This document shows, one piece after another, positions 1-64,000 of a stretch of 64,000 bases of DNA (position 1 is its first letter; each line of letters opens with the position of its first letter). The translations under genes and the position numbers were made by a program. Origin of the DNA: Pseudomonadota bacterium (lineage in GTDB: Bacteria > Myxococcota_A > UBA796 > UBA9615); NCBI GenBank assembly GCA_024229515.1, contig JAAESI010000340.1, positions 92,808 to 156,807 of the forward strand. The letters are read 5' to 3'. Under the pieces are notes generated by a model that was not told where the DNA came from, did not search any database, and worked only from the letters and a program-made list of their open reading frames with translations.

Positions 1-730
1 CGCCCCCGCCGCCGTCGTCGTCGACGTTGGCGCCGGAGCCGCCGTTGGCCTGCAGGGTCGCACCGGCCCCGAGGTTGATCGTCGTGGCGTCCAGGAGGAT
101 GCCGCCGCCGGATCCCCCGCCCGCGGCGTCGTTGTTGACGTTGGGGCCGTTGCCGCCGTTCATGGAGACGCTGCCGTCCAGCGTGATGGTCGCGGCCTCG
201 ATCCAGAGCGCGGCGCCGCCGTCGCCCCCTTCACCGCCGCCGTCGCCATCGGCCGAGCCCGCCGCGCCGCCGGCCGAACCCATCTGGATGGCGTTGCTGT
301 CCGAGGCGCCGTACGCGCTGCCGCCGAGGCCGTCGGGGGTGGAGCCGTTGTCGCGGGAGCCGAAGCCGCCGTCGCCGCCGTAGGCGCCGCCGCCGCCGGA
401 GTCCTGGCAGCAGGCGCCGCCGGTGCCGCCGCCGGGGCCTTCACCGCCGGCGTTGTTCTGCCCGCGGTAGCCGGCCGCGTTGCCGACGATCGAGGAGCTG
501 GCGTCGACGGTCACGGTGCCGCTGACGACGAGGTGGAGCAGCCCCGTGGTCGAGGCGTCGCCGTCGTAGGCGGCGACGTTCAGGGTCGCGCCGTTGATGA
601 GGGTGACGTTGTCGAAGGTCTGGGTCCCCCCCAGGGTCTGCGACGTGCCGTCCAGCAGCAGGTCCTGCGCGGCCGCGGGGGCGGCACTCAGGAGCGTGAC
701 GGAGACGAGGAAGAGAAGGGCTCGGCGCAT
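1..730 (-). CDS. secreted glycine-rich beta-helix-like repeat protein, partial (C-terminus off window)
   Basis: My own translation of the minus strand from the ATG at 730 gives MRRALLFLVSVTLLSAAPAAAQD (signal peptide), then LLLDGTSQTLGGTQTFDNVTLINGATLNVAAYDGDASTTG, then Gly-rich tracts. The frame stays open to position 1. It is absent from the track because it has no in-window stop. Confidence 0.6.
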   Translation of the reverse strand, partial: MRRALLFLVSVTLLSAAPAAAQDLLLDGTSQTLGGTQTFDNVTLINGATLNVAAYDGDASTTGLLHLVVSGTVTVDASSSIVGNAAGYRGQNNAGGEGPGGGTGGACCQDSGGGGAYGGDGGFGSRDNGSTPDGLGGSAYGASDSNAIQMGSAGGAAGSADGDGGGEGGDGGAALWIEAATITLDGSVSMNGGNGPNVNNDAAGGGSGGGILLDATTINLGAGATLQANGGSGANVDDDGGGG

Positions 731-868
731 GCGGAGACGATAGCGCCGCGGGGGGCCGGGCGCTCAAGCCGGCGCTGCCTCCTCCGATGACGGAGGCATG
801 CGTGTCTGCGTGCTCCCCCTGGCGGTCCTCCTCAGCCTGCGTGCCCGGCGGCCGACGGAGCGGTCCTG

Positions 869-1573
869 ATGGGGCAAGGGCTCGCGGCCTGGAGCTGGGA
901 GTCGGTGACGTTGCTGGACGCCGCCGGCGAGGTGACCAGCTCCGCCACCATCCCCGACCCCGACGGCGTCGGCGTCGACAGCACGGGCATGTACTGGGGC
1001 ACCGGCAGCGGCGAGGTCTGGAAGCTCCACTCGCTCGTGGACGGCGGCCCCAACGAAGCCTGGTTCCACACCGGCGGAAACAACAACGACCTCACGATCG
1101 ACCCGGTCGGTGACGTGCTCTACGTGGCCCAGAACGAGGGCGCCGTCTGGCGCATCGACTCCACCGGCGCCCAGAACGCCTCCCCCACCGGGGACGCGGT
1201 GGCGGTCGACATGGGCGCCGAGGGCGAGGTCTGGGTGCACGGCCGCATGGCCGGGGGGCTGTGGTCGATCGATCCGGTGACCCTGGAGGCGGTGCTCGAG
1301 GCCGAACTGGCGGCGCTCGACCCCAGTTGGATCACGAGCAACCGCGTGGCCTTCAACCCCGTCGACGGCAAGGTCTACACCTCGTCCTACTTCGCGGACG
1401 CGGGAGGGCAGATCGTGCGCTGGGATCCCAACGAGCCGGACGTGCTCGACCACTGGACCACGGGCCTCAACAACCCGGAACTGAACCCCGACGGGGTGGA
1501 GTGGCACGACGGTTGCCTGTACTGGACCGCGCCCCTGGCGGGGAAGATCTACCGCGTCTGCGAGTGCCCCTAA
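869..1573 (+). CDS. beta-propeller-like repeat protein (SMP-30/NHL-like), hypothetical
   Basis: 234-aa ORF with periodic blade-like motifs (GEVWKL, GAVWRI, GGLWSI, GQIVRW, GKIYRV). There is no in-frame signal peptide. Confidence 0.55.
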   Translation: MGQGLAAWSWESVTLLDAAGEVTSSATIPDPDGVGVDSTGMYWGTGSGEVWKLHSLVDGGPNEAWFHTGGNNNDLTIDPVGDVLYVAQNEGAVWRIDSTGAQNASPTGDAVAVDMGAEGEVWVHGRMAGGLWSIDPVTLEAVLEAELAALDPSWITSNRVAFNPVDGKVYTSSYFADAGGQIVRWDPNEPDVLDHWTTGLNNPELNPDGVEWHDGCLYWTAPLAGKIYRVCECP

Positions 1574-2532
1574 CCGTCGAACTCGGGGCAGCCGGTGAAC
1601 GAACCGTCACCCGCCGGGTCGTAGTCATCCGCCGCGCTCTGGCAGGTGCCCGCGGCGATGTTGGACCAGATGATGTCGGCGCAGGAGCGCGGCTGGAGCA
1701 CGACGCCGTCGAGGTAGGCACCGGTGATCTGCTCGGCCACGACGGTGATGCAGAAGGGGCCGGGATCGGGCGCGCCGCACTCGTGGCAGGCGACGCCGTA
1801 GGCCTCCTCCACGAAGTCGCAGGCCGCGCCCTCGCCGCCCCCGAGGGTCTCGTCCAGCGGCCGGCTGTCCATGCTCGCGTGCAGGCGGCCGTCCACGAAC
1901 GCGCTCAGGTCGGGCTCGAAGCGGCCGGAGATCGTGACGTCGGTGAGGGTCGAAGCTTCACCGCTGATCTCCAGGGCGAGGTCGATGGGGCCCAGGTCGA
2001 GCCACGGGTCCAGCCACTCCGCGGGCGTGTCGTCGCTCGTGTCGAAGGCCTCGTCGGCACCGGCGGTCAGGTTCAAGGACTCGTTGCACAGGCCCTGAAG
2101 CACGTTGCCGTCGTCGTCCGCGGAACCGGCCGCGCCGAACATCTGCAGGCCCGGCTGCCCCCCCGCGGAGAAGTCGGATCCCTCGCCGACGCTGAAGAGG
2201 AGGTACTCGTCGCTCAGCAGGGTCGACAGCAGCCCCCCCGCCCCGGGCGGTTCGACGAACGTCGCGCCCGCGAGGTCCAGCGAGTAGACGCGACCCGGCA
2301 GCGACGAGGTCTCCTCCACTTCGGGCGCCGGCGGGAACCCGTCGTCGTCGTCCGAGGCGTCGTCGTCGTCGTCCCCGCTGGCGTCGTCATCGTCGTCCCC
2401 GGAGGCGTCGTCGTCGTCCCCCGCGGGCCCCATGTCGTCGTCGTCGTCGGTGGCGAAGGGGTCGACCTGGTAGCAGGCTCCGACCATCAAGAGCGCGACC
2501 GCGCTAGCGATCAAACGAACAAACCACGTCAT
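1570..2532 (-). CDS. lipoprotein with poly-Asp tether, hypothetical
   Basis: An internal Met of ORF 1570..2586 gives MTWFVRLIASAVALLMVGAC (lipobox), followed by DDDDDMGPAGDDDDASGDDDDDASGDDDDDASDDDD. The body is Cys-containing and non-repetitive. Confidence 0.65.
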   Translation of the reverse strand: MTWFVRLIASAVALLMVGACYQVDPFATDDDDDMGPAGDDDDASGDDDDDASGDDDDDASDDDDGFPPAPEVEETSSLPGRVYSLDLAGATFVEPPGAGGLLSTLLSDEYLLFSVGEGSDFSAGGQPGLQMFGAAGSADDDGNVLQGLCNESLNLTAGADEAFDTSDDTPAEWLDPWLDLGPIDLALEISGEASTLTDVTISGRFEPDLSAFVDGRLHASMDSRPLDETLGGGEGAACDFVEEAYGVACHECGAPDPGPFCITVVAEQITGAYLDGVVLQPRSCADIIWSNIAAGTCQSAADDYDPAGDGSFTGCPEFDG

Positions 2533-3478
2533 CTTGCACCTCCCCGTTGAGGCTCCACGGCCAGCAGCCGGAGCATGAATCGTCATCGCTGAAGTCGATG
2601 GTCGCGACGTCCCCGAACGCCTCGATCACCGCGGTTCCGCTGTCTGGGTTGGAACCGAAGCAGTTGCCCGACTCGCCCAGCGTGAGGCTCGCCAAGACCG
2701 GGCCGCGGCAGCGCACGGTGCCGGCGAAGTCGAAGGTGTGGACCTCGGACGGCGGCGCGGTCCAGTCACCGGTCCAGTCGTAGCTGCCGACCACCCCCTG
2801 GGGCATCGCCGCGTCGATCGTCGAGTTGGGCACGCCGACCAGCTGGAGCTCGCCCGCCGAGGTGTCGTCGCGCCAGATCCCGCCGTCGCCCTCGCTCGCG
2901 GTCCAGGTGCCCGAGAACGCCAGCGAGTCGTAGTCGCCCGCCCCCGCCGAGGACCACGCCTTGGCCGTGCTCACGGTGGTCGAGCTGCCTTCGGCGGAGG
3001 TGCGGACCTGGGTCAGCTCGCCCTCGTAGCCGACGCCGCCCCCGTCGGTGGTGCAGCCGCCGCTCCACACGGTCGTGCCCGGGCTGGCGGGGTGGTCGCC
3101 GGCCCAGGTGGGGCAGTTGGGTTCGGCGCTGGCGAGTCCGAAGCGCAGGATCTCGCCCAGGTAGCGCATCTGGGCCAGGGCGAACGTCGTGCGCACGAAC
3201 TCGGTGCCGTCGCTCAGGTCGAGCGGGTCCACGGTCTCCCCGTCGGGGCAGAGGAACTCGACGTCGGTGAAGTCATCGTCATCGGTCGCGTCGTCGTCGT
3301 CCGGGTGGGTCGCGCTGTCGTCGTCATCGGCGACGTCGTCGTCATCGGCGCTGTCGTCGTCGTCCGGCGCATCGGTTGCGTCGTCGTCGTCAGACGGGGT
3401 GGGCGGCTCGCTCGGACAGGCTCCCAACAGAAGCAGGCAGGCGAGCGCGCTCGACATTGGCACGAGCTTCGCGATCAT
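2504..3478 (-). CDS. lipoprotein with poly-Asp tether, hypothetical
   Basis: ORF 2504..3496. MIAKLVPMSSALACLLLLGAC contains a lipobox and is followed by SDDDDATDAPDDDDSADDDDVADDDDSATHPDDDDATDDDD. The start is ambiguous (3478, 3457 or 3496). Confidence 0.65.
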   Translation of the reverse strand: MIAKLVPMSSALACLLLLGACPSEPPTPSDDDDATDAPDDDDSADDDDVADDDDSATHPDDDDATDDDDFTDVEFLCPDGETVDPLDLSDGTEFVRTTFALAQMRYLGEILRFGLASAEPNCPTWAGDHPASPGTTVWSGGCTTDGGGVGYEGELTQVRTSAEGSSTTVSTAKAWSSAGAGDYDSLAFSGTWTASEGDGGIWRDDTSAGELQLVGVPNSTIDAAMPQGVVGSYDWTGDWTAPPSEVHTFDFAGTVRCRGPVLASLTLGESGNCFGSNPDSGTAVIEAFGDVATIDFSDDDSCSGCWPWSLNGEVQDDVVCSFDR

Positions 3479-3486
3479 CGGATCGG

Positions 3487-5580
3487 ATGATGCCACTGTC
3501 CCGCAACCGCCAGAAGCCGATCCTCGTTGCAGTTCTGTGGTTGTTTGCCCTCACCGGCTGCCCCACCGGGGCACCCCACGACTGCGAAACCAAGGCCGAA
3601 GAGCTCGGCTTCGCCCCCTGCACGGGCACGATCGAGGATGTGGAGACGTGGGAGCGGTTCAGCATCCCCGCGGGCCAGGTGGACCTGCTGCGGGCGGCCA
3701 AGCACATGGTGCCGTCGGTCGAGGATGCGCGGGTGCCGACCCTGTACGTCGACAGCAACCGCTACCTGCTCCACTACGACTTCATCGTCGAGGTGTTCGG
3801 CGATCGCTTCCCCGGCCTGACGCCGGTCGACTACGTGACCCTGGTCCTGCACCCCACCGAGCGGGAGTACTACACCGGCACCATCGGGCAGTACCTGCGC
3901 ACGGACGGCTCGACGCTGTACGGCTTCACCGTCTGGGACGACCTCACCGACCCCGAGGCGGCGCTGACGGCGGAGGAGGCGACGGCCGCGTGGGAGTCGA
4001 TCTCGGAAACCTTCACCCTGCGCCCCCTGGTCTGGGTGCCGGTGTCCAACCGGCAGCGCGACATCGCCCGCTCCTGGGACGTGCCCTTCCCGATGCACGA
4101 CCCCGCGGACGACGTGGCCTACGAGGCGTACACGCAGGGGACGGGCTACGGCACCGTGCGGCTGGTCCCCGTCGAGGAGCTCGGCGCCGCCATCGAGCAG
4201 GCCAGCTTCGGCTTCCGCGACCTGCTCGTCCTGGACGACGCCCCCCTGGACATCGAACGCGTGATCGCCGGAGCGGTGACGGCGGCGCGGCAGAACGAGC
4301 TGTCCCACCTGAACGTGCGCAGCGCAGCCCGCGGCACCCCCAACTGCTACCTCCGGGACGCCTTCGAGGCGCTCGCCGAATGGGAGGGGCAGCTGGTCGC
4401 GCTGACCTGTGCCCAGGACGGCCTGACCGTCGAGGAGACGACCCTGGACGAGGCCGAGGCGTGGTGGGAGCAGCTGCGCCCCGAGCCGGTGGCGGTGCCG
4501 GAGCCGGACCTGGAGTTCGACGGGCTCACCCCGCTGCTGGAGATGCCGAGCGACTCGGCGGAGGAGCGCACCGCCAGCGGGGGCCGGTACGGCAGCAAGG
4601 CGGCGGCGCTGGGCACGCTGTACCAGCGCATCGATCCCGACCTGCAGTTGCAGGGGTTCGGGGTTCCGTTCTCGTACTACGCGGCGTTCGTCGAAGGCAC
4701 GTCGTGGACGTACGAGGAGCAGGAGCGCACGTTCGCCGAGACGCTGTCGGACTGGCTCGCCGACGAGGCGTTCGAGGCCGACGCGCCGCTGCGACGGAGC
4801 CGGCTGGAGGCGCTCCGAGACGCGATGGAGGCGGCGGCGAAAGACCCCGCCGTGGTCGCCGCGCTGGGGGCCCAGATCGAAGCGGTGTGGGGCACCGACC
4901 TGAAGATGGTGCGGTTCCGCTCCAGCAGCAACGCCGAGGACGGCCTCAGCTTCGGGGGGGCGGGGCTCTACGACTCGACCTCGGTCTGCCTCGCCGACAC
5001 CACCGACGGCGATGACGAGGGTCCGAGCCACTGCGACCCCGACCAGCCGAACGAACGCACGATCGAACGCGGCCTGGGCAAGGTCTGGTCGTCGCTGTGG
5101 GCGATGGCGGCGTTCGAAGAGCGGGCCTGGTACGGCATCGACCACGCCGAGGTCGCGATGGGCGTGCTGGTCAACGACCGGAGTGTCCACGAGCAGGCCA
5201 ACCTCGTCGTGTTCACGGGCGAGCCGGCGCTGCCGGGGGCGGACGACTACGTGGTGAACGCCCAGACCGGCGACGAGTCGGTGGTCTCGCCGCGGCCCGG
5301 CCAGGTGGTCGAGAAGTCGCTGCTGACGATGTCCGGGGGCGAGGTCGCCTCGATCGAGCGGGTCCGAGCCTCGAACCTGGTGCCCGCGGGGACCTGGGTG
5401 ATCGACGATGATCGGCTCCGCGAACTGGGGGCCGCGATGGCGGACATCGCGGGCCTGTACCCCGTCGACGAAGAGCCTCCCGACGGCGGCGTGGTGCTGC
5501 TGGACAGCGAGTGGAAGGTGCTCGAGGACGGGCGGCTGATCGTGAAGCAGATCCGGCCGTTCCTGCGGATGGAGGAGTGA
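3487..5580 (+). CDS. lipoprotein with PEP/pyruvate-binding (PPDK_N, ATP-grasp) domain
   Basis: The ATG at 3487 gives MMPLSRNRQKPILVAVLWLFALTGC (lipobox). PPDK_N-like signatures are GGRYGSKAAALGTLY..GFGVPFSYY, VRFRSSSNAEDGLSFGGAGLYDS, and GVLVNDRSVHEQANLVVFTGEP..VVNAQTGDESVVS. Confidence 0.75.
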   Translation: MMPLSRNRQKPILVAVLWLFALTGCPTGAPHDCETKAEELGFAPCTGTIEDVETWERFSIPAGQVDLLRAAKHMVPSVEDARVPTLYVDSNRYLLHYDFIVEVFGDRFPGLTPVDYVTLVLHPTEREYYTGTIGQYLRTDGSTLYGFTVWDDLTDPEAALTAEEATAAWESISETFTLRPLVWVPVSNRQRDIARSWDVPFPMHDPADDVAYEAYTQGTGYGTVRLVPVEELGAAIEQASFGFRDLLVLDDAPLDIERVIAGAVTAARQNELSHLNVRSAARGTPNCYLRDAFEALAEWEGQLVALTCAQDGLTVEETTLDEAEAWWEQLRPEPVAVPEPDLEFDGLTPLLEMPSDSAEERTASGGRYGSKAAALGTLYQRIDPDLQLQGFGVPFSYYAAFVEGTSWTYEEQERTFAETLSDWLADEAFEADAPLRRSRLEALRDAMEAAAKDPAVVAALGAQIEAVWGTDLKMVRFRSSSNAEDGLSFGGAGLYDSTSVCLADTTDGDDEGPSHCDPDQPNERTIERGLGKVWSSLWAMAAFEERAWYGIDHAEVAMGVLVNDRSVHEQANLVVFTGEPALPGADDYVVNAQTGDESVVSPRPGQVVEKSLLTMSGGEVASIERVRASNLVPAGTWVIDDDRLRELGAAMADIAGLYPVDEEPPDGGVVLLDSEWKVLEDGRLIVKQIRPFLRMEE

Positions 5581-6578
5581 TGCGCGCGCGACCGATGGTC
5601 CTGGCCTTGCTCGCGACGGTCCTGGCTGCGTGCCCCACGGGGGACGACGACGACAGCACCGGCGGGGACGACGACGACTCGGTGCCGGTCGGGGGGCCGG
5701 CGTTGCACCTCCCGGAGCGGTTCGCGTGGTGCCCCGACGGCGGCGGCGGCACGGGCGAGGGCACGCTCACGATCGGCGACGAAGCGGTCTACTGCGCCGC
5801 CTTCCACGAGACCCGCACGCTGGCCCAGGAGCGGGACGCCAAGGCGATGCTCTGGCTGGCGGACGGAGCCGTGGCGGTGCCGACGGTCGATGGAACGATC
5901 CCGTGGCGCCTCCCGGGTTGCGCGCTGACCGCCGACGGCGAGGAGCTGGCCCCGTCGGCCGACGGCGAGCTGACCGTGACGACCGACCTCGGAGGCAGCG
6001 GCCGGTACCGGCTTCAGCTGCGCCAGCCGATGGGCAGCCACGAGCTGGTGCTGTGGTTGGACGGTCCCCGCGACGAGCTGACCGCGGACGGACCGGCGAT
6101 GAACGGGGAGCACATCGGGCTCGCCACCGACACCGACCACGCCGTGGCCCTGCAGCTGTGCGAGGGCTCGTGCGGGTCCGCGGCCGAGGGGCTGCTCCTG
6201 GACTCGTGCCGGTTCGACCGGGTGGCGGCGGAGCGGCACCACATCGAGTTCGAAGGCGGCTGGATCGACGTCGAGCTGCGCATCGGCCAGTCCTTCCTCG
6301 CGACGCAGCCGGCGGTCTTCGTCGGCGGCGAGGGCGAGCTGGACGGGGCGCCGTTCGTGCAGCGGGACTACTTCGAGGCGCTCTACAACCCCGAGCATCA
6401 CCACTTCAGCCGCGACTTCGTGCTCTGGATCGACGGCGAGGACCGGGGCGTGTTGGTGGAGCACGCGGACCCGTTCTTCGACGCGCCGGCGGTCGCGGTC
6501 AGCGTGATCGACCACGACTTCGCGGTGGTGGAGAGCCGGGCGGTGACGGACGAGACCTACGAGACGAACGTCGACTAG
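5580..6578 (+). CDS. lipoprotein with poly-Asp tether, hypothetical
   Basis: The ATG at 5580 overlaps the upstream TGA (TGATG). MRARPMVLALLATVLAAC (lipobox) is followed by PTGDDDDSTGGDDDDS. Confidence 0.65.
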   Translation: MRARPMVLALLATVLAACPTGDDDDSTGGDDDDSVPVGGPALHLPERFAWCPDGGGGTGEGTLTIGDEAVYCAAFHETRTLAQERDAKAMLWLADGAVAVPTVDGTIPWRLPGCALTADGEELAPSADGELTVTTDLGGSGRYRLQLRQPMGSHELVLWLDGPRDELTADGPAMNGEHIGLATDTDHAVALQLCEGSCGSAAEGLLLDSCRFDRVAAERHHIEFEGGWIDVELRIGQSFLATQPAVFVGGEGELDGAPFVQRDYFEALYNPEHHHFSRDFVLWIDGEDRGVLVEHADPFFDAPAVAVSVIDHDFAVVESRAVTDETYETNVD

Positions 6579-9500
6579 CCCTTGCGGCGGATCTCGTGCA
6601 GCGAGGTGGTCTGCGCGCGCCCCCGAAGCTCGACCTCACCCAGGGACTTCGTCTCGAAGGGAGCCGCGTCTGTCAGCTTCTCCAGCGTCGTCCCGCTGAT
6701 CAGCACCGGCGAGCCGTAGGTCTTGGTCAGCCCTTCCAGGCGCGACGCCGTATTCACCGCGTCGGAGATGACGGTGGAGTCGATGCGCTCCTCTTCGCCG
6801 ATGGTGCCGAGCATCAGCGACCCGTGATGCAGCCCCACGCCGATGGTGATCTCGGGCAGCCCCCGGGAGGCCCGGTCAAGGTTCAGTTCAGCCACGGCGT
6901 CCTGCATCGCCAGCGCCGCCCGCACGGCGTCATCCACCGAGTTGGGGAACAGCGCCATCACCGCGTCGCCGATGTACTTGTCGATGAAGCCGTCGTGCTG
7001 CCGGATCACCGGCCCCACGCGGGCCAGGTACTCGTTCAGGAACGCGAAGTTCTCCTGCGGAGTCATGCCCTCGGACAGCGACGTGAACGAGCGGATGTCG
7101 CTGAACAGCACCGTCATGCTGCGCTGGACCGAGTCGCCGAGCCCGACGTCCACGACGCTCTCCTTCCCCAAGAAGGTCAGGAACTGCTGGGGCACGAACC
7201 GGGCGAACGCACCCGCGAGGGCCTCTGAGTTGGCGTAGAGCGCGGCGTTCTCGATCGAGATTGCGATCTGGGCGCTGAGCAGGTTGAGCAGCTCCAACCG
7301 CTCATTGGTGAAGGCGCCGGTGGTGAGCTCGTTCTCGAGGTACATCACCCCCGCCAGCTTGTCGCTGTGGACCAGGGGCACCGCCAGGATCGAGCGGGTG
7401 TGCCGGCCGCGGATGTACGGACAAGCGGTCAACGTCCCCGGGTTCGCGGTGTCCGCCACCAACACCGGACGCCGGGTGCGCGCGACGAGGTTCACCAACG
7501 CGGCCGAGAGATCGTCGGCCCCGTCCACGGGGCGATCGACCACCAGCACTTCGTCAGCGTCGGGGAGCCGCTCGGCGCGCACCGTCAGCGCCCCCGCATC
7601 CCCCAGAATCAGCATCGCGCGGCGGGCGCCCGCGTTCTCCAGCGCCAGGCCCAGCAGCCGCTCGAGCAGCCGCTCGGTCACGATCTCCCGCGCGACCACC
7701 TCGTTGGCCCGCAGCACGGTCAGCAGGTCGAGCGAAGGGCTTCCGGTCGAGGTCGTGGTGCTGGTCCCGCTCGTCATCGACGTGCTGGTCAGGAGCGGGC
7801 CGGCCGACGGGGCCAGGAGGGCCAGCTCGGGGTGCGCCTCGTCCAACCGCTGCACGGCCGCCAGCGCCCCACACCGCTCCCACGCTGCCCGCGCCGCGCG
7901 CAGGTAGACGCGGGCAACCCGTCGACGCGAAGCATGGAAGGCGACCGCACGCTCGTTCAGGATGGCCTCGTCGTTGGGGTAGGAGTTGGCCACGGCGGCG
8001 TCGATCGCCTCATCGATCAGCCGGGTAGCGGTGTCCGAGTCTCCACCGAGCCAGGCCAGCTCCGCCTCCAGGTACAGCTTCTTGTGGGTGAAGCCGAGGG
8101 GGGATGAGGCGGCCCACGCGTCGACCTTCTTCTTGACGCTCCGAACAGCCTTCAGGGCCTTCTTCCGCTCCCCTGGAGGCAGCGTGTCTAGGACCAACAG
8201 GTCGATCACCGCACCCAGCCACCAGTGCTGCGTGTACTGCGGGTTGCCGGTGACGGCCGCGTCGTACCCGCGGGCCTCCTGCATCCACGGCCGCGCCCCC
8301 GCGGGGTCCCCCCGCACCAGCAGCATGAGCCCTTTGCACATCGCAAAGCAGTGGATCGGAAGCTTGCTGGTGTAGCCCTCCAGCTCCGCCTTCCACACCG
8401 CCTCCGCCGCCTCGTCCGCTCCCAGGAACGGGGGCTGGGCCACGTCGCTGAGGCATCGCACGAGGTGCCGCATCACGTGCAGGCTCTGAAGCGAGTCGTC
8501 GATCCCGTAGCGGGTCGCATGATCCAGGTAGCGCTGCGCCAGCTCGTCCAGCTCGTGCAACGGCTCGCCCAGCAGCAACCGCAGGTTCATCATCTGGACG
8601 GCGACGTAGTGCGCGTGGAGCGGGTCGCCGGCCTCCAGCCCGGCCGCGAAGCCGTCCATCATCAGCGGGATCGCGCTGCGCTGATCGTGGGACCAGTGCT
8701 GCATCAGGCCGGCGACGGCCGACGGGATCTTCGCCAGCTGACCGGGGTCGGGGTAGGCCTGCGCGATGAGCTTGGCTCCCTCGTTGTACTCGTGGGCCTT
8801 CGCGAAGTCGCCGAGGATCGGTCCCACGACCATCGCGTAGCAGCCCCAGGCAAACGCCGAGTCGGGGGAGTTGCCGTAGCGGTAGCTCGTCTGCGCCATC
8901 TTCAGCAGCACGATCGAGCCGAGGTTGGAATTGATGAAGAAGGCCGCGGCGGCGATGTTGTTGAGCAGCTTCAGGGCCATGACCATCATGGGGTCGGAAG
9001 CCTCGGGCAGTTCGGCGATGGCGCGGGGGGCGGTCTTGCGGACGAGGAACTGGGTCTTGACCACCTCCAGCAGCATCGCGGGCATGCCCGGGTCGGCGGG
9101 GATCTTGATGCCCGCCAGCGCGACGGCCCGGGAGGCGGTGTTCACGGCCTCGCGGAAGTTGCTCCGGTTCGCGAGGATTTCGACCTGCAGGTTGTAGACC
9201 TGCATGCGCTCCAGGTCGGTGCGGCTCCGGCTCAGCAGCTCCTCGATGAGGCCATCGGCGACGTCCTTGTCGCCGCCCAGGTACTCACTCGCGGCGCGCT
9301 GGAACCAGGTGCTCCAGGCGAGTTCGTACTGCACCTCCCAGGGTGCATCCAGGAGCTCCGCCGCCGCCGTGAAGAAGTCGATGGCGGGGGCGTGGACGGA
9401 CGCCAGCCGGGCTTTGCGTCCCGCATCGGCGAACCACTGAGCGGCGGCCGCGCGCTCCGGGGGGGCCGTGATCAGGGCCGTCGCGTGCTGGTACTGCGTC

Positions 9501-11663
9501 GCCACCGCGAAGACGTCGGGGGCCCCGGCGGATCCGGCAAAGGCGCGAGCGATCGAGAGGTGCAGCCGACCTCGCACGTCCTCGTCGATGGTGGAGTAGG
9601 CAGCCTGCTGGACCCGGTCGTGGAGGAAGCGGTAGCTGGCGTTGAGGTCGGTCTCGCCGCCGGCGTCCCCCGCGAGGCGGTAGCCGTCGTCCAGGGGCAG
9701 GACGAGCCCGGCCTGGAGCGCCGGCCAGAGCCGGTCGGCGATGGACGAGGCGGTGCTGGCGTCGGCGGTCGCGAGGGTGCCGAGATCGAACCGTCCACCG
9801 ACGGCGGCGGCCAGCTGGAGCACCTCGACGCAGCCTGGCTCCAGCTCCCGCACCTTGCCGATCATCAGCTCGACCACGTTGTCGGTCAGCTCGCTGCCCG
9901 CGATGGCGTCCAGATCCCAGGTCCAGTAGCCCCGGGGGTCGTGTTCGAACAGGCCCGAGGCGTGGAGCTGATCAAGGAACTGATTCACGAAGAAGGGGTT
10001 GCCCGCGGTCTTGGACTGGATCAGCTCTGCCAGGGAGCGCGCCTCGTCCGCCGGGCGTCGGACCGTGTCCGCGGTCATGGCGACGAGGTCGTCCAGTTCG
10101 AGGCCCTGCAATTCGATGTCGCAGTCCTCGGCCATGTCCGCAGCGGCTCGTTTGGTGCGGATGTCGGCGCGCATGATCGCGACCGGGTGGGACGGCGGCA
10201 CCTCGTTGTCGCGGTAGCTCCCGATGAGGAGCAGCCAGCCGACCTGCGGGTCCGTGACGAGCCCTTCGAGCAGGTTCAGGGAGGGCTGGTCGGCCCACTG
10301 GAGGTCGTCCAGGAAGAGCACCAGGGGGTGGTCGGACGCGGCCAGGGCCCCGACGAAGCGGCCGAACAGCTCGCGGAACCGGAGGGCGGCGGCGTCTCCG
10401 CTCAGCTCGGGGGCGGGGGGCTGCTCGCCGATGATGAGTTCGACCCCGGGAAGCACGTCGGTGATGACGGAGCCGCTGTCGCCGAGGGCGGCGACGATCT
10501 TGGCCTTCCACTGGGCCACCCGATCGGGGCTCTCGCTGAGGAGCTGGTCGACCAGTCCCTCGAACGCCTGGATGAGCGAGGCGTAGGGGATGTTGCGGCT
10601 GTACTGGTCGAACTTGCCGTCGAGGCAAGTAGCCGCGCTCCTCGACGATGGGCTTGTGGACCTCCCGGATCAGGGCGGACTTGCCGATGCCGGAGTACCC
10701 GTAGACCCAGAGCGCCTCGGAGCGCCCACCGGCGGCCCGGCGGAACGCGTCCATCAGCTGGGCGATGGCCCCCTCCCGTCCGTAGAGGCGTTCGGAGACG
10801 GCGAGGCGGTCCGAGACGTCGTCGGTGCCCAACTCGAACGGCTCGGCCGTCTCGAGGCATCGCTTCAGGTCGGCGGCGATCCCCCGGGCCGTCTGGTACC
10901 GATCCTCGGGGCTCTTGGCGAGCAGCCGCATGACCACGTCGGACACGTTCCGGGGAAGGCTCGGATCGGCCTCGTGGGGCGGCACCGGAGTGCGCGCGAT
11001 GTGGCAGTGGACCAGCTCCAGGGCGTCGTCCGACGTGAGGGGGCGACGGCCCACGAGGAACTCGTAGAGCGTCGCGCCGAGGGAGTAGAAGTCGCTGCGG
11101 TGGTCGACCGCCCGATTCATGCGGCCGGTCTGCTCCGGCGAGCAGTACGCGAGCGTGCCTTCCAGGCGAGAGGGCCCCACTGCGCGCTTGCGCTCCGTCG
11201 CCAGCAACGAGCTGATGCCGAAGTCGATGATCGTGACGCTGGCGTCGGCCTCGTCCAGCAGCACGTTGCTGGGCTTGATGTCCTTGTGCACCACGCCGGC
11301 GCGGTGCACCTCGCCGATGGCGCGGGCGAGCTGGACGCCGATGCGAGTGGCTTGGGCCACCGTCTGGCGCTTGGCTTCCAAGACGTGGGAGAGCACTGCG
11401 CCGCCGGTGTCCTTGAACACGATGGCCGGGCGATCTTCGAACTCGGTCAGCTCGGCCGCCTGGACGATGCCGGCCGCATCCGCCAAGGCGAGGTGGCGGC
11501 AGAGGTCGTACTCGCAACGCAACCGGGCGCGCTGGCGGGCGGTGGGGTACTCGCCCCGGAGCGCCTTCAGGATGACCTGACCGCCCCCGTTTTCGGCGCG
11601 GTAGATGACGGTCTCGCGCCCCTCGGACAGACGTTCGATAATTCGGAAAACCAACGTACGCAT
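6575..11663 (-). pseudogene. Ser/Thr kinase - AAA/STAND ATPase - TPR-like - GAF - class III adenylate/guanylate cyclase, interrupted by a 1-nt frameshift near 10619-10628
   Basis: ORF 9972..11765 carries the kinase (HKDIKPSNVLL, DFG, SPEQ) and a P-loop (GYSGIGKSAL), then becomes Arg/Pro junk after ..EERGYL. The +1-shifted frame reads GKFDQYSRNIPYASLIQAFEGLVDQLLSESPDRVAQWKAK and joins ORF 6575..10519, which carries GAF and the cyclase (FSDIRSFT..KYIGDAVMA..NTASRLE). The span is 5089 nt, which is 3n+1. The start is ambiguous (11663 or 11711). Confidence 0.7.
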
Positions 11664-11754
11664 CTCCCCTGCATTGATCGATCTACCCCGGACCGAGGTG
11701 ACGAGCAACATGCCCGCTGGCCCCCTCCCCCACCCCCGGATAAGCTCCCCGGCC

Positions 11755-12519
11755 ATGACGCGCACCCTGCTCCTGACCCTGCTCCTTCTCCTCCCGCTCC
11801 TCGGCTGCGAGGGAAACGCCCTGTACGACGCCGAGCTGATGGACTCGCCCGAGGGCTACGAGGCGTTCCTCGCCAAGTACCCCGATTCGGCGGAGGCCTC
11901 CCGGCTGCGCACGCGGATCGACGAGCTGAGGTTCACGCGGGCCAAGGCCGAGAAGTCGAGCCAGGCGATGCGCGACTACCTGACGCATCACCCCGACGGC
12001 GCGTACGTGGACGAGGCGCGCAAGCTCGAGGACGAGATCGCCCACCGCGAGGCCGCTCACGAGCACACGCCGGAGGCGTACCGGGCCTACCTCGACAGCC
12101 ACCCCGACGGCGCCTTCGTGGAGGAGGCCCGCTTCGCCCACGATCAGCTGACGTACCTGCCGCAGATCGCGATCCAGGACATCCGCGTCGAGCCGATCAA
12201 CATGGCGCGCGACCCGAAGGGTCCGCTCAACGGCTGGGAGATCTTCGCCGAGGTCGTCAACGGCGGCGACCGCTCGCTCCGCACCGTGGAGATGGCGATC
12301 GACTACCTCAGCGCCACCGGCAACTCCGTCAAGAGCGACAAGTGGTGGGCCGTCGCGCCCGACCTGGGCGGCTTCCCGACCCCGCCGGAGATGAAGCCGA
12401 CCCTGCACCCCCAGGCGTCGCGCACGTTCCGCTGGAGCACCGCCGAGGTGCCCGACGGCGCTCAGGCGGCGAACTTCGGGCTGCGCGTCACCAAGGTGAC
12501 GTTCAAGCAGGACGACTAG
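11755..12519 (+). CDS. lipoprotein with three tandem helical (TPR/BamD-like) repeats
   Basis: The ATG at 11755 gives MTRTLLLTLLLLLPLLGC (lipobox). Three repeats are visible: EGYEAFLAKYPDSAEA, QAMRDYLTHHPDGAYVDEA and EAYRAYLDSHPDGAFVEEA. Confidence 0.65.
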   Translation: MTRTLLLTLLLLLPLLGCEGNALYDAELMDSPEGYEAFLAKYPDSAEASRLRTRIDELRFTRAKAEKSSQAMRDYLTHHPDGAYVDEARKLEDEIAHREAAHEHTPEAYRAYLDSHPDGAFVEEARFAHDQLTYLPQIAIQDIRVEPINMARDPKGPLNGWEIFAEVVNGGDRSLRTVEMAIDYLSATGNSVKSDKWWAVAPDLGGFPTPPEMKPTLHPQASRTFRWSTAEVPDGAQAANFGLRVTKVTFKQDD

Positions 12520-12968
12520 GGGCGCGATCCCGAGCTGGCCTCCAGCTCCTCCGACATCGGGAAGAACCGACCGCGCGAACTCGCCAGCAGGATCCCCTCC
12601 CGCCGGATCTCCGCCTCGATCACCCGGTACTTCGGGTGACTCTCGTCCGCCACCCAGGCCCGCACCGACAGCTCCTGCTCGGTCGGGCAGGCCGCCGCGT
12701 ACCGCACCGTCAGCTCTCCCGTGACCGCGACCACGTCGCGCAGGAAGAAGCTCACGGCGCAGCTGAACTCGTCCAGGATCATCGCCGCGGCCCCGCCGTG
12801 GAGCACCCCCTTGGCCCCCTGCCACGACGCATCCACCGTCGGCCAGCCGACGATGGCGTCGCCCTCTCGGTAGAACTCGAGGTGAAGACCGTGGGGATGA
12901 TCCTCGGCGCACCCGATGCAGTCCGGAAACGTGGGGTAGCGGAGGCGTTGATCTCGGCGCGGACGCAA
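12516..12968 (-). CDS. PaaI/4HBT-type hotdog thioesterase
   Basis: This is the 3' part of ORF 12516..13481. FPDCIGCAEDHPHGLHLEF..GVLHGGAAAMILDE is a hotdog signature. The only start codon downstream of the upstream stop (TAG 12980-12982) is TTG at 12968. Confidence 0.6.
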   Translation of the reverse strand: MRPRRDQRLRYPTFPDCIGCAEDHPHGLHLEFYREGDAIVGWPTVDASWQGAKGVLHGGAAAMILDEFSCAVSFFLRDVVAVTGELTVRYAAACPTEQELSVRAWVADESHPKYRVIEAEIRREGILLASSRGRFFPMSEELEASSGSRP

Positions 12969-12979
12969 CGGCGCTTCGG

Positions 12980-15067
<2,088 letters not shown>

Positions 15068-15099
15068 GAAGGCCTCCCAGTCCGCGAACGCTAGCAGGG

Positions 15100-15993
15100 C
15101 TACGGGGGGCCCGAAGCGTCCTTGGTGTGCTTCCAGCGAAAGGGGACCAGCAGTTGCTCCCACCAGCGCCGGGGGAAGTTCGGCATGTCGGCGATGCCGA
15201 TCGCCTCCGGGGGCTCCCGGTCGGCCGGCAGGAAGCGGGTGCCGAAGACGATGTCCCAGACGATCAGGTTCGCCCCGTAGTTGCTGTTGCTCTCGTCGAT
15301 CGTGCGCGAGTGATGCCAGCGGTGCAGCTCCGCCATGCTGAAGAACCAGTTCAACGGCCCGAGCTTCAGGTCGAGGTTGGCGTGCTGGAAGAGGCCGTGC
15401 ACGCCCGTGAACAGCAGGAACAGGGCGAGGGTCTCCTCGGGGATGCCCAGGAGCATCAGCGGGAGCCCCGCGAGGGTGTACTGCGCGGCGGTGTCCAGCG
15501 GATGGAAGCGGCCCGCGTTGAGCCAGTAGAGCCGCTCGGCGCTGTGGTGGATCGAGTGGAGCCGCCACAGCAGGTCCGTCTCGTGGGCCGCCCGGTGCAC
15601 GATGTACTGGCCCAGCTCGGCGACGACGAGGGCGAGCAGCACCTGCGCGGCGAGGGGCCACGCCGAGGGCCACAGGGGGAAGCCGACCGCTTCCGAGATC
15701 GAGGCTCCGACCGCGGTCAGCCCGCCCAGGAACAGCGCCTTCATGAGCTCGGGCGGGCCGGTCGTGCCGACGAAGGTGAGCACCAGGTCGGTGCCGAGGT
15801 CGTCCTTGGGTTCGTTCCAGGAGGCGTGCTTGGGCTGGATGCGCTCGAGCACGACGATGATCCCGACCGCCGCCACCGTCAGCAGCGCCACCGCCTGGCC
15901 CGGAGGCATGCGATGCACGAGCACCGCGCCGGCCGTGAGTGCGCCGCCGAAGACGACGGGGAACATGCCGTAGCGGAGGGCGGCTCGAAGCAC
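15100..15993 (-). CDS. fatty acid hydroxylase superfamily (sterol desaturase-like) di-iron membrane enzyme
   Basis: His boxes HRAAH, HSIHH and HRWHH lie in a polytopic hydrophobic protein. The track start at 16149 would translate through a perfect palindrome, so GTG 15993 or ATG 15966 is more plausible. Confidence 0.7.
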   Translation of the reverse strand: MLRAALRYGMFPVVFGGALTAGAVLVHRMPPGQAVALLTVAAVGIIVVLERIQPKHASWNEPKDDLGTDLVLTFVGTTGPPELMKALFLGGLTAVGASISEAVGFPLWPSAWPLAAQVLLALVVAELGQYIVHRAAHETDLLWRLHSIHHSAERLYWLNAGRFHPLDTAAQYTLAGLPLMLLGIPEETLALFLLFTGVHGLFQHANLDLKLGPLNWFFSMAELHRWHHSRTIDESNSNYGANLIVWDIVFGTRFLPADREPPEAIGIADMPNFPRRWWEQLLVPFRWKHTKDASGPP

Positions 15994-16056
15994 GCGTCCT
16001 TGTATCAGGCTGACGAGGACGACCCGGGACCTTTGAGGGATGGCCGCGGGGGTGCT

Positions 16057-16133
16057 CTGTTCAATTCTCACCACGGTCGCCCCTCCGTGCCCCTCCGTGG
16101 CTCTCCGTGTCCTCCGTGGTGAGAATTGAACAG
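16057..16133. repeat. 77-bp palindromic element: perfect 20-bp inverted repeat around a loop of tandem decamers
   Basis: CTGTTCAATTCTCACCACGG (16057-16076) is the exact reverse complement of CCGTGGTGAGAATTGAACAG (16114-16133). The interior holds four 10-bp repeats ending in CTCCGTG (16080-16119). Confidence 0.9.
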
Positions 16134-16151
16134 GACACGTCCCCGGCATCC

Positions 16152-17021
16152 CTACGCCCAGAAGTCATAGAAGTTGAACCAGTTCTCCGGATGCTCCCGC
16201 GCCAGCGCCTCCAGCCGGTCCGCGAACTGCTGCGCGTGCAGTCGCACCCCGGCGTCCCGGTCCTGTCGCGGGAGCTCCACCACCTCCCACAGCGGCTCCG
16301 CCTGCAGCCGGTAGCGGCTCGGCTCTTCGTAGGTACAGCTCACGAAGATCACCGGGCACTTCAACGCCGCGGCCAGCAGGTACGGACCGGCGGCGACCTC
16401 GGCGGGCCGTCCGAAGAAGTCGACGGTCACGGTCCGCCCCCCCGCGGCGCGGTCCGCCAGCAGCGCCACCCAGGCGCCGCCGTCGATGAGCCGCCGCAGC
16501 TTCAGGATGACCCCCGGGTCTCCCTCCTTGAGCTCCACCACCCGCTCCGCAACCTCCGGCGCGGCCCGCCGGAGCAGCCCCTGAATCCGGCGCGCGTGTT
16601 CGGTGTACATCGCCGGATGCACCGGCAGATCGTGGTCCCGACTGAACGCCCCCATCGCCTCGAAGCTGCCCAGGTGGGCGCCGATGAGGATGCCGCCGCC
16701 GCGGGACTCCACGTGCTCCCGCCCCACGTAGTCCAGGTCGAAGGCGTCCACCTCCCCCCGCACCAGCGCGAACCGGTCCAGCGCCACGGTGCCGAATCGG
16801 AAGAAGTGCCGGTACACGTCGCGCAGGCGCACCCGCTCCCGGTGCAGCGACAGCCACTGCCGCGACGCCCGCCGCGCGTCTCCCCCGAAGAGGACGAACC
16901 AGGCCATCACGAAGCGCAGGATCAGCCGCCCGCCCCGCCGCCCCAGCAGCCGCGTGGTGCGGTCCAGCAGCGTGATGCCGAAGCTCGAGCCCCGCTCCTG
17001 TTCGTGGTGCCAGTCGCTCAT
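16152..17021 (-). CDS. LpxL/HtrB-family lipid acyltransferase-like protein
   Basis: The ATG at 17021 forms an ATGA overlap with the upstream stop. The sequence MSDWHHEQERGSSFGI..ILIGAHLGSFEA..VALLADR..GPYLLAA has the layout of a lauroyl/myristoyl acyltransferase-type membrane protein. Confidence 0.65.
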   Translation of the reverse strand: MSDWHHEQERGSSFGITLLDRTTRLLGRRGGRLILRFVMAWFVLFGGDARRASRQWLSLHRERVRLRDVYRHFFRFGTVALDRFALVRGEVDAFDLDYVGREHVESRGGGILIGAHLGSFEAMGAFSRDHDLPVHPAMYTEHARRIQGLLRRAAPEVAERVVELKEGDPGVILKLRRLIDGGAWVALLADRAAGGRTVTVDFFGRPAEVAAGPYLLAAALKCPVIFVSCTYEEPSRYRLQAEPLWEVVELPRQDRDAGVRLHAQQFADRLEALAREHPENWFNFYDFWA

Positions 17022-17722
17022 CGGCCGGTCAGCCGCCACCACAGCGAGCGCAGGAACAGCCCGGTGTGCAGCCGGCTCAGCGCCCAGTTGCTGCGGAACG
17101 GGTGGAAGTGGGTCACGCCGCCCTCGAAGTAGGACACCTTGGTCGGCAGGTTCACCGTCGGCGTGCCCCGCCACACCAGGCGGACCGCCAGATCGGTGTC
17201 GAAGCCCATGCGGTACGCCCGGCACCCCACGGCGCGGGAGGCCTCAACGGGGTAGACCCGGAAGCCGTACAGCGGGTCCTGAATCACCCCCCGGCCCACC
17301 TCCAGGTTCACCCAGAAGACGCTGATCTTCCGGCCGATCACCCGGCGGCGGGGCGCGCTCGCGTCGAAGATCGGAACGCCGCACACGAGCGCATCCGGGG
17401 CGGACCTGGAGGCCTCCAGGAAGCGGGGCAGGTCGTCGATGTCGTGCTGGTCGTCGGCGTCCACCTGGACCGCGTGGGTGAAGCCCTGCTCGGAGGCCCG
17501 ATCAAACCCCGCCAACACCGCCGCGCCCTTGCCGTGGTTGGCCGACAGACGCACGACGTCGACCCCCTGCAGCGCGTCCACGGCGGCGGCCCCGGCCGGC
17601 CCGCTGCCGTCGTCCACCACGATGATGGCGTCCAGGTGCGCCTTCAGCCGCTCCACCACCCGCCCGATCGTGTCCGGATTCTCGTACGTCGGAACCACCG
17701 CGCAGGGTCGGAAGTCGCTCAC
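17018..17722 (-). CDS. family 2 glycosyltransferase
   Basis: GT-A motifs are AVVPTYENPDTIG..IIVVDDGS..NHGKGAAV..VQVDADDQH..YGFRVYP. The GTG start sits in a GTGA overlap with the upstream stop. Confidence 0.8.
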   Translation of the reverse strand: MSDFRPCAVVPTYENPDTIGRVVERLKAHLDAIIVVDDGSGPAGAAAVDALQGVDVVRLSANHGKGAAVLAGFDRASEQGFTHAVQVDADDQHDIDDLPRFLEASRSAPDALVCGVPIFDASAPRRRVIGRKISVFWVNLEVGRGVIQDPLYGFRVYPVEASRAVGCRAYRMGFDTDLAVRLVWRGTPTVNLPTKVSYFEGGVTHFHPFRSNWALSRLHTGLFLRSLWWRLTGR

Positions 17723-18462
17723 GACGACGCTGCCTTGGCGGCTTCGACCAGGCCGACGTACTGCTCCTTCAACGCCTTCGTCACGGCGCGGCTGTCGTCA
17801 TCCCCGGGGTGCACCGCGGGCAGGTACTCCAGGCTCAGGTGGAAGCGCCGATCCGGCACCTCCCACCACGGCTGGCCCTTCATCAGCGTCGGCGGATCGC
17901 AGCTCAGAAACACCGGCACCAGCGGCACGTCCGCCAGAATCGCCGCCTCCGCGGCTCCCCGCTTGAAGCGGTTCAGGGACCACGCCTTGGACCGCGTGCC
18001 TTCCGGGAAGACCAGCACGGGGAGGCCGTCGTTCAGCCGCTCCACGATGCCGTCCAGCACCGAGGGAGCGTCGGGGTCGTCCGGGTTCGGACCCTCGATG
18101 TGCCGTCCCCGCCGGAGCACCGGCCCCACGAACGGGCTGCGAAACAGCCGCCGGTGCACGACGCAGCAGAGGTTCGGGACCGTCGCGAGGAGGAAGACGA
18201 CGTCGATCAGCGTCGGGTGGTTGGCGACCAGCACGAACGCCCCCTCAGCCGGGAGCTCCTCGACCTCGCCGCCGACCGTGAACCGGCCGATCCCCATGAG
18301 CCACATGAACCGCAGGAACCAGCGAAACGAGCCCGCCATCACCCGCCGCGAGTCGATCCCCAGCAGCGCCGCGAACGGCAGCAGCAGGCGCACCACCACC
18401 CCGCCGATGCTGAACCCGAGGAAGCAGATCCCGGTCGCCAGGCTCCGCATCCATCGAGGCAT
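17719..18462 (-). CDS. PlsC-family (lysophospholipid) acyltransferase
   Basis: An internal ATG at 18462 gives MPRWMRS. The HX4D box is ANHPTLID and the second motif is VFPEGTRS. Confidence 0.8.
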   Translation of the reverse strand: MPRWMRSLATGICFLGFSIGGVVVRLLLPFAALLGIDSRRVMAGSFRWFLRFMWLMGIGRFTVGGEVEELPAEGAFVLVANHPTLIDVVFLLATVPNLCCVVHRRLFRSPFVGPVLRRGRHIEGPNPDDPDAPSVLDGIVERLNDGLPVLVFPEGTRSKAWSLNRFKRGAAEAAILADVPLVPVFLSCDPPTLMKGQPWWEVPDRRFHLSLEYLPAVHPGDDDSRAVTKALKEQYVGLVEAAKAASS

Positions 18463-19697
18463 CAGATCGTGTCGGGCCGGCGGTAGATCAGCGACGTGTT
18501 GATGCCGCCGAAGGCGAAGTTGTTGTTCATCACCAGCGCGGGCCGGGCCTCCCGCGGGGTCCCCGTCAGGTAGTCCAGCGGCGCACACTCGGGATCCGGG
18601 ACATCCAGCGTGCGCGTCGGGGGGAGGAAGCCGTCCCGCATCATCCCTAAGATGAAGGCTGACTCGATCGCCCCGCAGCTACCGAGGGTGTGGCCCGTGT
18701 AGGACTTGGTCGAGCTGATCGGGATGTCGCCCCCCATCACCTCGTAGGTGGCCCGGCTCTCCGCCCGGTCGCCGACCTCGGTGCCGGTGCCGTGGGCGTT
18801 GATGTAGCCGATCTGGTCGCGGTCCAACGCCGCGTCCTTCAGCGCGCGGATCATCGCCCCGGCCATGCCGCGGTCCGACGGCGAGGTCAGGTGCCCGCCG
18901 TCGCAGTTGGTGCCGTACCCGACGATCTCGGCGTAGATCTTCGCGCCCCGGGCCTTCGCCCCTTCCAGCGACTCCAACACCAGCGTGCCGGCGCCCTCGC
19001 CGACCACCATGCCGTCGCGATCGGCGTCGAACGGCCGCGGCGTGCGGGCCGGCTCGGCGTTGTACTTCACCGACGTCGCGAGCATCAGGTCGAAGACCCC
19101 CGCGACCGTGAAGTGCAGCTCCTCGGCGCCGCCGCAGATCATCACCTCTTCCATGCCGTAGGCGACCGCCTCGTAGCCCTGCCCGATCGACTGGCTGGCC
19201 GAGGTGCAGGCGCTGCAGATCGGCACCACCCGCCCGGTGATCCCGAAGAGCTGACCCAGGTTCGCGGCGCACGTGTGGGACATGAACTTGAGGTAGCTGC
19301 TGGCGAGCAGTCCGCTGAACGAATTGGTCGCGTAGAGCTTGCGGTAGTAGCTCTCCTCCGAGCTGCAGGAGCCGTCGGTGGAGCCGTACGACAGGCCCAC
19401 CTGGCCGCTGCGCACCAGCTCCTCGGGCAGGCCCGAGTCCTCGATCGCGGCCGCCGTGGCGAACGTCGCGTGGCGCGCCACCAACCCCATCGTGCGGAGC
19501 TGCTTGCGGGAGTAGTTGGCCAACGAATACGGAGCTGCGGGCGCACCCAGGCGGGTCTCGACGCCGCCGTGCTCAGCCCACTCGTCCATGACGCGGACGC
19601 CGGTGCGGCCCTCCGCGAGCGCGGTCGTGACGGTGTCCAGGTCGTTGCCCAGGGGGCTGGTCAGACCGACCCCCGTGATGACCACTCGCCGCTTCAT
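18462..19697 (-). CDS. beta-ketoacyl-ACP synthase (FabF/FabB-like)
   Basis: KRRVVITGVGLTSPLG, the active-site ICSACTSAS, the HGTGT motif and the C-terminal NNFAFGGINTSL are all present. ATG 19697 is preceded by GGAGG with a 6-nt spacer. An alternative GTG start at 19703 overlaps the upstream TGA. Confidence 0.85.
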   Translation of the reverse strand: MKRRVVITGVGLTSPLGNDLDTVTTALAEGRTGVRVMDEWAEHGGVETRLGAPAAPYSLANYSRKQLRTMGLVARHATFATAAAIEDSGLPEELVRSGQVGLSYGSTDGSCSSEESYYRKLYATNSFSGLLASSYLKFMSHTCAANLGQLFGITGRVVPICSACTSASQSIGQGYEAVAYGMEEVMICGGAEELHFTVAGVFDLMLATSVKYNAEPARTPRPFDADRDGMVVGEGAGTLVLESLEGAKARGAKIYAEIVGYGTNCDGGHLTSPSDRGMAGAMIRALKDAALDRDQIGYINAHGTGTEVGDRAESRATYEVMGGDIPISSTKSYTGHTLGSCGAIESAFILGMMRDGFLPPTRTLDVPDPECAPLDYLTGTPREARPALVMNNNFAFGGINTSLIYRRPDTI

Positions 19698-19699
19698 CC

Positions 19700-21982
19700 T
19701 CACCCTCCGTCCGGTCGGCGCGGGATGCTCTCATGAGCCTCTGACGCCGCCAAGGATCTCGTCAGCACCAGCCCCGCGGGGGCGAACACGAGCGCCAGCA
19801 GCACCCCCACGCCGGCCGTGGCGCCGATCGCCCGAAGCGCCGGCTGCGAGCTGACCGCCAACGCCCCGAAGGACAGCACGGTCGTGCCCGCGGCCACCAT
19901 GATCGCCCTCAGGGACGCCGCGAACGCGCGCTCCGAGTCCCGGTGCTCCACGAGGAAGACGCCGAAGTCGACCCCGATGCTCAACACCAACAGCGTCGAG
20001 GCGAGGTGGAGCAGGTGCGGCTTCACCCCGAAGGCCGCGAGCACGGCGAGGCTCGTACCCGCGGCGAGGAGGGCGGGGAGGAACGCGGCAAAGGCCGGAC
20101 GCGGGGCCCGGTACCTCAGCAGCAGGACGAACCCGACGAGGAACAGCCCCAGCAGCACCAGCCGGGTCGTGCGGACCCGGTAGTCGGCCTGGATCGCGTC
20201 CAGGAAGGCGGCCTGCTCGAACAGCACGACGTCGTCGCCGAGATCGGCCAGCCGCCCCGTCACCGCGGCGCTGTCCGACAGCCCCCGCATCCACGTCAGC
20301 ACCACCACCCCGCCGTCGTCGGTGTTCAAGACGTGCGGCCGCAGCAGCTCGCCCGCGGCGCCGGTGGAGGCCTCGGCCCAGGTCAGGGGCGCCGGGGGGG
20401 AGCCGCCGGCCTCGTCCAGGAACGGCGCGAACGCGTCCGCGTGGAGCCCCGAGGCCGCCAGCTTCTCCCGCCAGGCCTCGGCCGTGCCGTACACGGCGGA
20501 GGCCCGCTCCGCCTGCGTCGCCGGGGAAGGAAGCAACGACGTCAGCGCCCGGAACCCGGACAGCTCGCCCGCATCGACCGCGGCGCTCAGCCGCTCGGAG
20601 GCCTGCTCGACCACCGGCAGCGCGGACTCCACATCCGACGCGAAGACCACCACCAGCCGGCCGGGATCGTCCCGCGCAATGCGGGCGGTGATGCGCGCCT
20701 CCTGGGCCTGCAGATCGGGGTCCATCCCGCTCAGCGCCGCCACGGTGTCGTTCCACTCGAGCCGCGGGAGGGTCCAGACGCACGCCGCCACGGCCACGAT
20801 GACCAGCACCCAGACCTCGGTTCGGGCACGCGCCAGCTTCGGCCCCGCCGCCATCAACCGGGGCAGCTCCTCAGGCTCGCGAGTCCCGATCAGCGCCGGC
20901 ACCAGGAGCAGGGTCGTCGTCAGGGCGGCGGCGACGCCGACCGCGCTGAAGACCGCGATCTCGCGGATGCCGGGGAAGCTCGTGAACACCAGCCCGGCGA
21001 AGCCCGCCAGGGTCGTGCCGGCCCCCAGGAACAGGCCCGCGCGCACGTGGCGGGCGGCTCCGTCGCCGTCGCCGGTGGCGCGGTAGTGCGACAGCAGGTG
21101 CACCGGGTAGTCGACGCAGACGCCCAGCAGCGACGCGCCGAAGGCGAGCGTGAGCCCGTGCACGCGCCCCCACAGCAGCAGGCAGGCGCCGAGCCCCGCG
21201 AGCACGCCCACGCCCGTGGGCAGGAACGCCAGACCGAGCGCCTGGAACGACCGGAACGCGAGCCCGAACAGCAGCACGATGCCGAGCATGCTGAGGATGC
21301 TGATGTTGCGGACGTCGGCTCGGATCGAGCGCTCGGCGCCCACGGCGTAGAAGTGGGCCCCGGTGCGCGCGGCGTCCTCGTCGGCGAGGGCGTCCACGGC
21401 GGGGGCGGCGTCCTGGAACCGCAGGGGCGAGCCCATGGTGCGGGCGAAGATCACGGCGGCCTCGCCGTCAGCGGTCACGAGACGACCCTGATCGTCGATC
21501 GTGAGCCCGCCGCCGGCGCTCTCGGCCAGCTTCAACTGCCAGCGATCCCAGGCGCCGATCGGATCGGCGACGAACTGCTTCCGCTGGGCCAGGGTCTGCG
21601 GCATCGCCGCCCGCGCCTTGAAGTCGACGTCCCCCGCGAGGCTGGGGGCGAGGTGGTAGCGGTAGGGGAAGAGCGCCTCGGTGATGGCGTCCAGCCGGTC
21701 GGGCTCCATGCCCCCCACGACGCGCTCGAACCGTTCGTCCCCGCGGAGCCGCTCGGCCAGATCCGCGGCTCGGTCCGCGGCCCCGTCGCCCTCGTACAGC
21801 AGCACCATCGTGCGGGCCATGTCGGAGGTGGCGAGCGCGCGGCTCAGCTTGGCGAGGCGGACGTCGTTGCCCTGCGGCAGGAAGTGCGTGACGTCAGCCG
21901 TGATCGAGAAGTTGAGCCCGACGTACCCGGCGAGCAGGACGATCGCAACCGCGCCGGCGATGAGGCGGGCGCGGCGGCTCAT
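19700..21982 (-). CDS. MMPL/RND-superfamily predicted exporter
   Basis: 760 aa with two hydrophobic bundles separated by soluble loops, the typical layout of the 'predicted exporter' found in pigment and lipid clusters. The start forms an ATGA overlap with the upstream stop. Confidence 0.7.
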   Translation of the reverse strand: MSRRARLIAGAVAIVLLAGYVGLNFSITADVTHFLPQGNDVRLAKLSRALATSDMARTMVLLYEGDGAADRAADLAERLRGDERFERVVGGMEPDRLDAITEALFPYRYHLAPSLAGDVDFKARAAMPQTLAQRKQFVADPIGAWDRWQLKLAESAGGGLTIDDQGRLVTADGEAAVIFARTMGSPLRFQDAAPAVDALADEDAARTGAHFYAVGAERSIRADVRNISILSMLGIVLLFGLAFRSFQALGLAFLPTGVGVLAGLGACLLLWGRVHGLTLAFGASLLGVCVDYPVHLLSHYRATGDGDGAARHVRAGLFLGAGTTLAGFAGLVFTSFPGIREIAVFSAVGVAAALTTTLLLVPALIGTREPEELPRLMAAGPKLARARTEVWVLVIVAVAACVWTLPRLEWNDTVAALSGMDPDLQAQEARITARIARDDPGRLVVVFASDVESALPVVEQASERLSAAVDAGELSGFRALTSLLPSPATQAERASAVYGTAEAWREKLAASGLHADAFAPFLDEAGGSPPAPLTWAEASTGAAGELLRPHVLNTDDGGVVVLTWMRGLSDSAAVTGRLADLGDDVVLFEQAAFLDAIQADYRVRTTRLVLLGLFLVGFVLLLRYRAPRPAFAAFLPALLAAGTSLAVLAAFGVKPHLLHLASTLLVLSIGVDFGVFLVEHRDSERAFAASLRAIMVAAGTTVLSFGALAVSSQPALRAIGATAGVGVLLALVFAPAGLVLTRSLAASEAHESIPRRPDGG

Positions 21983-23070
21983 TCGCCCGATCCGGGCCCG
22001 TCCATGCGTCGCGCGAGCTCGGCGACGGCCGTCGCGAACCCGGCCTTGTCGGCGCCGCCGAGGAGGCGGTGCTTCGTCGTGTGCTCATCGACGGGGTCGA
22101 GGGTGCGGCCCGAAGAGCTGCTCAGCTCGTAGTGCAGGTGCGGGGCGAAGCTGCGGCCGGTGTTGCCGGACATCGCGATGGGGTCTCCGGCCTTGACCTT
22201 GCTCCCCGGCTTGATGCCGTCGGCGAGGCCCGACAGGTGGAGCATCTTGGCGGTGCGGCCGTCGCTCCCCCGCAGCTCGACGCAGTTGCCGTTGTACTTC
22301 CACTTCCAGTTGGTGCGGGTCACCGTGCCGTCGAACGGCGCGAAGAGCTCCGTGCCCACCGGGGCCTTGAAGTCCATCCCGGAGTGGCCGCGGCCGTCGC
22401 CGATGAGCGACGTGATCTGCTGGTAGTCCTTGATCGGTCCGTCGGTCAGGAAGGCGGCGACCTCCCGGCCGTCGGCGTCGAACCAGCCGGGGTACTTCCA
22501 CCCCTCCGGCGCGTACTGCCAGGACTCGAACGTCTTGCCGAACTTCTCCGACTCGTAGCGCACCGCGAGCACGTCGATGTCGACCTCGTCCTCGGGGTTG
22601 ACGCGGTAAAGCACCTCGACCACGTCGCCGGGGCGGGGGTCCTTCGTGAGGTTCAGGTTCCACACCAGGATGCGGCTGACGGTGAGGGCCAACCGGTCCC
22701 CCTCGGGGCTCCCGACGGCCTTGACGAAGCCGCGGCTGACGGGGCCGTTGATCGTGATCTTCGCGAACTTCGCGGGCGCCTCACCCTCGGCCATCGCGAC
22801 CATGCCGGGGGCCGAGTCGTCGTCGTCGGATGCGGCCTCCCCCGTGGCGCCATCGGTCGGCTCCTCCGGAGTGGGCATGCCGATCGGATCGTCCAGCTCG
22901 GTGACCGCCTCGGGCGTGGCCTCGGAGGGGGATTCGTCACCCCCGCCACGGGTCGCGAGGAGCACGACGTTGAGCCCGACGGAGATCAGCAGCGCCCAAT
23001 GCAGGGGACCGAGCTGCTTCTTGCGTCCGCCCACGCGGATCGGGCGGGGACCTTGGGATCGAATCGTCAT
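21979..23070 (-). CDS. membrane-anchored M23 (LytM-type) metallopeptidase
   Basis: N-terminal TM segment (LHWALLISVGLNVVLLA). The M23 motifs HSGMDF and GNTGRSFAPHLHYE are present. Confidence 0.8.
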   Translation of the reverse strand: MTIRSQGPRPIRVGGRKKQLGPLHWALLISVGLNVVLLATRGGGDESPSEATPEAVTELDDPIGMPTPEEPTDGATGEAASDDDDSAPGMVAMAEGEAPAKFAKITINGPVSRGFVKAVGSPEGDRLALTVSRILVWNLNLTKDPRPGDVVEVLYRVNPEDEVDIDVLAVRYESEKFGKTFESWQYAPEGWKYPGWFDADGREVAAFLTDGPIKDYQQITSLIGDGRGHSGMDFKAPVGTELFAPFDGTVTRTNWKWKYNGNCVELRGSDGRTAKMLHLSGLADGIKPGSKVKAGDPIAMSGNTGRSFAPHLHYELSSSSGRTLDPVDEHTTKHRLLGGADKAGFATAVAELARRMDGPGSGE

Positions 23071-23116
23071 GCGACGGGGGGTCTTACACCGAGGACGGCG
23101 CCGATGCCAGCGGCGG

Positions 23117-23743
23117 TCAATTCAGCAACCGTCCCGGGTCTTCGCGAAGCAACACGACGATGTTTCGCGAATGCCCCCGCCGGCGGCTCATCAGAGCTGC
23201 CGCCGCGCTATAGGGAAGGCCGACGAGGAGCCAGATCACGTTCCCAGGAAGGAGGTCTCGGATCGCGTAGCGCCCCAGCTTGCGGCGCATGCAGGAGGGA
23301 CACGCGGTGACCAACTCCATTCCCATCTGGAAGAAGAGAACGAGGAACCACATCGACGTCCACAGGCGGTAGGTCTTCAGGCTGTCCGTCAGGCACTTGC
23401 AGTCGGGGCAGCGGACCCGGCCGGCGCGCGGGGCGGGGCCCTTGGGCAGGGGCGTCGGGGGACGGGCGGTTCCCGTGAACGAGGTTTCGCACAGCGGACA
23501 AGCGTGGAGCTTCCAGCTCCCCCCGAGGTAGCGATCGCACGCGGGGCAGCGCCACACCGCCAGCGTCACCCCGAGGATGAGCCCTAGGTTGGCGAACGCG
23601 AGGCCGAACGCCACGGGCCCGCTCCACCAGCCCTGCCAGCCCCCGATCACGACGATGACCGCGGGGATCGCCAACAGCGAGATCCCCAGCTGCCGCTGCT
23701 GCCGCTGCCGGAACCGATGGGCGATGAGCTGAGCCGGCGTCAC
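23117..23743 (-). CDS. membrane protein with two CxxC zinc-ribbon-like pairs, hypothetical
   Basis: The GTG at 23743 forms a GTGA overlap with the upstream stop. Contains WRCPACD..x14..CPLCE, and RCPDCKC..TM helix..CPSCM. There are several hydrophobic helices. Confidence 0.5.
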   Translation of the reverse strand: MTPAQLIAHRFRQRQQRQLGISLLAIPAVIVVIGGWQGWWSGPVAFGLAFANLGLILGVTLAVWRCPACDRYLGGSWKLHACPLCETSFTGTARPPTPLPKGPAPRAGRVRCPDCKCLTDSLKTYRLWTSMWFLVLFFQMGMELVTACPSCMRRKLGRYAIRDLLPGNVIWLLVGLPYSAAAALMSRRRGHSRNIVVLLREDPGRLLN

Positions 23744-24639
23744 GCGTGCTCTGACATCCAGCCGAGGATCGTGTTCCACAGCGGCCGCGATCGGTCGTCG
23801 GTCACCACCGTCATGTGGTCCGGGTCGAAGGGGAGCCCGTGGTCGCCCTCCCCCACCAGCCACCAGTCGGCGCGGCCTTCGCCGAAGCCGTCGGTCCAGG
23901 CGCGGGCGCCGCTGGGGTGGGCCATCAGGTCGTCCCCCTTGCCGACGACCGCGAGCACCGGGCCGGTCACACGCTTCATGCCTTCGAAGTAGTCGTGTTC
24001 GCCGTCCCGCGAGGCCCACGCGTTGCCCTTCCAGATGCGCACGATGTCACTGACGTAGCTGCCCGCCTCGTCGACCGGCCCCATGCCGAACCCGCGGGAG
24101 GGGAACTTGCCGAAGAGCTTGAGGATGCCCGCGAACAGCAGGACCGAGGTCGCCTTGCGCCGCCGCAGCCACCAGCGGGGCTCCAGGTCGGGGGTCCACA
24201 TGTTCGACGACAGCAGCACGTGCCCGTCGGGAGGCGCGTCCTCGTAGAAGCCCGCCCCGGCGGCCGCGATCGAGGCGTGTCCGGCCAGCGAGTGCCCCAC
24301 CACCCAGACCGGTCCCGGCTTGAGCTTGCGGGCCGCGGCCACGCAGGCGGGGAGGTCGAAGCGGATGATGTCGTCGTAGCTCCAGGAGCCGCCGGCGTCG
24401 ACGTCCGGCCCGCTGTCCCCCCGTCCCCGCAGGTTCGGCAGGTGCACGTTCCAGCCCGCCTCCGCCATGGCGGTGCCGAATCCGGCCCCCTGGGGGCGGT
24501 CCAGGGAGCGGCGGTCCACCATCATCGCGTGGCCCAGCACCACCGACCCCTTGGCCTCCCCGACGGCGGGGATGTGCAGCACGTCCAGGGTCCAGCCGTC
24601 GTCACACTCGACCTTGTAGCGCTCGCGATCCCCACTCAC
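23740..24639 (-). CDS. alpha/beta hydrolase
   Basis: This is the 3' part of ORF 23740..25428. The nucleophile elbow is GHSLAG. The GTG at 24639 forms a GTGA overlap with the upstream stop. The upstream 260 aa of the ORF is Arg/Pro/Gly junk. Confidence 0.7.
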   Translation of the reverse strand: MSGDRERYKVECDDGWTLDVLHIPAVGEAKGSVVLGHAMMVDRRSLDRPQGAGFGTAMAEAGWNVHLPNLRGRGDSGPDVDAGGSWSYDDIIRFDLPACVAAARKLKPGPVWVVGHSLAGHASIAAAGAGFYEDAPPDGHVLLSSNMWTPDLEPRWWLRRRKATSVLLFAGILKLFGKFPSRGFGMGPVDEAGSYVSDIVRIWKGNAWASRDGEHDYFEGMKRVTGPVLAVVGKGDDLMAHPSGARAWTDGFGEGRADWWLVGEGDHGLPFDPDHMTVVTDDRSRPLWNTILGWMSEHA

Positions 24640-25526
24640 GGGGCGGGGGCCTCGAAGTAGGTAGCCCGGTACTCGCCGAAGGCCCGAAACCCGAGCCGCC
24701 GGTAGAGCCGCTGGGCGCCTTCGTTCTCCGCTCCCACGAACAGCACGACCCGCCGATGGAAGCGCAGCAGGCGCTCGCAGAGGCCGTGCATGCCGGCGGT
24801 GCCGTAGCCGTTCCCCCGCTCGCCGGGGGGTGTGTAGACGCCCTCCACGAGCGCGCACTCGGGGGTGGCCGCGGACAGGGCGGCGCGGAACCGGAGCGTG
24901 CCCGCGTGGGTCCAGATGTACTCCCGCCCGGCGCGCACCCGGCGGGTCAGCGCGGTCCGGAAAGCGGCCGGATCCAGGTCGTCGGGATCGATGGACAGCT
25001 CCTCGATGGTGACGGCGCGGCAGGCTTCCCGCACGAGCTCGTACTCCGCTTCGGTGGCGTTGCGCATGCGGGCCGGGGCCACCGGCGGCTCCAGCTCTTC
25101 GAGGACCACGAACTGGCTGCGCTCCAGCCGCATGATCGGCATGTGCCGGCGCTCCAACCGCAGGGGGGGGAGCCGGCCGGCGGCCGCGAGCTGATCCGTG
25201 AACCGACCGACCATGGCGTCGGGCGAGATCGCCTGCAGCAGCGGGAGCGTCTCCAGATGGTCCGCCGTCCACGCCGCGAACGCATCGACGCCGGCCTCGT
25301 CCTCGCACGCCAGCACCGCGACGGCCGAGTGCAGGAAGACCCCCCGCAGCTCGTCGGCGCGGAACCACCCCAGGAGCTGGCCGGCGCCCGACGGCAGCAC
25401 CACCCCGAACCGCCACACGAGGCCGCAAAGGTAGACGTCGCGATCGGGGTTCCGGCTCAGAAATGCGCGCACGCGGGCGCTGTCAGAGGCGACGAGGGGA
25501 CGCAGGGCGCCGGTCATGGCGGGCAC
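24636..25526 (-). CDS. two-domain GNAT N-acetyltransferase
   Basis: The C-terminal acetyl-CoA motif is PPGERGNGYGTAGM..AQRLYRRLGF. The start is GTG 25526 or ATG 25517. Confidence 0.7.
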   Translation of the reverse strand: MPAMTGALRPLVASDSARVRAFLSRNPDRDVYLCGLVWRFGVVLPSGAGQLLGWFRADELRGVFLHSAVAVLACEDEAGVDAFAAWTADHLETLPLLQAISPDAMVGRFTDQLAAAGRLPPLRLERRHMPIMRLERSQFVVLEELEPPVAPARMRNATEAEYELVREACRAVTIEELSIDPDDLDPAAFRTALTRRVRAGREYIWTHAGTLRFRAALSAATPECALVEGVYTPPGERGNGYGTAGMHGLCERLLRFHRRVVLFVGAENEGAQRLYRRLGFRAFGEYRATYFEAPAP

Positions 25527-25527
25527 T

Positions 25528-26436
25528 CTACTCCCGAGCCTCGCGCCAGACCTTCTTGGGCATGCCGGCGCAGACGTTGGTGCCGAAGATCCGCTCCGGG
25601 TTGGCCTGGGGAATCGTGCCGGACACCAGGAAGTCGCGAGCCCACGCGTTGACCTCGGCGCTGCAGGTCACCCCGAAGTGGTCGCCGCGGCGGCCCCACG
25701 CCCGCCAGATCGCGAACGGGGCGCCGTCCAGCTTGGCCGACTCGGTCATCACCGCTTTGTCGTGCCCCAACGCCACGCCGTCGCCGTCGCCGTCCCAGCG
25801 GGGGATCGGAACGAACGGCTCGTAGCTCTCCACGCCGATGGACAGGTAGCGGGTGGCGACGCCTTCGGGGGCCGTCGATCCGAGGGACTTGACGAGATCC
25901 GCGGTGGGCTTCAGCTCGCACCCCAGCGCCCGCCAGCCACGGTCCTTCCAGATCCCGCAGGCCCAATTGGCGACCCCCGTGCGGGCGCCCCGGTGGGGGG
26001 TCGAGATCATCACCAGGGCGCCGACCCGGTCCCCAAGTTCGGGGTTCGCCTGCTCGATCAGGTAGCGCATCAGCAAGCCCGACATCGAGTGTGCGACGAC
26101 GTCGAAGGAGGCGTCCGGGGGGTGACCGTGCGCGGCCAACCCGGCTTCGATCGCGGGCAGCAGGACTTCGGTCGCGGTCGCCCGCGCGGACCGCAGCTCC
26201 CCCGGCTCCCAGCCGACCAGGATCGGGTCGAGCCCTGCCTCCTTCGCCGCGACCTCGGCGCCCCGCCAGATGTCGGTGCGGCTGGCGAACCCGTGGAGGT
26301 AGACCACGGGCCGTCCCTCGGCCGCCGCCGCGTAGCTCGGCAGCAGCGTGCCGGACAGCACCAGCAGCAGCGTCAGGACCCGGACTGGTACGCTCGCCGG
26401 CCGATGGGCGAGCGGATGGACCGAGTCAAAGTGCAC
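25528..26436 (-). CDS. secreted lipase-like alpha/beta hydrolase
   Basis: VVYLHGF, the nucleophile elbow AHSMSG, and a signal-like segment RVLTLLLVLSGTLLPSYAAAAEG. The start is uncertain; GTG 26436 is the only canonical candidate upstream of the signal. The rest of ORF 25528..27654 is junk. Confidence 0.6.
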   Translation of the reverse strand: MHFDSVHPLAHRPASVPVRVLTLLLVLSGTLLPSYAAAAEGRPVVYLHGFASRTDIWRGAEVAAKEAGLDPILVGWEPGELRSARATATEVLLPAIEAGLAAHGHPPDASFDVVAHSMSGLLMRYLIEQANPELGDRVGALVMISTPHRGARTGVANWACGIWKDRGWRALGCELKPTADLVKSLGSTAPEGVATRYLSIGVESYEPFVPIPRWDGDGDGVALGHDKAVMTESAKLDGAPFAIWRAWGRRGDHFGVTCSAEVNAWARDFLVSGTIPQANPERIFGTNVCAGMPKKVWREARE

Positions 26437-28185
26437 CTCAAGCGGGCCGCGATCGGCTTCGTGGTGGCGTTCGTCGTGCTCCAGGCGGGCTTCTGGTGGA
26501 TGGTCCGCCTGCCCGCGCCGGACGTCGACGTGCCGGTGCTGCCCGCGCCGATCATCGACGGCGACCGGATCAGCCGCCCCGGCGGGGGCTTCCTCGAGCG
26601 GCGCGACGGCTACTGGTTCTTCCTCCACCGCGGGGACGCCGTCACCCTCGGGGCGGAACACGCGCAGCTGGGCGAGTTCCTCATCCAGCGCACCGAAGAC
26701 TTGATGTTCGCCGAGTTCGACGAGTCGATGCCGGCGCTGGCGAAGGTGTTCGTGCCCCCGTACCTGCTGTGGAAGTACCGGGCGATGCCCGGGCAGATCC
26801 CGGTCCACCAGCAAGAAGAACTCTGGGGTTTTTCCGCCTCGTACGCGGACCGTCACAGCTTCCCCTTGTCGGCCTACCGTCGCGGAATCTACTACCACGC
26901 GCTGCACGACATGATTCAGAGCCTGGTCGACAGCCCGCACGTGGCCGACCACGTGGATGCATCGCAGGCGGGCGCGTGCACGGCGTTCGCGGCTTCGGGC
27001 GAGTCCTCCGAAGGCGGTCGCCTCATCGCCGGCCGCAACTTCGACTTCGAGGTCTTCCCCACGTTCGACGCCGACAAGGTGGTCCACCTGTACGTGCGCG
27101 ACGGCGCCATCCCGGTGCTGTCGGTGACGTGGATGGCGATGGCGGGGGTCGTGACGGGCATGAACGCCGACGGCATCTGGATCTCGATCAACGCCGCCGC
27201 CACGGAGGGGCGCAACACCCAGGGACCGCCGGTGTCGCTGTGGATCCGCGACATCCTCGAGCAGGCGCGGTCGATCGAGGATGTGCGACGCCTCATGCGG
27301 GCGTCCGACCCCATCGTCAGCGACATCTACCTCGTGGGCGACGGCACCACGGGCGAGGCGGTCGTCATCGAGCGCGGCCAGACCCGCATGGGCGAGCGGA
27401 GCATGGACGCCAAGGGCCGAATCGTCGCCGCCAACCACATGCTCACGCCCGAGTTCGCGGGCGACACCGACGACGCCAACCTGCGCCAGCGCTCCTCCAC
27501 GATGTCGCGCCACATGCGCATGCGGGAGCTGGTCGACATGGCCCCGCTGAGCCCGTCCCGCGGGGTGGAGATCCTGCGCGACAAGAAGGCCCCCGGGGGC
27601 GAGGCGCTGGTGCCCGGCAACCGCAACGCCATCGACGCCGTCATCGCCACCCACTCAGCGGTCGCGGACGTCACCGATCGGCTGCTGTGGGTCTCCATCG
27701 CACCCCACACGGTCGGCCGCTACGAGCGCATCGACTTGCTCGCGGAGCTCGACGCCGCCGGGATCGACACCGAGGAGTGGCGCGCCGGACTGGCCGAGGG
27801 AGCCCGCGCCTGGGAGCACTCGGACGACCCCGAGGCCGGCCCGCCGACGGAGTTCTACTTCGACCACACGTTCCTGAGCGACCTGGGCGATCTGGAGCGC
27901 CAGCGCTCCTACCTGGGCGACGCCAAGGCGTACCTGGGCAATGGAGAGGCGGCCAAGGCGCTCGACATGGCCCACCGCGCCGACGCCGCGCTCCCGGGGG
28001 CTCCCGGTCCGGCGTTGATGAAGGCGGACGCCTGCGTGGCGTTGGAAGACGAGGCGTGCGCGACGGAGGCGTACACCGAGTACCTGCAGCGCATCCCCGG
28101 CCTGGGCCTGGGGACGAAGCGCGCGACGGCGTGGTTGGAAAAGCGGGGTGCGGTGCCGACGGTGAAGCGGCCGGACGGGCTCTAG
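26404..28185 (+). CDS. C45-family (acyl-CoA:6-APA acyltransferase-like) Ntn hydrolase with N-terminal TM anchor
   Basis: ATG 26404 or 26416 gives MDRVKVHLKRAAIGFVVAFVVLQAGFWWM. The candidate nucleophile context is QAGACTAFAASGE..GRLIAGRNFDF. There is a TPR-like tail. Confidence 0.65.
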   Translation: MGERMDRVKVHLKRAAIGFVVAFVVLQAGFWWMVRLPAPDVDVPVLPAPIIDGDRISRPGGGFLERRDGYWFFLHRGDAVTLGAEHAQLGEFLIQRTEDLMFAEFDESMPALAKVFVPPYLLWKYRAMPGQIPVHQQEELWGFSASYADRHSFPLSAYRRGIYYHALHDMIQSLVDSPHVADHVDASQAGACTAFAASGESSEGGRLIAGRNFDFEVFPTFDADKVVHLYVRDGAIPVLSVTWMAMAGVVTGMNADGIWISINAAATEGRNTQGPPVSLWIRDILEQARSIEDVRRLMRASDPIVSDIYLVGDGTTGEAVVIERGQTRMGERSMDAKGRIVAANHMLTPEFAGDTDDANLRQRSSTMSRHMRMRELVDMAPLSPSRGVEILRDKKAPGGEALVPGNRNAIDAVIATHSAVADVTDRLLWVSIAPHTVGRYERIDLLAELDAAGIDTEEWRAGLAEGARAWEHSDDPEAGPPTEFYFDHTFLSDLGDLERQRSYLGDAKAYLGNGEAAKALDMAHRADAALPGAPGPALMKADACVALEDEACATEAYTEYLQRIPGLGLGTKRATAWLEKRGAVPTVKRPDGL

Positions 28186-29345
28186 AGCGACTTCGGCTCC
28201 TGGTTCTCCGCGATGAACTTGCACCGGTAGATCGCCACGCCCTTGCCGTTGCGGAGCTTGGTCCGCTCATCGACGATCTGCGCCGTGATGCCGACCACCC
28301 GGCTGAAGCCGAACAGCACCGTGTAGAAGTCGCTGTCGGTCAGCCCGGAGGCGTTCAGCAGCGTGCCCGAGACCGCGTCCACGTTCGGGTACGGGTTGCT
28401 GATCTTCGGGTTCTCCTTGAGCACCCGAACCGCGACCTCGCGCATGTTCTTGGCGGTGCGGAAGAGCTGATCGTCGGCGCAGATCTCCTCACCGAGTTCG
28501 TACTGGATCGTCGCCCGCGGGTCCTCGGCGCGCAGCACCGCGTGACCGAAGCCGTAGATCAGCTGCTTGTTCGCGATCGCCTCGCGGATGAACTTCTCGA
28601 TCTGCGCGGGGTCGCTGCTGCCGACCTTGCGCACGAAGTTGAGGCAGTCCTGGTTGGCGCGACCGTGGCGCGGGCCGTACAGCCCCGCCATGCCCGCCGC
28701 CATCGAGGCGTACATGTCGGCGAGGCCGGAGGCGACCGCCTTGCCCGTGAACGTCGAGAGGTTGCCGCCGCCGTGGTCCATGTGGAGCACGTAGAAGGTG
28801 CGCAGCAGCGACGTCAGCGCCTTGTTGTCGCCGCCGGGCACGCCGAGCATGTGCACGAAGTTCTCGACGAGGCCGAGCTCCGGCTTGCTCGCGATGGGGT
28901 CGCCCCAGCCCGAACGCAGCCGGAAGATCGCCGCGACCACCTCGGGGGTGCGGGCGATGAGGTTCAGCGCGTCCTCACGGAAGTCGTTGGTCTTGCCCGT
29001 CATCCCGAGGAAGAAGAGCGCCGAGCAGAACCACTCCATCGGGTGCCCCTCACGGGGAAGCTGGCTGATCAGGTCGATGACCTGGGGGTCGACCGTCGCC
29101 CGCGAAGCGAGGTCGGCCTTGAACGCAGCGAGTTGCTCGTCGTTGGGCAGCACCTTGTTGTGGAGCAGGTACACGACCGCCTCGGGGTCGTGGTAGGCCA
29201 GCTCCTTGACCGAATAGCCGACGTAGGAGACGCCCTCCATCGGATCGACACGCGATGTGCGCGTAGTGCCTACGGGGAAGGCGCGCAGGCCCGTGTTCAG
29301 GTGGGCGTTGGTGACCTGGAAAAGGACCTCGTTGGGATCGCTCAT
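28182..29345 (-). CDS. citrate synthase family protein
   Basis: 387 aa carrying the canonical motifs HMDHGGGNLSTF, GPRHGRANQ and GFGHAVLRAEDPR. Confidence 0.9.
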   Translation of the reverse strand: MSDPNEVLFQVTNAHLNTGLRAFPVGTTRTSRVDPMEGVSYVGYSVKELAYHDPEAVVYLLHNKVLPNDEQLAAFKADLASRATVDPQVIDLISQLPREGHPMEWFCSALFFLGMTGKTNDFREDALNLIARTPEVVAAIFRLRSGWGDPIASKPELGLVENFVHMLGVPGGDNKALTSLLRTFYVLHMDHGGGNLSTFTGKAVASGLADMYASMAAGMAGLYGPRHGRANQDCLNFVRKVGSSDPAQIEKFIREAIANKQLIYGFGHAVLRAEDPRATIQYELGEEICADDQLFRTAKNMREVAVRVLKENPKISNPYPNVDAVSGTLLNASGLTDSDFYTVLFGFSRVVGITAQIVDERTKLRNGKGVAIYRCKFIAENQEPKSL

Positions 29346-29441
29346 GGGGCTGCTCTATTGCCTTTCTCGGGGGGTCGGGATGGTACTGGGGGGACCTGCC
29401 GCTGGCAAGCCGCGTTCCCTGGTGTAGCCTCCGCCGCCGAC

Positions 29442-30197
29442 ATGGCCCCCTCCACCCGCGTCTGCGTGCTCGTTCCGAGCCTCAACAACGCATCCACCAT
29501 CGCCGCCGTCGTGACCGATTCGGTGGCGCAGGGGCTGCCGGTGATCGTCATCGACGACGGCAGCACCGACGGAACGGGGGAGACGGCGCGCACCGCGGGC
29601 GCCAACGTCGTCACCCACGAGGTCAATCGCGGCAAGGGACAGGCCCTCCAGACGGGGTGGCAGACCGCCGTAGACCGAGGCTTCACCCACGCGATCGCCA
29701 TCGACGCGGACGGGCAGCACCACCCCTCCGACATCCCTGCGTTCCTCGCCCGCCTGGAGCAAGCCCCGGACGCACTGCTGGTCGGCGACCGCCCCATGGA
29801 CGGCGACCACGTCCCCCGGTCGTCCCGGATCGGCCGCGCGATCTCCGACTTCATGCTGTGGGCCGCCGCCTCCAAGGAGATCGGCCGGGAACGCCCCGAC
29901 ACGCAGTGCGGCTTCCGGGTCTACCCCCTCGCCCACGTCCCGAAGCTGCCGCTCCGAGGCGTGCGCTACGAATTCGAGATGGAGGTCCTGGTGCGCGCCG
30001 CGTGGCTGGGCATCCCGGTGCTCGGTGTGCCCATTTCGGTCCACTACCCACCGCACGACGAGCGGGTCAGCCACTTCCACAAGTGGCGGGACAACGGTCG
30101 GATCGTCGGGGTCTACACCCGGCTGATGCTGATGCGGCTCTTCTGGCCGGTCTTCCGACCGAGGGCGCTGCTGGTGGAGTCCTCGCCCCGCCACTGA
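29442..30197 (+). CDS. family 2 glycosyltransferase (paralogue of 17018..17722)
   Basis: The ATG at 29442 gives MAPSTRVCVLVPSLNNASTI..VIVIDDGSTDGT..NRGKGQAL..AIDADGQHH..CGFRVYP. It aligns block by block with the other GT2. Confidence 0.8.
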   Translation: MAPSTRVCVLVPSLNNASTIAAVVTDSVAQGLPVIVIDDGSTDGTGETARTAGANVVTHEVNRGKGQALQTGWQTAVDRGFTHAIAIDADGQHHPSDIPAFLARLEQAPDALLVGDRPMDGDHVPRSSRIGRAISDFMLWAAASKEIGRERPDTQCGFRVYPLAHVPKLPLRGVRYEFEMEVLVRAAWLGIPVLGVPISVHYPPHDERVSHFHKWRDNGRIVGVYTRLMLMRLFWPVFRPRALLVESSPRH

Positions 30198-30943
30198 GTC
30201 AGCTGCTCGGCGACGGCCGCGTGGCAGGCCTTGCTCAGCGCCACGGGGCTCGGCTCGGACACATCTGCCAGCGCGATCGGATCCAGCACGCGGACCTTGA
30301 TCGTGGTGAACGGCGTGTCGCCGAGGAAGCTCCAGCTCCCCTTGGGGAGGATGTTGCGGGTGCCGTCGATCGCGATGGGCACCACCGGGACCTGCTTGTC
30401 GACGGCGACGCGGAACGCCCCCGCCTTGAAGTGGCCCAGGCTCCCGTCCCGGCTCCGGGTCCCCTCGGGGAAGACGCCGACGGACACGCCGCGGTCGATC
30501 CACTCACCGCACTCGGTCAGGATCGCGCCAGCGCCGAAGGGGTTCTTCATGTCGACGGCCATGTAGCCGGTCACCCGCATGTACCAGGCGAACAGCGGGA
30601 TCTTGAAGAACCGCAGCCCCGAGACCCACTTGAAGTCGCCGCCCAGAGCCATCATCACGAGCACGTCCAAAAGCGACTGGTGGTTCGTGATGATCAGGTA
30701 GGGGCCACCCTCGGTCAGCCGCTCGGCGCCCTCGATCTCCAGCTTGATGAAGGGGTTCAGGGCCCAGACCATGCGACCCCACCAGAACACGCCCACGCGG
30801 TGCGGGAGCTTGCGCTCGGGATCGAGCCGCCGGGGCACCAGCAACGCCAGCGGCATCCCGCACACAAACGACGCGAACGCGCAGTTGAGGACGACATGCC
30901 AGATGAACAAGGTGGCCAGGAGGCGTTGGATTCGGTTGAGCAA
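30113..30943 (-). CDS. PlsC-family acyltransferase (second copy)
   Basis: HX4D box TNHQSLLD and second motif VFPEGTRS. The 3' end overlaps the convergent GT2 by 85 nt. Confidence 0.8.
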   Translation of the reverse strand: MLNRIQRLLATLFIWHVVLNCAFASFVCGMPLALLVPRRLDPERKLPHRVGVFWWGRMVWALNPFIKLEIEGAERLTEGGPYLIITNHQSLLDVLVMMALGGDFKWVSGLRFFKIPLFAWYMRVTGYMAVDMKNPFGAGAILTECGEWIDRGVSVGVFPEGTRSRDGSLGHFKAGAFRVAVDKQVPVVPIAIDGTRNILPKGSWSFLGDTPFTTIKVRVLDPIALADVSEPSPVALSKACHAAVAEQLTQWRGEDSTSSALGRKTGQKSRISISRV

Positions 30944-30993
30944 GCGGGCCGGACCTTACCAGCGGTCCATCACCGACGGGCAGGCCGTCGCCT

Positions 30994-31022
30994 TTGTTTG
31001 GTCCCGCACGCGCGGGTAGAGT
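30994..31022 (+). promoter_or_regulatory. candidate sigma70-like promoter (TTGTTT-17 nt-TAGAGT) 8 nt upstream of the ATG at 31031
   Basis: The hexamers were read directly from the sequence. Each matches consensus at 4 of 6 positions and the spacing is 17 nt. This would imply a near-leaderless mRNA. It is weak, pattern-only evidence. Confidence 0.2.
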
Positions 31023-31030
31023 GCCCGCGC

Positions 31031-34000
31031 ATGAGGAAGAAGGTGTCATCCATGCTCCGCCGCAGCATCACCCTTGCTCTGATCGCCCTCTTCACTGCGG
31101 GCTGCCCCGAGCCCGAGGACCAGACCCTCCGGTTCGATCCCAACCCGGTCGAGCTCCCCGACGCGCTCCCGGGGTTCACCTCGTCGACCGAGTTCTCCGT
31201 GATCAACGGCACCGGCCAGACCTGGACGCTGACCGCCCTGGCGATGTCCTCGGCGGACGAAGGAGCCGAACGCTTCGACGTCGTCATCGGCGAAGGCGGC
31301 GCCCTCCCCGTGGACCTGCTCCCCGGCGAGCACCTCCCCCTCACCATCGTCTTCAGCCCCGAGACCGTGCGCACCTACGGAGCGGTGCTCACCGGCTCGC
31401 TGAGCATGTCCGACTTCGTGGTCGGCGGCGGCGGCTGCAGCGCCGGCTGCGGCGAGGAAGCGCCCGAGGACCTGACCCAGTTCGTGGCCGTCACGGTCAT
31501 CGGCACGGGCAACGAAGAGGCCCAGTTCGAGGACTGCGAAGACGGCATCGACAACGACGGCGACGGCCTCGTCGACTGCGACGACCCCGACTGCCTCACC
31601 TTCCCCAACTGCAGCGAGATCGAGTTCGACTGCGGCAACGGCCTCGACGACGACGGCGACGGCCTCGTCGACTGCGACGACCCCGACTGCGCCAACGATC
31701 CGGAGTGCGGTGGCGACCCGGAGATCTGCGACGACGGCATCGACAACGACGGCGACGGCCGCGTCGACTGCGAGGACGCCGACTGCGCCGACTTCCCCGG
31801 CTGCATCAGCATCGACGGCTGCGATCCGCAGGGCGAGCTGTTCTGCGGCGGCTTCGTGCAGTCCGACACCGGCGACGGCACCAACGAGTGGGAGGACTAC
31901 TGCGACTCCGGCTTCGACGGCTTCTCCGGCCCCGAGCACGTCTGGGGTTACTACGCCGACTCCCCCGGTGAGGTGTACGTCGCGGCGACCGCGTTCGGCG
32001 GCGGCGGAGGCCCCGGCCCCGGCGGCGGCGGCTGGGACCTGGACCTGACGATCCTGGAGGCCCGCGGCGAGGACGGCGACTTCATCTGCGATCCCACCAA
32101 CTGCGTGGCGACCTCGTGGAGCCCGCCCGGCCAGCCCACCGAAGAGACCTTCTTCGACGCCCAGTCCGAGACGCTCTACCTCATCGTCATCGACGGCTGG
32201 GACGGCGCCTCGGGCGAGTACGAACTGTTCCTCGAGTGCGAGGGCGGCAGCTTCGAGAACGAGTGCGACGACGGCCTCGACAACGACAGCGACGGCCTCG
32301 CCGACTGCGACGACCCGGACTGCTTCGGCACCCCCGAGTGCGCCCCCGACGGCTACTGCCAGCCGGCGGTGCTCGGCGAGTGCGGCGGCTTCTACAGCGC
32401 CAGCAACGACGCGGACTTCAGCACCAACGAGGTGACGGATTACTGCGACAACGGCTTCGACGGCTGGACCGGCCCCGAAGTGGCGATGTTCTACTTCCCG
32501 GACGTCACCGGAGAGGTCACGGTCTCCTTGACCGGCTTGTCCGAGGACCTCGACCTGACCGTGCTGCTGGCCGACATCGGCGCCGGCAACGAGGACGAGA
32601 TCTGCAACCCGGACCTGTGCATCGACGAGGACTGGGCCGGCGGCTCCGACCCCGAGGAGATCACCTTCGACGCGTTCGCGGGCACCGGCTACATCTTCGT
32701 GGTCGACGGCTGGGACGGCGCCGTCAGCAACTTCGACCTGACGGTCGAGTGCGACATCGTGGGCGTCGAGTTCTGCGACAACGGCCTCGACGACGACGGC
32801 GACGGCCTCGTCGACTGCGACGATCCCGACTGCGTCGGCTTCCCCGGCTGCATCGGCGGCACCGAGATCTGCGACGACGGCATCGACAACGACGGCGACG
32901 GCGACGCGGACTGCGACGACATCCTCGACTGCCAGGCGTTCCCCGGCTGCGACTACGGCGACGGCGACTGCTGCTCCGACAACGGCAGCCCCGGCTGCGA
33001 GAACGAGCTGGGCGAGGACTGCGTCTGCGCCATCGACCCCTACTGCTGCAACGTCGAGTGGGACGGGATCTGCGCCGACGAGTTCGAGAACCAGTGCGGC
33101 GGCACCTGCGACGGGCCCGGCACGGAGATCTGCGACGACGGCATCGACAACGACGGCGACGGCTTCGCCGACTGCGACGACGCGGACTGTGGGCTGTTCC
33201 CCGACTGCGTCACCCCCGGCAACGAGTTCGACTGCGACAACACGGTCGATGACGACGGCGACGGACTCGTGGACTGCGCCGACCCGGACTGCGCCACCGA
33301 CCCCGTCTGCCTCCCCGGCAACGAGGACTGCACCAACGGCCTGGACGACGACGGCGACGGCCTCGTGGACTGCGACGATGGGGACTGCACGTTCGAGTCG
33401 GTCTGCGACGCGGGCGACGGCGACTGCTGCGTGAGCAACGGCAGCCCCGGCTGCGACGACGAGGCGGGCGAGGACCTGGTCTGCGACCTGGATCCCTTCT
33501 GCTGCAACGTCACCTGGGACTTCATCTGCGCCGACGAGTACCAGGACGTCTTCGGCGGCACCTGCGCCGACGAGATCTGCGACAACGGCCTCGACGACGA
33601 CGCCGACGGCGCCACCGACTGCGACGACAGCGATTGCACCGGCGACCCCGCCTGCCCCGACGTCGAGATCTGCGACAACGGCCTCGACGACGACGCCGAC
33701 GGCTTCATCGACTGCGACGACCTGGACTGCCAGGGCACGCCGGACTGCGCCGAGCCGCTGACCGAGACGGACTGCACCAACAACATCGACGATGACTTCG
33801 ACGGCCCCATCGACTGCGCCGACAGCGACTGCTTCGCCGACCCGGCGTGCGTCGTGCCGGGCACGGAGACCAACTGCGCCAACGGGCTGGACGACGACGG
33901 CGACGGCGCGACCGACTGCGACGACAGCGACTGCACGGCCGACCCCAACTGCAACATCAACCCGTTCGAGACGTCCTGCGTCGACGGAATCGACAACGAC

Positions 34001-35572
34001 GCCGACGGCGACATCGACTGCGATGACAGCGACTGCGCCTCGTTCCCGGGCTGCGTGAACCCGCCGGAGGCCAACTGCGTCAACGGCATCGACGACGACG
34101 CGGACGGGCTGACGGACTGCAACGACAGCGACTGCGCCTTCGACCCCGCCTGCGCCACGGGCGAGGACTGCGACGACGGCGTCGACAACGACGGCGACGG
34201 GGACGTCGACTGCGCCGACAGCGACTGCAGCGCGGACATCGCGTGCGTCGACCCGGGCGTCTGCTCGCCGATCCAGAACATCACCTGCGGCGACGTCATC
34301 GCCAGCAGCAACGACGCGTTCGGCAGCACCAACGTGCTGGACGAGTGGTGCGGCAACCCGCTCGCCCCCGGCTGGACGGGCCCGGAGATCACGTACCTGT
34401 TCACGCCCACGGCGGACGGCTTCGTCGACATGACGCTGTCGGGCCTGACCGCGGACCTGGACATCCAGGCGGTGGTCGAGGACGAGGGCTGCGACGCCGA
34501 GGACTGCGAAGCCAACGGCTGGAACCCGCCACCGGACGACGAGCAGATAGACTGGTTCGCCTTCGCGGGCCAGCCCTACTACATCGTCATCGACGGCTGG
34601 AATGGAGCCATCAGCAGCTTCAACCTGACGGTCACCTGCACCCCGCTGCAGGAGACGGGGCTGTGCGACAACGGGCTGAACGACGACGGTGACGGCGACA
34701 CCGACTGCGCCGACGTGGACTGCCTCGGCGACGCGGCCTGCCCCGAGCTGATCTGCGACGACGGCATCGACAACGACGCCGACGCGGCGGCGGACTGCAA
34801 CGACACGGACTGCTTCGGCACGCCGACCTGCATCCCCGAGACCAACTGCGTCGATGGCATCGACAACGACAGCGATGGCGATACGGACTGCGACGACACC
34901 GACTGCGCCAGTCTCCCGGCCTGCGACGACGGTGGCGAGCCCGACGAGGAGATCTGCGGCAACGGCCTCGACGACGACGGCGACGGCCAGACGGACTGCG
35001 ACGACACGGACTGCGCGGGCGACCCCGGGTGCTCCGTGGTGCTCTTCTCGTCGGTGGACGACGACCCCCAGGACTTCATCCACTTCGGCCTCGCCAACCA
35101 CGGCAGCAGCGTGGTGTGGGAGCAAGGCATCCCCGACACGTCACTCCAGACGGGGGCCGGCCCGACGGGCCCGTATGCGGGCACGGCCGCGTGGTGCACC
35201 GGCTGCGAAGAGGACCCCGTCAACGGCGGCCGCTTCAACGCCTACCTGATCGTCCAACCCTTCACGTTCGACCTGTCGAGCCTGTCCGGCGGCACGCTCG
35301 AGCTCAACTGGCGCCACTGGCAGGTCTCACCCGGCTTCCCCGCCACCGACCTGACGCGCCTCGAAGCCAGCGACGACGGCGGCAATACCATCAACGTCGA
35401 GTGGGGCCCGTTCGCGGCCAGCACCGGCGGGTGGTCGTTCGAGGTGATCGACCTCAGCGGCTACCTCGGCGGCGACCTGACGCTCGGGTTCCGGCTGGAC
35501 AGCATGGACGGGTTCGACTCCGGCGACGACGGTTGGTACCTCGACGACGTGGAGCTCATCTACTACCCGTAG
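31031..35572 (+). CDS. giant (1513 aa) Cys/Asp-repeat surface lipoprotein
   Basis: MRKKVSSMLRRSITLALIALFTAGC (lipobox). The N-terminus is a choice-of-anchor-D/ASH-like beta-sandwich. There are 20 copies of C.DG.DND.DG..DC.D.DC, three PPC-like modules ending in ..V(I/V)DGW(D/N)GA.S.(F/Y).L.(V/L).C, and a C-terminal jelly-roll ending in GWYLDDVELIYYP. Confidence 0.8.
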   Translation: MRKKVSSMLRRSITLALIALFTAGCPEPEDQTLRFDPNPVELPDALPGFTSSTEFSVINGTGQTWTLTALAMSSADEGAERFDVVIGEGGALPVDLLPGEHLPLTIVFSPETVRTYGAVLTGSLSMSDFVVGGGGCSAGCGEEAPEDLTQFVAVTVIGTGNEEAQFEDCEDGIDNDGDGLVDCDDPDCLTFPNCSEIEFDCGNGLDDDGDGLVDCDDPDCANDPECGGDPEICDDGIDNDGDGRVDCEDADCADFPGCISIDGCDPQGELFCGGFVQSDTGDGTNEWEDYCDSGFDGFSGPEHVWGYYADSPGEVYVAATAFGGGGGPGPGGGGWDLDLTILEARGEDGDFICDPTNCVATSWSPPGQPTEETFFDAQSETLYLIVIDGWDGASGEYELFLECEGGSFENECDDGLDNDSDGLADCDDPDCFGTPECAPDGYCQPAVLGECGGFYSASNDADFSTNEVTDYCDNGFDGWTGPEVAMFYFPDVTGEVTVSLTGLSEDLDLTVLLADIGAGNEDEICNPDLCIDEDWAGGSDPEEITFDAFAGTGYIFVVDGWDGAVSNFDLTVECDIVGVEFCDNGLDDDGDGLVDCDDPDCVGFPGCIGGTEICDDGIDNDGDGDADCDDILDCQAFPGCDYGDGDCCSDNGSPGCENELGEDCVCAIDPYCCNVEWDGICADEFENQCGGTCDGPGTEICDDGIDNDGDGFADCDDADCGLFPDCVTPGNEFDCDNTVDDDGDGLVDCADPDCATDPVCLPGNEDCTNGLDDDGDGLVDCDDGDCTFESVCDAGDGDCCVSNGSPGCDDEAGEDLVCDLDPFCCNVTWDFICADEYQDVFGGTCADEICDNGLDDDADGATDCDDSDCTGDPACPDVEICDNGLDDDADGFIDCDDLDCQGTPDCAEPLTETDCTNNIDDDFDGPIDCADSDCFADPACVVPGTETNCANGLDDDGDGATDCDDSDCTADPNCNINPFETSCVDGIDNDADGDIDCDDSDCASFPGCVNPPEANCVNGIDDDADGLTDCNDSDCAFDPACATGEDCDDGVDNDGDGDVDCADSDCSADIACVDPGVCSPIQNITCGDVIASSNDAFGSTNVLDEWCGNPLAPGWTGPEITYLFTPTADGFVDMTLSGLTADLDIQAVVEDEGCDAEDCEANGWNPPPDDEQIDWFAFAGQPYYIVIDGWNGAISSFNLTVTCTPLQETGLCDNGLNDDGDGDTDCADVDCLGDAACPELICDDGIDNDADAAADCNDTDCFGTPTCIPETNCVDGIDNDSDGDTDCDDTDCASLPACDDGGEPDEEICGNGLDDDGDGQTDCDDTDCAGDPGCSVVLFSSVDDDPQDFIHFGLANHGSSVVWEQGIPDTSLQTGAGPTGPYAGTAAWCTGCEEDPVNGGRFNAYLIVQPFTFDLSSLSGGTLELNWRHWQVSPGFPATDLTRLEASDDGGNTINVEWGPFAASTGGWSFEVIDLSGYLGGDLTLGFRLDSMDGFDSGDDGWYLDDVELIYYP

Positions 35573-37079
35573 CGCCCTGTACCTCGTGCAGGGTGACCTG
35601 ATCCTCGTCGAGCAGGACGAACCGGTGGACCGTGCCTGGCGCAGCGTCGACACTCGCCCGCCACAGGCCGGCGCCCACCGACACCAGCGGACTCCCCACC
35701 CAGGCTCCCGGCGCCTGCTTCACCCAGACCTCGCCGCCGGCGATGGGCGCGCCCTCGATCACGAACGTCCAGGGAAGCTCCGGGTCGGGCGTGACCGTGA
35801 CGGTGGGGGCGGCGGGCGCTTCGACCAGCAACTCGGGGGCCTCGGGGAACGGCGCCCGGCTGAGCCCGAAGGCGGCGAGCACCCCGATGGCGATCGCCAG
35901 CGGAATCCGCGCGGGGAACGGCCGGGAGCTCGTCCGAATCGCTGAGATGCCGGTCGCGGATGGCGGCGCGACGGGCCAGCTGTCCAGCTCGATGTCGTCC
36001 GGGATCGACGGCGGCGGACCGTCCAGCCGCTGGATGCCGACGAGGTGCTCCGACACCACGAACGGCGGGGGGCCGCTGCCCTTGGCGCGCCGTCGCGCAT
36101 CCCGGAGCCCCCGGTAGTAGGTGCCCTGGTCGGGGAGCGTCTCGATCCACTCCGCGAGGTTCGTGCCCAGGCCGGCCCGAATCTCCAGGTCCTCCAGCGC
36201 GTCCCCCATCAGCTTCGCCGACAGCCAGCGCTCCGACGGGCGCCGCCGCAACGCCATGCCGAGCACGCGGCCCAGCCCCGGCAGGATCTCGTCCAGCTCC
36301 GCGATCACCCCGCGCTTGTGCAGAATCTCGTCCACCTTGAGCACCTCGACCACGGTCGCGGCGGCGTTGCCGGCGTAGAAGAGCCGCTTCCCCGTCAGCG
36401 CCTGGTAGAGGATCACCCCGAGGCTGAACAAGTCGCTGGCCCCGTCCACCGGGGTCGCGCTCGCCTGCTCCGGCGACATGTACGACGGCGTGCCCTTCGT
36501 GATCCCGGTGCGCGTCGCGAGGCTGTTCAGCACCACCGCCTTGGCCACCCCGAAGTCCGCGATGCGCACCCGCCCGTCGCGGCCGACTAGCAGGTTCGAC
36601 GGCTTCAGATCCCGGTGCACCACCTCCACCAGCCGCCCCCCGATGCGCAGCTGGTGGGCGTGCTCCAGCGCCTCGCAGACCTGCTTGCCCAGATCCAACA
36701 CCGCCGTCACGGGGAGCACGCCCGCACCCGACAGCAGGTCCGACAGCTCCGTGCCGTCGACCAGCTCCATCGCCATCCACGGCTGGCCGAAGGTGATGCC
36801 GAAGTCGTAGACCTCGACGATCCCGGGGTGGTGCAGCAGCGCTCCCAGCTTCGCTTCGTTCTTGAGGTCGATGCCCATCCGCCGCGCCGCCATCGCCACG
36901 CTCGGGTGCATCACCTTCAGCGCGCACGGCTTGCGGAAGCCCTGCGGACCTTCCATCTCGGCGCGGAACACCGCCCCCATCCCGCCCTCGCCGAGCACGT
37001 CGAGGAGGAGGAAGCGGCCGAACTTCAGCGGGAGTTCAGAGGGGCTGGGATCGGGGTCAAGGGGCTGCAGTGCGCCCAT
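35556..37079 (-). CDS. Hanks-type Ser/Thr protein kinase with C-terminal TM anchor and extracytoplasmic domain
   Basis: GEGGMGAVF, ALK, HRDLKPSNLL, DFG and SPEQ are present, followed by a TM segment IPLAIAIGVLAAFGL. Confidence 0.85.
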   Translation of the reverse strand: MGALQPLDPDPSPSELPLKFGRFLLLDVLGEGGMGAVFRAEMEGPQGFRKPCALKVMHPSVAMAARRMGIDLKNEAKLGALLHHPGIVEVYDFGITFGQPWMAMELVDGTELSDLLSGAGVLPVTAVLDLGKQVCEALEHAHQLRIGGRLVEVVHRDLKPSNLLVGRDGRVRIADFGVAKAVVLNSLATRTGITKGTPSYMSPEQASATPVDGASDLFSLGVILYQALTGKRLFYAGNAAATVVEVLKVDEILHKRGVIAELDEILPGLGRVLGMALRRRPSERWLSAKLMGDALEDLEIRAGLGTNLAEWIETLPDQGTYYRGLRDARRRAKGSGPPPFVVSEHLVGIQRLDGPPPSIPDDIELDSWPVAPPSATGISAIRTSSRPFPARIPLAIAIGVLAAFGLSRAPFPEAPELLVEAPAAPTVTVTPDPELPWTFVIEGAPIAGGEVWVKQAPGAWVGSPLVSVGAGLWRASVDAAPGTVHRFVLLDEDQVTLHEVQGATGSR

Positions 37080-37155
37080 GGGCGGGTCCTTTCACACCCC
37101 TCATGCCCCTCAACGTAGATCCGCCTCTGCTGACGCGCCCGTAAGATTCGGCCGC

Positions 37156-39672
37156 GTGCAGCTGACCGGCCCCGACCATCCCCCCCGCTCCGGGGACCGC
37201 TTCTTAAGCCGAGGCGCGGTCGACGAGGCCGTGGCCGAAGACCTGCGCACCCTCGGCGTGGCCGTCGTGCAGGGGCCGGCCGGCTCCGGCACCTCGTGGC
37301 TGGCGATGGCGGCGGCCCGTCGGTGGGACGGCCCGGTGACGTGGATCCGCCCCGGACTGTGGATCCACCTCCACGACCTGATCGCGCCCCTGTGGGCCGG
37401 TTCCACCCCCGACGTCGTCCAGCAGGGCACCGCCGGGGGCCTCGTGGACGCCATCCTCAGCCGACTCAGCCATGAGCGACGTCTGTTGGTGATCGACGAC
37501 CTCGACGAGATCATGACCCCGACCACGGGCCCCGCCCGCATCCGCGATCACGAGCTCGGCCTGCTGCTGGGGGCCCTGGACGCCGGCGCCCTTCGATCCC
37601 CCGCCTTCGGTCACGGCGGCGTGCTCCTGGCGACCCGCCGCACCCCGCCCGGCCTGGACGTGCCCAGCCGCCCCGTCCCTCCCCTGTCCCCCGAGGACGG
37701 TCGCCTCCTCGCGGGCGAGGCCCCCTTCCCGGACGCGTGGCTCCGCCGCCCCGCCGCCCTCACCCTGGCCCGCTTCGTCCCCCCCGACGCCGACCCCATC
37801 GAGGACGACGCCCCCTGGCCCGGCCTCGTCCGCGCCCTCGCCGTGGCCCACCTCAAACGCGAGGAGCAGGAGCTCCTGCTGGGCCTCGCGGTCGTGCGCA
37901 ACCCCGCGCCCGCGCAGGCGATCGCCGAGATGGTCGACTTCCCCCGCGAGTGGGTCGACGACGTACTCCTCAAGCTGATGAACCTCGGCCTCGCGGAGCA
38001 GCGCGCCGAGGGCTGGAGATGCTCCCGGCACGTCGCCGCGGGGGCCCGCGAGGTTCTCCCCGCGATGCTCCCGGGAGTGCTCCCGCTGGCCCTCCAGGCG
38101 CGGCTCGGCGGTTGGTACATCCGCACCGGCCAGGGGTTTGGGGAGGGCTGGACCTCGGCCGAGCCGACCCGCTCCAGCCGCCTCGGGCTGCGCTACGCCG
38201 CGGCCGCCAAGCACGACGTCATGGCGCTCACGTTCGCGTTGCACGGCGGCACCTCGCCCCTGCTGGAGCGGTTCCGGGCGTGGCGCGCGCTGCGGGACGA
38301 CCTGGGCCTCGCCCTCGCCCTCGGTCCCGCCGACCGTCCGCCCGAGGAGCTCGGGGCCGGCTGGATCGCACAGGCGCGGGCGGCGATGGCGATCAGCGAT
38401 CACGGCACCGCCGAGGGCGCGTTGCGGCACGCCCTCCCGCTCGCCGAGGAGGCCAGCGATCCGGTGCTGCTGCGGCAGGTCCACGGCCACCTCGCCCGCC
38501 GCAGCTTGCTCGCCGGGAGCCCCGCGCAGGCGGGCACCCACCTGCGGTCCGCCCTCGCGCTGACCACCGACCCCGTCGGCCGCTGCGACCTGCACAACCA
38601 GCTCGGCGTGTTGGCGCTCCAGACCGGCGATCTGGAGGCGGCGGAGCACGCGTTCGCCGCCTCCCTCCAGCTCGCCGAGCAGGTCGACGATCCGCGCCGT
38701 CGCGGGAGCCGAACCGCGGGCCTCGCGGGGGTGCGGCTGTACCGCGGGAGCCTGACCGAGGCGGGGCAGCTGCTCCGCGACGCCGTCGCCATCGGCCGCG
38801 AGGTGGGGGACGACGACGGCGTGGCCCACCGCCTGGGCAACCTCGTGCTGGTCGAGCTGCTGCGCGGCGACATCAACGCGGGGCGGCGCGCGCTTCGGGA
38901 CCTCGCTGCGGTCGGGGGCGGCCCCAGCGATCGCAGCCGCTGCCGGTTCTTATCCTTGCGGGCGGGGATGCGTCGCGCTGCCGGCGATCTCGACGGCGCC
39001 TCCGGGGACCTCGCGGAGGCGAGCACGCAAGCGTCGGACGCCGGCGACCGGGAGTTGGTCGCCGACCTCGCCGGCTCCGCCGGACACATCACCCGGATCG
39101 CCGGCCACTTCGACGCCGCCGCCGGCGCGTTCGATCGGGCCCTCGGAGCCACCGCCGAGGGGGTGGACCCCGCCCTCCGGGCCAGCCGAACCATCGACCG
39201 AGAGAACGCGGCTGCCTGGGCTGCGGCCAAGAACCGCGCGACGTCACCGCTGCTGGCGGCGGGTCGGGCCCTCGGCGAGGCGCTGCGGGAGATTCCGCCT
39301 CGTCCCTTCTTCCCCCGCCACCTGACCGCCGCGATCCAGGCCGCCGAGGGGCAACTGCTGGGGGCGATGCTCGCGGGGACCACGCCCATCGGCCAGATGC
39401 GCCAGCTTCAGCGGCTGCTGGATGTGGCATCCGACGACCCCGAGCGTGCCTCCACCGGGGAGCCGGCGGCGCGCGCGTGCCTCGCCTGGGCGATGAAGGC
39501 GTGCGGACGGCACGAGGAGTCCAAGGTCCAGGCCGAGCGGGCGCGGATGGACGCCCGGATTCAGGGGCTGGCGACGATCGAAGGACGCTGCGCGGTCCTG
39601 CTGGGCGAGGAGCCGCCCCCCTGGCACGGCCAGGCCCGCCTGCTGGCGGAGCTCCTGGGCCAGGATCGGTAG
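37156..39672 (+). CDS. STAND/AAA ATPase with TPR-like C-terminal repeats
   Basis: Walker A is VQGPAGSGTSWL and Walker B is RRLLVIDDLDE, followed by long Leu/Ala-rich helical repeats. The start is uncertain (GTG 37156 or ATG 37078). Confidence 0.6.
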   Translation: MQLTGPDHPPRSGDRFLSRGAVDEAVAEDLRTLGVAVVQGPAGSGTSWLAMAAARRWDGPVTWIRPGLWIHLHDLIAPLWAGSTPDVVQQGTAGGLVDAILSRLSHERRLLVIDDLDEIMTPTTGPARIRDHELGLLLGALDAGALRSPAFGHGGVLLATRRTPPGLDVPSRPVPPLSPEDGRLLAGEAPFPDAWLRRPAALTLARFVPPDADPIEDDAPWPGLVRALAVAHLKREEQELLLGLAVVRNPAPAQAIAEMVDFPREWVDDVLLKLMNLGLAEQRAEGWRCSRHVAAGAREVLPAMLPGVLPLALQARLGGWYIRTGQGFGEGWTSAEPTRSSRLGLRYAAAAKHDVMALTFALHGGTSPLLERFRAWRALRDDLGLALALGPADRPPEELGAGWIAQARAAMAISDHGTAEGALRHALPLAEEASDPVLLRQVHGHLARRSLLAGSPAQAGTHLRSALALTTDPVGRCDLHNQLGVLALQTGDLEAAEHAFAASLQLAEQVDDPRRRGSRTAGLAGVRLYRGSLTEAGQLLRDAVAIGREVGDDDGVAHRLGNLVLVELLRGDINAGRRALRDLAAVGGGPSDRSRCRFLSLRAGMRRAAGDLDGASGDLAEASTQASDAGDRELVADLAGSAGHITRIAGHFDAAAGAFDRALGATAEGVDPALRASRTIDRENAAAWAAAKNRATSPLLAAGRALGEALREIPPRPFFPRHLTAAIQAAEGQLLGAMLAGTTPIGQMRQLQRLLDVASDDPERASTGEPAARACLAWAMKACGRHEESKVQAERARMDARIQGLATIEGRCAVLLGEEPPPWHGQARLLAELLGQDR

Positions 39673-39782
39673 ACCACCGGCGAGGGTCCCCGAAGCGCCT
39701 GCCTAGCCGCGCGCAACGCCCACCCTCGCCGCCAGCGTCCACGAAGCGCCTGCTTGCGGGGGCGGAACCGGGGGTCTGACTC

Positions 39783-40548
39783 CTAGCCGGGGGCGCCGAC
39801 CGACGTCAGGAGGTCGGCCACGTCCTGCCGTTCCACCGAGCGCGCGAGTTGCACCCACGTCGCGCCCTGGGTCTTCGCCTCGAGGTTCACCCCCGCGTCC
39901 ACGAACGCCCGCACAGTCCACCGACCCGGTACGCACGACGGACCGGAACAGCGGCGGCTGGCTCCGCACGTAGACCTTCTGGTTGGGGTCGGCGCCCGCG
40001 TCCAGGAGGATGGTGGCGGCGCCCTCGCGCTTGCGCATCACCGCCTGCGCCAACGCCGTCGCGCCGCTGATCTTCCGCCACACCAGGTCGCCGCCGGCGG
40101 CCGCGATCGCAGTGACGTCCTCGTCCCGGCCGAGGCCGACGGCCCACACCAGCAGAGGCACCTTCATGTCCGGATCGGCAGCCCCGCCGCCGTGCTCCGA
40201 GGTCCAGGCCTCCAGCGTCGGGGCATCTGACTCGACCAGGGCCACGAACGGCGTCCACTTCGCGCTCGGCTTCGCCGGCAGCAGCAAGCGCGCCGCCGGC
40301 CGGTTGCCGAACCACGCCGCGTAGGCCGCCTTGGTGGGCTTCATCCCGAACTCGAGCAGCAGCCGCAGGCCGTCGTCGAAGGACGCGCCGCCTCCGCACA
40401 TCAGCGCAAAGCCGCCGAACGGGAGCCTCTTGAAGTTCGGATCCGCCCCCGCCTCCAGCACCGCCCTCATGGCCTCCAGGTCCTTGCCCTTGACCGCCTT
40501 CTTCAATGCCTCCGTCGCCGCGTCCCCCTGCCCCGGTCGCACCCGCAC
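39783..40548 (-). pseudogene. ankyrin-repeat protein with frameshift near 39912-39917
   Basis: The track frame turns to Gly/Arg junk after ..PLFRSVVRTGSVD. The adjacent frame reads VRAFVDAGVNLEAKTQGATWVQLARSVERQDVADLLTSVGAPG and ends at TAG 39783-39785, completing an ankyrin repeat. The span is 766 nt, which is 3n+1. Confidence 0.65.
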
Positions 40549-40549
40549 C

Positions 40550-41905
40550 TCAGCTCCCCTTGGGGTCGCGGAATATGCGCAGCACCTCCTGGGTGACCTC
40601 CGGCAGCGTGAACACGACCACGGTGTCGCCGGGCTGGATCTCGTCGGTGCCGCGCGGAATGAAGACGGACTCGCCGCGCACGATGCAGCCGATGATCGCC
40701 CCCTGCGGGAACCCGACGTACATCAAGGACCGGCCGACCGCCCGGGAGCGCTCCGGCACGTGGATCTCCAGGATCTCGGCCCGCCCGTTCTCGACCTGCA
40801 CCACCCGGTGCACGTGTTCGCTGCGCACGTGCGTGAGGATGTACTCCGCCGTGCTCCGCCGAGGGCTGATGGCCACGTCCAGGCCGACGTCCGCGGCGGT
40901 GGTCAGGTAGTCGCCGCGATGCACCAGGACCAGCGTCCGGCCGACCCCCAACCCGCGCGCGAGCAGCCCCGCCATGATGTTGACCTCGTCCGCATGCGTC
41001 AGCGCGAGGAAGCCATCGACGGACTCGATGTCCTCCTCCAGCAGCAACGCGCGGTCCGTTCCGTCCCCGTGCAGCACGAGCGCGTCCCGAAGCTCCGCCG
41101 CGAGCTCGTGGCAGCGGCGCAGGTCCTTCTCGATGATCACCACGTCGATGCCGTCGCGCTCCAGCCGCCGCGCGACCTCGGCGCCGATCTCGCCCCCGCC
41201 CACGATCATCACCCGCCGGGCCCGCCGCTCGCGGCCGGCGCCGAACATCTTGTGCATGCGCGGGATGGTGTCGATGTCGCCGATGAGCCACAGGTGGTCG
41301 CCGGGCTCGACGTGGTCCCCGCCGTGGGGGATCAGCACCCGCTCTCCGCGGACGATGCCGGCGATGAGCACGCCCCGGGGCATGGAGATGTCCCGCAGCT
41401 GCTTGTTCAGGTTGCGCGAGCCCGCGTCCACGGCGATGTCCACCACCTCGACCCGGTTGTCGGCGAGGTTCTTGGCCTCGATCGCGCCAAAGCTGCGAAT
41501 GACCCGGTGGACCTCCATCGCCGCGAGCACCTGCGGGTTGATCAGCAGGTCCACCCCGACCACGTCGTGGGCGACCCCGCCGTCCTCCTCGTAGTACGCC
41601 CGATCGCCCACGCGGGCGATCGTCTGGCGGGCCCCCAGCTGCTTGCAGGTCAGCGCCGCGAGCAGGTTGACCTCGTCGCTGTCGCTGACCGCGACCACCA
41701 GATCGGCCCGCTCCACCCCCGCCTGCCGCAGCGTCGGCAACGTGCTGCCGTGGCCCACGAGGGTCTGCATGTCGGCGTGTTCGGTGGCGAGCCCGAGGGC
41801 GGCCGCGGATCGGTCCACGGCACGCACGCTGTGACCTTCGAGGGACAACGTGGCAGCGAGGTGTCGTCCGACCTCGCCCATGCCGATGATGACAATGTTC
41901 GTCAC
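40550..41905 (-). CDS. trkA: Trk potassium uptake system NAD-binding subunit TrkA
   Basis: 451 aa with duplicated Rossmann/RCK units (IVIIGMGEVG and VMIVGGGEIG) and TrkA_C-like segments. Confidence 0.9.
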   Translation of the reverse strand: MTNIVIIGMGEVGRHLAATLSLEGHSVRAVDRSAAALGLATEHADMQTLVGHGSTLPTLRQAGVERADLVVAVSDSDEVNLLAALTCKQLGARQTIARVGDRAYYEEDGGVAHDVVGVDLLINPQVLAAMEVHRVIRSFGAIEAKNLADNRVEVVDIAVDAGSRNLNKQLRDISMPRGVLIAGIVRGERVLIPHGGDHVEPGDHLWLIGDIDTIPRMHKMFGAGRERRARRVMIVGGGEIGAEVARRLERDGIDVVIIEKDLRRCHELAAELRDALVLHGDGTDRALLLEEDIESVDGFLALTHADEVNIMAGLLARGLGVGRTLVLVHRGDYLTTAADVGLDVAISPRRSTAEYILTHVRSEHVHRVVQVENGRAEILEIHVPERSRAVGRSLMYVGFPQGAIIGCIVRGESVFIPRGTDEIQPGDTVVVFTLPEVTQEVLRIFRDPKGS

Positions 41906-41932
41906 GTCACCGGGGAGTCTACCCCTCCAGCT

Positions 41933-42757
41933 CTAGAGCGCGATGGCGCTGGTGGGGCGGCGACGGCGGCGAACCGCGGCGTCGACCTCAGCCTCGGCCT
42001 CGGCGCTGGCCGCGAGCGTGTCCACCACGGCCGCGATGCGCGGGTCGACCGTGCCGAGCGAGCGAACGACGAAGCGGCCGTTGTGCTTGCCCCGGAGCAG
42101 CTGGTCGAGGTCCTCCCCGAGCGCGTCGATCTGCGCCGACAGGGACTCCAACTCCACCATCACGTCCTCTCGCTGACCGACGCGACGCTGGATCGTCTCG
42201 CGGTGGGCCCGCGCGACCTCCAGCGCCTTGCGCGCCACGTCGAGCTTCCGGTCGTCACCCCGCACTTCAAGGTCGACGGCCTGCTTCTCGAGCTTCGTGA
42301 TCTGGCGGCTGCTCTGCCACGGGTCGTTGTCGCGGCGGGCGAGGAACGCGTCGGCGCGACGCAGCTCTTCGTGCTTGGCCCGGACGTCGTTGCCGAGCTC
42401 GCGAACGCGAGACCCGACTTGCGGCGCAGCGCCGCGGCCGACCAACCGGCTCGCGCTCTCGGTCACCGTCTGCATGCGCGTGGTGATCGTCTTGAGGTCC
42501 GAGGGCACCCGGCGCACCTGGATGGGATCGACGGGCGCCAGCCCCGCCGCCTTGCGCTTGCGGCGGACCATCAGCTCGGACGCGCCGCCGTACAGCATCA
42601 AGCCGAGCAGGGCTTCGTCCAGGAGGGGGATGGGGTCGAAGAGGAGCAGGTCGAGTCCGAGGAAGGCGACCACGCCCATCATCATCAAAACCAGCGGTCC
42701 GTCTCCGAGGTTCGCGAAGAAGCGGGAGATGCCGGTTTGCGTGAGGAGGTTCTTCAT
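41933..42757 (-). CDS. membrane-anchored coiled-coil protein, hypothetical
   Basis: N-terminal hydrophobic helices (PLVLMMMGVVAFLGLDLLLF), then a charged heptad-like region. Confidence 0.5.
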   Translation of the reverse strand: MKNLLTQTGISRFFANLGDGPLVLMMMGVVAFLGLDLLLFDPIPLLDEALLGLMLYGGASELMVRRKRKAAGLAPVDPIQVRRVPSDLKTITTRMQTVTESASRLVGRGAAPQVGSRVRELGNDVRAKHEELRRADAFLARRDNDPWQSSRQITKLEKQAVDLEVRGDDRKLDVARKALEVARAHRETIQRRVGQREDVMVELESLSAQIDALGEDLDQLLRGKHNGRFVVRSLGTVDPRIAAVVDTLAASAEAEAEVDAAVRRRRRPTSAIAL

Positions 42758-42785
42758 ACGAGGGCCCTACGCGCGAGATCCGGGC

Positions 42786-43715
42786 TTATTTCTTCTCGAG
42801 TTCTTTCTTTCGCTCTTCTTCGCGACGCTCCTGGTCGGCCCAGTGCGCGTCGAACTCTTCCTCGGTCATCTTCATCACGCGCTCGCCACTGTCGAGGTTG
42901 ATGCGCTCGTAGTCCTCGTCCGTCATCGTGTCGCGGTAGTGCTTCGTGGTGGTCGTCTTCTCGCCGATGACCTCCTCCACCGCGGCGTTGACCGTGACGG
43001 GCACGTGCAGCTCGGCGCGGGCGCCGTCGGGGTCGGTGGCGGCGATGACGACCTCCCCGTCGAAGGCCTCATCCAGATCGCGCTGCTCGACGCGAACGAC
43101 CCCCCGGTTGTCCAGGTAGATGCCCGGCGGGCCCTTCAGGATCGACCATGTGAGTTCGTCCCCGTCGGCGTCTGCACCCTCCATGCGGAGGCCGTCGATG
43201 CCGGGGCGGCGGGCGATGTCGTTGAGGATCACGGGGATCGAGTTGGCGATCACGATCTCCTTCGACTCGACCGTCGCGATCTGGCCGCGTTCGTCCATCG
43301 CTTCGGCCTTCACGGAGACGCGGTCGCCCTTGCGGAAGCGGCCGGTGGCGGCGCTCAGCTCGCCCTTGGAGACACCCAGCACCGAGCGGCCGTTGACGCT
43401 CCACGTGTACTCGACCTCGGCGAACGACGAGGCGCCCGCCTGCAGCGTCGCCTCCGCTTCGAGCACGTCCTCGATGGTCACCTGCTCGGGGCCCAGGGTG
43501 ATCCCCTGGAACGCCAGCCCGGGCGCCTTGCCCGCGCGCGATGCTTCCTGAGCCGCGGCGGCGGCGTCTCGCTCCTCCTGGCGGGCCGCGGCGGCGTCTC
43601 GCTCGGCCTCCGCGTTGGCGTCGTAGTAGACCGGCGCGGTCGGCGCCTCTTCGGGCTCACCGCCACCGCAGGACGCCAGAAGGAGCAGGGAGGATGCGTA
43701 AAGCCAGGTGCGCAT
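42786..43715 (-). CDS. lipoprotein with Ig-like domain and Lys/Glu-rich tail, hypothetical
   Basis: MRTWLYASSLLLLASC (lipobox). An Ig-like segment reads DGDELTWSILKGPPGIYLD..VVIAATDPDG. Confidence 0.6.
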   Translation of the reverse strand: MRTWLYASSLLLLASCGGGEPEEAPTAPVYYDANAEAERDAAAARQEERDAAAAAQEASRAGKAPGLAFQGITLGPEQVTIEDVLEAEATLQAGASSFAEVEYTWSVNGRSVLGVSKGELSAATGRFRKGDRVSVKAEAMDERGQIATVESKEIVIANSIPVILNDIARRPGIDGLRMEGADADGDELTWSILKGPPGIYLDNRGVVRVEQRDLDEAFDGEVVIAATDPDGARAELHVPVTVNAAVEEVIGEKTTTTKHYRDTMTDEDYERINLDSGERVMKMTEEEFDAHWADQERREEERKKELEKK

Positions 43716-43727
43716 CCGGGAAGTGTA

Positions 43728-44918
<1,191 letters not shown>

Positions 44919-44961
44919 GGCGGCGGAGTGTAAACGAGTTGCGAGGTAGGATCAGGAGGTC

Positions 44962-46650
44962 TTGAACGAGCCCCGCCCGCCCGACGATCCGCTCCCCACC
45001 GAGGATCGTCCGATCCCGTTCGGGCGGTACCAGCTGCTGGAGCTGGTCGGCGAAGGGGCGATGGCGCAGGTGTTCCGGGCGACGCAGTCCGGGCCCATGG
45101 GGTTCACCAAGGAGGTGGCCCTCAAGCGGCTGCGCACGGGAGCGATCTCCCGCGACCGCAAGGAGATGGAGGCGCTCGTCAATGAGGCCCGCCTCGGGGG
45201 CCAACTGCGGCACCCCAACATCGTCGAGATCTACGGCTGCGACGTGCACGACGGCACGTTCTTCCTCGCCATGGAGTACGTGCGCGGCTGGCTCCTGGAC
45301 GACGTGCTGTGGCGGCTCATCGAGGCCGACGAGCGGCTCCCCCCGCCCGCGATCATCGACATCCTCCGGCAGATCGCCCACGGGCTCACCTACGCCCACG
45401 AGGCGGTGGACACGGAGGGCTTCCCGCTGCGGCTGGTGCACCGCGATCTGAAGCCCCAGAACATCTTCCTGGACCGCACCGGGGTGGTGAAGATCGCCGA
45501 CTTCGGGCTCGCGAAGTCCACCGCGGCGCTGTACCGCACCACCGACGCGGACGAGACCAAGGGCTCCCCGCTGTACATGTCGCCCGAGCAGATCGGCGGC
45601 TCCGCGATCGACTCCCGCAGCGACCTGTTCGCCTTCGGCACGATCATCATCGAGTTCTGCACGGGGCTGCGGGCGTTCGAGGGCAACTCGATCCCCAACA
45701 CGCTGATGAAGGTGCTCAACGTCGACTGCGAAGAGGCGATGTCGGCGATGACGAGCCAGGCGCCGGGGCTGCTCCCGATCGTCGGGCGGCTGCTGCAGGC
45801 CAACCCCGGTCAGCGCTACCAGACGGCCCGCGAGGTGGCGCGCGACCTGGATCTCCTCGCGGGGGAGGCGGTCGCGGGATCCCACACCCGGGCGCTGGTG
45901 GGGGCGCTGCTGAACGAGGAGCCGGTGGGGCTCCCCGAGACCATCAAGACGCCGTACCGGGAGCTCAGTTCGCGGCTCCAGGCGGTGGGCGCGCAGGAGC
46001 CGCTGGCGAATCGGCCGCGGCGCGCCGCCCCCGGACCGGCGTGGAAGGAGCCGCGGGGCAGCCAGAGCGTCGTGCTCGCTGAGACCAAGGGCGGCACCAA
46101 GGCGCTGCCCGAGCGTCGCGCGGAGCGGCGTCGGAAGCGGGCGCTGAAGCGGTGGGGAACGATCGGTGGCCTGCTCCTGCTGGCCGGCAGTGTCGGCGCG
46201 GTCGCGCTCCTGTGGGCCATGAACCTGGGGCCCGCCTCCATCCCCGAAGAGGAGCCCGAGGTGCCGCCCTCGGCGCCCGTGGCGGCCGAGGAGGACCTCG
46301 GGTCCGCGCCGCCGCCTCCCCTGGTGCCCAGCTCGACGGAGCTGCAGCGCGTGGGGCCGGCGATCCACATGCCGCGCGCGTCCGCCCGGGTGGGGCAGGA
46401 CCTCCCGATCGCCGTGCAGATGACCGAAGCCGGAGAGTGGAGCGTGACGGCGATGTGGCGACCCTGGCGGGGTCAGTACCGGCCGCTGGCGATGGACCAC
46501 ACCGGTGACGGCCGCTTCGAGGGTCGCGTCCCGTTGGTGGAGGAGGTCGGCCAGGCGGTCGACTACTACATCGAGTTCGATAGGGGCGCGGGGGTGCGGA
46601 CGATCGGTGGGGCGGATGCTCCGTTCCGGGTGGTTGTTCTGGACCGGTAG
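44962..46650 (+). CDS. Hanks-type Ser/Thr protein kinase
   Basis: GEGAMAQVF, ALK, HRDLKPQNIFL, DFGLAK and SPEQ are present, with a central TM segment (GGLLLLAGSVGAVALLWA). The track start is TTG. Confidence 0.85.
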   Translation: MNEPRPPDDPLPTEDRPIPFGRYQLLELVGEGAMAQVFRATQSGPMGFTKEVALKRLRTGAISRDRKEMEALVNEARLGGQLRHPNIVEIYGCDVHDGTFFLAMEYVRGWLLDDVLWRLIEADERLPPPAIIDILRQIAHGLTYAHEAVDTEGFPLRLVHRDLKPQNIFLDRTGVVKIADFGLAKSTAALYRTTDADETKGSPLYMSPEQIGGSAIDSRSDLFAFGTIIIEFCTGLRAFEGNSIPNTLMKVLNVDCEEAMSAMTSQAPGLLPIVGRLLQANPGQRYQTAREVARDLDLLAGEAVAGSHTRALVGALLNEEPVGLPETIKTPYRELSSRLQAVGAQEPLANRPRRAAPGPAWKEPRGSQSVVLAETKGGTKALPERRAERRRKRALKRWGTIGGLLLLAGSVGAVALLWAMNLGPASIPEEEPEVPPSAPVAAEEDLGSAPPPPLVPSSTELQRVGPAIHMPRASARVGQDLPIAVQMTEAGEWSVTAMWRPWRGQYRPLAMDHTGDGRFEGRVPLVEEVGQAVDYYIEFDRGAGVRTIGGADAPFRVVVLDR

Positions 46651-46725
46651 ATCGCTGCGGGGACCGAGGTTTCATTCAGGCGGCGAGGGGGACGGACGAG
46701 GCGAGAGAACCAGGCGCTTCGCGGA

Positions 46726-52050
<5,325 letters not shown>

Positions 52051-52096
52051 CCCCCCGGGGGACTTCCCCGGAAGTAGCAATCATACCCGCTCGGGT

Positions 52097-53002
52097 CTAT
52101 CGCAGCCGGATGCGCTCCGCGACCCGGGCGACCTTGGGATCGGGATCCTGAGCGAGTCGGTCCAAGCCCGGCAGGGCCTTGCTCAACGTGGGATCAACCC
52201 GGTCCAGCGAACGGAGCGCGTTCAACCGAACGTCGGGACCGGCGTCGCCGATCGCGGCGGTGAGGGCGCCCGCGGCGGCTACCACGTGGAGGTAACCGAG
52301 GGAGCGCGCGGACGCGGCGCGGACCGCCGGATCGGTGTCCTGCAGGGCGAGCACGAGGTCTTCGGCGAGCTCCTCGCCGTCCACCCGGAAGCCGAGCGAG
52401 CGGGCGGCCTCAGCGCGCACGTCGGGCAGGGTGTCGCGGAGGCCTAGAGACAGTCCCGCGAACGCGCTCTCGGGCGCGGCATGGCGGAACGACCACGCGG
52501 CCATTTCGCGGACCTTGCCGTCGTCGCTGTCGCTGAGCACGGCGAGTATGCGCTCACCCCAGTCGTCGCCAATTCGAATCATCGACATCGCCAGACCCGC
52601 CCGTGCGAGGGAGGCATCGGTTCCGTGGAGGATGCGCTCGACGACGGCAGGCTGAGCGTCCGGGTCGGCGAAGACGTCGTCGACGAAGCGCTGGCGCACG
52701 TCGCGGCGGTCATTGACGGGGCGGGCGGTCCAGACCGCCGAGAACAGCTCAGCGTCGTGCCGCCAGCCCAAGACGATGGCCGCCTGGGTGCGGACCCGGA
52801 CGTCGAGGTGGGACTCCGCGAGGTCGGCGAGCAAGCCGTCGTCGATGGCCTCGTCCAGCACGAGCTGCCGGCGGGCGGAGGGGTAGTCGGCCTCTTCCAG
52901 GTCCCAGGCGATCAGCAGCACGTCGGCGACGTCGGCGTGATCCTGCGCCAGCGCGGGGAGGGCGGAAAGGAGGGCGAGGAGGGTCAGGAGGGTTGTACGC
53001 AT
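52097..53002 (-). CDS. secreted HEAT-repeat protein
   Basis: The ATG at 53002 shares 1 nt with the upstream TGA. The signal peptide is MRTTLLTLLALLSALPALAQD. PBS-lyase-type HEAT units are DPAVRAASARSLG, GPDVRLNALRSL and DPKVARVAERI. Confidence 0.7.
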   Translation of the reverse strand: MRTTLLTLLALLSALPALAQDHADVADVLLIAWDLEEADYPSARRQLVLDEAIDDGLLADLAESHLDVRVRTQAAIVLGWRHDAELFSAVWTARPVNDRRDVRQRFVDDVFADPDAQPAVVERILHGTDASLARAGLAMSMIRIGDDWGERILAVLSDSDDGKVREMAAWSFRHAAPESAFAGLSLGLRDTLPDVRAEAARSLGFRVDGEELAEDLVLALQDTDPAVRAASARSLGYLHVVAAAGALTAAIGDAGPDVRLNALRSLDRVDPTLSKALPGLDRLAQDPDPKVARVAERIRLR

Positions 53003-54681
53003 CAGTTCAACACCTCGTCCTCGATCAGATGTCCGGCGGTCAGCCACCACTCTTCGTTCGGCGTCCGCGTCATGTTGGTGCCGCAGTGCACCTCGCCCAG
53101 ACCGAGGTGGTAGACGGACCAGTTGTCCACGAAGTGCCAGTCGATGCCGGAGGGGTAGGTGTCCTCGATGAAGGCGATCATCGGGTCTTCGTCCTGGCCG
53201 ATGTCGGAGTTGGCGCTGTCCCGCATGAAGGGGTCCGCGAGGAAGATGTCGGTCCGGTCCCCGCGGTTGGCGACGATCATGTTCGCCATGCCGGGGATGA
53301 GGGCGGCGTCCGTGCCACCGCAGCCGCCGGGCTCCTCGAAGAGGCTCGGCATCGGGATGATCTCTTCGGCGGTGAGGTCGAACTTGTCGATGAACCGGTC
53401 GAGGATCGGGTCGAGCACGTCCTCGGTCAGGTCCTCGTTGAAGTACCGCACCGCGTCGTCGTTGACGAACTCCTCGATGGTGTCGATGCCGTAGCTCTGG
53501 CGGTACTTCGGCAGCTCGACGTTGTCGGCTCCCTCGAGCACCTCCCAGGCCGCCGAGGCGTCGCTGTAGACGAAGCGGAAGCCGCGGGGGGCGCTGGGGT
53601 CGGGGACGAAGCTGACGAACTCGTCGACGTGGCCGACGCAGAGCCAGGAGGTGTCGACCCGGAAGGGCGCCTGGATGAGCTGGTCCGCGAGGTGGTCGGT
53701 CATCTCGACGGCGGGGTGGTAGTTGTCGTCGCCGCCCCAGTAGGCGCGACCGAACGGGTAGGCGTCCCCGAGCGGCGGCGAAACCTCGAGGTTCCCGAAC
53801 GAATCCAGGGAGTTGGCGACCTGGGGCCGACCCCAGGTGCCGATGATGGCGTCAGGTCCGCCGACGAAGCCGTCGCCGGGGATCGCGTCGAAGTTGTTCT
53901 CGGGCCAGTTGTCGAGGCCGCGGTCGCGGACCGAGTCGATGACGACGTCGATGCGCTGGTCCTTTGCGCCGTACCAACCGAACTGCACCTCGTCCTGGAT
54001 CCAGACGTCGCCGAAGTAGGTCTGGGCGCTGAACGCGGTGAACTGCTCGCCGAGCACGTCCTCGTACGTCTCCACCATGTGGCGGTTGTTGTAGCTGCCG
54101 CCGCCGAAGCTGAGGTCCATCACCCAGACGTGCTCGGTCTGCTGCAGGTGGTGGTTGAGGAGCATCGACCCGGTAGTCATCCACAGGGTGAACGAGGCGA
54201 GGACCTCGCCGTCCTCGTCGAGGTGATACAGCGTCGCGGTCGTGATGGTCAGCGGCTGGTCCGCCTCCACCTCGAAGACCTGGTCGACGTCGGTCTCGGT
54301 GAGGTTGTAGCTGGTGAGGTTGGGGCCTTCGGCCTCGCCCAGGATGAGCACGTCTTCCTGGGTGATGCGGATGTTGCCGGCGTCGCCGCCGAGATCGAGG
54401 CGGAGCCACTCGCCCTTGTTCGCTTTGACGCTCTCCCACGCGGTCGCGGGGAGCACGAAGACGGAGCGGTCGTCGTCTTCCGCGGCGCGCCCGGCTTCGG
54501 ACCAGTCGGGCTCACCGTCGACGTTGTCGTCGTCGATGTTGGGGATGAGGGCGAGCCCGGGGAACGTCTCCAGGGAGCCGAGGGGGTAGCCCTCGGCGGT
54601 CAGCTCGAGCGGGGCCTCGCTGGAAGGGCAGCCCGCCAGGAGAAGGGCCGCGCTGGCGAGGGCGATGATCCGTCGTCGCAT
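53002..54681 (-). CDS. lipoprotein with animal-type protein-arginine deiminase (PAD, PF03068-like) catalytic domain
   Basis: MRRRIIALASAALLLAGC (lipobox). GGAG lies 5 nt upstream of ATG 54681. PAD signatures are GDVWIQDEVQFGW, LDSFGNLEVSPP, WLCVGHVDEFVSFVP and GLGEVHCGTNM. Confidence 0.85.
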   Translation of the reverse strand: MRRRIIALASAALLLAGCPSSEAPLELTAEGYPLGSLETFPGLALIPNIDDDNVDGEPDWSEAGRAAEDDDRSVFVLPATAWESVKANKGEWLRLDLGGDAGNIRITQEDVLILGEAEGPNLTSYNLTETDVDQVFEVEADQPLTITTATLYHLDEDGEVLASFTLWMTTGSMLLNHHLQQTEHVWVMDLSFGGGSYNNRHMVETYEDVLGEQFTAFSAQTYFGDVWIQDEVQFGWYGAKDQRIDVVIDSVRDRGLDNWPENNFDAIPGDGFVGGPDAIIGTWGRPQVANSLDSFGNLEVSPPLGDAYPFGRAYWGGDDNYHPAVEMTDHLADQLIQAPFRVDTSWLCVGHVDEFVSFVPDPSAPRGFRFVYSDASAAWEVLEGADNVELPKYRQSYGIDTIEEFVNDDAVRYFNEDLTEDVLDPILDRFIDKFDLTAEEIIPMPSLFEEPGGCGGTDAALIPGMANMIVANRGDRTDIFLADPFMRDSANSDIGQDEDPMIAFIEDTYPSGIDWHFVDNWSVYHLGLGEVHCGTNMTRTPNEEWWLTAGHLIEDEVLN

Positions 54682-54787
54682 GAACACTCCGGGCCGAAAG
54701 ATAGGTCGGCGGGGGAAGGATATCGAAGTGTGTTTGCGAGCCCGGTGATGTTTCCGTCAACCCGGTAAAGACTCGGACAAAACCGGG

Positions 54788-55690
54788 TCAGGACCACCAG
54801 TGCAGCTTCATGCAGTAGACGGAGCCGCCCGAGAGCAGGAACTGGTCGGTCTCCAGCTCGATCACTTCGATGCCGAGTTCCCGCAGCTGGGCGTTGCAGC
54901 GAGGGCTCCCCTTCTGGACCAGGAAGTGCCGTCCATCGGGGCTGTGGCCGTTGCAGGCCATGTTCATCGCCTCGACCTCGTTCACCTCCACGAGGCGCGG
55001 CACCAGCGACGCGAGGAGCTCGCGGCCGGCGTCGTCGAACGCCCCGGGGAACACCACCGCGGTCTGCTCGTCCACGAACGAGAGGCAGGTATCCAGGTGG
55101 TAGAAGCGCCGGTCGACGAGCCTCAGCAGCGCCACGGGCACGCCGGTCATCGCCGAGACGCGCTCCCACGCTTCCCGCCGCGAGCGGGGCCCGACGCCGC
55201 CCCACAGCAGCGCTCGGCCGGGGTGCCAGGCGCCGTCCCCGGTGCCCTCCATGCTCGGCACGCTCCAGGGGTCCAGGTGCGCGATGTGCACGCCGCGCTC
55301 GGCGAGGAAACCCTGGATGTGGGCGACTTCGGGCTCCCGTCGGGCGCGCCGCATGATGGACATGATCGCGCCCGAGCCTTCGGTGAGCAGACCCGGGGGG
55401 ACCGGCAGGGACTGGTTGGCGCAGAACACGAGATCCGGCAGCAGCGGCTGGCCCTCGAGCACGTCCACGGTCTGGCCGATTCCCCGGTAGGCCTCCACCA
55501 GGTGACGCCACTGGTGACGCGCCTCAAAGCGGTTCACCTGGCCGACGTTGCCCTCCATGTGAGGGTTGATCACGTACTCGACGTCGTAGAACCGCGGCTC
55601 CACCACGAGCACACGATCCGGCAGCGGCACGGTCGGGAGGTCCGCCAGCAGGGGCACCTCGGGCCCCGGCCGTTCGATCAGCTGACTCAC
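54788..55690 (-). CDS. amidinotransferase/DDAH-like guanidino-group-modifying enzyme
   Basis: 300 aa with no signal peptide. Motifs are VINPHM, DLVFCANQ, FYHLDTC and the C-terminal SGGSVYCM (candidate catalytic Cys). Confidence 0.7.
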   Translation of the reverse strand: MSQLIERPGPEVPLLADLPTVPLPDRVLVVEPRFYDVEYVINPHMEGNVGQVNRFEARHQWRHLVEAYRGIGQTVDVLEGQPLLPDLVFCANQSLPVPPGLLTEGSGAIMSIMRRARREPEVAHIQGFLAERGVHIAHLDPWSVPSMEGTGDGAWHPGRALLWGGVGPRSRREAWERVSAMTGVPVALLRLVDRRFYHLDTCLSFVDEQTAVVFPGAFDDAGRELLASLVPRLVEVNEVEAMNMACNGHSPDGRHFLVQKGSPRCNAQLRELGIEVIELETDQFLLSGGSVYCMKLHWWS

Positions 55691-55697
55691 GCGCGGG

Positions 55698-57446
55698 CTA
55701 CTGAACGATCAGCGGGTACGTGATCTTCTTGGGGGTCCCGTCGAACGGCGGGAACTTGAGCGCATTCAGCTCGCGGCTGATGCAGGTGTCCAGCGCGGTG
55801 CCGGCGAATCTCGACGTCGTCACGCGAGCCTTCGACACGCCGCCCTCGGGGGCGATGGTGAACTTCAAGTAGATCTTGCCGCTGAGGTCGACGCCCTTGG
55901 CCTCTTCGACCCGCAGGCAGCGCACGATGGCCGCGTTGTTGCGGATGATCGTGTCGATGACGAACGGGCTCGGGCCGTCGCTCTTTGCGCTGGAGGAGGA
56001 GGCGTCGGGCTCGTTCAGGCGGGGACGGGACGGGCCGGGGCCCGACGACTCCCGGGGGGCGGGGGTCGGCTCGGCCTTCGGCCGGGGGGTGCGACGCTCC
56101 GCGGGGGGCGGACGCACGACATCAGCCTTGCTCTCCTTGGCCGGGGTCGGCTCGCGCCAGGCTTCGTCTTCCTTGCCGTTGCCCAGGCCGGCGACTTCGG
56201 TGCCGCTGTACTTGCGCGCCATCTCCAGCTCATCGCTGTCGAGGCCCGCGCCGGTGGCGCCGTCGCCCGTCGCCTCGCCCTCGGGGGCGGGAGCGGGGGT
56301 CGCGACGGGGGGCACAGGCTTGGTCGGAGGCGGACGCAGCTCCGCCGGCGACGGAGTGTCGTTGCCTCCGCTGACCAGCCCGCCGGCGACGGCGAAGTGG
56401 ATGGCGGTAAGCACGACCGTCAGGAAGAAGGCGAGGATCAGCGCGATCGGGGTGCGCTGCGGGTGCAGGCCGCGGCCGGTGACCGTCGCCAGGAACAGGC
56501 ACGCGGTCAGCCCGAGGGCGGCGAGGGCGAAGAAGATCAGCGAGACCGGCCAGTCGAGGCCGGCGAGGCTTCCCAGGAGGCCGACGAGGCCGACGATGCT
56601 GAACCAGGTCACGGCGCCGAGGACCGGCGAGGCGGACACCTTGACCGAGGTCACGGCGGTGGCCGAACCCATGGCTGCGGCGCTGCGCGGGGGCACGGAG
56701 CCGCCGACCGTCGGGCTGGGCCCGGGCGAGGGGCTCAAGCCGAGCGTCGGGCCGGTGCTCCCGTTGCTGGGGGCGACGCCGCCGCGGCCGGTGGTGGGCA
56801 GCGGAAGGGGGCGGGTCTGATCGCTCGATGGAGCGAATCCGCCGGTCGGGCCGGGGGGCACCGGGCCGGCCTGGGAGGCAGGGCTGGGCACGCCCGCGAC
56901 GCTGGGCGAGGGGCCGTCGTAGACCTTGGTCGCCGGAGAGTCGCTGGGGGGGATGGCGGTCGCAGGGATGACCGAAGGCATGCGCGGCGGGCTGGGCTGC
57001 GCGGCGGGGCCGGGGGCCGCGGACTGGCTCGGCAGCGGCGCGATGGCCGGCGGCGGAGGCGGAGCGGGGGTCGGCTCGGACGGTCCGGCGGGCCCGAGCG
57101 GCCCGAGCGCGTCGGCCTTGGCGGTGGGGCCACCGACGGACTGGATGCCGGGGATGGAGATGGCCCGAAGCTCGGCCGTGAGGCTCCCGATGGAGGGGAC
57201 TGAAGCCTGGCTCGAGGCCATCTTCTGGAGCTCCGGAACCGACTTGATGACGGTCCGCTCCTCGTCCTCTTCTTCAGCGGCGGGGCTGGTCTGGGACGCA
57301 GCCGCCTCCTCGGCAGCACGGCTACCGGGCTTGTAGATGATGATCTTGTGGCCGCAACGCTTGCAGGTGGCCCGGTTGACCTCCTTGCTCAGCTTCTCGT
57401 TGGCGATCTTGTAGACCGCGCCACAGTTGTCGCAGACGACTCGCAT
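55698..57446 (-). CDS. zinc-ribbon - Pro-rich linker - TM - AgmX/PglI-type C-terminal domain protein
   Basis: MRVVCDNCGAVYKI..CKRCGH (MJ0042-type zinc finger), then a long Pro/Ala/Ser-rich region and TM helices. The C-terminus, GKIYLKFTIAPEGGVSKARV..CISRELNALKFPPFDG, resembles a TonB_C/AgmX fold. Confidence 0.7.
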   Translation of the reverse strand: MRVVCDNCGAVYKIANEKLSKEVNRATCKRCGHKIIIYKPGSRAAEEAAASQTSPAAEEEDEERTVIKSVPELQKMASSQASVPSIGSLTAELRAISIPGIQSVGGPTAKADALGPLGPAGPSEPTPAPPPPPAIAPLPSQSAAPGPAAQPSPPRMPSVIPATAIPPSDSPATKVYDGPSPSVAGVPSPASQAGPVPPGPTGGFAPSSDQTRPLPLPTTGRGGVAPSNGSTGPTLGLSPSPGPSPTVGGSVPPRSAAAMGSATAVTSVKVSASPVLGAVTWFSIVGLVGLLGSLAGLDWPVSLIFFALAALGLTACLFLATVTGRGLHPQRTPIALILAFFLTVVLTAIHFAVAGGLVSGGNDTPSPAELRPPPTKPVPPVATPAPAPEGEATGDGATGAGLDSDELEMARKYSGTEVAGLGNGKEDEAWREPTPAKESKADVVRPPPAERRTPRPKAEPTPAPRESSGPGPSRPRLNEPDASSSSAKSDGPSPFVIDTIIRNNAAIVRCLRVEEAKGVDLSGKIYLKFTIAPEGGVSKARVTTSRFAGTALDTCISRELNALKFPPFDGTPKKITYPLIVQ

Positions 57447-57595
57447 CACTCTCCCGAATGGGCGCGGGACCTGGGGGGCTACAGCGCTGACCTACCCCGA
57501 ACTCCGCAGCCGACGGACCCTACTTCAGCCGGCCCGATCAAGTCAATTGAAGGATTACGCGCGTGAGGACAGCGACCCTGTCGGTCGAACGACGG

Positions 57596-58525
57596 TCATC
57601 GATCGAGGACGTCCGGCACGCTCACCAGAAGGGGGCGGAGCCGAGCCAGGACGTTCGTCCACTGGGCCCGCGGGATCGCCGGGAGCGCGGCGGTGCGGTC
57701 GTCCAGCCACTTGCAGACGCCGGGGAGCCCGCCCTCCAGCTGGTGGAACGGGAGCAGCCACATCGTGACCTCGCCGTCCGCTTCGAGGTCGTCGCCGATG
57801 AGCACGTACTCGGGATCCCGCAGCAGCGTGTCGACGTCGGGGGCGAGCACCACGGCGAGCACCTCGCGCCCGTCCCGACCGTCGAGCCACATCGGGTTGG
57901 CCTCGTGGTACCGCTCGAACCCGCGGGCCTCGATGCTCCCCTGGATGCGCTCGATCAAGGCGACCGGCAGGTCCTCGGGGTCGTGGAGATCGTCGATGAG
58001 CTCGATCCAGGTGCGGGGGCCGATGGCGGCGTGCCCGGCGGGGCCGCCGATGCGGGCCACCCGACCCTGCCGCACGGTCGCTTCGACCGACGCGACGCCG
58101 GCGACGCACTCGTTCAGGTAGCGCTGATCGTCCTGCTCGAAGTGGCGGAGCACGCCCTCGGCGAGGAACTCCCCCTCCCCCTCGACCCGCAGCGTGCCCG
58201 AGGGACCCGCGAGCACCTGGCAGACGGCGACGGCGAGCCGCCAATCGCTCCACGTGGCCAGCGCGGCGACGGAGACGACCACCTCGGCGGCGTCACGGCC
58301 GCGGGTGGCGAGCAACTCGACCCCGCGAGTGGAGGCGCCGGGCACGTAGATGGCGATGCGGGGGTGGGGCCAGGGGCACCACGAGGTGCTTCGTTCGCCC
58401 TGATCGGCGGCGATGGTCGTGACCTCGTCGGCCTGCACGTCCATTCCGAGCCGGTCTCCGGCCGCGTCGATCAGATCGGCGAGGGTCGGGAGCTCGGCGA
58501 CGTCGACGCGCACGACGAAGGCCAT
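57596..58525 (-). CDS. hypothetical cytoplasmic protein
   Basis: The ATG at 58525 lies 2 nt after the upstream stop and gives MAFVVRVDVAELPTLADLIDAAG. The composition looks protein-like, unlike the Arg/Pro-rich 5' extension in the track. Confidence 0.5.
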   Translation of the reverse strand: MAFVVRVDVAELPTLADLIDAAGDRLGMDVQADEVTTIAADQGERSTSWCPWPHPRIAIYVPGASTRGVELLATRGRDAAEVVVSVAALATWSDWRLAVAVCQVLAGPSGTLRVEGEGEFLAEGVLRHFEQDDQRYLNECVAGVASVEATVRQGRVARIGGPAGHAAIGPRTWIELIDDLHDPEDLPVALIERIQGSIEARGFERYHEANPMWLDGRDGREVLAVVLAPDVDTLLRDPEYVLIGDDLEADGEVTMWLLPFHQLEGGLPGVCKWLDDRTAALPAIPRAQWTNVLARLRPLLVSVPDVLDR

Positions 58526-58527
58526 GC

Positions 58528-61407
58528 TCAGTCGTCCTCCCCGACGACGCGCCGGAGCGCGAGCAGGCCGGGGTCGTCGGGGTCGAGGAGCTCGGCCTTG
58601 TCGAGGGCGCGGACGGCGAGCTCGGGCTGCTCGAGGGCGAGCCAGGCGCGGGCGAGGTTCACGAAGTGGTCGGGCTGGTCGGGGGCCCACACGATCGCGA
58701 GGTTCCCCAACTCGACGGCCCGTTGGGGGTCGTGGTGGACGTGCGACTCGGGGTGCCCGAGCACCCAGGCGTGGAGGCCGACGAGCGTGGCGCAGGGGCG
58801 GCGCAGGGTGCCCAGGTCGGACTCGACGGCGACGCGGCACTCGGTCACAAGGAGGTCGAGCTCACGGCGGGCGGAGGCGCGGCGCGCGCGTTCGAAGGCG
58901 GCGTAGGCGGCGAACCGGGCGGGCAGGTCGACGTCGGGGCGGATGGCCCGCCACTGCACGCGCCACTGCTCGTCGGTGAGGTACGGGTCCAGGTCGGTGA
59001 GCAGGTGCAGCTGGAAGCGGACGGTGTCCCAGGAGATCCGGTCCCAGTTGTCGTCGGCCTGCCACACCAGCGAGTCGACGAGCACGTCCACGCCGTCGGG
59101 GTCGCCGGCGGCGAGGAGGGCGCGGGCGGCGGCGCGGCGCACGGTGCGGTCGCGGTCGCTGAGGGCGGCGATCTTGATCCACTCGGGGAGCGGCTCGGCG
59201 AGGGTGGAGTCGGCGATGCGGGCGCGGTACTCGGCCTCCGCCGCCGCCCAGCGCTCGGCCGGATCGCCCTCGGGGTCGCCGGTCCCGGGGTCGGGGGGGA
59301 GCTCGGCGGGCACGGCCTCGCCGGACCAGGTGAACGGGCCGAAGCCGCCCTCGGGCCGCAGGGGGGCGTGGTCGAAGCCGGCGCGGCTGACGACGGTGTC
59401 GATGCCGGCGGCGCGGTCTTCGAAGAGCCAGGTGGCGTTGTCGGCGGCGTTGCCCCCGGGGCGGTTGATCGAGACGGCGTAGGTGTCGCTGCCGCCGAGG
59501 TCGGCCAGCAGCGCGGTGGCGCCGCGGTCGGGGCGGGCGGGAGGCACTGCGAACGCGATGCCGTCCCACAGGGCGACGTAGTGGTCGTCGCCGCCCTCGT
59601 CCACGAGCAGGCCGAGGGCGTGGGCGCGGCGGGCCCAGCCGATGCCTCCGCCGAGGTCGTTGGGGACCGCGTTGCCGGCCGGTTCCAGGCGGTAGGAGTC
59701 GGGCGCGTCGCCCTGGTCCCAGAGCACGCCGACGGAGCGGTCGACGGCGGCGCCGAGCACGGTGTTGGTGCCCTGGTAGGCGTCGGATCCGGCGCTGTCG
59801 ACGAGGATGCCGGCGGCGAGGTGCGAGGCGCTGCCCTGGGACCGGTACTCGGCGACGTAGCGGTCGGACCCGGCGCGGTCCAGGAGCATGCCCAGGGCGA
59901 GCATCTCGCCGCTGCCCTGGCCGTAGGCGCGAGCGTAGTAGCCGTCGTTGCCGTGGCGGTCGTACAGCAGGCCGACCCCGCCGTGCAGCGTCGCGTCGCC
60001 GACCCATGGGTACGGGCGGGTGCCGTAGGCGCCGCCCTGTCCGCCGCCGCCGTACAGGCCGAGGATGTCCTCGCCGGGGATGCCGAGGCGGACCTGGTCC
60101 GAGCCGAACAGATCGATGTAGGCGCCGAGGCCGCCGGTGGAGGCGAAGCCCTGCCCACGGCCGTGGACGACGGAGCGGTCGTCGCCGGAGCCGTCGACGA
60201 GCAGGCCGATGCCGAGCGTGCCGGCCCCCTGCGCGAAGCCGTTGGCGGAGCGGGCGTCGTCGCCCCCCTGGTCCCAGAGCACGCCGACGCCGAGGAAGCC
60301 GGCGCCCTGGCACTGGTAGGTGCAGAGGTAGTCGTCGGCGTCGCGGCCGGCGTCGATGAGGATGCCCACGCCGCCGTAGCCGGAGCCCTGGGTGTGGGGG
60401 GCGGTGGCGGTGTAGCGGTCCTTGCCGCCCAGATCGATGGCGACGCCCACGCGCGAGGGGAGGCCGACGTTGGAGCCGGCGCCGCCGGTGTACTCGTCGT
60501 TCCCGGCGGGGTCGATGAGGAGGAAGGCGTCGTTCCCGGCGTGCTTGTCGTCGCCGGTGCTGCCCACGATGAGGGCCCCCAGGGAGGTCTCGACGTACAG
60601 CAGCGGGCCGTTGGAGGCGGGCAGCTCGGCGGCGGCGAGGCGGGGGAGGATCGCTTCGATCTGGGCGAGCAGCTCGGAGGCGTGGGAGCGCATCCAGGGG
60701 TAGGAGAAGCGCTGGGCGAGCTCGAGGAACCCCAGCTGCACGCCGACGGGGTGGCTGCGCACGCGCAGCTCGGTGCCGAAGGAGCCGACGAAGAACGACT
60801 CCGCGGTGCGGCGGGGGGTCGGCATCTGACCGTCGGCGCCCCACCGGAGGTGGGCCTTGTAGATGTGCTTGCAGAGCTCATCGAGGGCGTCGCGGAAGTC
60901 GGCCGGGAGGTGGGCGCTGAGCACCTGGCCCTTCTCGGATTCGAACAGCTCGGACGGCTTGGGCAGCGGTGAGACGAAGGTCGAGGCCGGCGGCGGCAGC
61001 GGTGCGGCGGGGTCGGCGTCGCCGCCGGGCGCGACGGGCGTGAGGGCGTCGAGCAGGGCCGAGGGGCTCCCGATGCCGGGAAGCTCCGGCTTGCGGTAGC
61101 GCGTGCCGGGGTCGGGGAGCGGGCCCGCGGCGGCGTCGAGGGCGTCGCCGAGGCGGTTGGCAAACGGGGCCGCGGCGAGGGGACGCGCGAGCACCGAGTC
61201 GATGACCGGAGAGCTGGTGGGGACGAAGTAGCCGGCTTCCTCGGCTCGGGGGAGGGCGAGGCTCTCGAGGCTTCGGCTGGACAGGCGGAGGCCCCGCTCG
61301 ATGGGGGCCTCGCCGGGGGCCGGGTCGGGCGGCGGCGGCACCGGCTTGGGGCAGCCGAGCAGGAGCGCGAGGGCGGCGGCGCTACTCCAGGAACGGAGCG
61401 ATGGCAT
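58528..61407 (-). CDS. lipoprotein with ~12 G.L.D..G.D.Y solenoid-like repeats and HEAT/TPR-like tail
   Basis: MPSLRSWSSAAALALLLGC (lipobox). Repeat cores include FLLIDPAGNDEY, VAIDLGGKDRY, GLLVDGSGDD, GMLLDRAGSDRY, GILVDSAGSDAY and GLLVDEGGDDHY. Confidence 0.7.
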   Translation of the reverse strand: MPSLRSWSSAAALALLLGCPKPVPPPPDPAPGEAPIERGLRLSSRSLESLALPRAEEAGYFVPTSSPVIDSVLARPLAAAPFANRLGDALDAAAGPLPDPGTRYRKPELPGIGSPSALLDALTPVAPGGDADPAAPLPPPASTFVSPLPKPSELFESEKGQVLSAHLPADFRDALDELCKHIYKAHLRWGADGQMPTPRRTAESFFVGSFGTELRVRSHPVGVQLGFLELAQRFSYPWMRSHASELLAQIEAILPRLAAAELPASNGPLLYVETSLGALIVGSTGDDKHAGNDAFLLIDPAGNDEYTGGAGSNVGLPSRVGVAIDLGGKDRYTATAPHTQGSGYGGVGILIDAGRDADDYLCTYQCQGAGFLGVGVLWDQGGDDARSANGFAQGAGTLGIGLLVDGSGDDRSVVHGRGQGFASTGGLGAYIDLFGSDQVRLGIPGEDILGLYGGGGQGGAYGTRPYPWVGDATLHGGVGLLYDRHGNDGYYARAYGQGSGEMLALGMLLDRAGSDRYVAEYRSQGSASHLAAGILVDSAGSDAYQGTNTVLGAAVDRSVGVLWDQGDAPDSYRLEPAGNAVPNDLGGGIGWARRAHALGLLVDEGGDDHYVALWDGIAFAVPPARPDRGATALLADLGGSDTYAVSINRPGGNAADNATWLFEDRAAGIDTVVSRAGFDHAPLRPEGGFGPFTWSGEAVPAELPPDPGTGDPEGDPAERWAAAEAEYRARIADSTLAEPLPEWIKIAALSDRDRTVRRAAARALLAAGDPDGVDVLVDSLVWQADDNWDRISWDTVRFQLHLLTDLDPYLTDEQWRVQWRAIRPDVDLPARFAAYAAFERARRASARRELDLLVTECRVAVESDLGTLRRPCATLVGLHAWVLGHPESHVHHDPQRAVELGNLAIVWAPDQPDHFVNLARAWLALEQPELAVRALDKAELLDPDDPGLLALRRVVGEDD

Positions 61408-62011
61408 CCGTGACCTCCCGCCGGTGGATGAAGTCGGAGATGTAGTCGAGCTTCTCGGTGTTGATCTCGAGCGTCGGGCTCAGGTCCCACCGCGAGAACC
61501 AGTCCTCGTACAGCGTCTGAAGCTCCTTGAGGTACTTCAACGGGATGGCCTGCTCGTTGGCGCGACCGCGGGACTTGATGCGGCGGCGCACGGCGCGGAC
61601 GGAGCAGCGCAGGATGATGAGCAGATCGGGCGGCGCCAGCGCCTGGGTCATCGCCTCGTACAGGTGCGTGTAGGTGGCCCAGTCGCGATCGGACATGCGG
61701 CCCGACTGGTGCAGGCTCCGGGCGAAGATCTCGGCGTCCTCGTAGATGGTTCGGTCCTGGACGACGGTGGACGGCTCCTCCATCAGTTCCATGTGAAGCC
61801 GGAACTTGTGGGACAGGAAGCTGACCTGGGAGTGGAACGCCCAGGCGTTCATGTCGGCGTAGAAGTCGTCCAGATACGGGTTGAGGGCGTTGGGCTCCAT
61901 GAAGGGGCGGAAGCCGTACGTCTGGCACAGAAACTGGACCATGGTCGACTTGCCCGCGCCGATGTTTCCGGCGACGGCAATGAACTTGCGAGGCTTCGCG
62001 CCGGGGAGCAT
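61382..62011 (-). CDS. deoxynucleoside kinase family protein
   Basis: The ATG at 62011 gives MLPGAKPRKFIAVAGNIGAGKST (P-loop). The DRTIYED motif and the lid SVRAVRRRIKSRGR are present. The upstream part of ORF 61382..62209 only translates the repeat array. Confidence 0.85.
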   Translation of the reverse strand: MLPGAKPRKFIAVAGNIGAGKSTMVQFLCQTYGFRPFMEPNALNPYLDDFYADMNAWAFHSQVSFLSHKFRLHMELMEEPSTVVQDRTIYEDAEIFARSLHQSGRMSDRDWATYTHLYEAMTQALAPPDLLIILRCSVRAVRRRIKSRGRANEQAIPLKYLKELQTLYEDWFSRWDLSPTLEINTEKLDYISDFIHRREVTDAIAPFLE

Positions 62012-62066
62012 CGCGGGAGGGTAGCGCAGAGGGGTGTGGGGGGTCCTTGAGGAGGGAGCGGTCTGT

Positions 62067-62224
62067 GACCGCCAGAACGGGGCGAAACGAGTCGTTTCTC
62101 CTCCCGATGGCGAGGCCACACCGCCACAAACGGGGCGAAACGAACCGTTTCGCCCACCAGTGGCGGAGCCAAACCGCCACAAACCGGCCGAACGATTCGT
62201 TTCGCCCACCGGTGGCGGAAAGCC
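62067..62224. repeat. three head-to-tail 51-54 bp compound palindromes (REP/BIME-like)
   Basis: The units span 62067-62117, 62118-62170 and 62171-62224. The consensus is CCGCCACAAAC-GGGCGAAACG-aac-CGTTTCGCCC-ACCA-GTGGCGG, giving a 7-bp outer stem and a 10-bp inner stem. Confidence 0.9.
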
Positions 62225-62230
62225 GGGCCC

Positions 62231-63001
62231 CTACCTCCCAACTTCCCGCGCCCGGACCACCTGCCGCCACGCGGTCCTCAACGCCAGCTGCCCCTCAACC
62301 GCCCGAACCATCTCGATCTCTGGCTCCAGGCTCTTGAGTCGCTCGACCGAACGCGAACCGATGCCGATCGCAGTCGCAAGCGTCACCGCCGAGCCGTCCA
62401 CGATGTACACCGCCGCACACCGCGCCGCCCTCGCCCGCTCGTGCCTCGCATGCGCCGCGATGACACACGCAGCAGCCCCCACCGACGCTCGCAACACGCC
62501 GACGTCGAACGGCGCCACCGCTGGCATCACCGGCAGCTGCTCCAGCAGCCGTTCGCGCCCCACCCGCGGGAGGTACCGTCGCACGTTCCCGATCGTCCAC
62601 CCTCCCAGGGTCCGCCAACCGAGCAAGTCAGGCAGGTTCGAAGCCTCGAACAGGGGATCCAACTCGACCCCGTGGTGCTTCTCCTGCCCCAGGCAGTACC
62701 AGAAGAGGTTGCGCAGATGCCGCTGGTCCACAACCGGCTTGACGTACACCTCGGAGAACCCCACCCCGGGCTTCAGCCGATGCTGCAGCGAAATCTCGAC
62801 CCGCCGCCCCAACTCCCGGCCCGCGGGACCGTCGTTCATCGTGACCGCATGCAGGTGGTCGTCGACCAACCGGAACACGACGACCTCGAACGGCCGTCCC
62901 ACCGTCAGCATCGACTCCGCCACGTGACACCGCGCCGCCGCGTTGTTCGCGATCACCCGGCCGTCCTTCAACCGCATCATCAAGTGGGAACCCACCGCCA
63001 T
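62231..63001 (-). CDS. HUH/Y1 (IS200/RAYT-like, PF01797-like) transposase-like protein with C-terminal HTH
   Basis: FEVVVFRLVDDHLHAVT is the HUH block and RNLFWYCLGQEKHHG is the Tyr block (compare Y..NPV.HG). A candidate HTH is TLATAIGIGSRSVERL. The start is ATG 63001 or 62980. Confidence 0.55.
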   Translation of the reverse strand: MAVGSHLMMRLKDGRVIANNAAARCHVAESMLTVGRPFEVVVFRLVDDHLHAVTMNDGPAGRELGRRVEISLQHRLKPGVGFSEVYVKPVVDQRHLRNLFWYCLGQEKHHGVELDPLFEASNLPDLLGWRTLGGWTIGNVRRYLPRVGRERLLEQLPVMPAVAPFDVGVLRASVGAAACVIAAHARHERARAARCAAVYIVDGSAVTLATAIGIGSRSVERLKSLEPEIEMVRAVEGQLALRTAWRQVVRAREVGR

Positions 63002-63071
63002 CGCACACCTCCGCCCCCTCCCCTCGCAAGGGGGATGCCAGGGCCGAAACGGGGGACGCAGCGGGTGCCCA

Positions 63072-63129
63072 TCCGTGAGGTGTCCGTGAGTGTCGTCCGT
63101 GAGTGTCCGGTGCCCGGACACTCACGGAC
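63072..63129. repeat. TCCGTGAG tandem motifs ending in a perfect 16-bp/3-nt-loop hairpin
   Basis: TCCGTGAG begins at 63072, 63083 and 63096. GTCCGTGAGTGTCCGG (63095-63110), loop TGC, then CCGGACACTCACGGAC (63114-63129). Confidence 0.85.
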
Positions 63130-63157
63130 AGCGGCCGGCTGGTAGCCTTCGCAGTCG

Positions 63158-64000
63158 ATGTACACCGTCGCCAACCTCGGCCGCGTCTGCGACATGCTCG
63201 TCGCGGACGGCCTCATGCACGATGGCCAGGTCAAGGACGTGATGGTCCGCTACTCCATCCAGGAGAAGCGCATCCTCATCTCCAAGCGCGGCCAGATGCG
63301 CAAGCAGATGGGCCGGGTCAAGATCCCGTACCGCGTCGGCGAGATGGAGATCATCGCCTCGTTCAACTTCCCCCTCCCCAACAAGGAGGGGCAGAAGCTC
63401 ACCGAGCACATGATCACCGAGTGCGTCGCCCGCCACCTGTCGCTGGCGTACTTCATCCCCGACCCGATGAAGCTCGACTACAAGATGATCACGGATACGT
63501 TCCCGGGCTCGTTTGCCGAGCGGAACCTGATCATCCCGATCGCCAAGACGCGCAAGACCATCACCCTCGCCGTCGCCGATCCTTTCGACGAAGCCATGAT
63601 CGAGAACCTCCGCCGCTACACCGGCACCGAGGTCGACATGGTCCTGTCGCCCAAGACCGACCTCCTCAAGACCATCATGGAATTCCACGGCTTCAAGAAG
63701 TCCGTGGACCTGGCCGCCAAGGAGTTCGGCAAGAGCGGGCTGGACGAGCTGGGGAACCTCGAAGCGTTCTCCAAGATGAAGCGGCTGGAGGACATCGACG
63801 CCTCCGATCAGCCCGTCGTCCAGGCCGTCTGGTTCCTCTTCAACTATGCCTTCGACCAGCGCGCCTCCGACATCCACATCGAGCCCAAGCGGGAGACCAG
63901 CGAGGTCCGCCTCCGCATCGACGGCGTGCTCCACCGCATCCACGTCATGCCCCGCGCGGTGCACCGCGCCGTCATCTCCCGCATCAAGACCCTCGCGCGC
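63158..64000 (+). CDS. GspE/PilB-family secretion ATPase, N-terminal part (runs off window)
   Basis: My own translation from the ATG at 63158 gives MYTVANLGRVCDMLVADGLM..LAVADPFDEAMIENLRRYTG (T2SSE_N-like) and QRASDIHIEPKRETSEVRLRIDGVLH. The frame is open to 64000. ORF 63122..63964 on the minus strand is its shadow. Confidence 0.8.
   Translation, partial: MYTVANLGRVCDMLVADGLMHDGQVKDVMVRYSIQEKRILISKRGQMRKQMGRVKIPYRVGEMEIIASFNFPLPNKEGQKLTEHMITECVARHLSLAYFIPDPMKLDYKMITDTFPGSFAERNLIIPIAKTRKTITLAVADPFDEAMIENLRRYTGTEVDMVLSPKTDLLKTIMEFHGFKKSVDLAAKEFGKSGLDELGNLEAFSKMKRLEDIDASDQPVVQAVWFLFNYAFDQRASDIHIEPKRETSEVRLRIDGVLHRIHVMPRAVHRAVISRIKTLAR

Follow-up and report, generated by a model that had tools for sequence, protein, structure and literature searches.

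What would a protein-arginine deiminase (PAD) of the animal type do in a bacterium, in which compartment would it work and with which partner? These questions are raised by a gene on the minus strand of the window, i.e., the whole stretch of 64,000 nucleotides from a Pseudomonadota bacterium that was analysed. Protein citrullination plays a central part in human immunity and in autoimmune disease, but little is understood of its roots in bacteria; a single bacterial enzyme of the PF03068 family has an assigned role, the tailoring of a lasso peptide. From the evidence described below, it is likely that this gene encodes an exported, lipid-anchored and Ca2+-dependent peptidyl-arginine deiminase, built from a PAD_M and a PAD_C domain and translationally coupled to a HEAT-repeat partner. 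The features of the locus are collected in Table 1.

Table 1. Features of the PAD locus; positions are counted from the first nucleotide of the window.
Feature	Residues	Coordinates	Strand	Remarks and basis
PAD gene		53002..54681	(-)	559-aa lipoprotein precursor; ORF, PF03068, human PAD2/PAD4 matches
Ribosome-binding site GGAG		54687..54690	(-)	5 nt 5' of ATG 54681; read from sequence
Lipoprotein signal peptide MRRRIIALASAALLLAGC	1-18	54628..54681	(-)	lipobox L-A-G-C, lipidated Cys18 (predicted)
PAD_M-like Ig-fold domain	19-175	54157..54627	(-)	family profile, AF2 model, residue map
NHH linker	176-178 of PAD			between PAD_M and PAD_C
PAD_C catalytic domain	176-559	53005..54156	(-)	Pfam spans residues 175-548
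Catalytic Cys533 codon	533	53083..53085	(-)	PAD4 Cys645; inside GEVHCGTN; 113/113 relatives
PAD stop codon TGA		53002-53004	(-)
Partner, exported HEAT-repeat protein	301 aa	52097..53002	(-)	Sec signal MRTTLLTLLALLSALPALA followed by QD
Partner beta-hairpin loop (P-V-N-D-R99-R-D-V-R-Q-R105-F)	95-106	52685..52720	(-)	DSSP of model

The reading frame of the PAD gene covers 53002..54687 if a GTG start is used, and 53002..54681 if translation begins at the ATG. The latter is the likely start because of the GGAG located 5 nt upstream, a spacing in agreement with the coordinates given in the original prediction (53002-54681). Database entries 100% and 99.8% identical to the protein exist, and the GC3 of the gene (0.946, versus an overall GC of 0.668) resembles that of the neighbouring genes (0.87-0.95), therefore it is a genuine native gene. 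A scan for sigma-70 promoters between 51800 and 57800 revealed no promoter-like site, and a scan for intrinsic terminators in the same interval gave one weak terminator-like site on the plus strand, inside the gene of a Zn-ribbon protein, which does not exceed the chance expectation. The mature protein has a pI of 4.05, with 104 Asp and Glu versus 25 Lys and Arg residues; the acidity that had been ascribed to the N-terminal region is real, but it extends over the whole mature protein.

The product belongs to the PF03068 family. It matches this Pfam model over nearly its full length (profile positions 14-394 of 395) with an E value of 2.8e-54 and 185 bits, where the cut-off is 25 bits, and a plain phmmer search also connected it with human PAD2 and PAD4 (E 2e-34). 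No match to the PPAD/agmatine deiminase (PF04371) or arginine deiminase (PF02274) models was found in Pfam and NCBIfam, so the original assignment to PF03068, as opposed to the PPAD or agmatine deiminase type, holds. The motif blocks GDVWIQDEVQFGW, LDSFGNLEVSPP, WLCVGHVDEFVSFVP and GLGEVHCGTNM occur in the order in which they had been described; they are animal-like, and in a comparison with the reference clades they resemble the blocks of animals and cyanobacteria more closely than the blocks of the fungal and actinobacterial PADIs do.

Residue equivalences were established against PAD4, whose numbering was verified and to which the window protein is about 28% identical, and conservation was scored over 113 members of the family. 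As had been anticipated, the catalytic residues D230, H351, D353 and C533 align exactly with D350, H471, D473 and C645 of PAD4, and each is kept in all of the 113 relatives. The Ca2+ ligands of the PAD_C domain are likewise in place, i.e., Q229, Q233 and E299 for Ca1 (Q349, E353 and E411 in PAD4), and E231, D249, S250 and D253 for Ca2 (E351, D369, S370 and N373). Most ligands from Ca1 to Ca5 are invariant or nearly so; the replacement of E353 by Q233 recurs across the family, with Glu in 70 relatives and Gln in 43. The Ca4 "switch" position is occupied by D277; Asp is present there in only 69 of the 113 relatives, and the alignment is less certain at this point because an insertion adjoins it. 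PAD4 is known to hold its substrates bent, in a turn-like conformation. The substrate-binding residues of the window protein are W227, R252, R254 and V349; the positions corresponding to W347, R372 and V469 of PAD4 are invariant or nearly so, and both R252 (R372) and R254, the equivalent of the backbone-binding R374, are conserved. R639 and H640 of PAD4 are replaced by G527 and L528.

The N-terminal region had been judged to be unlike the Ig-like domains of the vertebrate enzymes, an impression explained by the failure of the Pfam PAD_M model to match. Indeed, when the 207 N-terminal residues were compared with PAD_M (PF08527) and PAD_N (PF08526), neither model matched even at E values up to 10. 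Nevertheless, a profile built from 40 sequences of the family aligns to residues 111-661 of human PAD4 (E 2e-84), i.e., to PAD_M plus PAD_C, and its N-terminal part aligns to residues 111-300. The AlphaFold model, with a pLDDT of 87 overall and above 90 in the PAD_M-like domain, is superposed on PAD4 by Foldseek with a TM score of 0.72 (E 3e-37, approx. 570 columns). In addition, the Ca3, Ca4 and Ca5 ligands N153, D155, D157, D165, D179 and E252 of PAD4 correspond to N48, D50, D52, D59, D71 and E139, and D70 also belongs to this group (the PAD4 set includes D176). N48, D50, D52 and D59 are invariant, and D70, D71 and E139 are conserved in the family. Since the family profile and the structure align to PAD_M, the null result with PF08527 was not counted against homology; a PAD_M domain is present and only PAD_N is missing, given that PF08526 did not match and that the mature protein begins approx. 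30 residues before the first Ca2+ motif of PAD_M (N48).

The N-terminus reads MRRR-IIALASAALL-LAGC, a signal peptide that ends in a lipobox ([LVI][ASTVI][GAS]C). The lipobox noticed originally (LLLAGC) is thus genuine: all sequences of the 40-sequence alignment keep Cys18, and at least 91 of 120 homologues possess a lipobox, as do nearly all the full-length representatives of the clusters formed at 50% identity. The conservation of the lipobox across the family is a new point. From these sequence features we infer the export of the protein and its localisation.

Relatives of this protein are abundant. In a collection with one genome per species, 390 of 400 pattern-matched stretches encode one, and more than 676 were found in the protein database, where NCBI names the family "protein-arginine deiminase family protein". 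All of the best 80 genome loci are of the Myxococcota type, including those of Enhygromyxa salina and Paraliomyxa miuraensis, and the identity of the relatives grades from 76% to approx. 37%. The protein of the window is therefore part of a large, mostly Myxococcota clade of the PF03068 (PADI) family. The original view of PADs as in essence animal proteins, with only scattered homologues in bacteria, is no longer up to date in the light of these numbers and of previous reports that listed 837 bacterial PADs (Harris 2020) and 69 proteobacterial species (Cummings 2021, PMC8826395); two-domain proteobacterial PADIs were already documented in both studies.

The HEAT-repeat gene that follows is the only conserved neighbour of the PAD gene, considering the window and the 80 related loci. 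At the junction TGATG, the ATG of the partner and the PAD stop codon share the base A at 53002. The partner adjoins PAD in 76 of the 80 loci, and three of the four misses are contig ends; in the 74 loci where it lies downstream on the same strand, stop and start overlap in 41 and the gap is between -4 and +10 nt in 69. Two other candidates were discarded. The ArgZ/DDAH-like and Zn-ribbon genes located upstream were considered as a general functional link to PAD; their conservation is confined to the 10-11 closest loci. The giant downstream gene with MopE repeats was found in 4 of 80 loci.

The partner matches the HEAT_2 model of Pfam (E 7e-18), and it is modelled by AF2 as an α-solenoid with a pLDDT of 92.6. 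In this model, residues 95-106 form a hairpin between helices. Over 76 partners, R99 in this hairpin is the most conserved residue of the family (99%), accompanied by P95 (87%) and R105 (78%); the remaining highly conserved Arg residues occupy ordinary "VR" positions of HEAT repeats. Foldseek gave no functional lead: the best matches were alphaRep binders and the others were generic HEAT and armadillo binders.

A similar arrangement is present in more distant lineages. The lipoprotein PADs of Myxococcus faecalis and Chondromyces crocatus are each followed by an exported HEAT-like gene of approx. 310 residues with an ATGA overlap, and two low-GC lineages of lipoprotein PADs show the same order of PAD and partner. 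The low-GC partners are homologous to that of the window according to hhalign (95%), and R99 is not clearly conserved in them; a profile comparison of the M. xanthus-type partners with the window's partner gave no significant similarity. No neighbour of the HEAT type was found next to a cyanobacterial three-domain PAD or next to a Lysobacter-type PAD, both devoid of a signal peptide, each type being represented by one locus in this comparison. The literature search returned no report on the function of myxobacterial PADs or on a PAD-HEAT pairing, and the exported two-gene module is apparently undescribed.

According to the reading that we favour, the signal peptide would direct the precursor to Sec export, Cys18 would be lipidated and the enzyme would be tethered in the cell envelope; an outer-membrane location is guessed because the +2 residue is Pro and not Lys. 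The abundant extracytoplasmic Ca2+ would fill the Ca1-Ca5 sites and order the active site, as it does in PAD2 and PAD4. Cys533 would then attack the guanidinium carbon of a peptidyl-arginine gripped by D230 and D353, with H351 acting as acid/base, so that ammonia departs and hydrolysis yields peptidyl-citrulline. Activity, Ca2+ dependence and peptidyl substrates are expected for the whole clade by homology. The enzyme and its partner would be made together by translational coupling, and the partner would most likely bind PAD, be it as substrate, pseudo-substrate regulator or adaptor; that the contact occurs through the protruding R99 hairpin is our guess.

The same gene pair could also be conceived as a toxin with its immunity protein. 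The PAD lipoprotein would then be an inter-bacterial weapon that citrullinates envelope proteins, delivered for instance onto prey or, by outer-membrane exchange, from one myxobacterial cell to another, and the HEAT protein a periplasmic immunity protein or inhibitor blocking the active site. Myxobacteria are predators and pass the lipoprotein toxins SitA by outer-membrane exchange. Such pairs typically have an effector gene tightly followed by that of a small partner, their stop and start overlapping, as here; both products are predicted to reach the same compartment, the partner is predicted to be a protein-binding solenoid with alphaRep binders as its top structural matches and it bears a conserved protruding Arg; moreover, in M. 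faecalis a pair formed by an AHH nuclease and Imm11 lies approx. 2 kb upstream. However, the pair acts as a conserved orthologous module rather than as a polymorphic toxin: most of the sampled genomes contribute one locus to the best 80 (two MAGs contribute two), and the graded identities come from a single monophyletic clade. Next to PAD, the window shows neither a delivery domain nor an Rhs/PAAR/VgrG gene nor a toxin island, and no orphan immunity gene was seen in the 80 loci. This explanation is therefore considered unlikely.

A role as a tailoring enzyme, deiminating secreted peptide natural products or free guanidino compounds and not proteins, appears quite improbable. The precedent is the only bacterial PF03068 PAD with an assigned function, from Streptomyces, which deiminates the lasso peptide citrulassin, whose gene lies elsewhere in the genome (Harris 2020); furthermore, natural products are plentiful in myxobacteria and the gene directly upstream of PAD codes for an ArgZ-like guanidino-modifying enzyme. 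However, the maturation of lasso peptides is cytoplasmic, whereas this PAD is predicted to be exported and lipid-anchored, and biosynthetic genes, for RiPPs or otherwise, are absent from its flanks both in the window and in the 80 loci. The conservation of R252 and R254 fits peptidyl substrates, and the ArgZ-like neighbour is kept only in the 11 closest loci.

It is very improbable that the protein is a non-catalytic scaffold with a structural or binding role together with the HEAT protein, after the manner of mammalian PADI6, which is among the matches found and keeps the fold without activity. The replacement of the Ca1 glutamate by Q233 could point in this direction, but a Gln at this position can still ligate Ca2+ and it alternates with Glu in the family. 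The catalytic tetrad, the substrate-binding W/R/R/V set and nearly all the Ca1-Ca3 ligands are invariant in 113 diverged relatives, a pattern that marks selection for catalysis.

The position of the family was evaluated in a neighbour-joining tree of 486 columns with 200 bootstraps, in which supports are bipartition frequencies. All 200 replicates recover the window family as monophyletic. The vertebrate PADI2 and PADI4 together with the three-domain cyanobacterial PADIs (clade A of Cummings 2021) group without it at 96%, and the fungal, actinobacterial and Myxococcus PADIs (clade B of the same study) form a separate group at 100%. The sister group is divided, with clade A in 60% of the bootstraps and clade B in 31%. 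A recent horizontal transfer of the gene from an animal or a cyanobacterium, which could be read from the blocks LDSFGNLEVSPP and DSxRDRGL, identical or nearly so to those of animal and cyanobacterial PADIs, and from a mean identity of 30% to clade A, a little above the 25% to clade B, is hardly credible in view of the lack of any compositional anomaly, the deep and fully supported clade outside clade A, the missing PAD_N, the NHH linker and the spread over many Myxococcota lineages with the same partner gene.

Returning to the envelope deiminase with its coupled partner, the association is present in at least four deeply diverged lineages, i.e., the clade of the window, the Myxococcus/Chondromyces type and the two low-GC lineages. 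It is tentatively proposed, as a possibility that we hold with less confidence than the function of the single enzyme, that exported lipoprotein PADs and their co-translated HEAT partners constitute an ancient two-component module for citrullination in the envelope. In such a module, R99 would dock in the active site of PAD and be either a substrate or a pseudo-substrate switch, and extracellular Ca2+ would stand in for the regulated Ca2+ signal of animal cells. If this were true, the "animal/cyanobacterial-specific" Ca2 and Ca-switch features would be ancestral bacterial characters and not synapomorphies. Ca2+-site features kept by this clade have served to mark a transfer from cyanobacteria to animals; hence, the features considered specific of each PADI clade need to be re-examined. 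A whole clade of bacterial PADs is predicted from sequence to work extracytoplasmically, where Ca2+ is not limiting, and its members are nearly always made with one specific exported helical-repeat protein, a candidate substrate or regulator. Cultivable carriers are available, i.e., E. salina and P. miuraensis for the type of the window and Myxococcus species for the Myxococcus type.

In comparison with known systems, the family forms a clade of its own, with animal-type Ca1 and Ca2 sites but with an NHH linker and without PAD_N. It shares with clade A the PAD_M plus PAD_C fold, an identical catalytic tetrad, the same Ca1, Ca2 and Ca3 ligands and mostly the same Ca4 and Ca5 ligands, the arginines R372 and R374, and the motifs DSxRDRGL, LDSFGNLEVSPP and GEVHCGTN. 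In contrast, the members of clade A have PAD_N and a TPN linker between PAD_M and PAD_C, the vertebrate enzymes are cytosolic or nuclear whereas the window protein carries a lipoprotein signal and is predicted to be extracytoplasmic, and the coupled HEAT gene was absent from the one cyanobacterial-type locus examined.

With clade B, the family shares the two-domain build without PAD_N, a His-rich linker (HHH in clade B), and the presence of bacterial members, of which those from Myxococcus and Chondromyces are likewise lipoproteins with a HEAT-like gene; nevertheless, it also falls outside clade B in the tree. In clade B, the Ca2 site (E351 changed to F, Y or V, and D369 to R) and R372 are lost, and RSAQ replaces the animal-type DSPR, whereas the window family keeps the animal-type residues. 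It was previously reported that E351 is changed to F or Y, D369 to R and D388 to G in clade B, and that the Ca switch is lost (Cummings 2021, PMC8826395); this divergence is absent from the window protein, in which E231, D249, S250, D253 and D277 are present. The gene neighbourhoods of the Streptomyces PADs, which belong with this two-domain type, are reported to be highly diverse (Harris 2020).

PPAD from Porphyromonas gingivalis is Ca2+-independent (Harris 2020). It represents a different family (PF04371), to which the window protein shows no match; the likeness is a functional analogy only, and both belong to the superfamily of guanidino-group-modifying enzymes. PPAD favours arginines at the C-terminus and leaves the cell by the T9SS instead of as a lipoprotein; secreted and attached to the surface, it is, like the enzyme proposed here, a bacterial peptidyl-arginine deiminase that works outside the cytoplasm.

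The gene for the protein-arginine deiminase (PAD) lipoprotein and the gene for an exported HEAT-repeat protein directly downstream of it were shown, as judged from their sequences, to form a translationally coupled pair, and this almost obligatory partner would be the main new point regarding these enzymes. In the window, the PAD stop codon TGA (53004-53002) and the partner ATG (53002-53000) overlap by one base, giving TGATG. A partner profile search revealed that the HEAT gene adjoins PAD in 76 of the best 80 related loci; in three of the remaining four the contig ends within approx. 300 nt of PAD, leaving a single locus (L039) that truly has no partner, and in another (L023) the partner lies upstream. 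Considering the 74 loci where the partner is downstream and on the same strand, stop and start overlap in 41 (ATGA or TGATG), and the gap is between -4 and +10 nt in 69. For this count, the candidate partner start closest to the PAD stop was used, and this choice gives N-termini that are genuine signal peptides of the Sec or lipoprotein kind. No other gene is a general companion of PAD in the 80 loci. No description of the PAD-HEAT pairing was found in the literature; HEAT proteins, lipoproteins and secretion are mentioned neither by Cummings et al. 2021 (PMC8826395) nor by Harris et al. 2020, who reported highly diverse PAD gene neighbourhoods.

Features of the PAD region (window positions)
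Feature	Position	Strand	Remarks
PAD ORF from GTG	53002..54687	-	561 residues
PAD ORF from ATG	53002..54681	-	559 residues
HEAT-repeat partner	52097..53002	-	301 residues; Sec signal MRTTLLTLLALLSALPALA followed by QD; HEAT_2 repeats, E 7e-18
MopE-repeat protein	46726..52080	-	1784 aa, secreted; 24 tandem Cu-binding_MopE Cys/Asp-rich repeats, 747 bits
ArgZ/DDAH-like enzyme	54788..55690	-	300 aa, cytoplasmic, guanidino-modifying; 106 nt upstream of PAD
Zn-ribbon protein	55698..57449	-	583 aa; N-terminal Zn_ribbon_4
Ser/Thr protein kinase	44962..46650	+	Pkinase, E 3e-42; adjoins the MopE-repeat gene
Long ORF	43657..46500		no Pfam match
Long ORF	57596..58840		no Pfam match
Long ORF	58845..62270		no Pfam match

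The shorter PAD frame, as given in the original prediction, is the likely gene, since its ATG at 54681 stands 5 nt past a GGAG, as read from the sequence. The original prediction had placed the product in the PF03068 type, distinct from the Porphyromonas PPAD and agmatine deiminase types. Its observation was confirmed, and its interpretation was supported in part only: all the motifs it quoted occur in the ORF in the order claimed, PF03068 matches with an E of 2.8e-54 (185 bits, profile positions 14-394 of 395), and neither of the other two types, nor arginine deiminase, is matched in Pfam and NCBIfam. The best solved relatives are human PAD2 and PAD4 (E 2e-34). The gene is native and real; its GC3 of 0.946 is similar to that of the adjoining genes, with no visible compositional step. 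At residue 122 (54316..54318) its product has Leu where the otherwise identical database entry P0001 has Arg, a single-residue strain difference. The mature protein is strongly acidic (pI 4.05), and the lipobox proposed for it holds, MRRRIIALASAALLLAGC being a textbook lipoprotein signal with a Cys invariant in an alignment of 40 full-length relatives. A lipobox is present in at least 91 of 120 PAD homologues, the misses being mostly truncated or slightly non-canonical, as well as in nearly all full-length family members that represent 50%-identity clusters. The lipoprotein signal was thus found to be conserved, and would be one of three points added to the known bacterial two-domain PADIs.

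When the profile of the 40-sequence alignment was searched against the PDB, human PAD4 aligned over residues 111-661 (E 2e-84), a span that takes in the second Ig-like domain (PAD_M) and the catalytic domain. Likewise, the AlphaFold model of PAD (pLDDT 87, pTM 0.85) superposed on PAD4 over approx. 570 columns (TM 0.72, E 3e-37). A residue map was rebuilt for PAD4 111-661 from the profile alignment, its numbering verified at 27 known functional residues, and carried onto 113 relatives. The catalytic Asp, His, Asp and Cys anticipated from the motifs were recovered, and a PADI-family enzyme with its catalytic and Ca2+-binding apparatus apparently intact was thereby shown.

Functional residues of human PAD4 and their counterparts in the window PAD
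Role	PAD4	Window PAD	Conservation
Catalytic	D350, H471, D473, C645	D230, H351, D353, C533	invariant in 113 relatives
Substrate binding	W347, R372, V469	W227, R252, V349	invariant in 113 relatives
Substrate binding	R374	R254	107/113 relatives
Ca1	Q349, E353, E411	Q229, Q233, E299	conserved; 233 is E or Q
Ca2	E351, D369, S370, N373	E231, D249, S250, D253	conserved
Ca3	N153, D155, D157, D165, D176, D179	N48, D50, D52, D59, D70, D71	conserved; N48, D50, D52 and D59 invariant in the family (113 relatives)
Ca4 "switch"	D388	D277	Asp in 69/113 relatives; alignment less certain because an insertion adjoins the position in the window PAD
Ca5	E252	E139	conserved

The N-terminal region, earlier described as unlike the vertebrate Ig-like domains, is PAD_M, because the profile, the superposition and the Ca2+-ligand map all align there; PAD_N is the sole absent domain. 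The Pfam PAD_M model does not match this region even at E up to 10, which explains why its identity was not obvious. Other architectures were also seen: the homologues P0103 and P0118 (642-645 aa) carry between lipobox and PAD an extra Somatomedin-B domain (PF01033), usually associated with extracellular proteins, and in many entries of the representative library (P0346, P0347, P0352, P0373, P0375, P0377, P0381 and others) the PAD domain is C-terminal in a very long protein of 1000-2800 aa and most similar to that of the animal/cyanobacterial or Lysobacter types.

The model of the partner is an alpha-solenoid (pLDDT 92.6) in which residues 96-105 form a single small beta-hairpin; the structures nearest to it are generic protein binders of the alphaRep and HEAT types. 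Among 76 partners the hairpin motif is P95-x-x-[T/D]-R99-[A/R]-G-x-x-R105-F, R99 being the most conserved residue (99%). In a Kofleriaceae MAG (locus L058, 5560..7809; JALHPV010000061.1) the PAD frame extends approx. 400 nt past its usual end and includes a HEAT-partner-like segment (E 5e-12). Either a natural fusion or a frameshift in the sequencing explains this, and the fusion, if real, would be Rosetta-stone evidence of a physical interaction.

Between 57449 and 46726 there are five genes, all on the minus strand, and a crude scan found no promoter- or terminator-like site between them. Among solved structures, the ArgZ-like protein is closest to ArgZ, the arginine dihydrolase of cyanobacteria (Sll1336, Alr4995; E 2e-33), and its NCBIfam scores (DDAH 167 bits, Arg_dihydro 156 bits) are both well under the equivalog cut-offs; by its sequence it corresponds to the N-terminal domain of ArgZ on its own. 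Beyond the 11 closest loci, its gene is not kept beside PAD. The MopE-repeat gene, directly downstream of the HEAT gene and encoding a weakly matched N-terminal beta-helix, is common to only 4 of the 80. In the Zn-ribbon protein there is a long region rich in Pro, Ala and Ser, together with hydrophobic segments and a C-terminal domain that is conserved; the last 90-100 residues or so of the protein are kept in the 10 nearest loci.

From these results, it can be proposed that PAD is exported by Sec, lipidated and then anchored in the envelope, where external Ca2+ would fill Ca1-Ca5 and order the active site, just as happens in PAD2 and PAD4. Cys533 would form an S-alkylthiouronium intermediate on peptidyl-arginine held by D230 and D353; with the assistance of H351, ammonia would leave and water would yield citrulline. 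The partner would bind PAD, either to be its substrate or to serve as an adaptor or pseudo-substrate regulator. Taken together, this picture of enzyme, export and partner is probably correct; docking through the R99 hairpin is a far more tentative suggestion. A toxin-immunity pair would fit the gene order and the common compartment, but is unlikely given the conserved, mostly single-locus, orthologue-like distribution. In Myxococcus faecalis (locus L081, 1301..3204; CP144336) an AHH nuclease toxin and an Imm11 immunity gene lie approx. 2 kb upstream of the Myxococcus-type PAD-HEAT pair, which bears on this alternative but may be a coincidence. Slightly less likely still is the tailoring of a peptide or small molecule, as PAD is exported and has no biosynthetic neighbours. 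The invariant catalytic residues make a non-catalytic scaffold very improbable, and a recent transfer from animals or cyanobacteria is hardly credible considering the composition, the deep and separate clade that the family forms, and the lack of PAD_N.

The search with PAD gave more than 676 relatives, the best 120 being 40-76% identical over the full length, and several are named [quoted passage not shown] at NCBI. Among 400 motif matches in a collection that has a single genome for each species, 390 encode relatives, and the best 80 loci, Enhygromyxa salina DSM 15201 and Paraliomyxa miuraensis among them, are all on Myxococcota-type contigs (Nannocystaceae, Kofleriaceae, Polyangia). The MAGs of the closest relatives (L001-L005, L020, L021, P0143 and others) bear the titles "uncultured Rickettsiales", "Enterobacterales" or "Enterobacteriaceae bacterium"; these relatives nevertheless have the PAD-HEAT locus of Myxococcota type, and the taxonomy in the titles seems to be a placeholder or wrongly assigned. 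When 1.84 billion cluster representatives were searched exhaustively with a profile, 818 PAD representatives were obtained at E < 1e-30, approx. 80 of these 50%-identity clusters belonging to the family.

Pairing was also seen in other lineages. The low-GC lipoprotein PADs P0382 and P0360 are followed, after 20 and 4 nt, by 373-aa HEAT_2 proteins homologous to the window partner (hhalign 95%, E 2e-8). M. faecalis and Chondromyces crocatus have PADIs of the Myxococcus type that are lipoproteins too (LGGC, AAAC), each followed through an ATGA overlap by an exported protein of 304 or 317 aa with faint HEAT_2 matches, too diverged for profile comparison to show homology. One cyanobacterial-type three-domain locus and one Lysobacter-type locus, both encoding PADs without a signal peptide, have no HEAT neighbour; with one locus per type, this contrast with exported PADs is anecdotal.

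Harris et al. 2020 compiled 837 bacterial PF03068 enzymes from Actinobacteria, Cyanobacteria and Proteobacteria, and showed a Streptomyces PAD to be responsible for the citrulline in citrulassin. Cummings et al. 2021 (PMC8826395) distinguished a two-domain PADI type of fungi, actinobacteria and proteobacteria from a three-domain type common to cyanobacteria and animals; their 150-sequence alignment includes Plesiocystis pacifica, with a C-terminal sequence similar to the family. The window enzyme therefore belongs to a known kind, the bacterial two-domain PADIs. In a neighbour-joining tree of 16 references from their supplementary alignment, PAD4 and 16 family members (486 columns, 200 bootstraps), the family is monophyletic (100%), as are clade A (animals, three-domain cyanobacteria, Limnoraphis, Microscilla; 96%) and clade B (fungi, actinobacteria, M. 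xanthus; 100%); the family is sister to clade A in 60% of bootstraps and to clade B in 31%. Animals and cyanobacteria still group together, so the transfer hypothesis itself is unchallenged. The diagnostic columns of the family are a mosaic: like clade A it keeps the Ca2 ligands and R372 (motifs DSxRDRGL and LDSFGNLEVSPP), where clade B has F/Y/V, R and Q, whereas its PAD_M-PAD_C linker NHH resembles HHH of clade B and not TPN of clade A, and PAD_N is absent. Cummings et al. 2021 (PMC8826395) stated that Ca sites 2 and 4 "appear to be exclusive" to the late cyanobacterial and metazoan clade; our alignment shows that a predicted Ca2 site, and usually the switch Asp too, occur in a large separate bacterial clade, and this animal-like site in a third bacterial clade would be a further addition to the known PADIs.

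Follow-up and report, generated by a model that had tools for sequence, protein, structure and literature searches.

A tandem array of palindromic repeats beside a diverged HUH-Y1 nuclease-like gene in a myxobacterial genome: a probable REP/RAYT-like enzyme-repeat partnership of new design

The window, that is the whole 64,000-nucleotide stretch of DNA analysed here, carries near its end three head-to-tail palindromic repeats that lie beside a gene for a HUH-Y1 nuclease-like protein. This array is probably, at odds that we put at about 0.6, the 'home' copy of a small and partly decayed REP/BIME-like repeat subfamily belonging to the HUH-Y1 protein encoded 6 bp upstream. The best reading of the system is a REP/RAYT-like enzyme-repeat partnership of new design that is still partly insertion-sequence-like and in which the enzyme would act on the repeats. 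The protein fold, the catalytic residues, the pairing of gene and repeats, the intergenic dispersal of the repeats and presence/absence differences between genomes together fit such a partnership. In full-text searches of the literature, no description of a system of this type was found for myxobacteria.

The interval 62040-62230 consists of three head-to-tail units of about 52 bp (repeats, hairpins and the cassette are given without strand). Tandem Repeats Finder reported one array at 62068-62217 (C340:154875-155024) with a period of 53, 2.9 copies and 81% matches. The core GGCGAAACG-N3-CGTTTCGCC, with up to three mismatches, was matched exactly three times in the window, at 62081, 62134 and 62186, against a count of 0.12 in shuffles, none of the 100 shuffles reaching three. 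In the same way, the fold energy of the 191-nt array region was well below that of shuffles (z of -5.5 as RNA and -5.9 as DNA). Three independent public assemblies carry the array at 100% identity; in them, the 216-219-nt spacer matches base for base and an identical HUH-Y1 protein is encoded. The array is therefore no assembly artefact, and the three tandem repeats at 62067-62224 that a preliminary description had recognised are real and far above chance.

The units are unequally preserved. Unit 2 (62118-62170) is intact and contains a perfect 10-bp inverted repeat; it can form a compound hairpin of -19.6 kcal/mol as DNA (z of -5.6). Its half-sites are CCGCCAC at 62121-62127 and GTGGCGG at 62160-62166, its inner palindrome GGGCGAAACG-aac-CGTTTCGCCC lies at 62133-62155, and the whole is laid out as CCGCCAC-aaac-GGGGCGAAACG-aac-CGTTTCGCCC-acca-GTGGCGG. 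Unit 1 (62067-62117) is degenerate, reading CCGCCAG aac GGGGCGAAACG agt CGTTTCTCC ... GATGGCGAGG, and folds weakly (z of -1.6); its first 17 nt at the 5' side are identical to units found at C219:7673 and 7725. Unit 3 (62171-62224) has kept both outer halves around an imperfect inner stem CGGCCGAACG-att-CGTTTCGCCC, in the layout CCGCCAC-aaac-CGGCCGAACG-att-CGTTTCGCCC-accg-GTGGCGG (fold z of -1.3). A 7-bp outer and a 10-bp inner stem, at first attributed to every unit, thus hold for unit 2 alone. With two of the three units being degenerate hairpins, the array looks old or inactive as judged from its letters and may no longer be active.

Pairing is not confined to the interior of the units, as the outer-stem halves pair equally well across unit junctions. 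Such a junction hairpin, GTGGCGG-agccaaa-CCGCCAC, joins units 2 and 3 at 62160-62180 (DNA fold of -7.7 kcal/mol, z of -3.7). The pairing GTGGCGG-N6/7-CCGCCAC was found at the junctions of the window array and of C48/C216-type arrays, and GTTCC-N7-GGAAC at those of C57/C290-type arrays. The mosaic array C216 changes half-site type midway, and there all junction hairpins are intact and one within-unit outer stem is broken. Moreover, the 3' half-site is missing from the last unit in several arrays. Since long-range pairs dominate the minimum-energy fold of tripled consensus units and make it uninformative for hairpin counts, palindromes were scanned directly instead: at least one local hairpin per unit was present in 46 of the 50 arrays against 39% in shuffles, and two per unit in 14 of the 50 against 5% of shuffles. 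The junction pairing in C216 and this palindrome scan favour a description in which the module comprises two alternating hairpins about 26 bp apart, which is better than that of a single compound hairpin. As to a GT[AG]G foot, the GTGGCGG half-site of the window and of C48/C216-type units begins with GTGG, and other subfamilies have GAGCGC, GTTCC or CGCTGAC in its place, so that no foot common to the whole family is apparent.

On the other side of the array lies the dNK gene (61382-62014, minus strand; Pfam dNK, E of 1.8e-51), whose ortholog in a sister genome of the same genus (G001) is 88% identical. Both the Pfam match and this ortholog start at the ATG at 62014, which confirms that the GETNRFA..WR repeats in the open reading frame 61382-62209 are a spurious extension created by the array. 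The array was thought to fill the entire gap between the two minus-strand genes; in fact, the 52 nt at 62015-62066 stay outside it. A small terminal hairpin with 6-bp arms, GCGGTC-TGT-GACCGC, was detected there by the inverted-repeat scan at 62058-62072 (DNA fold of -5.5 kcal/mol, z of -5.0), its right arm overlapping the first CCGCCAG half-site of unit 1.

The neighbouring gene (62231-63001, minus strand) encodes a HUH-Y1 nuclease-like protein of 256 residues with a C-terminal helix-turn-helix; the ATG at 63001 is its likely start within a listed open reading frame that extends to 63121. The array begins 6 bp after its stop codon and upstream of the dNK gene on the same strand. Sequence profiles fail to detect the Y1 core, and the identification as a Y1 transposase is not supported at that level. 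Pfam and NCBIfam scans of the window protein gave no match even at E of 10, and Y1_Tnp (PF01797) matched neither this protein at E of 10 nor any of 51 relatives at E of 0.1 (0/51). A six-frame PF01797 search of the genome recovered none of the nine family copies and a single other weak locus, and when PDB sequences were searched with profiles built from 8 or 51 relatives, weak helix-turn-helix matches alone and no Y1 match came back.

The AlphaFold2 model of the protein, built on an alignment of paralogs, reached a pLDDT of 92.8 and a pTM of 0.90. Its best Foldseek match in the PDB was 4er8_A, the E. coli RAYT with a REP hairpin (E of 4.9e-4, TM of 0.58 on the target, rmsd of 3.5 over 130 columns), followed by the IS200, IS608 and ISDra2 TnpA transposases. 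In the alignment of the window protein with its eight paralogs, H49 and H51 (in 'D-x-H-x-H-A'), Y102 and H110 are invariant, Q or N stands four residues after Y102, and much of the 'DPLFEASNLPDLLGMRTLG' segment is also invariant; a conserved middle segment reads 'DPLFEASNLPDLLGMR'. Among 51 relatives of 30-48% identity, H49, H51, Y102 and H110 are again invariant and Q106 is conserved in at least 90%. Weak C-terminal matches to HTH_23 were seen in 26 of the 51 and to HTH_28 in 6, the Y1 core being seen by fold and not by profile. The invariance or near-invariance of the HUH, Tyr and Gln residues argues for retained catalysis. Fold and catalytic motifs thus support the neighbour as a HUH-Y1 protein, and the model suggests that it is related, at great divergence, to the RAYT/IS200 single-strand DNA transposases and carries a helix-turn-helix in addition.

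The family is restricted in its taxonomic spread to one class of the phylum; of the 201 sampled genomes, 17 contained it, with 1-11 matches each. A word-seeded search listed 28 clusters at 90% identity, all unnamed and devoid of Pfam domains, and a profile search gave 1,189 representative clusters at 50% identity. A scan of public genomes found nothing with the single protein and 14 loci with the family alignment, all in uncultured metagenome-assembled genomes and most of them labelled 'Rickettsiales' or 'Enterobacterales', one Myxococcota; these record names are unreliable. No homolog was found in plasmid and phage collections.

Within the 8-Mb genome, tblastn identified eight paralogs with 30-49% identity to the window protein, one of them frameshifted, for a total of nine copies. 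The paralogs are 30-56% identical among themselves and none are near-identical. Every one of the nine copies has a tandem array of 2-9 units within 6-404 bp, which cannot be due to chance because the roughly 50 arrays of the genome cover about 0.1% of its 8 Mb. Clustering of the arrays yielded subfamilies that match the paralogs: most paralogs have a subfamily of their own, the arrays of C15 and C38 fall in one large cluster, and no paralog corresponds to four arrays whose core is GGAGAC...GTCTCC. The similarity of the proteins correlates weakly but significantly with that of their repeats (Spearman 0.17, permutation p of 0.02 in a Mantel-type test), and proteins that are 70% identical may carry clearly different repeats. 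Gene and array do not have the same relative orientation at the window locus as at the C57 copy. Family members from other genera often have an array on each side of the gene, the two running in the same direction; the period there is again 50-53 bp, and the sequences are unrelated. At least 14 of the 95 matches listed in related genomes sit within 300 bp of a contig start, as expected if flanking repeats break assemblies.

A genome-wide tandem-repeat census counted about 50 non-coding arrays comprising some 180 units with a period of 50-53 bp, and profile searches added at least 15 solitary units, one of which lies inside the window near 39712-39759. None of the arrays was found inside a long coding-type open reading frame. 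Of 41 arrays, 24 lie between convergent genes, against 25% expected (binomial p of 5e-6), and arrays as well as single units are mostly situated at gene 3' ends, just after stop codons. The genome-wide pattern search gave no wide dispersal of the exact repeat: its core occurs in the window only, and the window subfamily amounts to five units at two loci, namely the three described above and two related tandem units at C219:7673-7764. Arrays C48, C216, C112 and C290, as well as the one beside the C57 paralog, also share the outer half-sites and the 5' portion of the window unit. Abundance was also assessed from flanking 16-mers in the manner of Bertels et al. (PMC5581495); the top repeat-derived 16-mers occur 7-20 times even in better-populated subfamilies, the counts being contaminated by coding repeats in three loci; 16-mer copy numbers in the flanks of classical RAYT genes are far above this range (PMC5581495).

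Comparison with relatives bears on the mobility of the locus. The dNK gene and the pilB-like secretion ATPase gene (63158-64000, plus strand; Pfam MshEN and T2SSE; 96% identical in the sister genome) enclose in the window a 1,110-bp cassette at 62027-63136, made up of the 3' hairpin array, the HUH-Y1/HTH gene, a sigma-54-type promoter and a 16-bp hairpin. The start of the dNK gene is 12 bp from the cassette boundary, and the pilB-like gene runs off the end of the window. In the sister genome, BLASTN of the dNK/pilB-like junction gave a contiguous match where the window has 62027-63136, with flank identity of 83-94% that places the junction to less than base resolution, and tblastn located the two genes 35 bp apart. 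In four more relatives, dNK has another neighbour on its upstream side, and neither the HUH gene nor an array is there, so that all five relatives examined lack both at this position. The contiguous site in the sister genome and the four relatives devoid of gene and array favour an insertion, and its occurrence in the lineage of the window after the split from the sister genome would be the simplest reading. The HUH gene and its array accordingly appear, from this alignment of loci, to have come together as one 1.1-kb insertion.

The two ends of the cassette each carry a hairpin, and these are unrelated in sequence. At the upstream end, a perfect 16-bp inverted repeat, GTCCGTGAGTGTCCGG-tgc-CCGGACACTCACGGAC, at 63095-63129 (DNA fold of -20.2 kcal/mol, z of -8.9) sits 7 nt inside the boundary; the array-side hairpin sits 31 nt inside the other. 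Similar TCCGTGAG/GTCCGG repeats were observed upstream of other family members. Other loci of the genome also differ from the sister genome. The orphan array C216 is absent from the collinear site there; at C15, the upstream array is absent and the gene with its downstream array is absent as a separate block; at C38, the array and the open reading frame are absent and the promoter and 5' leader are retained. The C47 copy has an upstream flank in common with a sister-genome copy to which it is only 56% identical. The concatenated-flank search on which these comparisons rely was partly swamped by acidic coding repeats, so that only some of the loci were resolved.

The putative promoter of the HUH-Y1 gene is a sigma-54-type -24/-12 box, TGGCAT-CCCCC-TTGC, at 63026-63040 on the minus strand, 23 nt upstream of the ATG, to which a promoter function is ascribed from its sequence. 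A first sigma-54 score was non-specific, 39% of shuffles passing it, and was replaced by a stricter pattern: GGCAY-N5-[CTG]TGC boxes occur 12-102 nt upstream of 9 of the 36 family members against 0.11 expected (p of 2.5e-15). Such promoters suggest an enhancer-dependent control of the putative activity. The interval 61300-63400 yielded neither a sigma-70 promoter nor a T-tailed terminator. Upstream of the sigma-54-type boxes of the family are direct and inverted repeats of GTCCG type. A loose search for CTCACGGAC lacked specificity (3,678 matches); a paired GGACGATCCCGGAC motif was found at 16 loci, only three of which are beside paralogs, and the arrangement hints at a common enhancer-binding regulator of these loci.

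How the REP/RAYT-like partnership might work is proposed here by analogy, for binding and cleavage as well as for the route of spread, and the model of action on single-strand hairpins is borrowed from passages on E. coli TnpA-REP and IS608 in the published accounts (PMC3479197, PMC6006769). In single-stranded DNA, for instance at a replication fork, the palindromes of the units would fold into hairpins. The HUH domain would recognise its cognate hairpin together with adjacent bases, cut with Tyr102 and rejoin the ends, by which units would be copied or moved. Head-to-tail arrays could then grow through repeated insertion beside an existing unit, or through slippage, and the helix-turn-helix may add recognition of double-stranded palindromes. 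In the window, gene, promoter region and array would have entered the dNK/pilB-like junction as one 1.1-kb cassette, the enzyme gene still travelling with its repeats.

A bolder version of this partnership is possible, and we hold it tentatively and would not bet on it. It sees in the family an undescribed, class-wide HUH-Y1 branch that numbers at least 1,000 unannotated clusters (50% identity) and in which nuclease gene, sigma-54-controlled promoter and a five-turn, two-hairpin module of about 51 bp would be co-mobile as a cassette. Such a branch would be a living intermediate between IS200-type insertion sequences and domesticated REPtrons; each paralog would seed and maintain a private repeat family, and the period would reflect a phased protein-DNA filament.

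Among the other explanations, the one that survives best is unlikely by our estimate and holds that the cassette is an autonomous IS200/IS605-like insertion sequence, with the 16-bp hairpin and the array as its ends, a true transposase moving the whole unit and the gene-less arrays being PATE/MITE-like derivatives. It overlaps the preferred reading and differs from it only in what is mobile. The clean presence/absence of 1,110 bp relative to the sister genome, with one hairpin 7 nt within the first boundary and another 31 nt within the second, the outgroups without the cassette and the absence as a block, in the sister genome, of the C15 gene and its downstream array all fit this view, as do the conserved catalytic residues and a Y-x-x-x-Q spacing resembling that of IS608 (Y127/Q131). 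Active insertion sequences, however, leave near-identical copies, and here no closely related copies exist, the paralogs being 30-56% identical. Moreover, the hairpins at the two ends have unrelated sequences, the motif of the upstream hairpin occurs in paralogs with different arrays and is better accounted for by a common regulator, the C38 site of the sister genome retains promoter and 5' leader without the open reading frame, and plasmids and phages yielded no homologs.

We consider it quite improbable that the arrays are phased double-stranded, operator- or iteron-like sites for the helix-turn-helix, on which a nucleoprotein structure would form and serve autoregulation, insulation or the organisation of the chromosome, with little or no role of the HUH domain in their spread. 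The sequence turns over between subfamilies and between genera, yet a period of 50-53 bp, about five helical turns, is maintained; each unit has one or two short palindromes of the kind bound by dimeric helix-turn-helix proteins, and the C-terminal helix-turn-helix occurs throughout the family. Nevertheless, invariant or nearly invariant HUH, Tyr and Gln residues speak against this explanation, the best structural match is an enzyme-hairpin complex, and some means of copying is needed to explain why one subfamily has arrays and single units at many unrelated loci, mostly at the 3' ends of genes. Both this explanation and the insertion-sequence one are compatible with parts of the main reading.

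Less probable still is that the hairpins act chiefly as RNA between dNK and the HUH gene, where they would be a terminator, an insulator or a stabiliser of 3' ends, the link with HUH being incidental or secondary. The start of the array 6 nt after a stop codon and upstream of the same-strand dNK gene, its strong predicted RNA structure (z of -5.5) and the position of arrays elsewhere, just after stop codons and often between convergent genes, would suit such a role, and secondary RNA-level roles of this kind are described for classical REPs in parts of the literature on them (PMC3479197). Against it, there is no T-run terminator and no Rfam family: the Rfam scan returned sub-threshold matches to miRNA-like hairpins alone, at 20-24 bits compared with gathering scores of 58-137, and the terminator and small-RNA readings offered at first sight gain no positive support. 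Two of the three units are weak hairpins, and an RNA role leaves both the protein fold and the distinct repeat type of each of the nine paralogs unexplained. Finally, a local tandem duplication without function, to which the confinement of the exact core to the window and the decay of units 1 and 3 could be ascribed, is disfavoured by the genome-wide census, with the same architecture and period at about 50 loci, beside all paralogs and in several genera, and has hardly any probability left.

The REP/RAYT-like reading bears on the question of how a selfish IS200-like element turns into a 'domesticated' gene, present in single copy and in charge of a population of repeats. The evidence for joint insertion suggests that a gene and its repeats are still able to move into one site jointly, in a protein family that is invisible to current domain libraries. 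With up to 11 diverged enzyme-repeat pairs per genome, the family offers natural specificity variants for hairpin recognition. In practical terms, the arrays break short-read assemblies and make spurious open reading frame extensions, such as the false N-terminus of dNK.

REP/RAYT systems are known mainly from Proteobacteria. The REP/BIME-REPtron situation that the preliminary description had proposed for this array is supported in part by the HUH-Y1 fold, by the array beside each of the nine paralogs and by the related arrays and single units scattered intergenically; it is weakened by the lack of dispersal of the exact repeat, the absence of a Y1_Tnp match, copy numbers far under those of classical REPs and the apparent joint 1.1-kb insertion. 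REPtrons, in which a RAYT/TnpA-REP is associated with REP, BIME or REPIN elements (E. coli YafM/RayT, 4er8, as well as Pseudomonas and Stenotrophomonas), provide the top structural match to the HUH-Y1 fold found here. They likewise place the gene beside its own palindromic repeats, one repeat family per gene copy, each tnpA-REP having its own REP family (PMC6006769), and their repeats are extragenic, lie mostly at the 3' ends of genes and occur singly or in clusters. In contrast, the present family gives no Y1_Tnp match, and its proteins exceed RAYT in length by about 100 residues, having a conserved middle segment and a helix-turn-helix at the C-terminus. It has nine paralogs per genome instead of about one, and direct tandem modules of 50-53 bp that often contain two different hairpins, whereas REPs are inverted pairs. 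The repeat copy number is in the tens and not in the hundreds, and no family-wide GT[AG]G foot is apparent. Moreover, classical REPtrons are said not to insert gene and repeats jointly (PMC6006769).

Among published kinds, a Y1 nuclease followed by a C-terminal helix-turn-helix (HTH_23, HTH_28 or Bac_DnaA_C) characterises TnpA-Y1 subclass 2.1 and the TIRYT/TIRtron group (Di Nocera 2013, PMC3733652; Quentin 2018, PMC6006769), a combination that the present protein resembles by its fold and by the weak HTH_23/HTH_28 matches of its relatives. TIRYT genes occur as several distinct copies per genome, and their flanking repeat families are moderately abundant, in dimers or clusters (PMC3733652); the several gene copies with flanking repeat families found here are similar. 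The TIRYT motif GGGGWSAS was also observed once per unit in the sister arrays of C57 type. However, it is limited to C57-type arrays, the window units reading GGGGCGAA at the motif position. TIRYTs were found with Y1_Tnp-type profiles, unlike the present family, and they are flanked by terminal inverted repeats, many with GGGGWSAS, whereas the arrays here are head-to-tail and have the same orientation on both sides where both exist. No REP-like sequences were reported near subclass 2.1 genes by Quentin et al. (PMC6006769).

The IS200/IS605 elements, with the TnpA of IS608 and ISDra2, resemble the system by the HUH-Y1 fold, the Y-x-x-x-Q/N spacing, hairpins near both ends of a unit of about 1 kb and a clean empty site in a relative. 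Elements of this group carry related subterminal hairpins at their two ends and insert, without duplication, beside a fixed tetra- or pentanucleotide. They differ from the present system in that near-identical copies are lacking here and the hairpins near the cassette ends have nothing in common in sequence; the protein has double the size and a helix-turn-helix, and tandem arrays take the place of single subterminal hairpins. TnpA-Y1 class 3, for instance in Solibacter usitatus, is described as intermediate between insertion sequence and REPtron, with several related genes per genome and atypical multicopy flanking secondary structures (PMC6006769). The several related genes per genome and the flanking structures in many copies are common to both, but class 3 proteins are retrieved by Y1 profiles and have a CnGA foot and about 600 copies (Quentin et al. 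2018), and neither a tandem 51-bp module nor a helix-turn-helix is reported for them. All the RAYT classifications compared here depend on Y1_Tnp-type profiles. The system departs from REP/RAYT in sequence, architecture, gene copy number, repeat design, repeat abundance and the apparent joint mobility of gene and array, and it would be an undescribed myxobacterial relative of REP/RAYT.

Upstream of the HUH-Y1 nuclease-like gene of the window, whose likely start is the ATG at 63001, a sequence pattern of the sigma-54-type -24/-12 box is found on the minus strand at 63026-63040. Such boxes precede about one quarter of the family members (9 of 36, as compared with 0.11 expected), including those at the loci L007, L008, L013, L023, L025 and L027 of related genomes, which suggests that expression of the HUH nuclease genes is enhancer-dependent. 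Also upstream, at 63095-63129, lies a perfect 16-bp inverted repeat made up of TCCGTGAG/GTCCGG motifs, and related motifs were also observed upstream of paralogs whose 3' hairpin arrays differ. Two public contigs carrying the window gene stop within this hairpin, 110-120 nt upstream of the ATG. Pairs of the GGACGATCCCGGAC motif, spaced by about 34 bp, were found at 16 loci of the genome (among them C133:7289, C134:2497, C222:2630, C226:23240, C242:184067, C325:51232 and C56:926), only three of which are upstream of HUH paralogs; these paired motifs may be binding sites for one regulator.

The HUH copy at C47:112644-113411 and its counterpart L002 in the sister genome (G001:C147) have a common upstream flank. 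Nevertheless, they are only 56% identical, with a rough dN/dS of 0.48, while the neighbouring housekeeping genes are 88-96% identical; either these copies have evolved very rapidly, or the same site has been occupied more than once. At another site, the region C38:130700-132200 has a syntenic counterpart in the sister genome (L056, G001:C1:75200-76300) that retains the upstream repeats, the sigma-54-type box and the 5' leader but, compared with the C38 site, is devoid of the HUH ORF and of the upstream array.

A solitary unit of another repeat subfamily, the C15/C38 type, is present in the window at 39712-39759 (CCCTCGCCGCCAG...GAAGCGCCTGC; nhmmer E 7.8e-5). Orphan arrays at C273:2023, C291:13882, C321:15783 and C60:10066 combine an inner hairpin, GGAGAC...GTCTCC, with a second one, CGCTGAC...GTCAGCG, and for these four arrays no HUH paralog was found in the assembly.

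Several related metagenome-assembled records (L031-L038 and L040-L044) are entitled 'uncultured Rickettsiales' or 'Enterobacterales'. These names look unreliable because the underlying genomes, of 7-8 Mb and about 70% G+C with type IV pilus genes, do not fit them.

Finally, the Y1_Tnp Pfam cut-off was reached at a single locus of the genome, C303:39945-40169 (25.3 bits), located in a 314-aa open frame, which may be a canonical RAYT/TIRYT-type gene.
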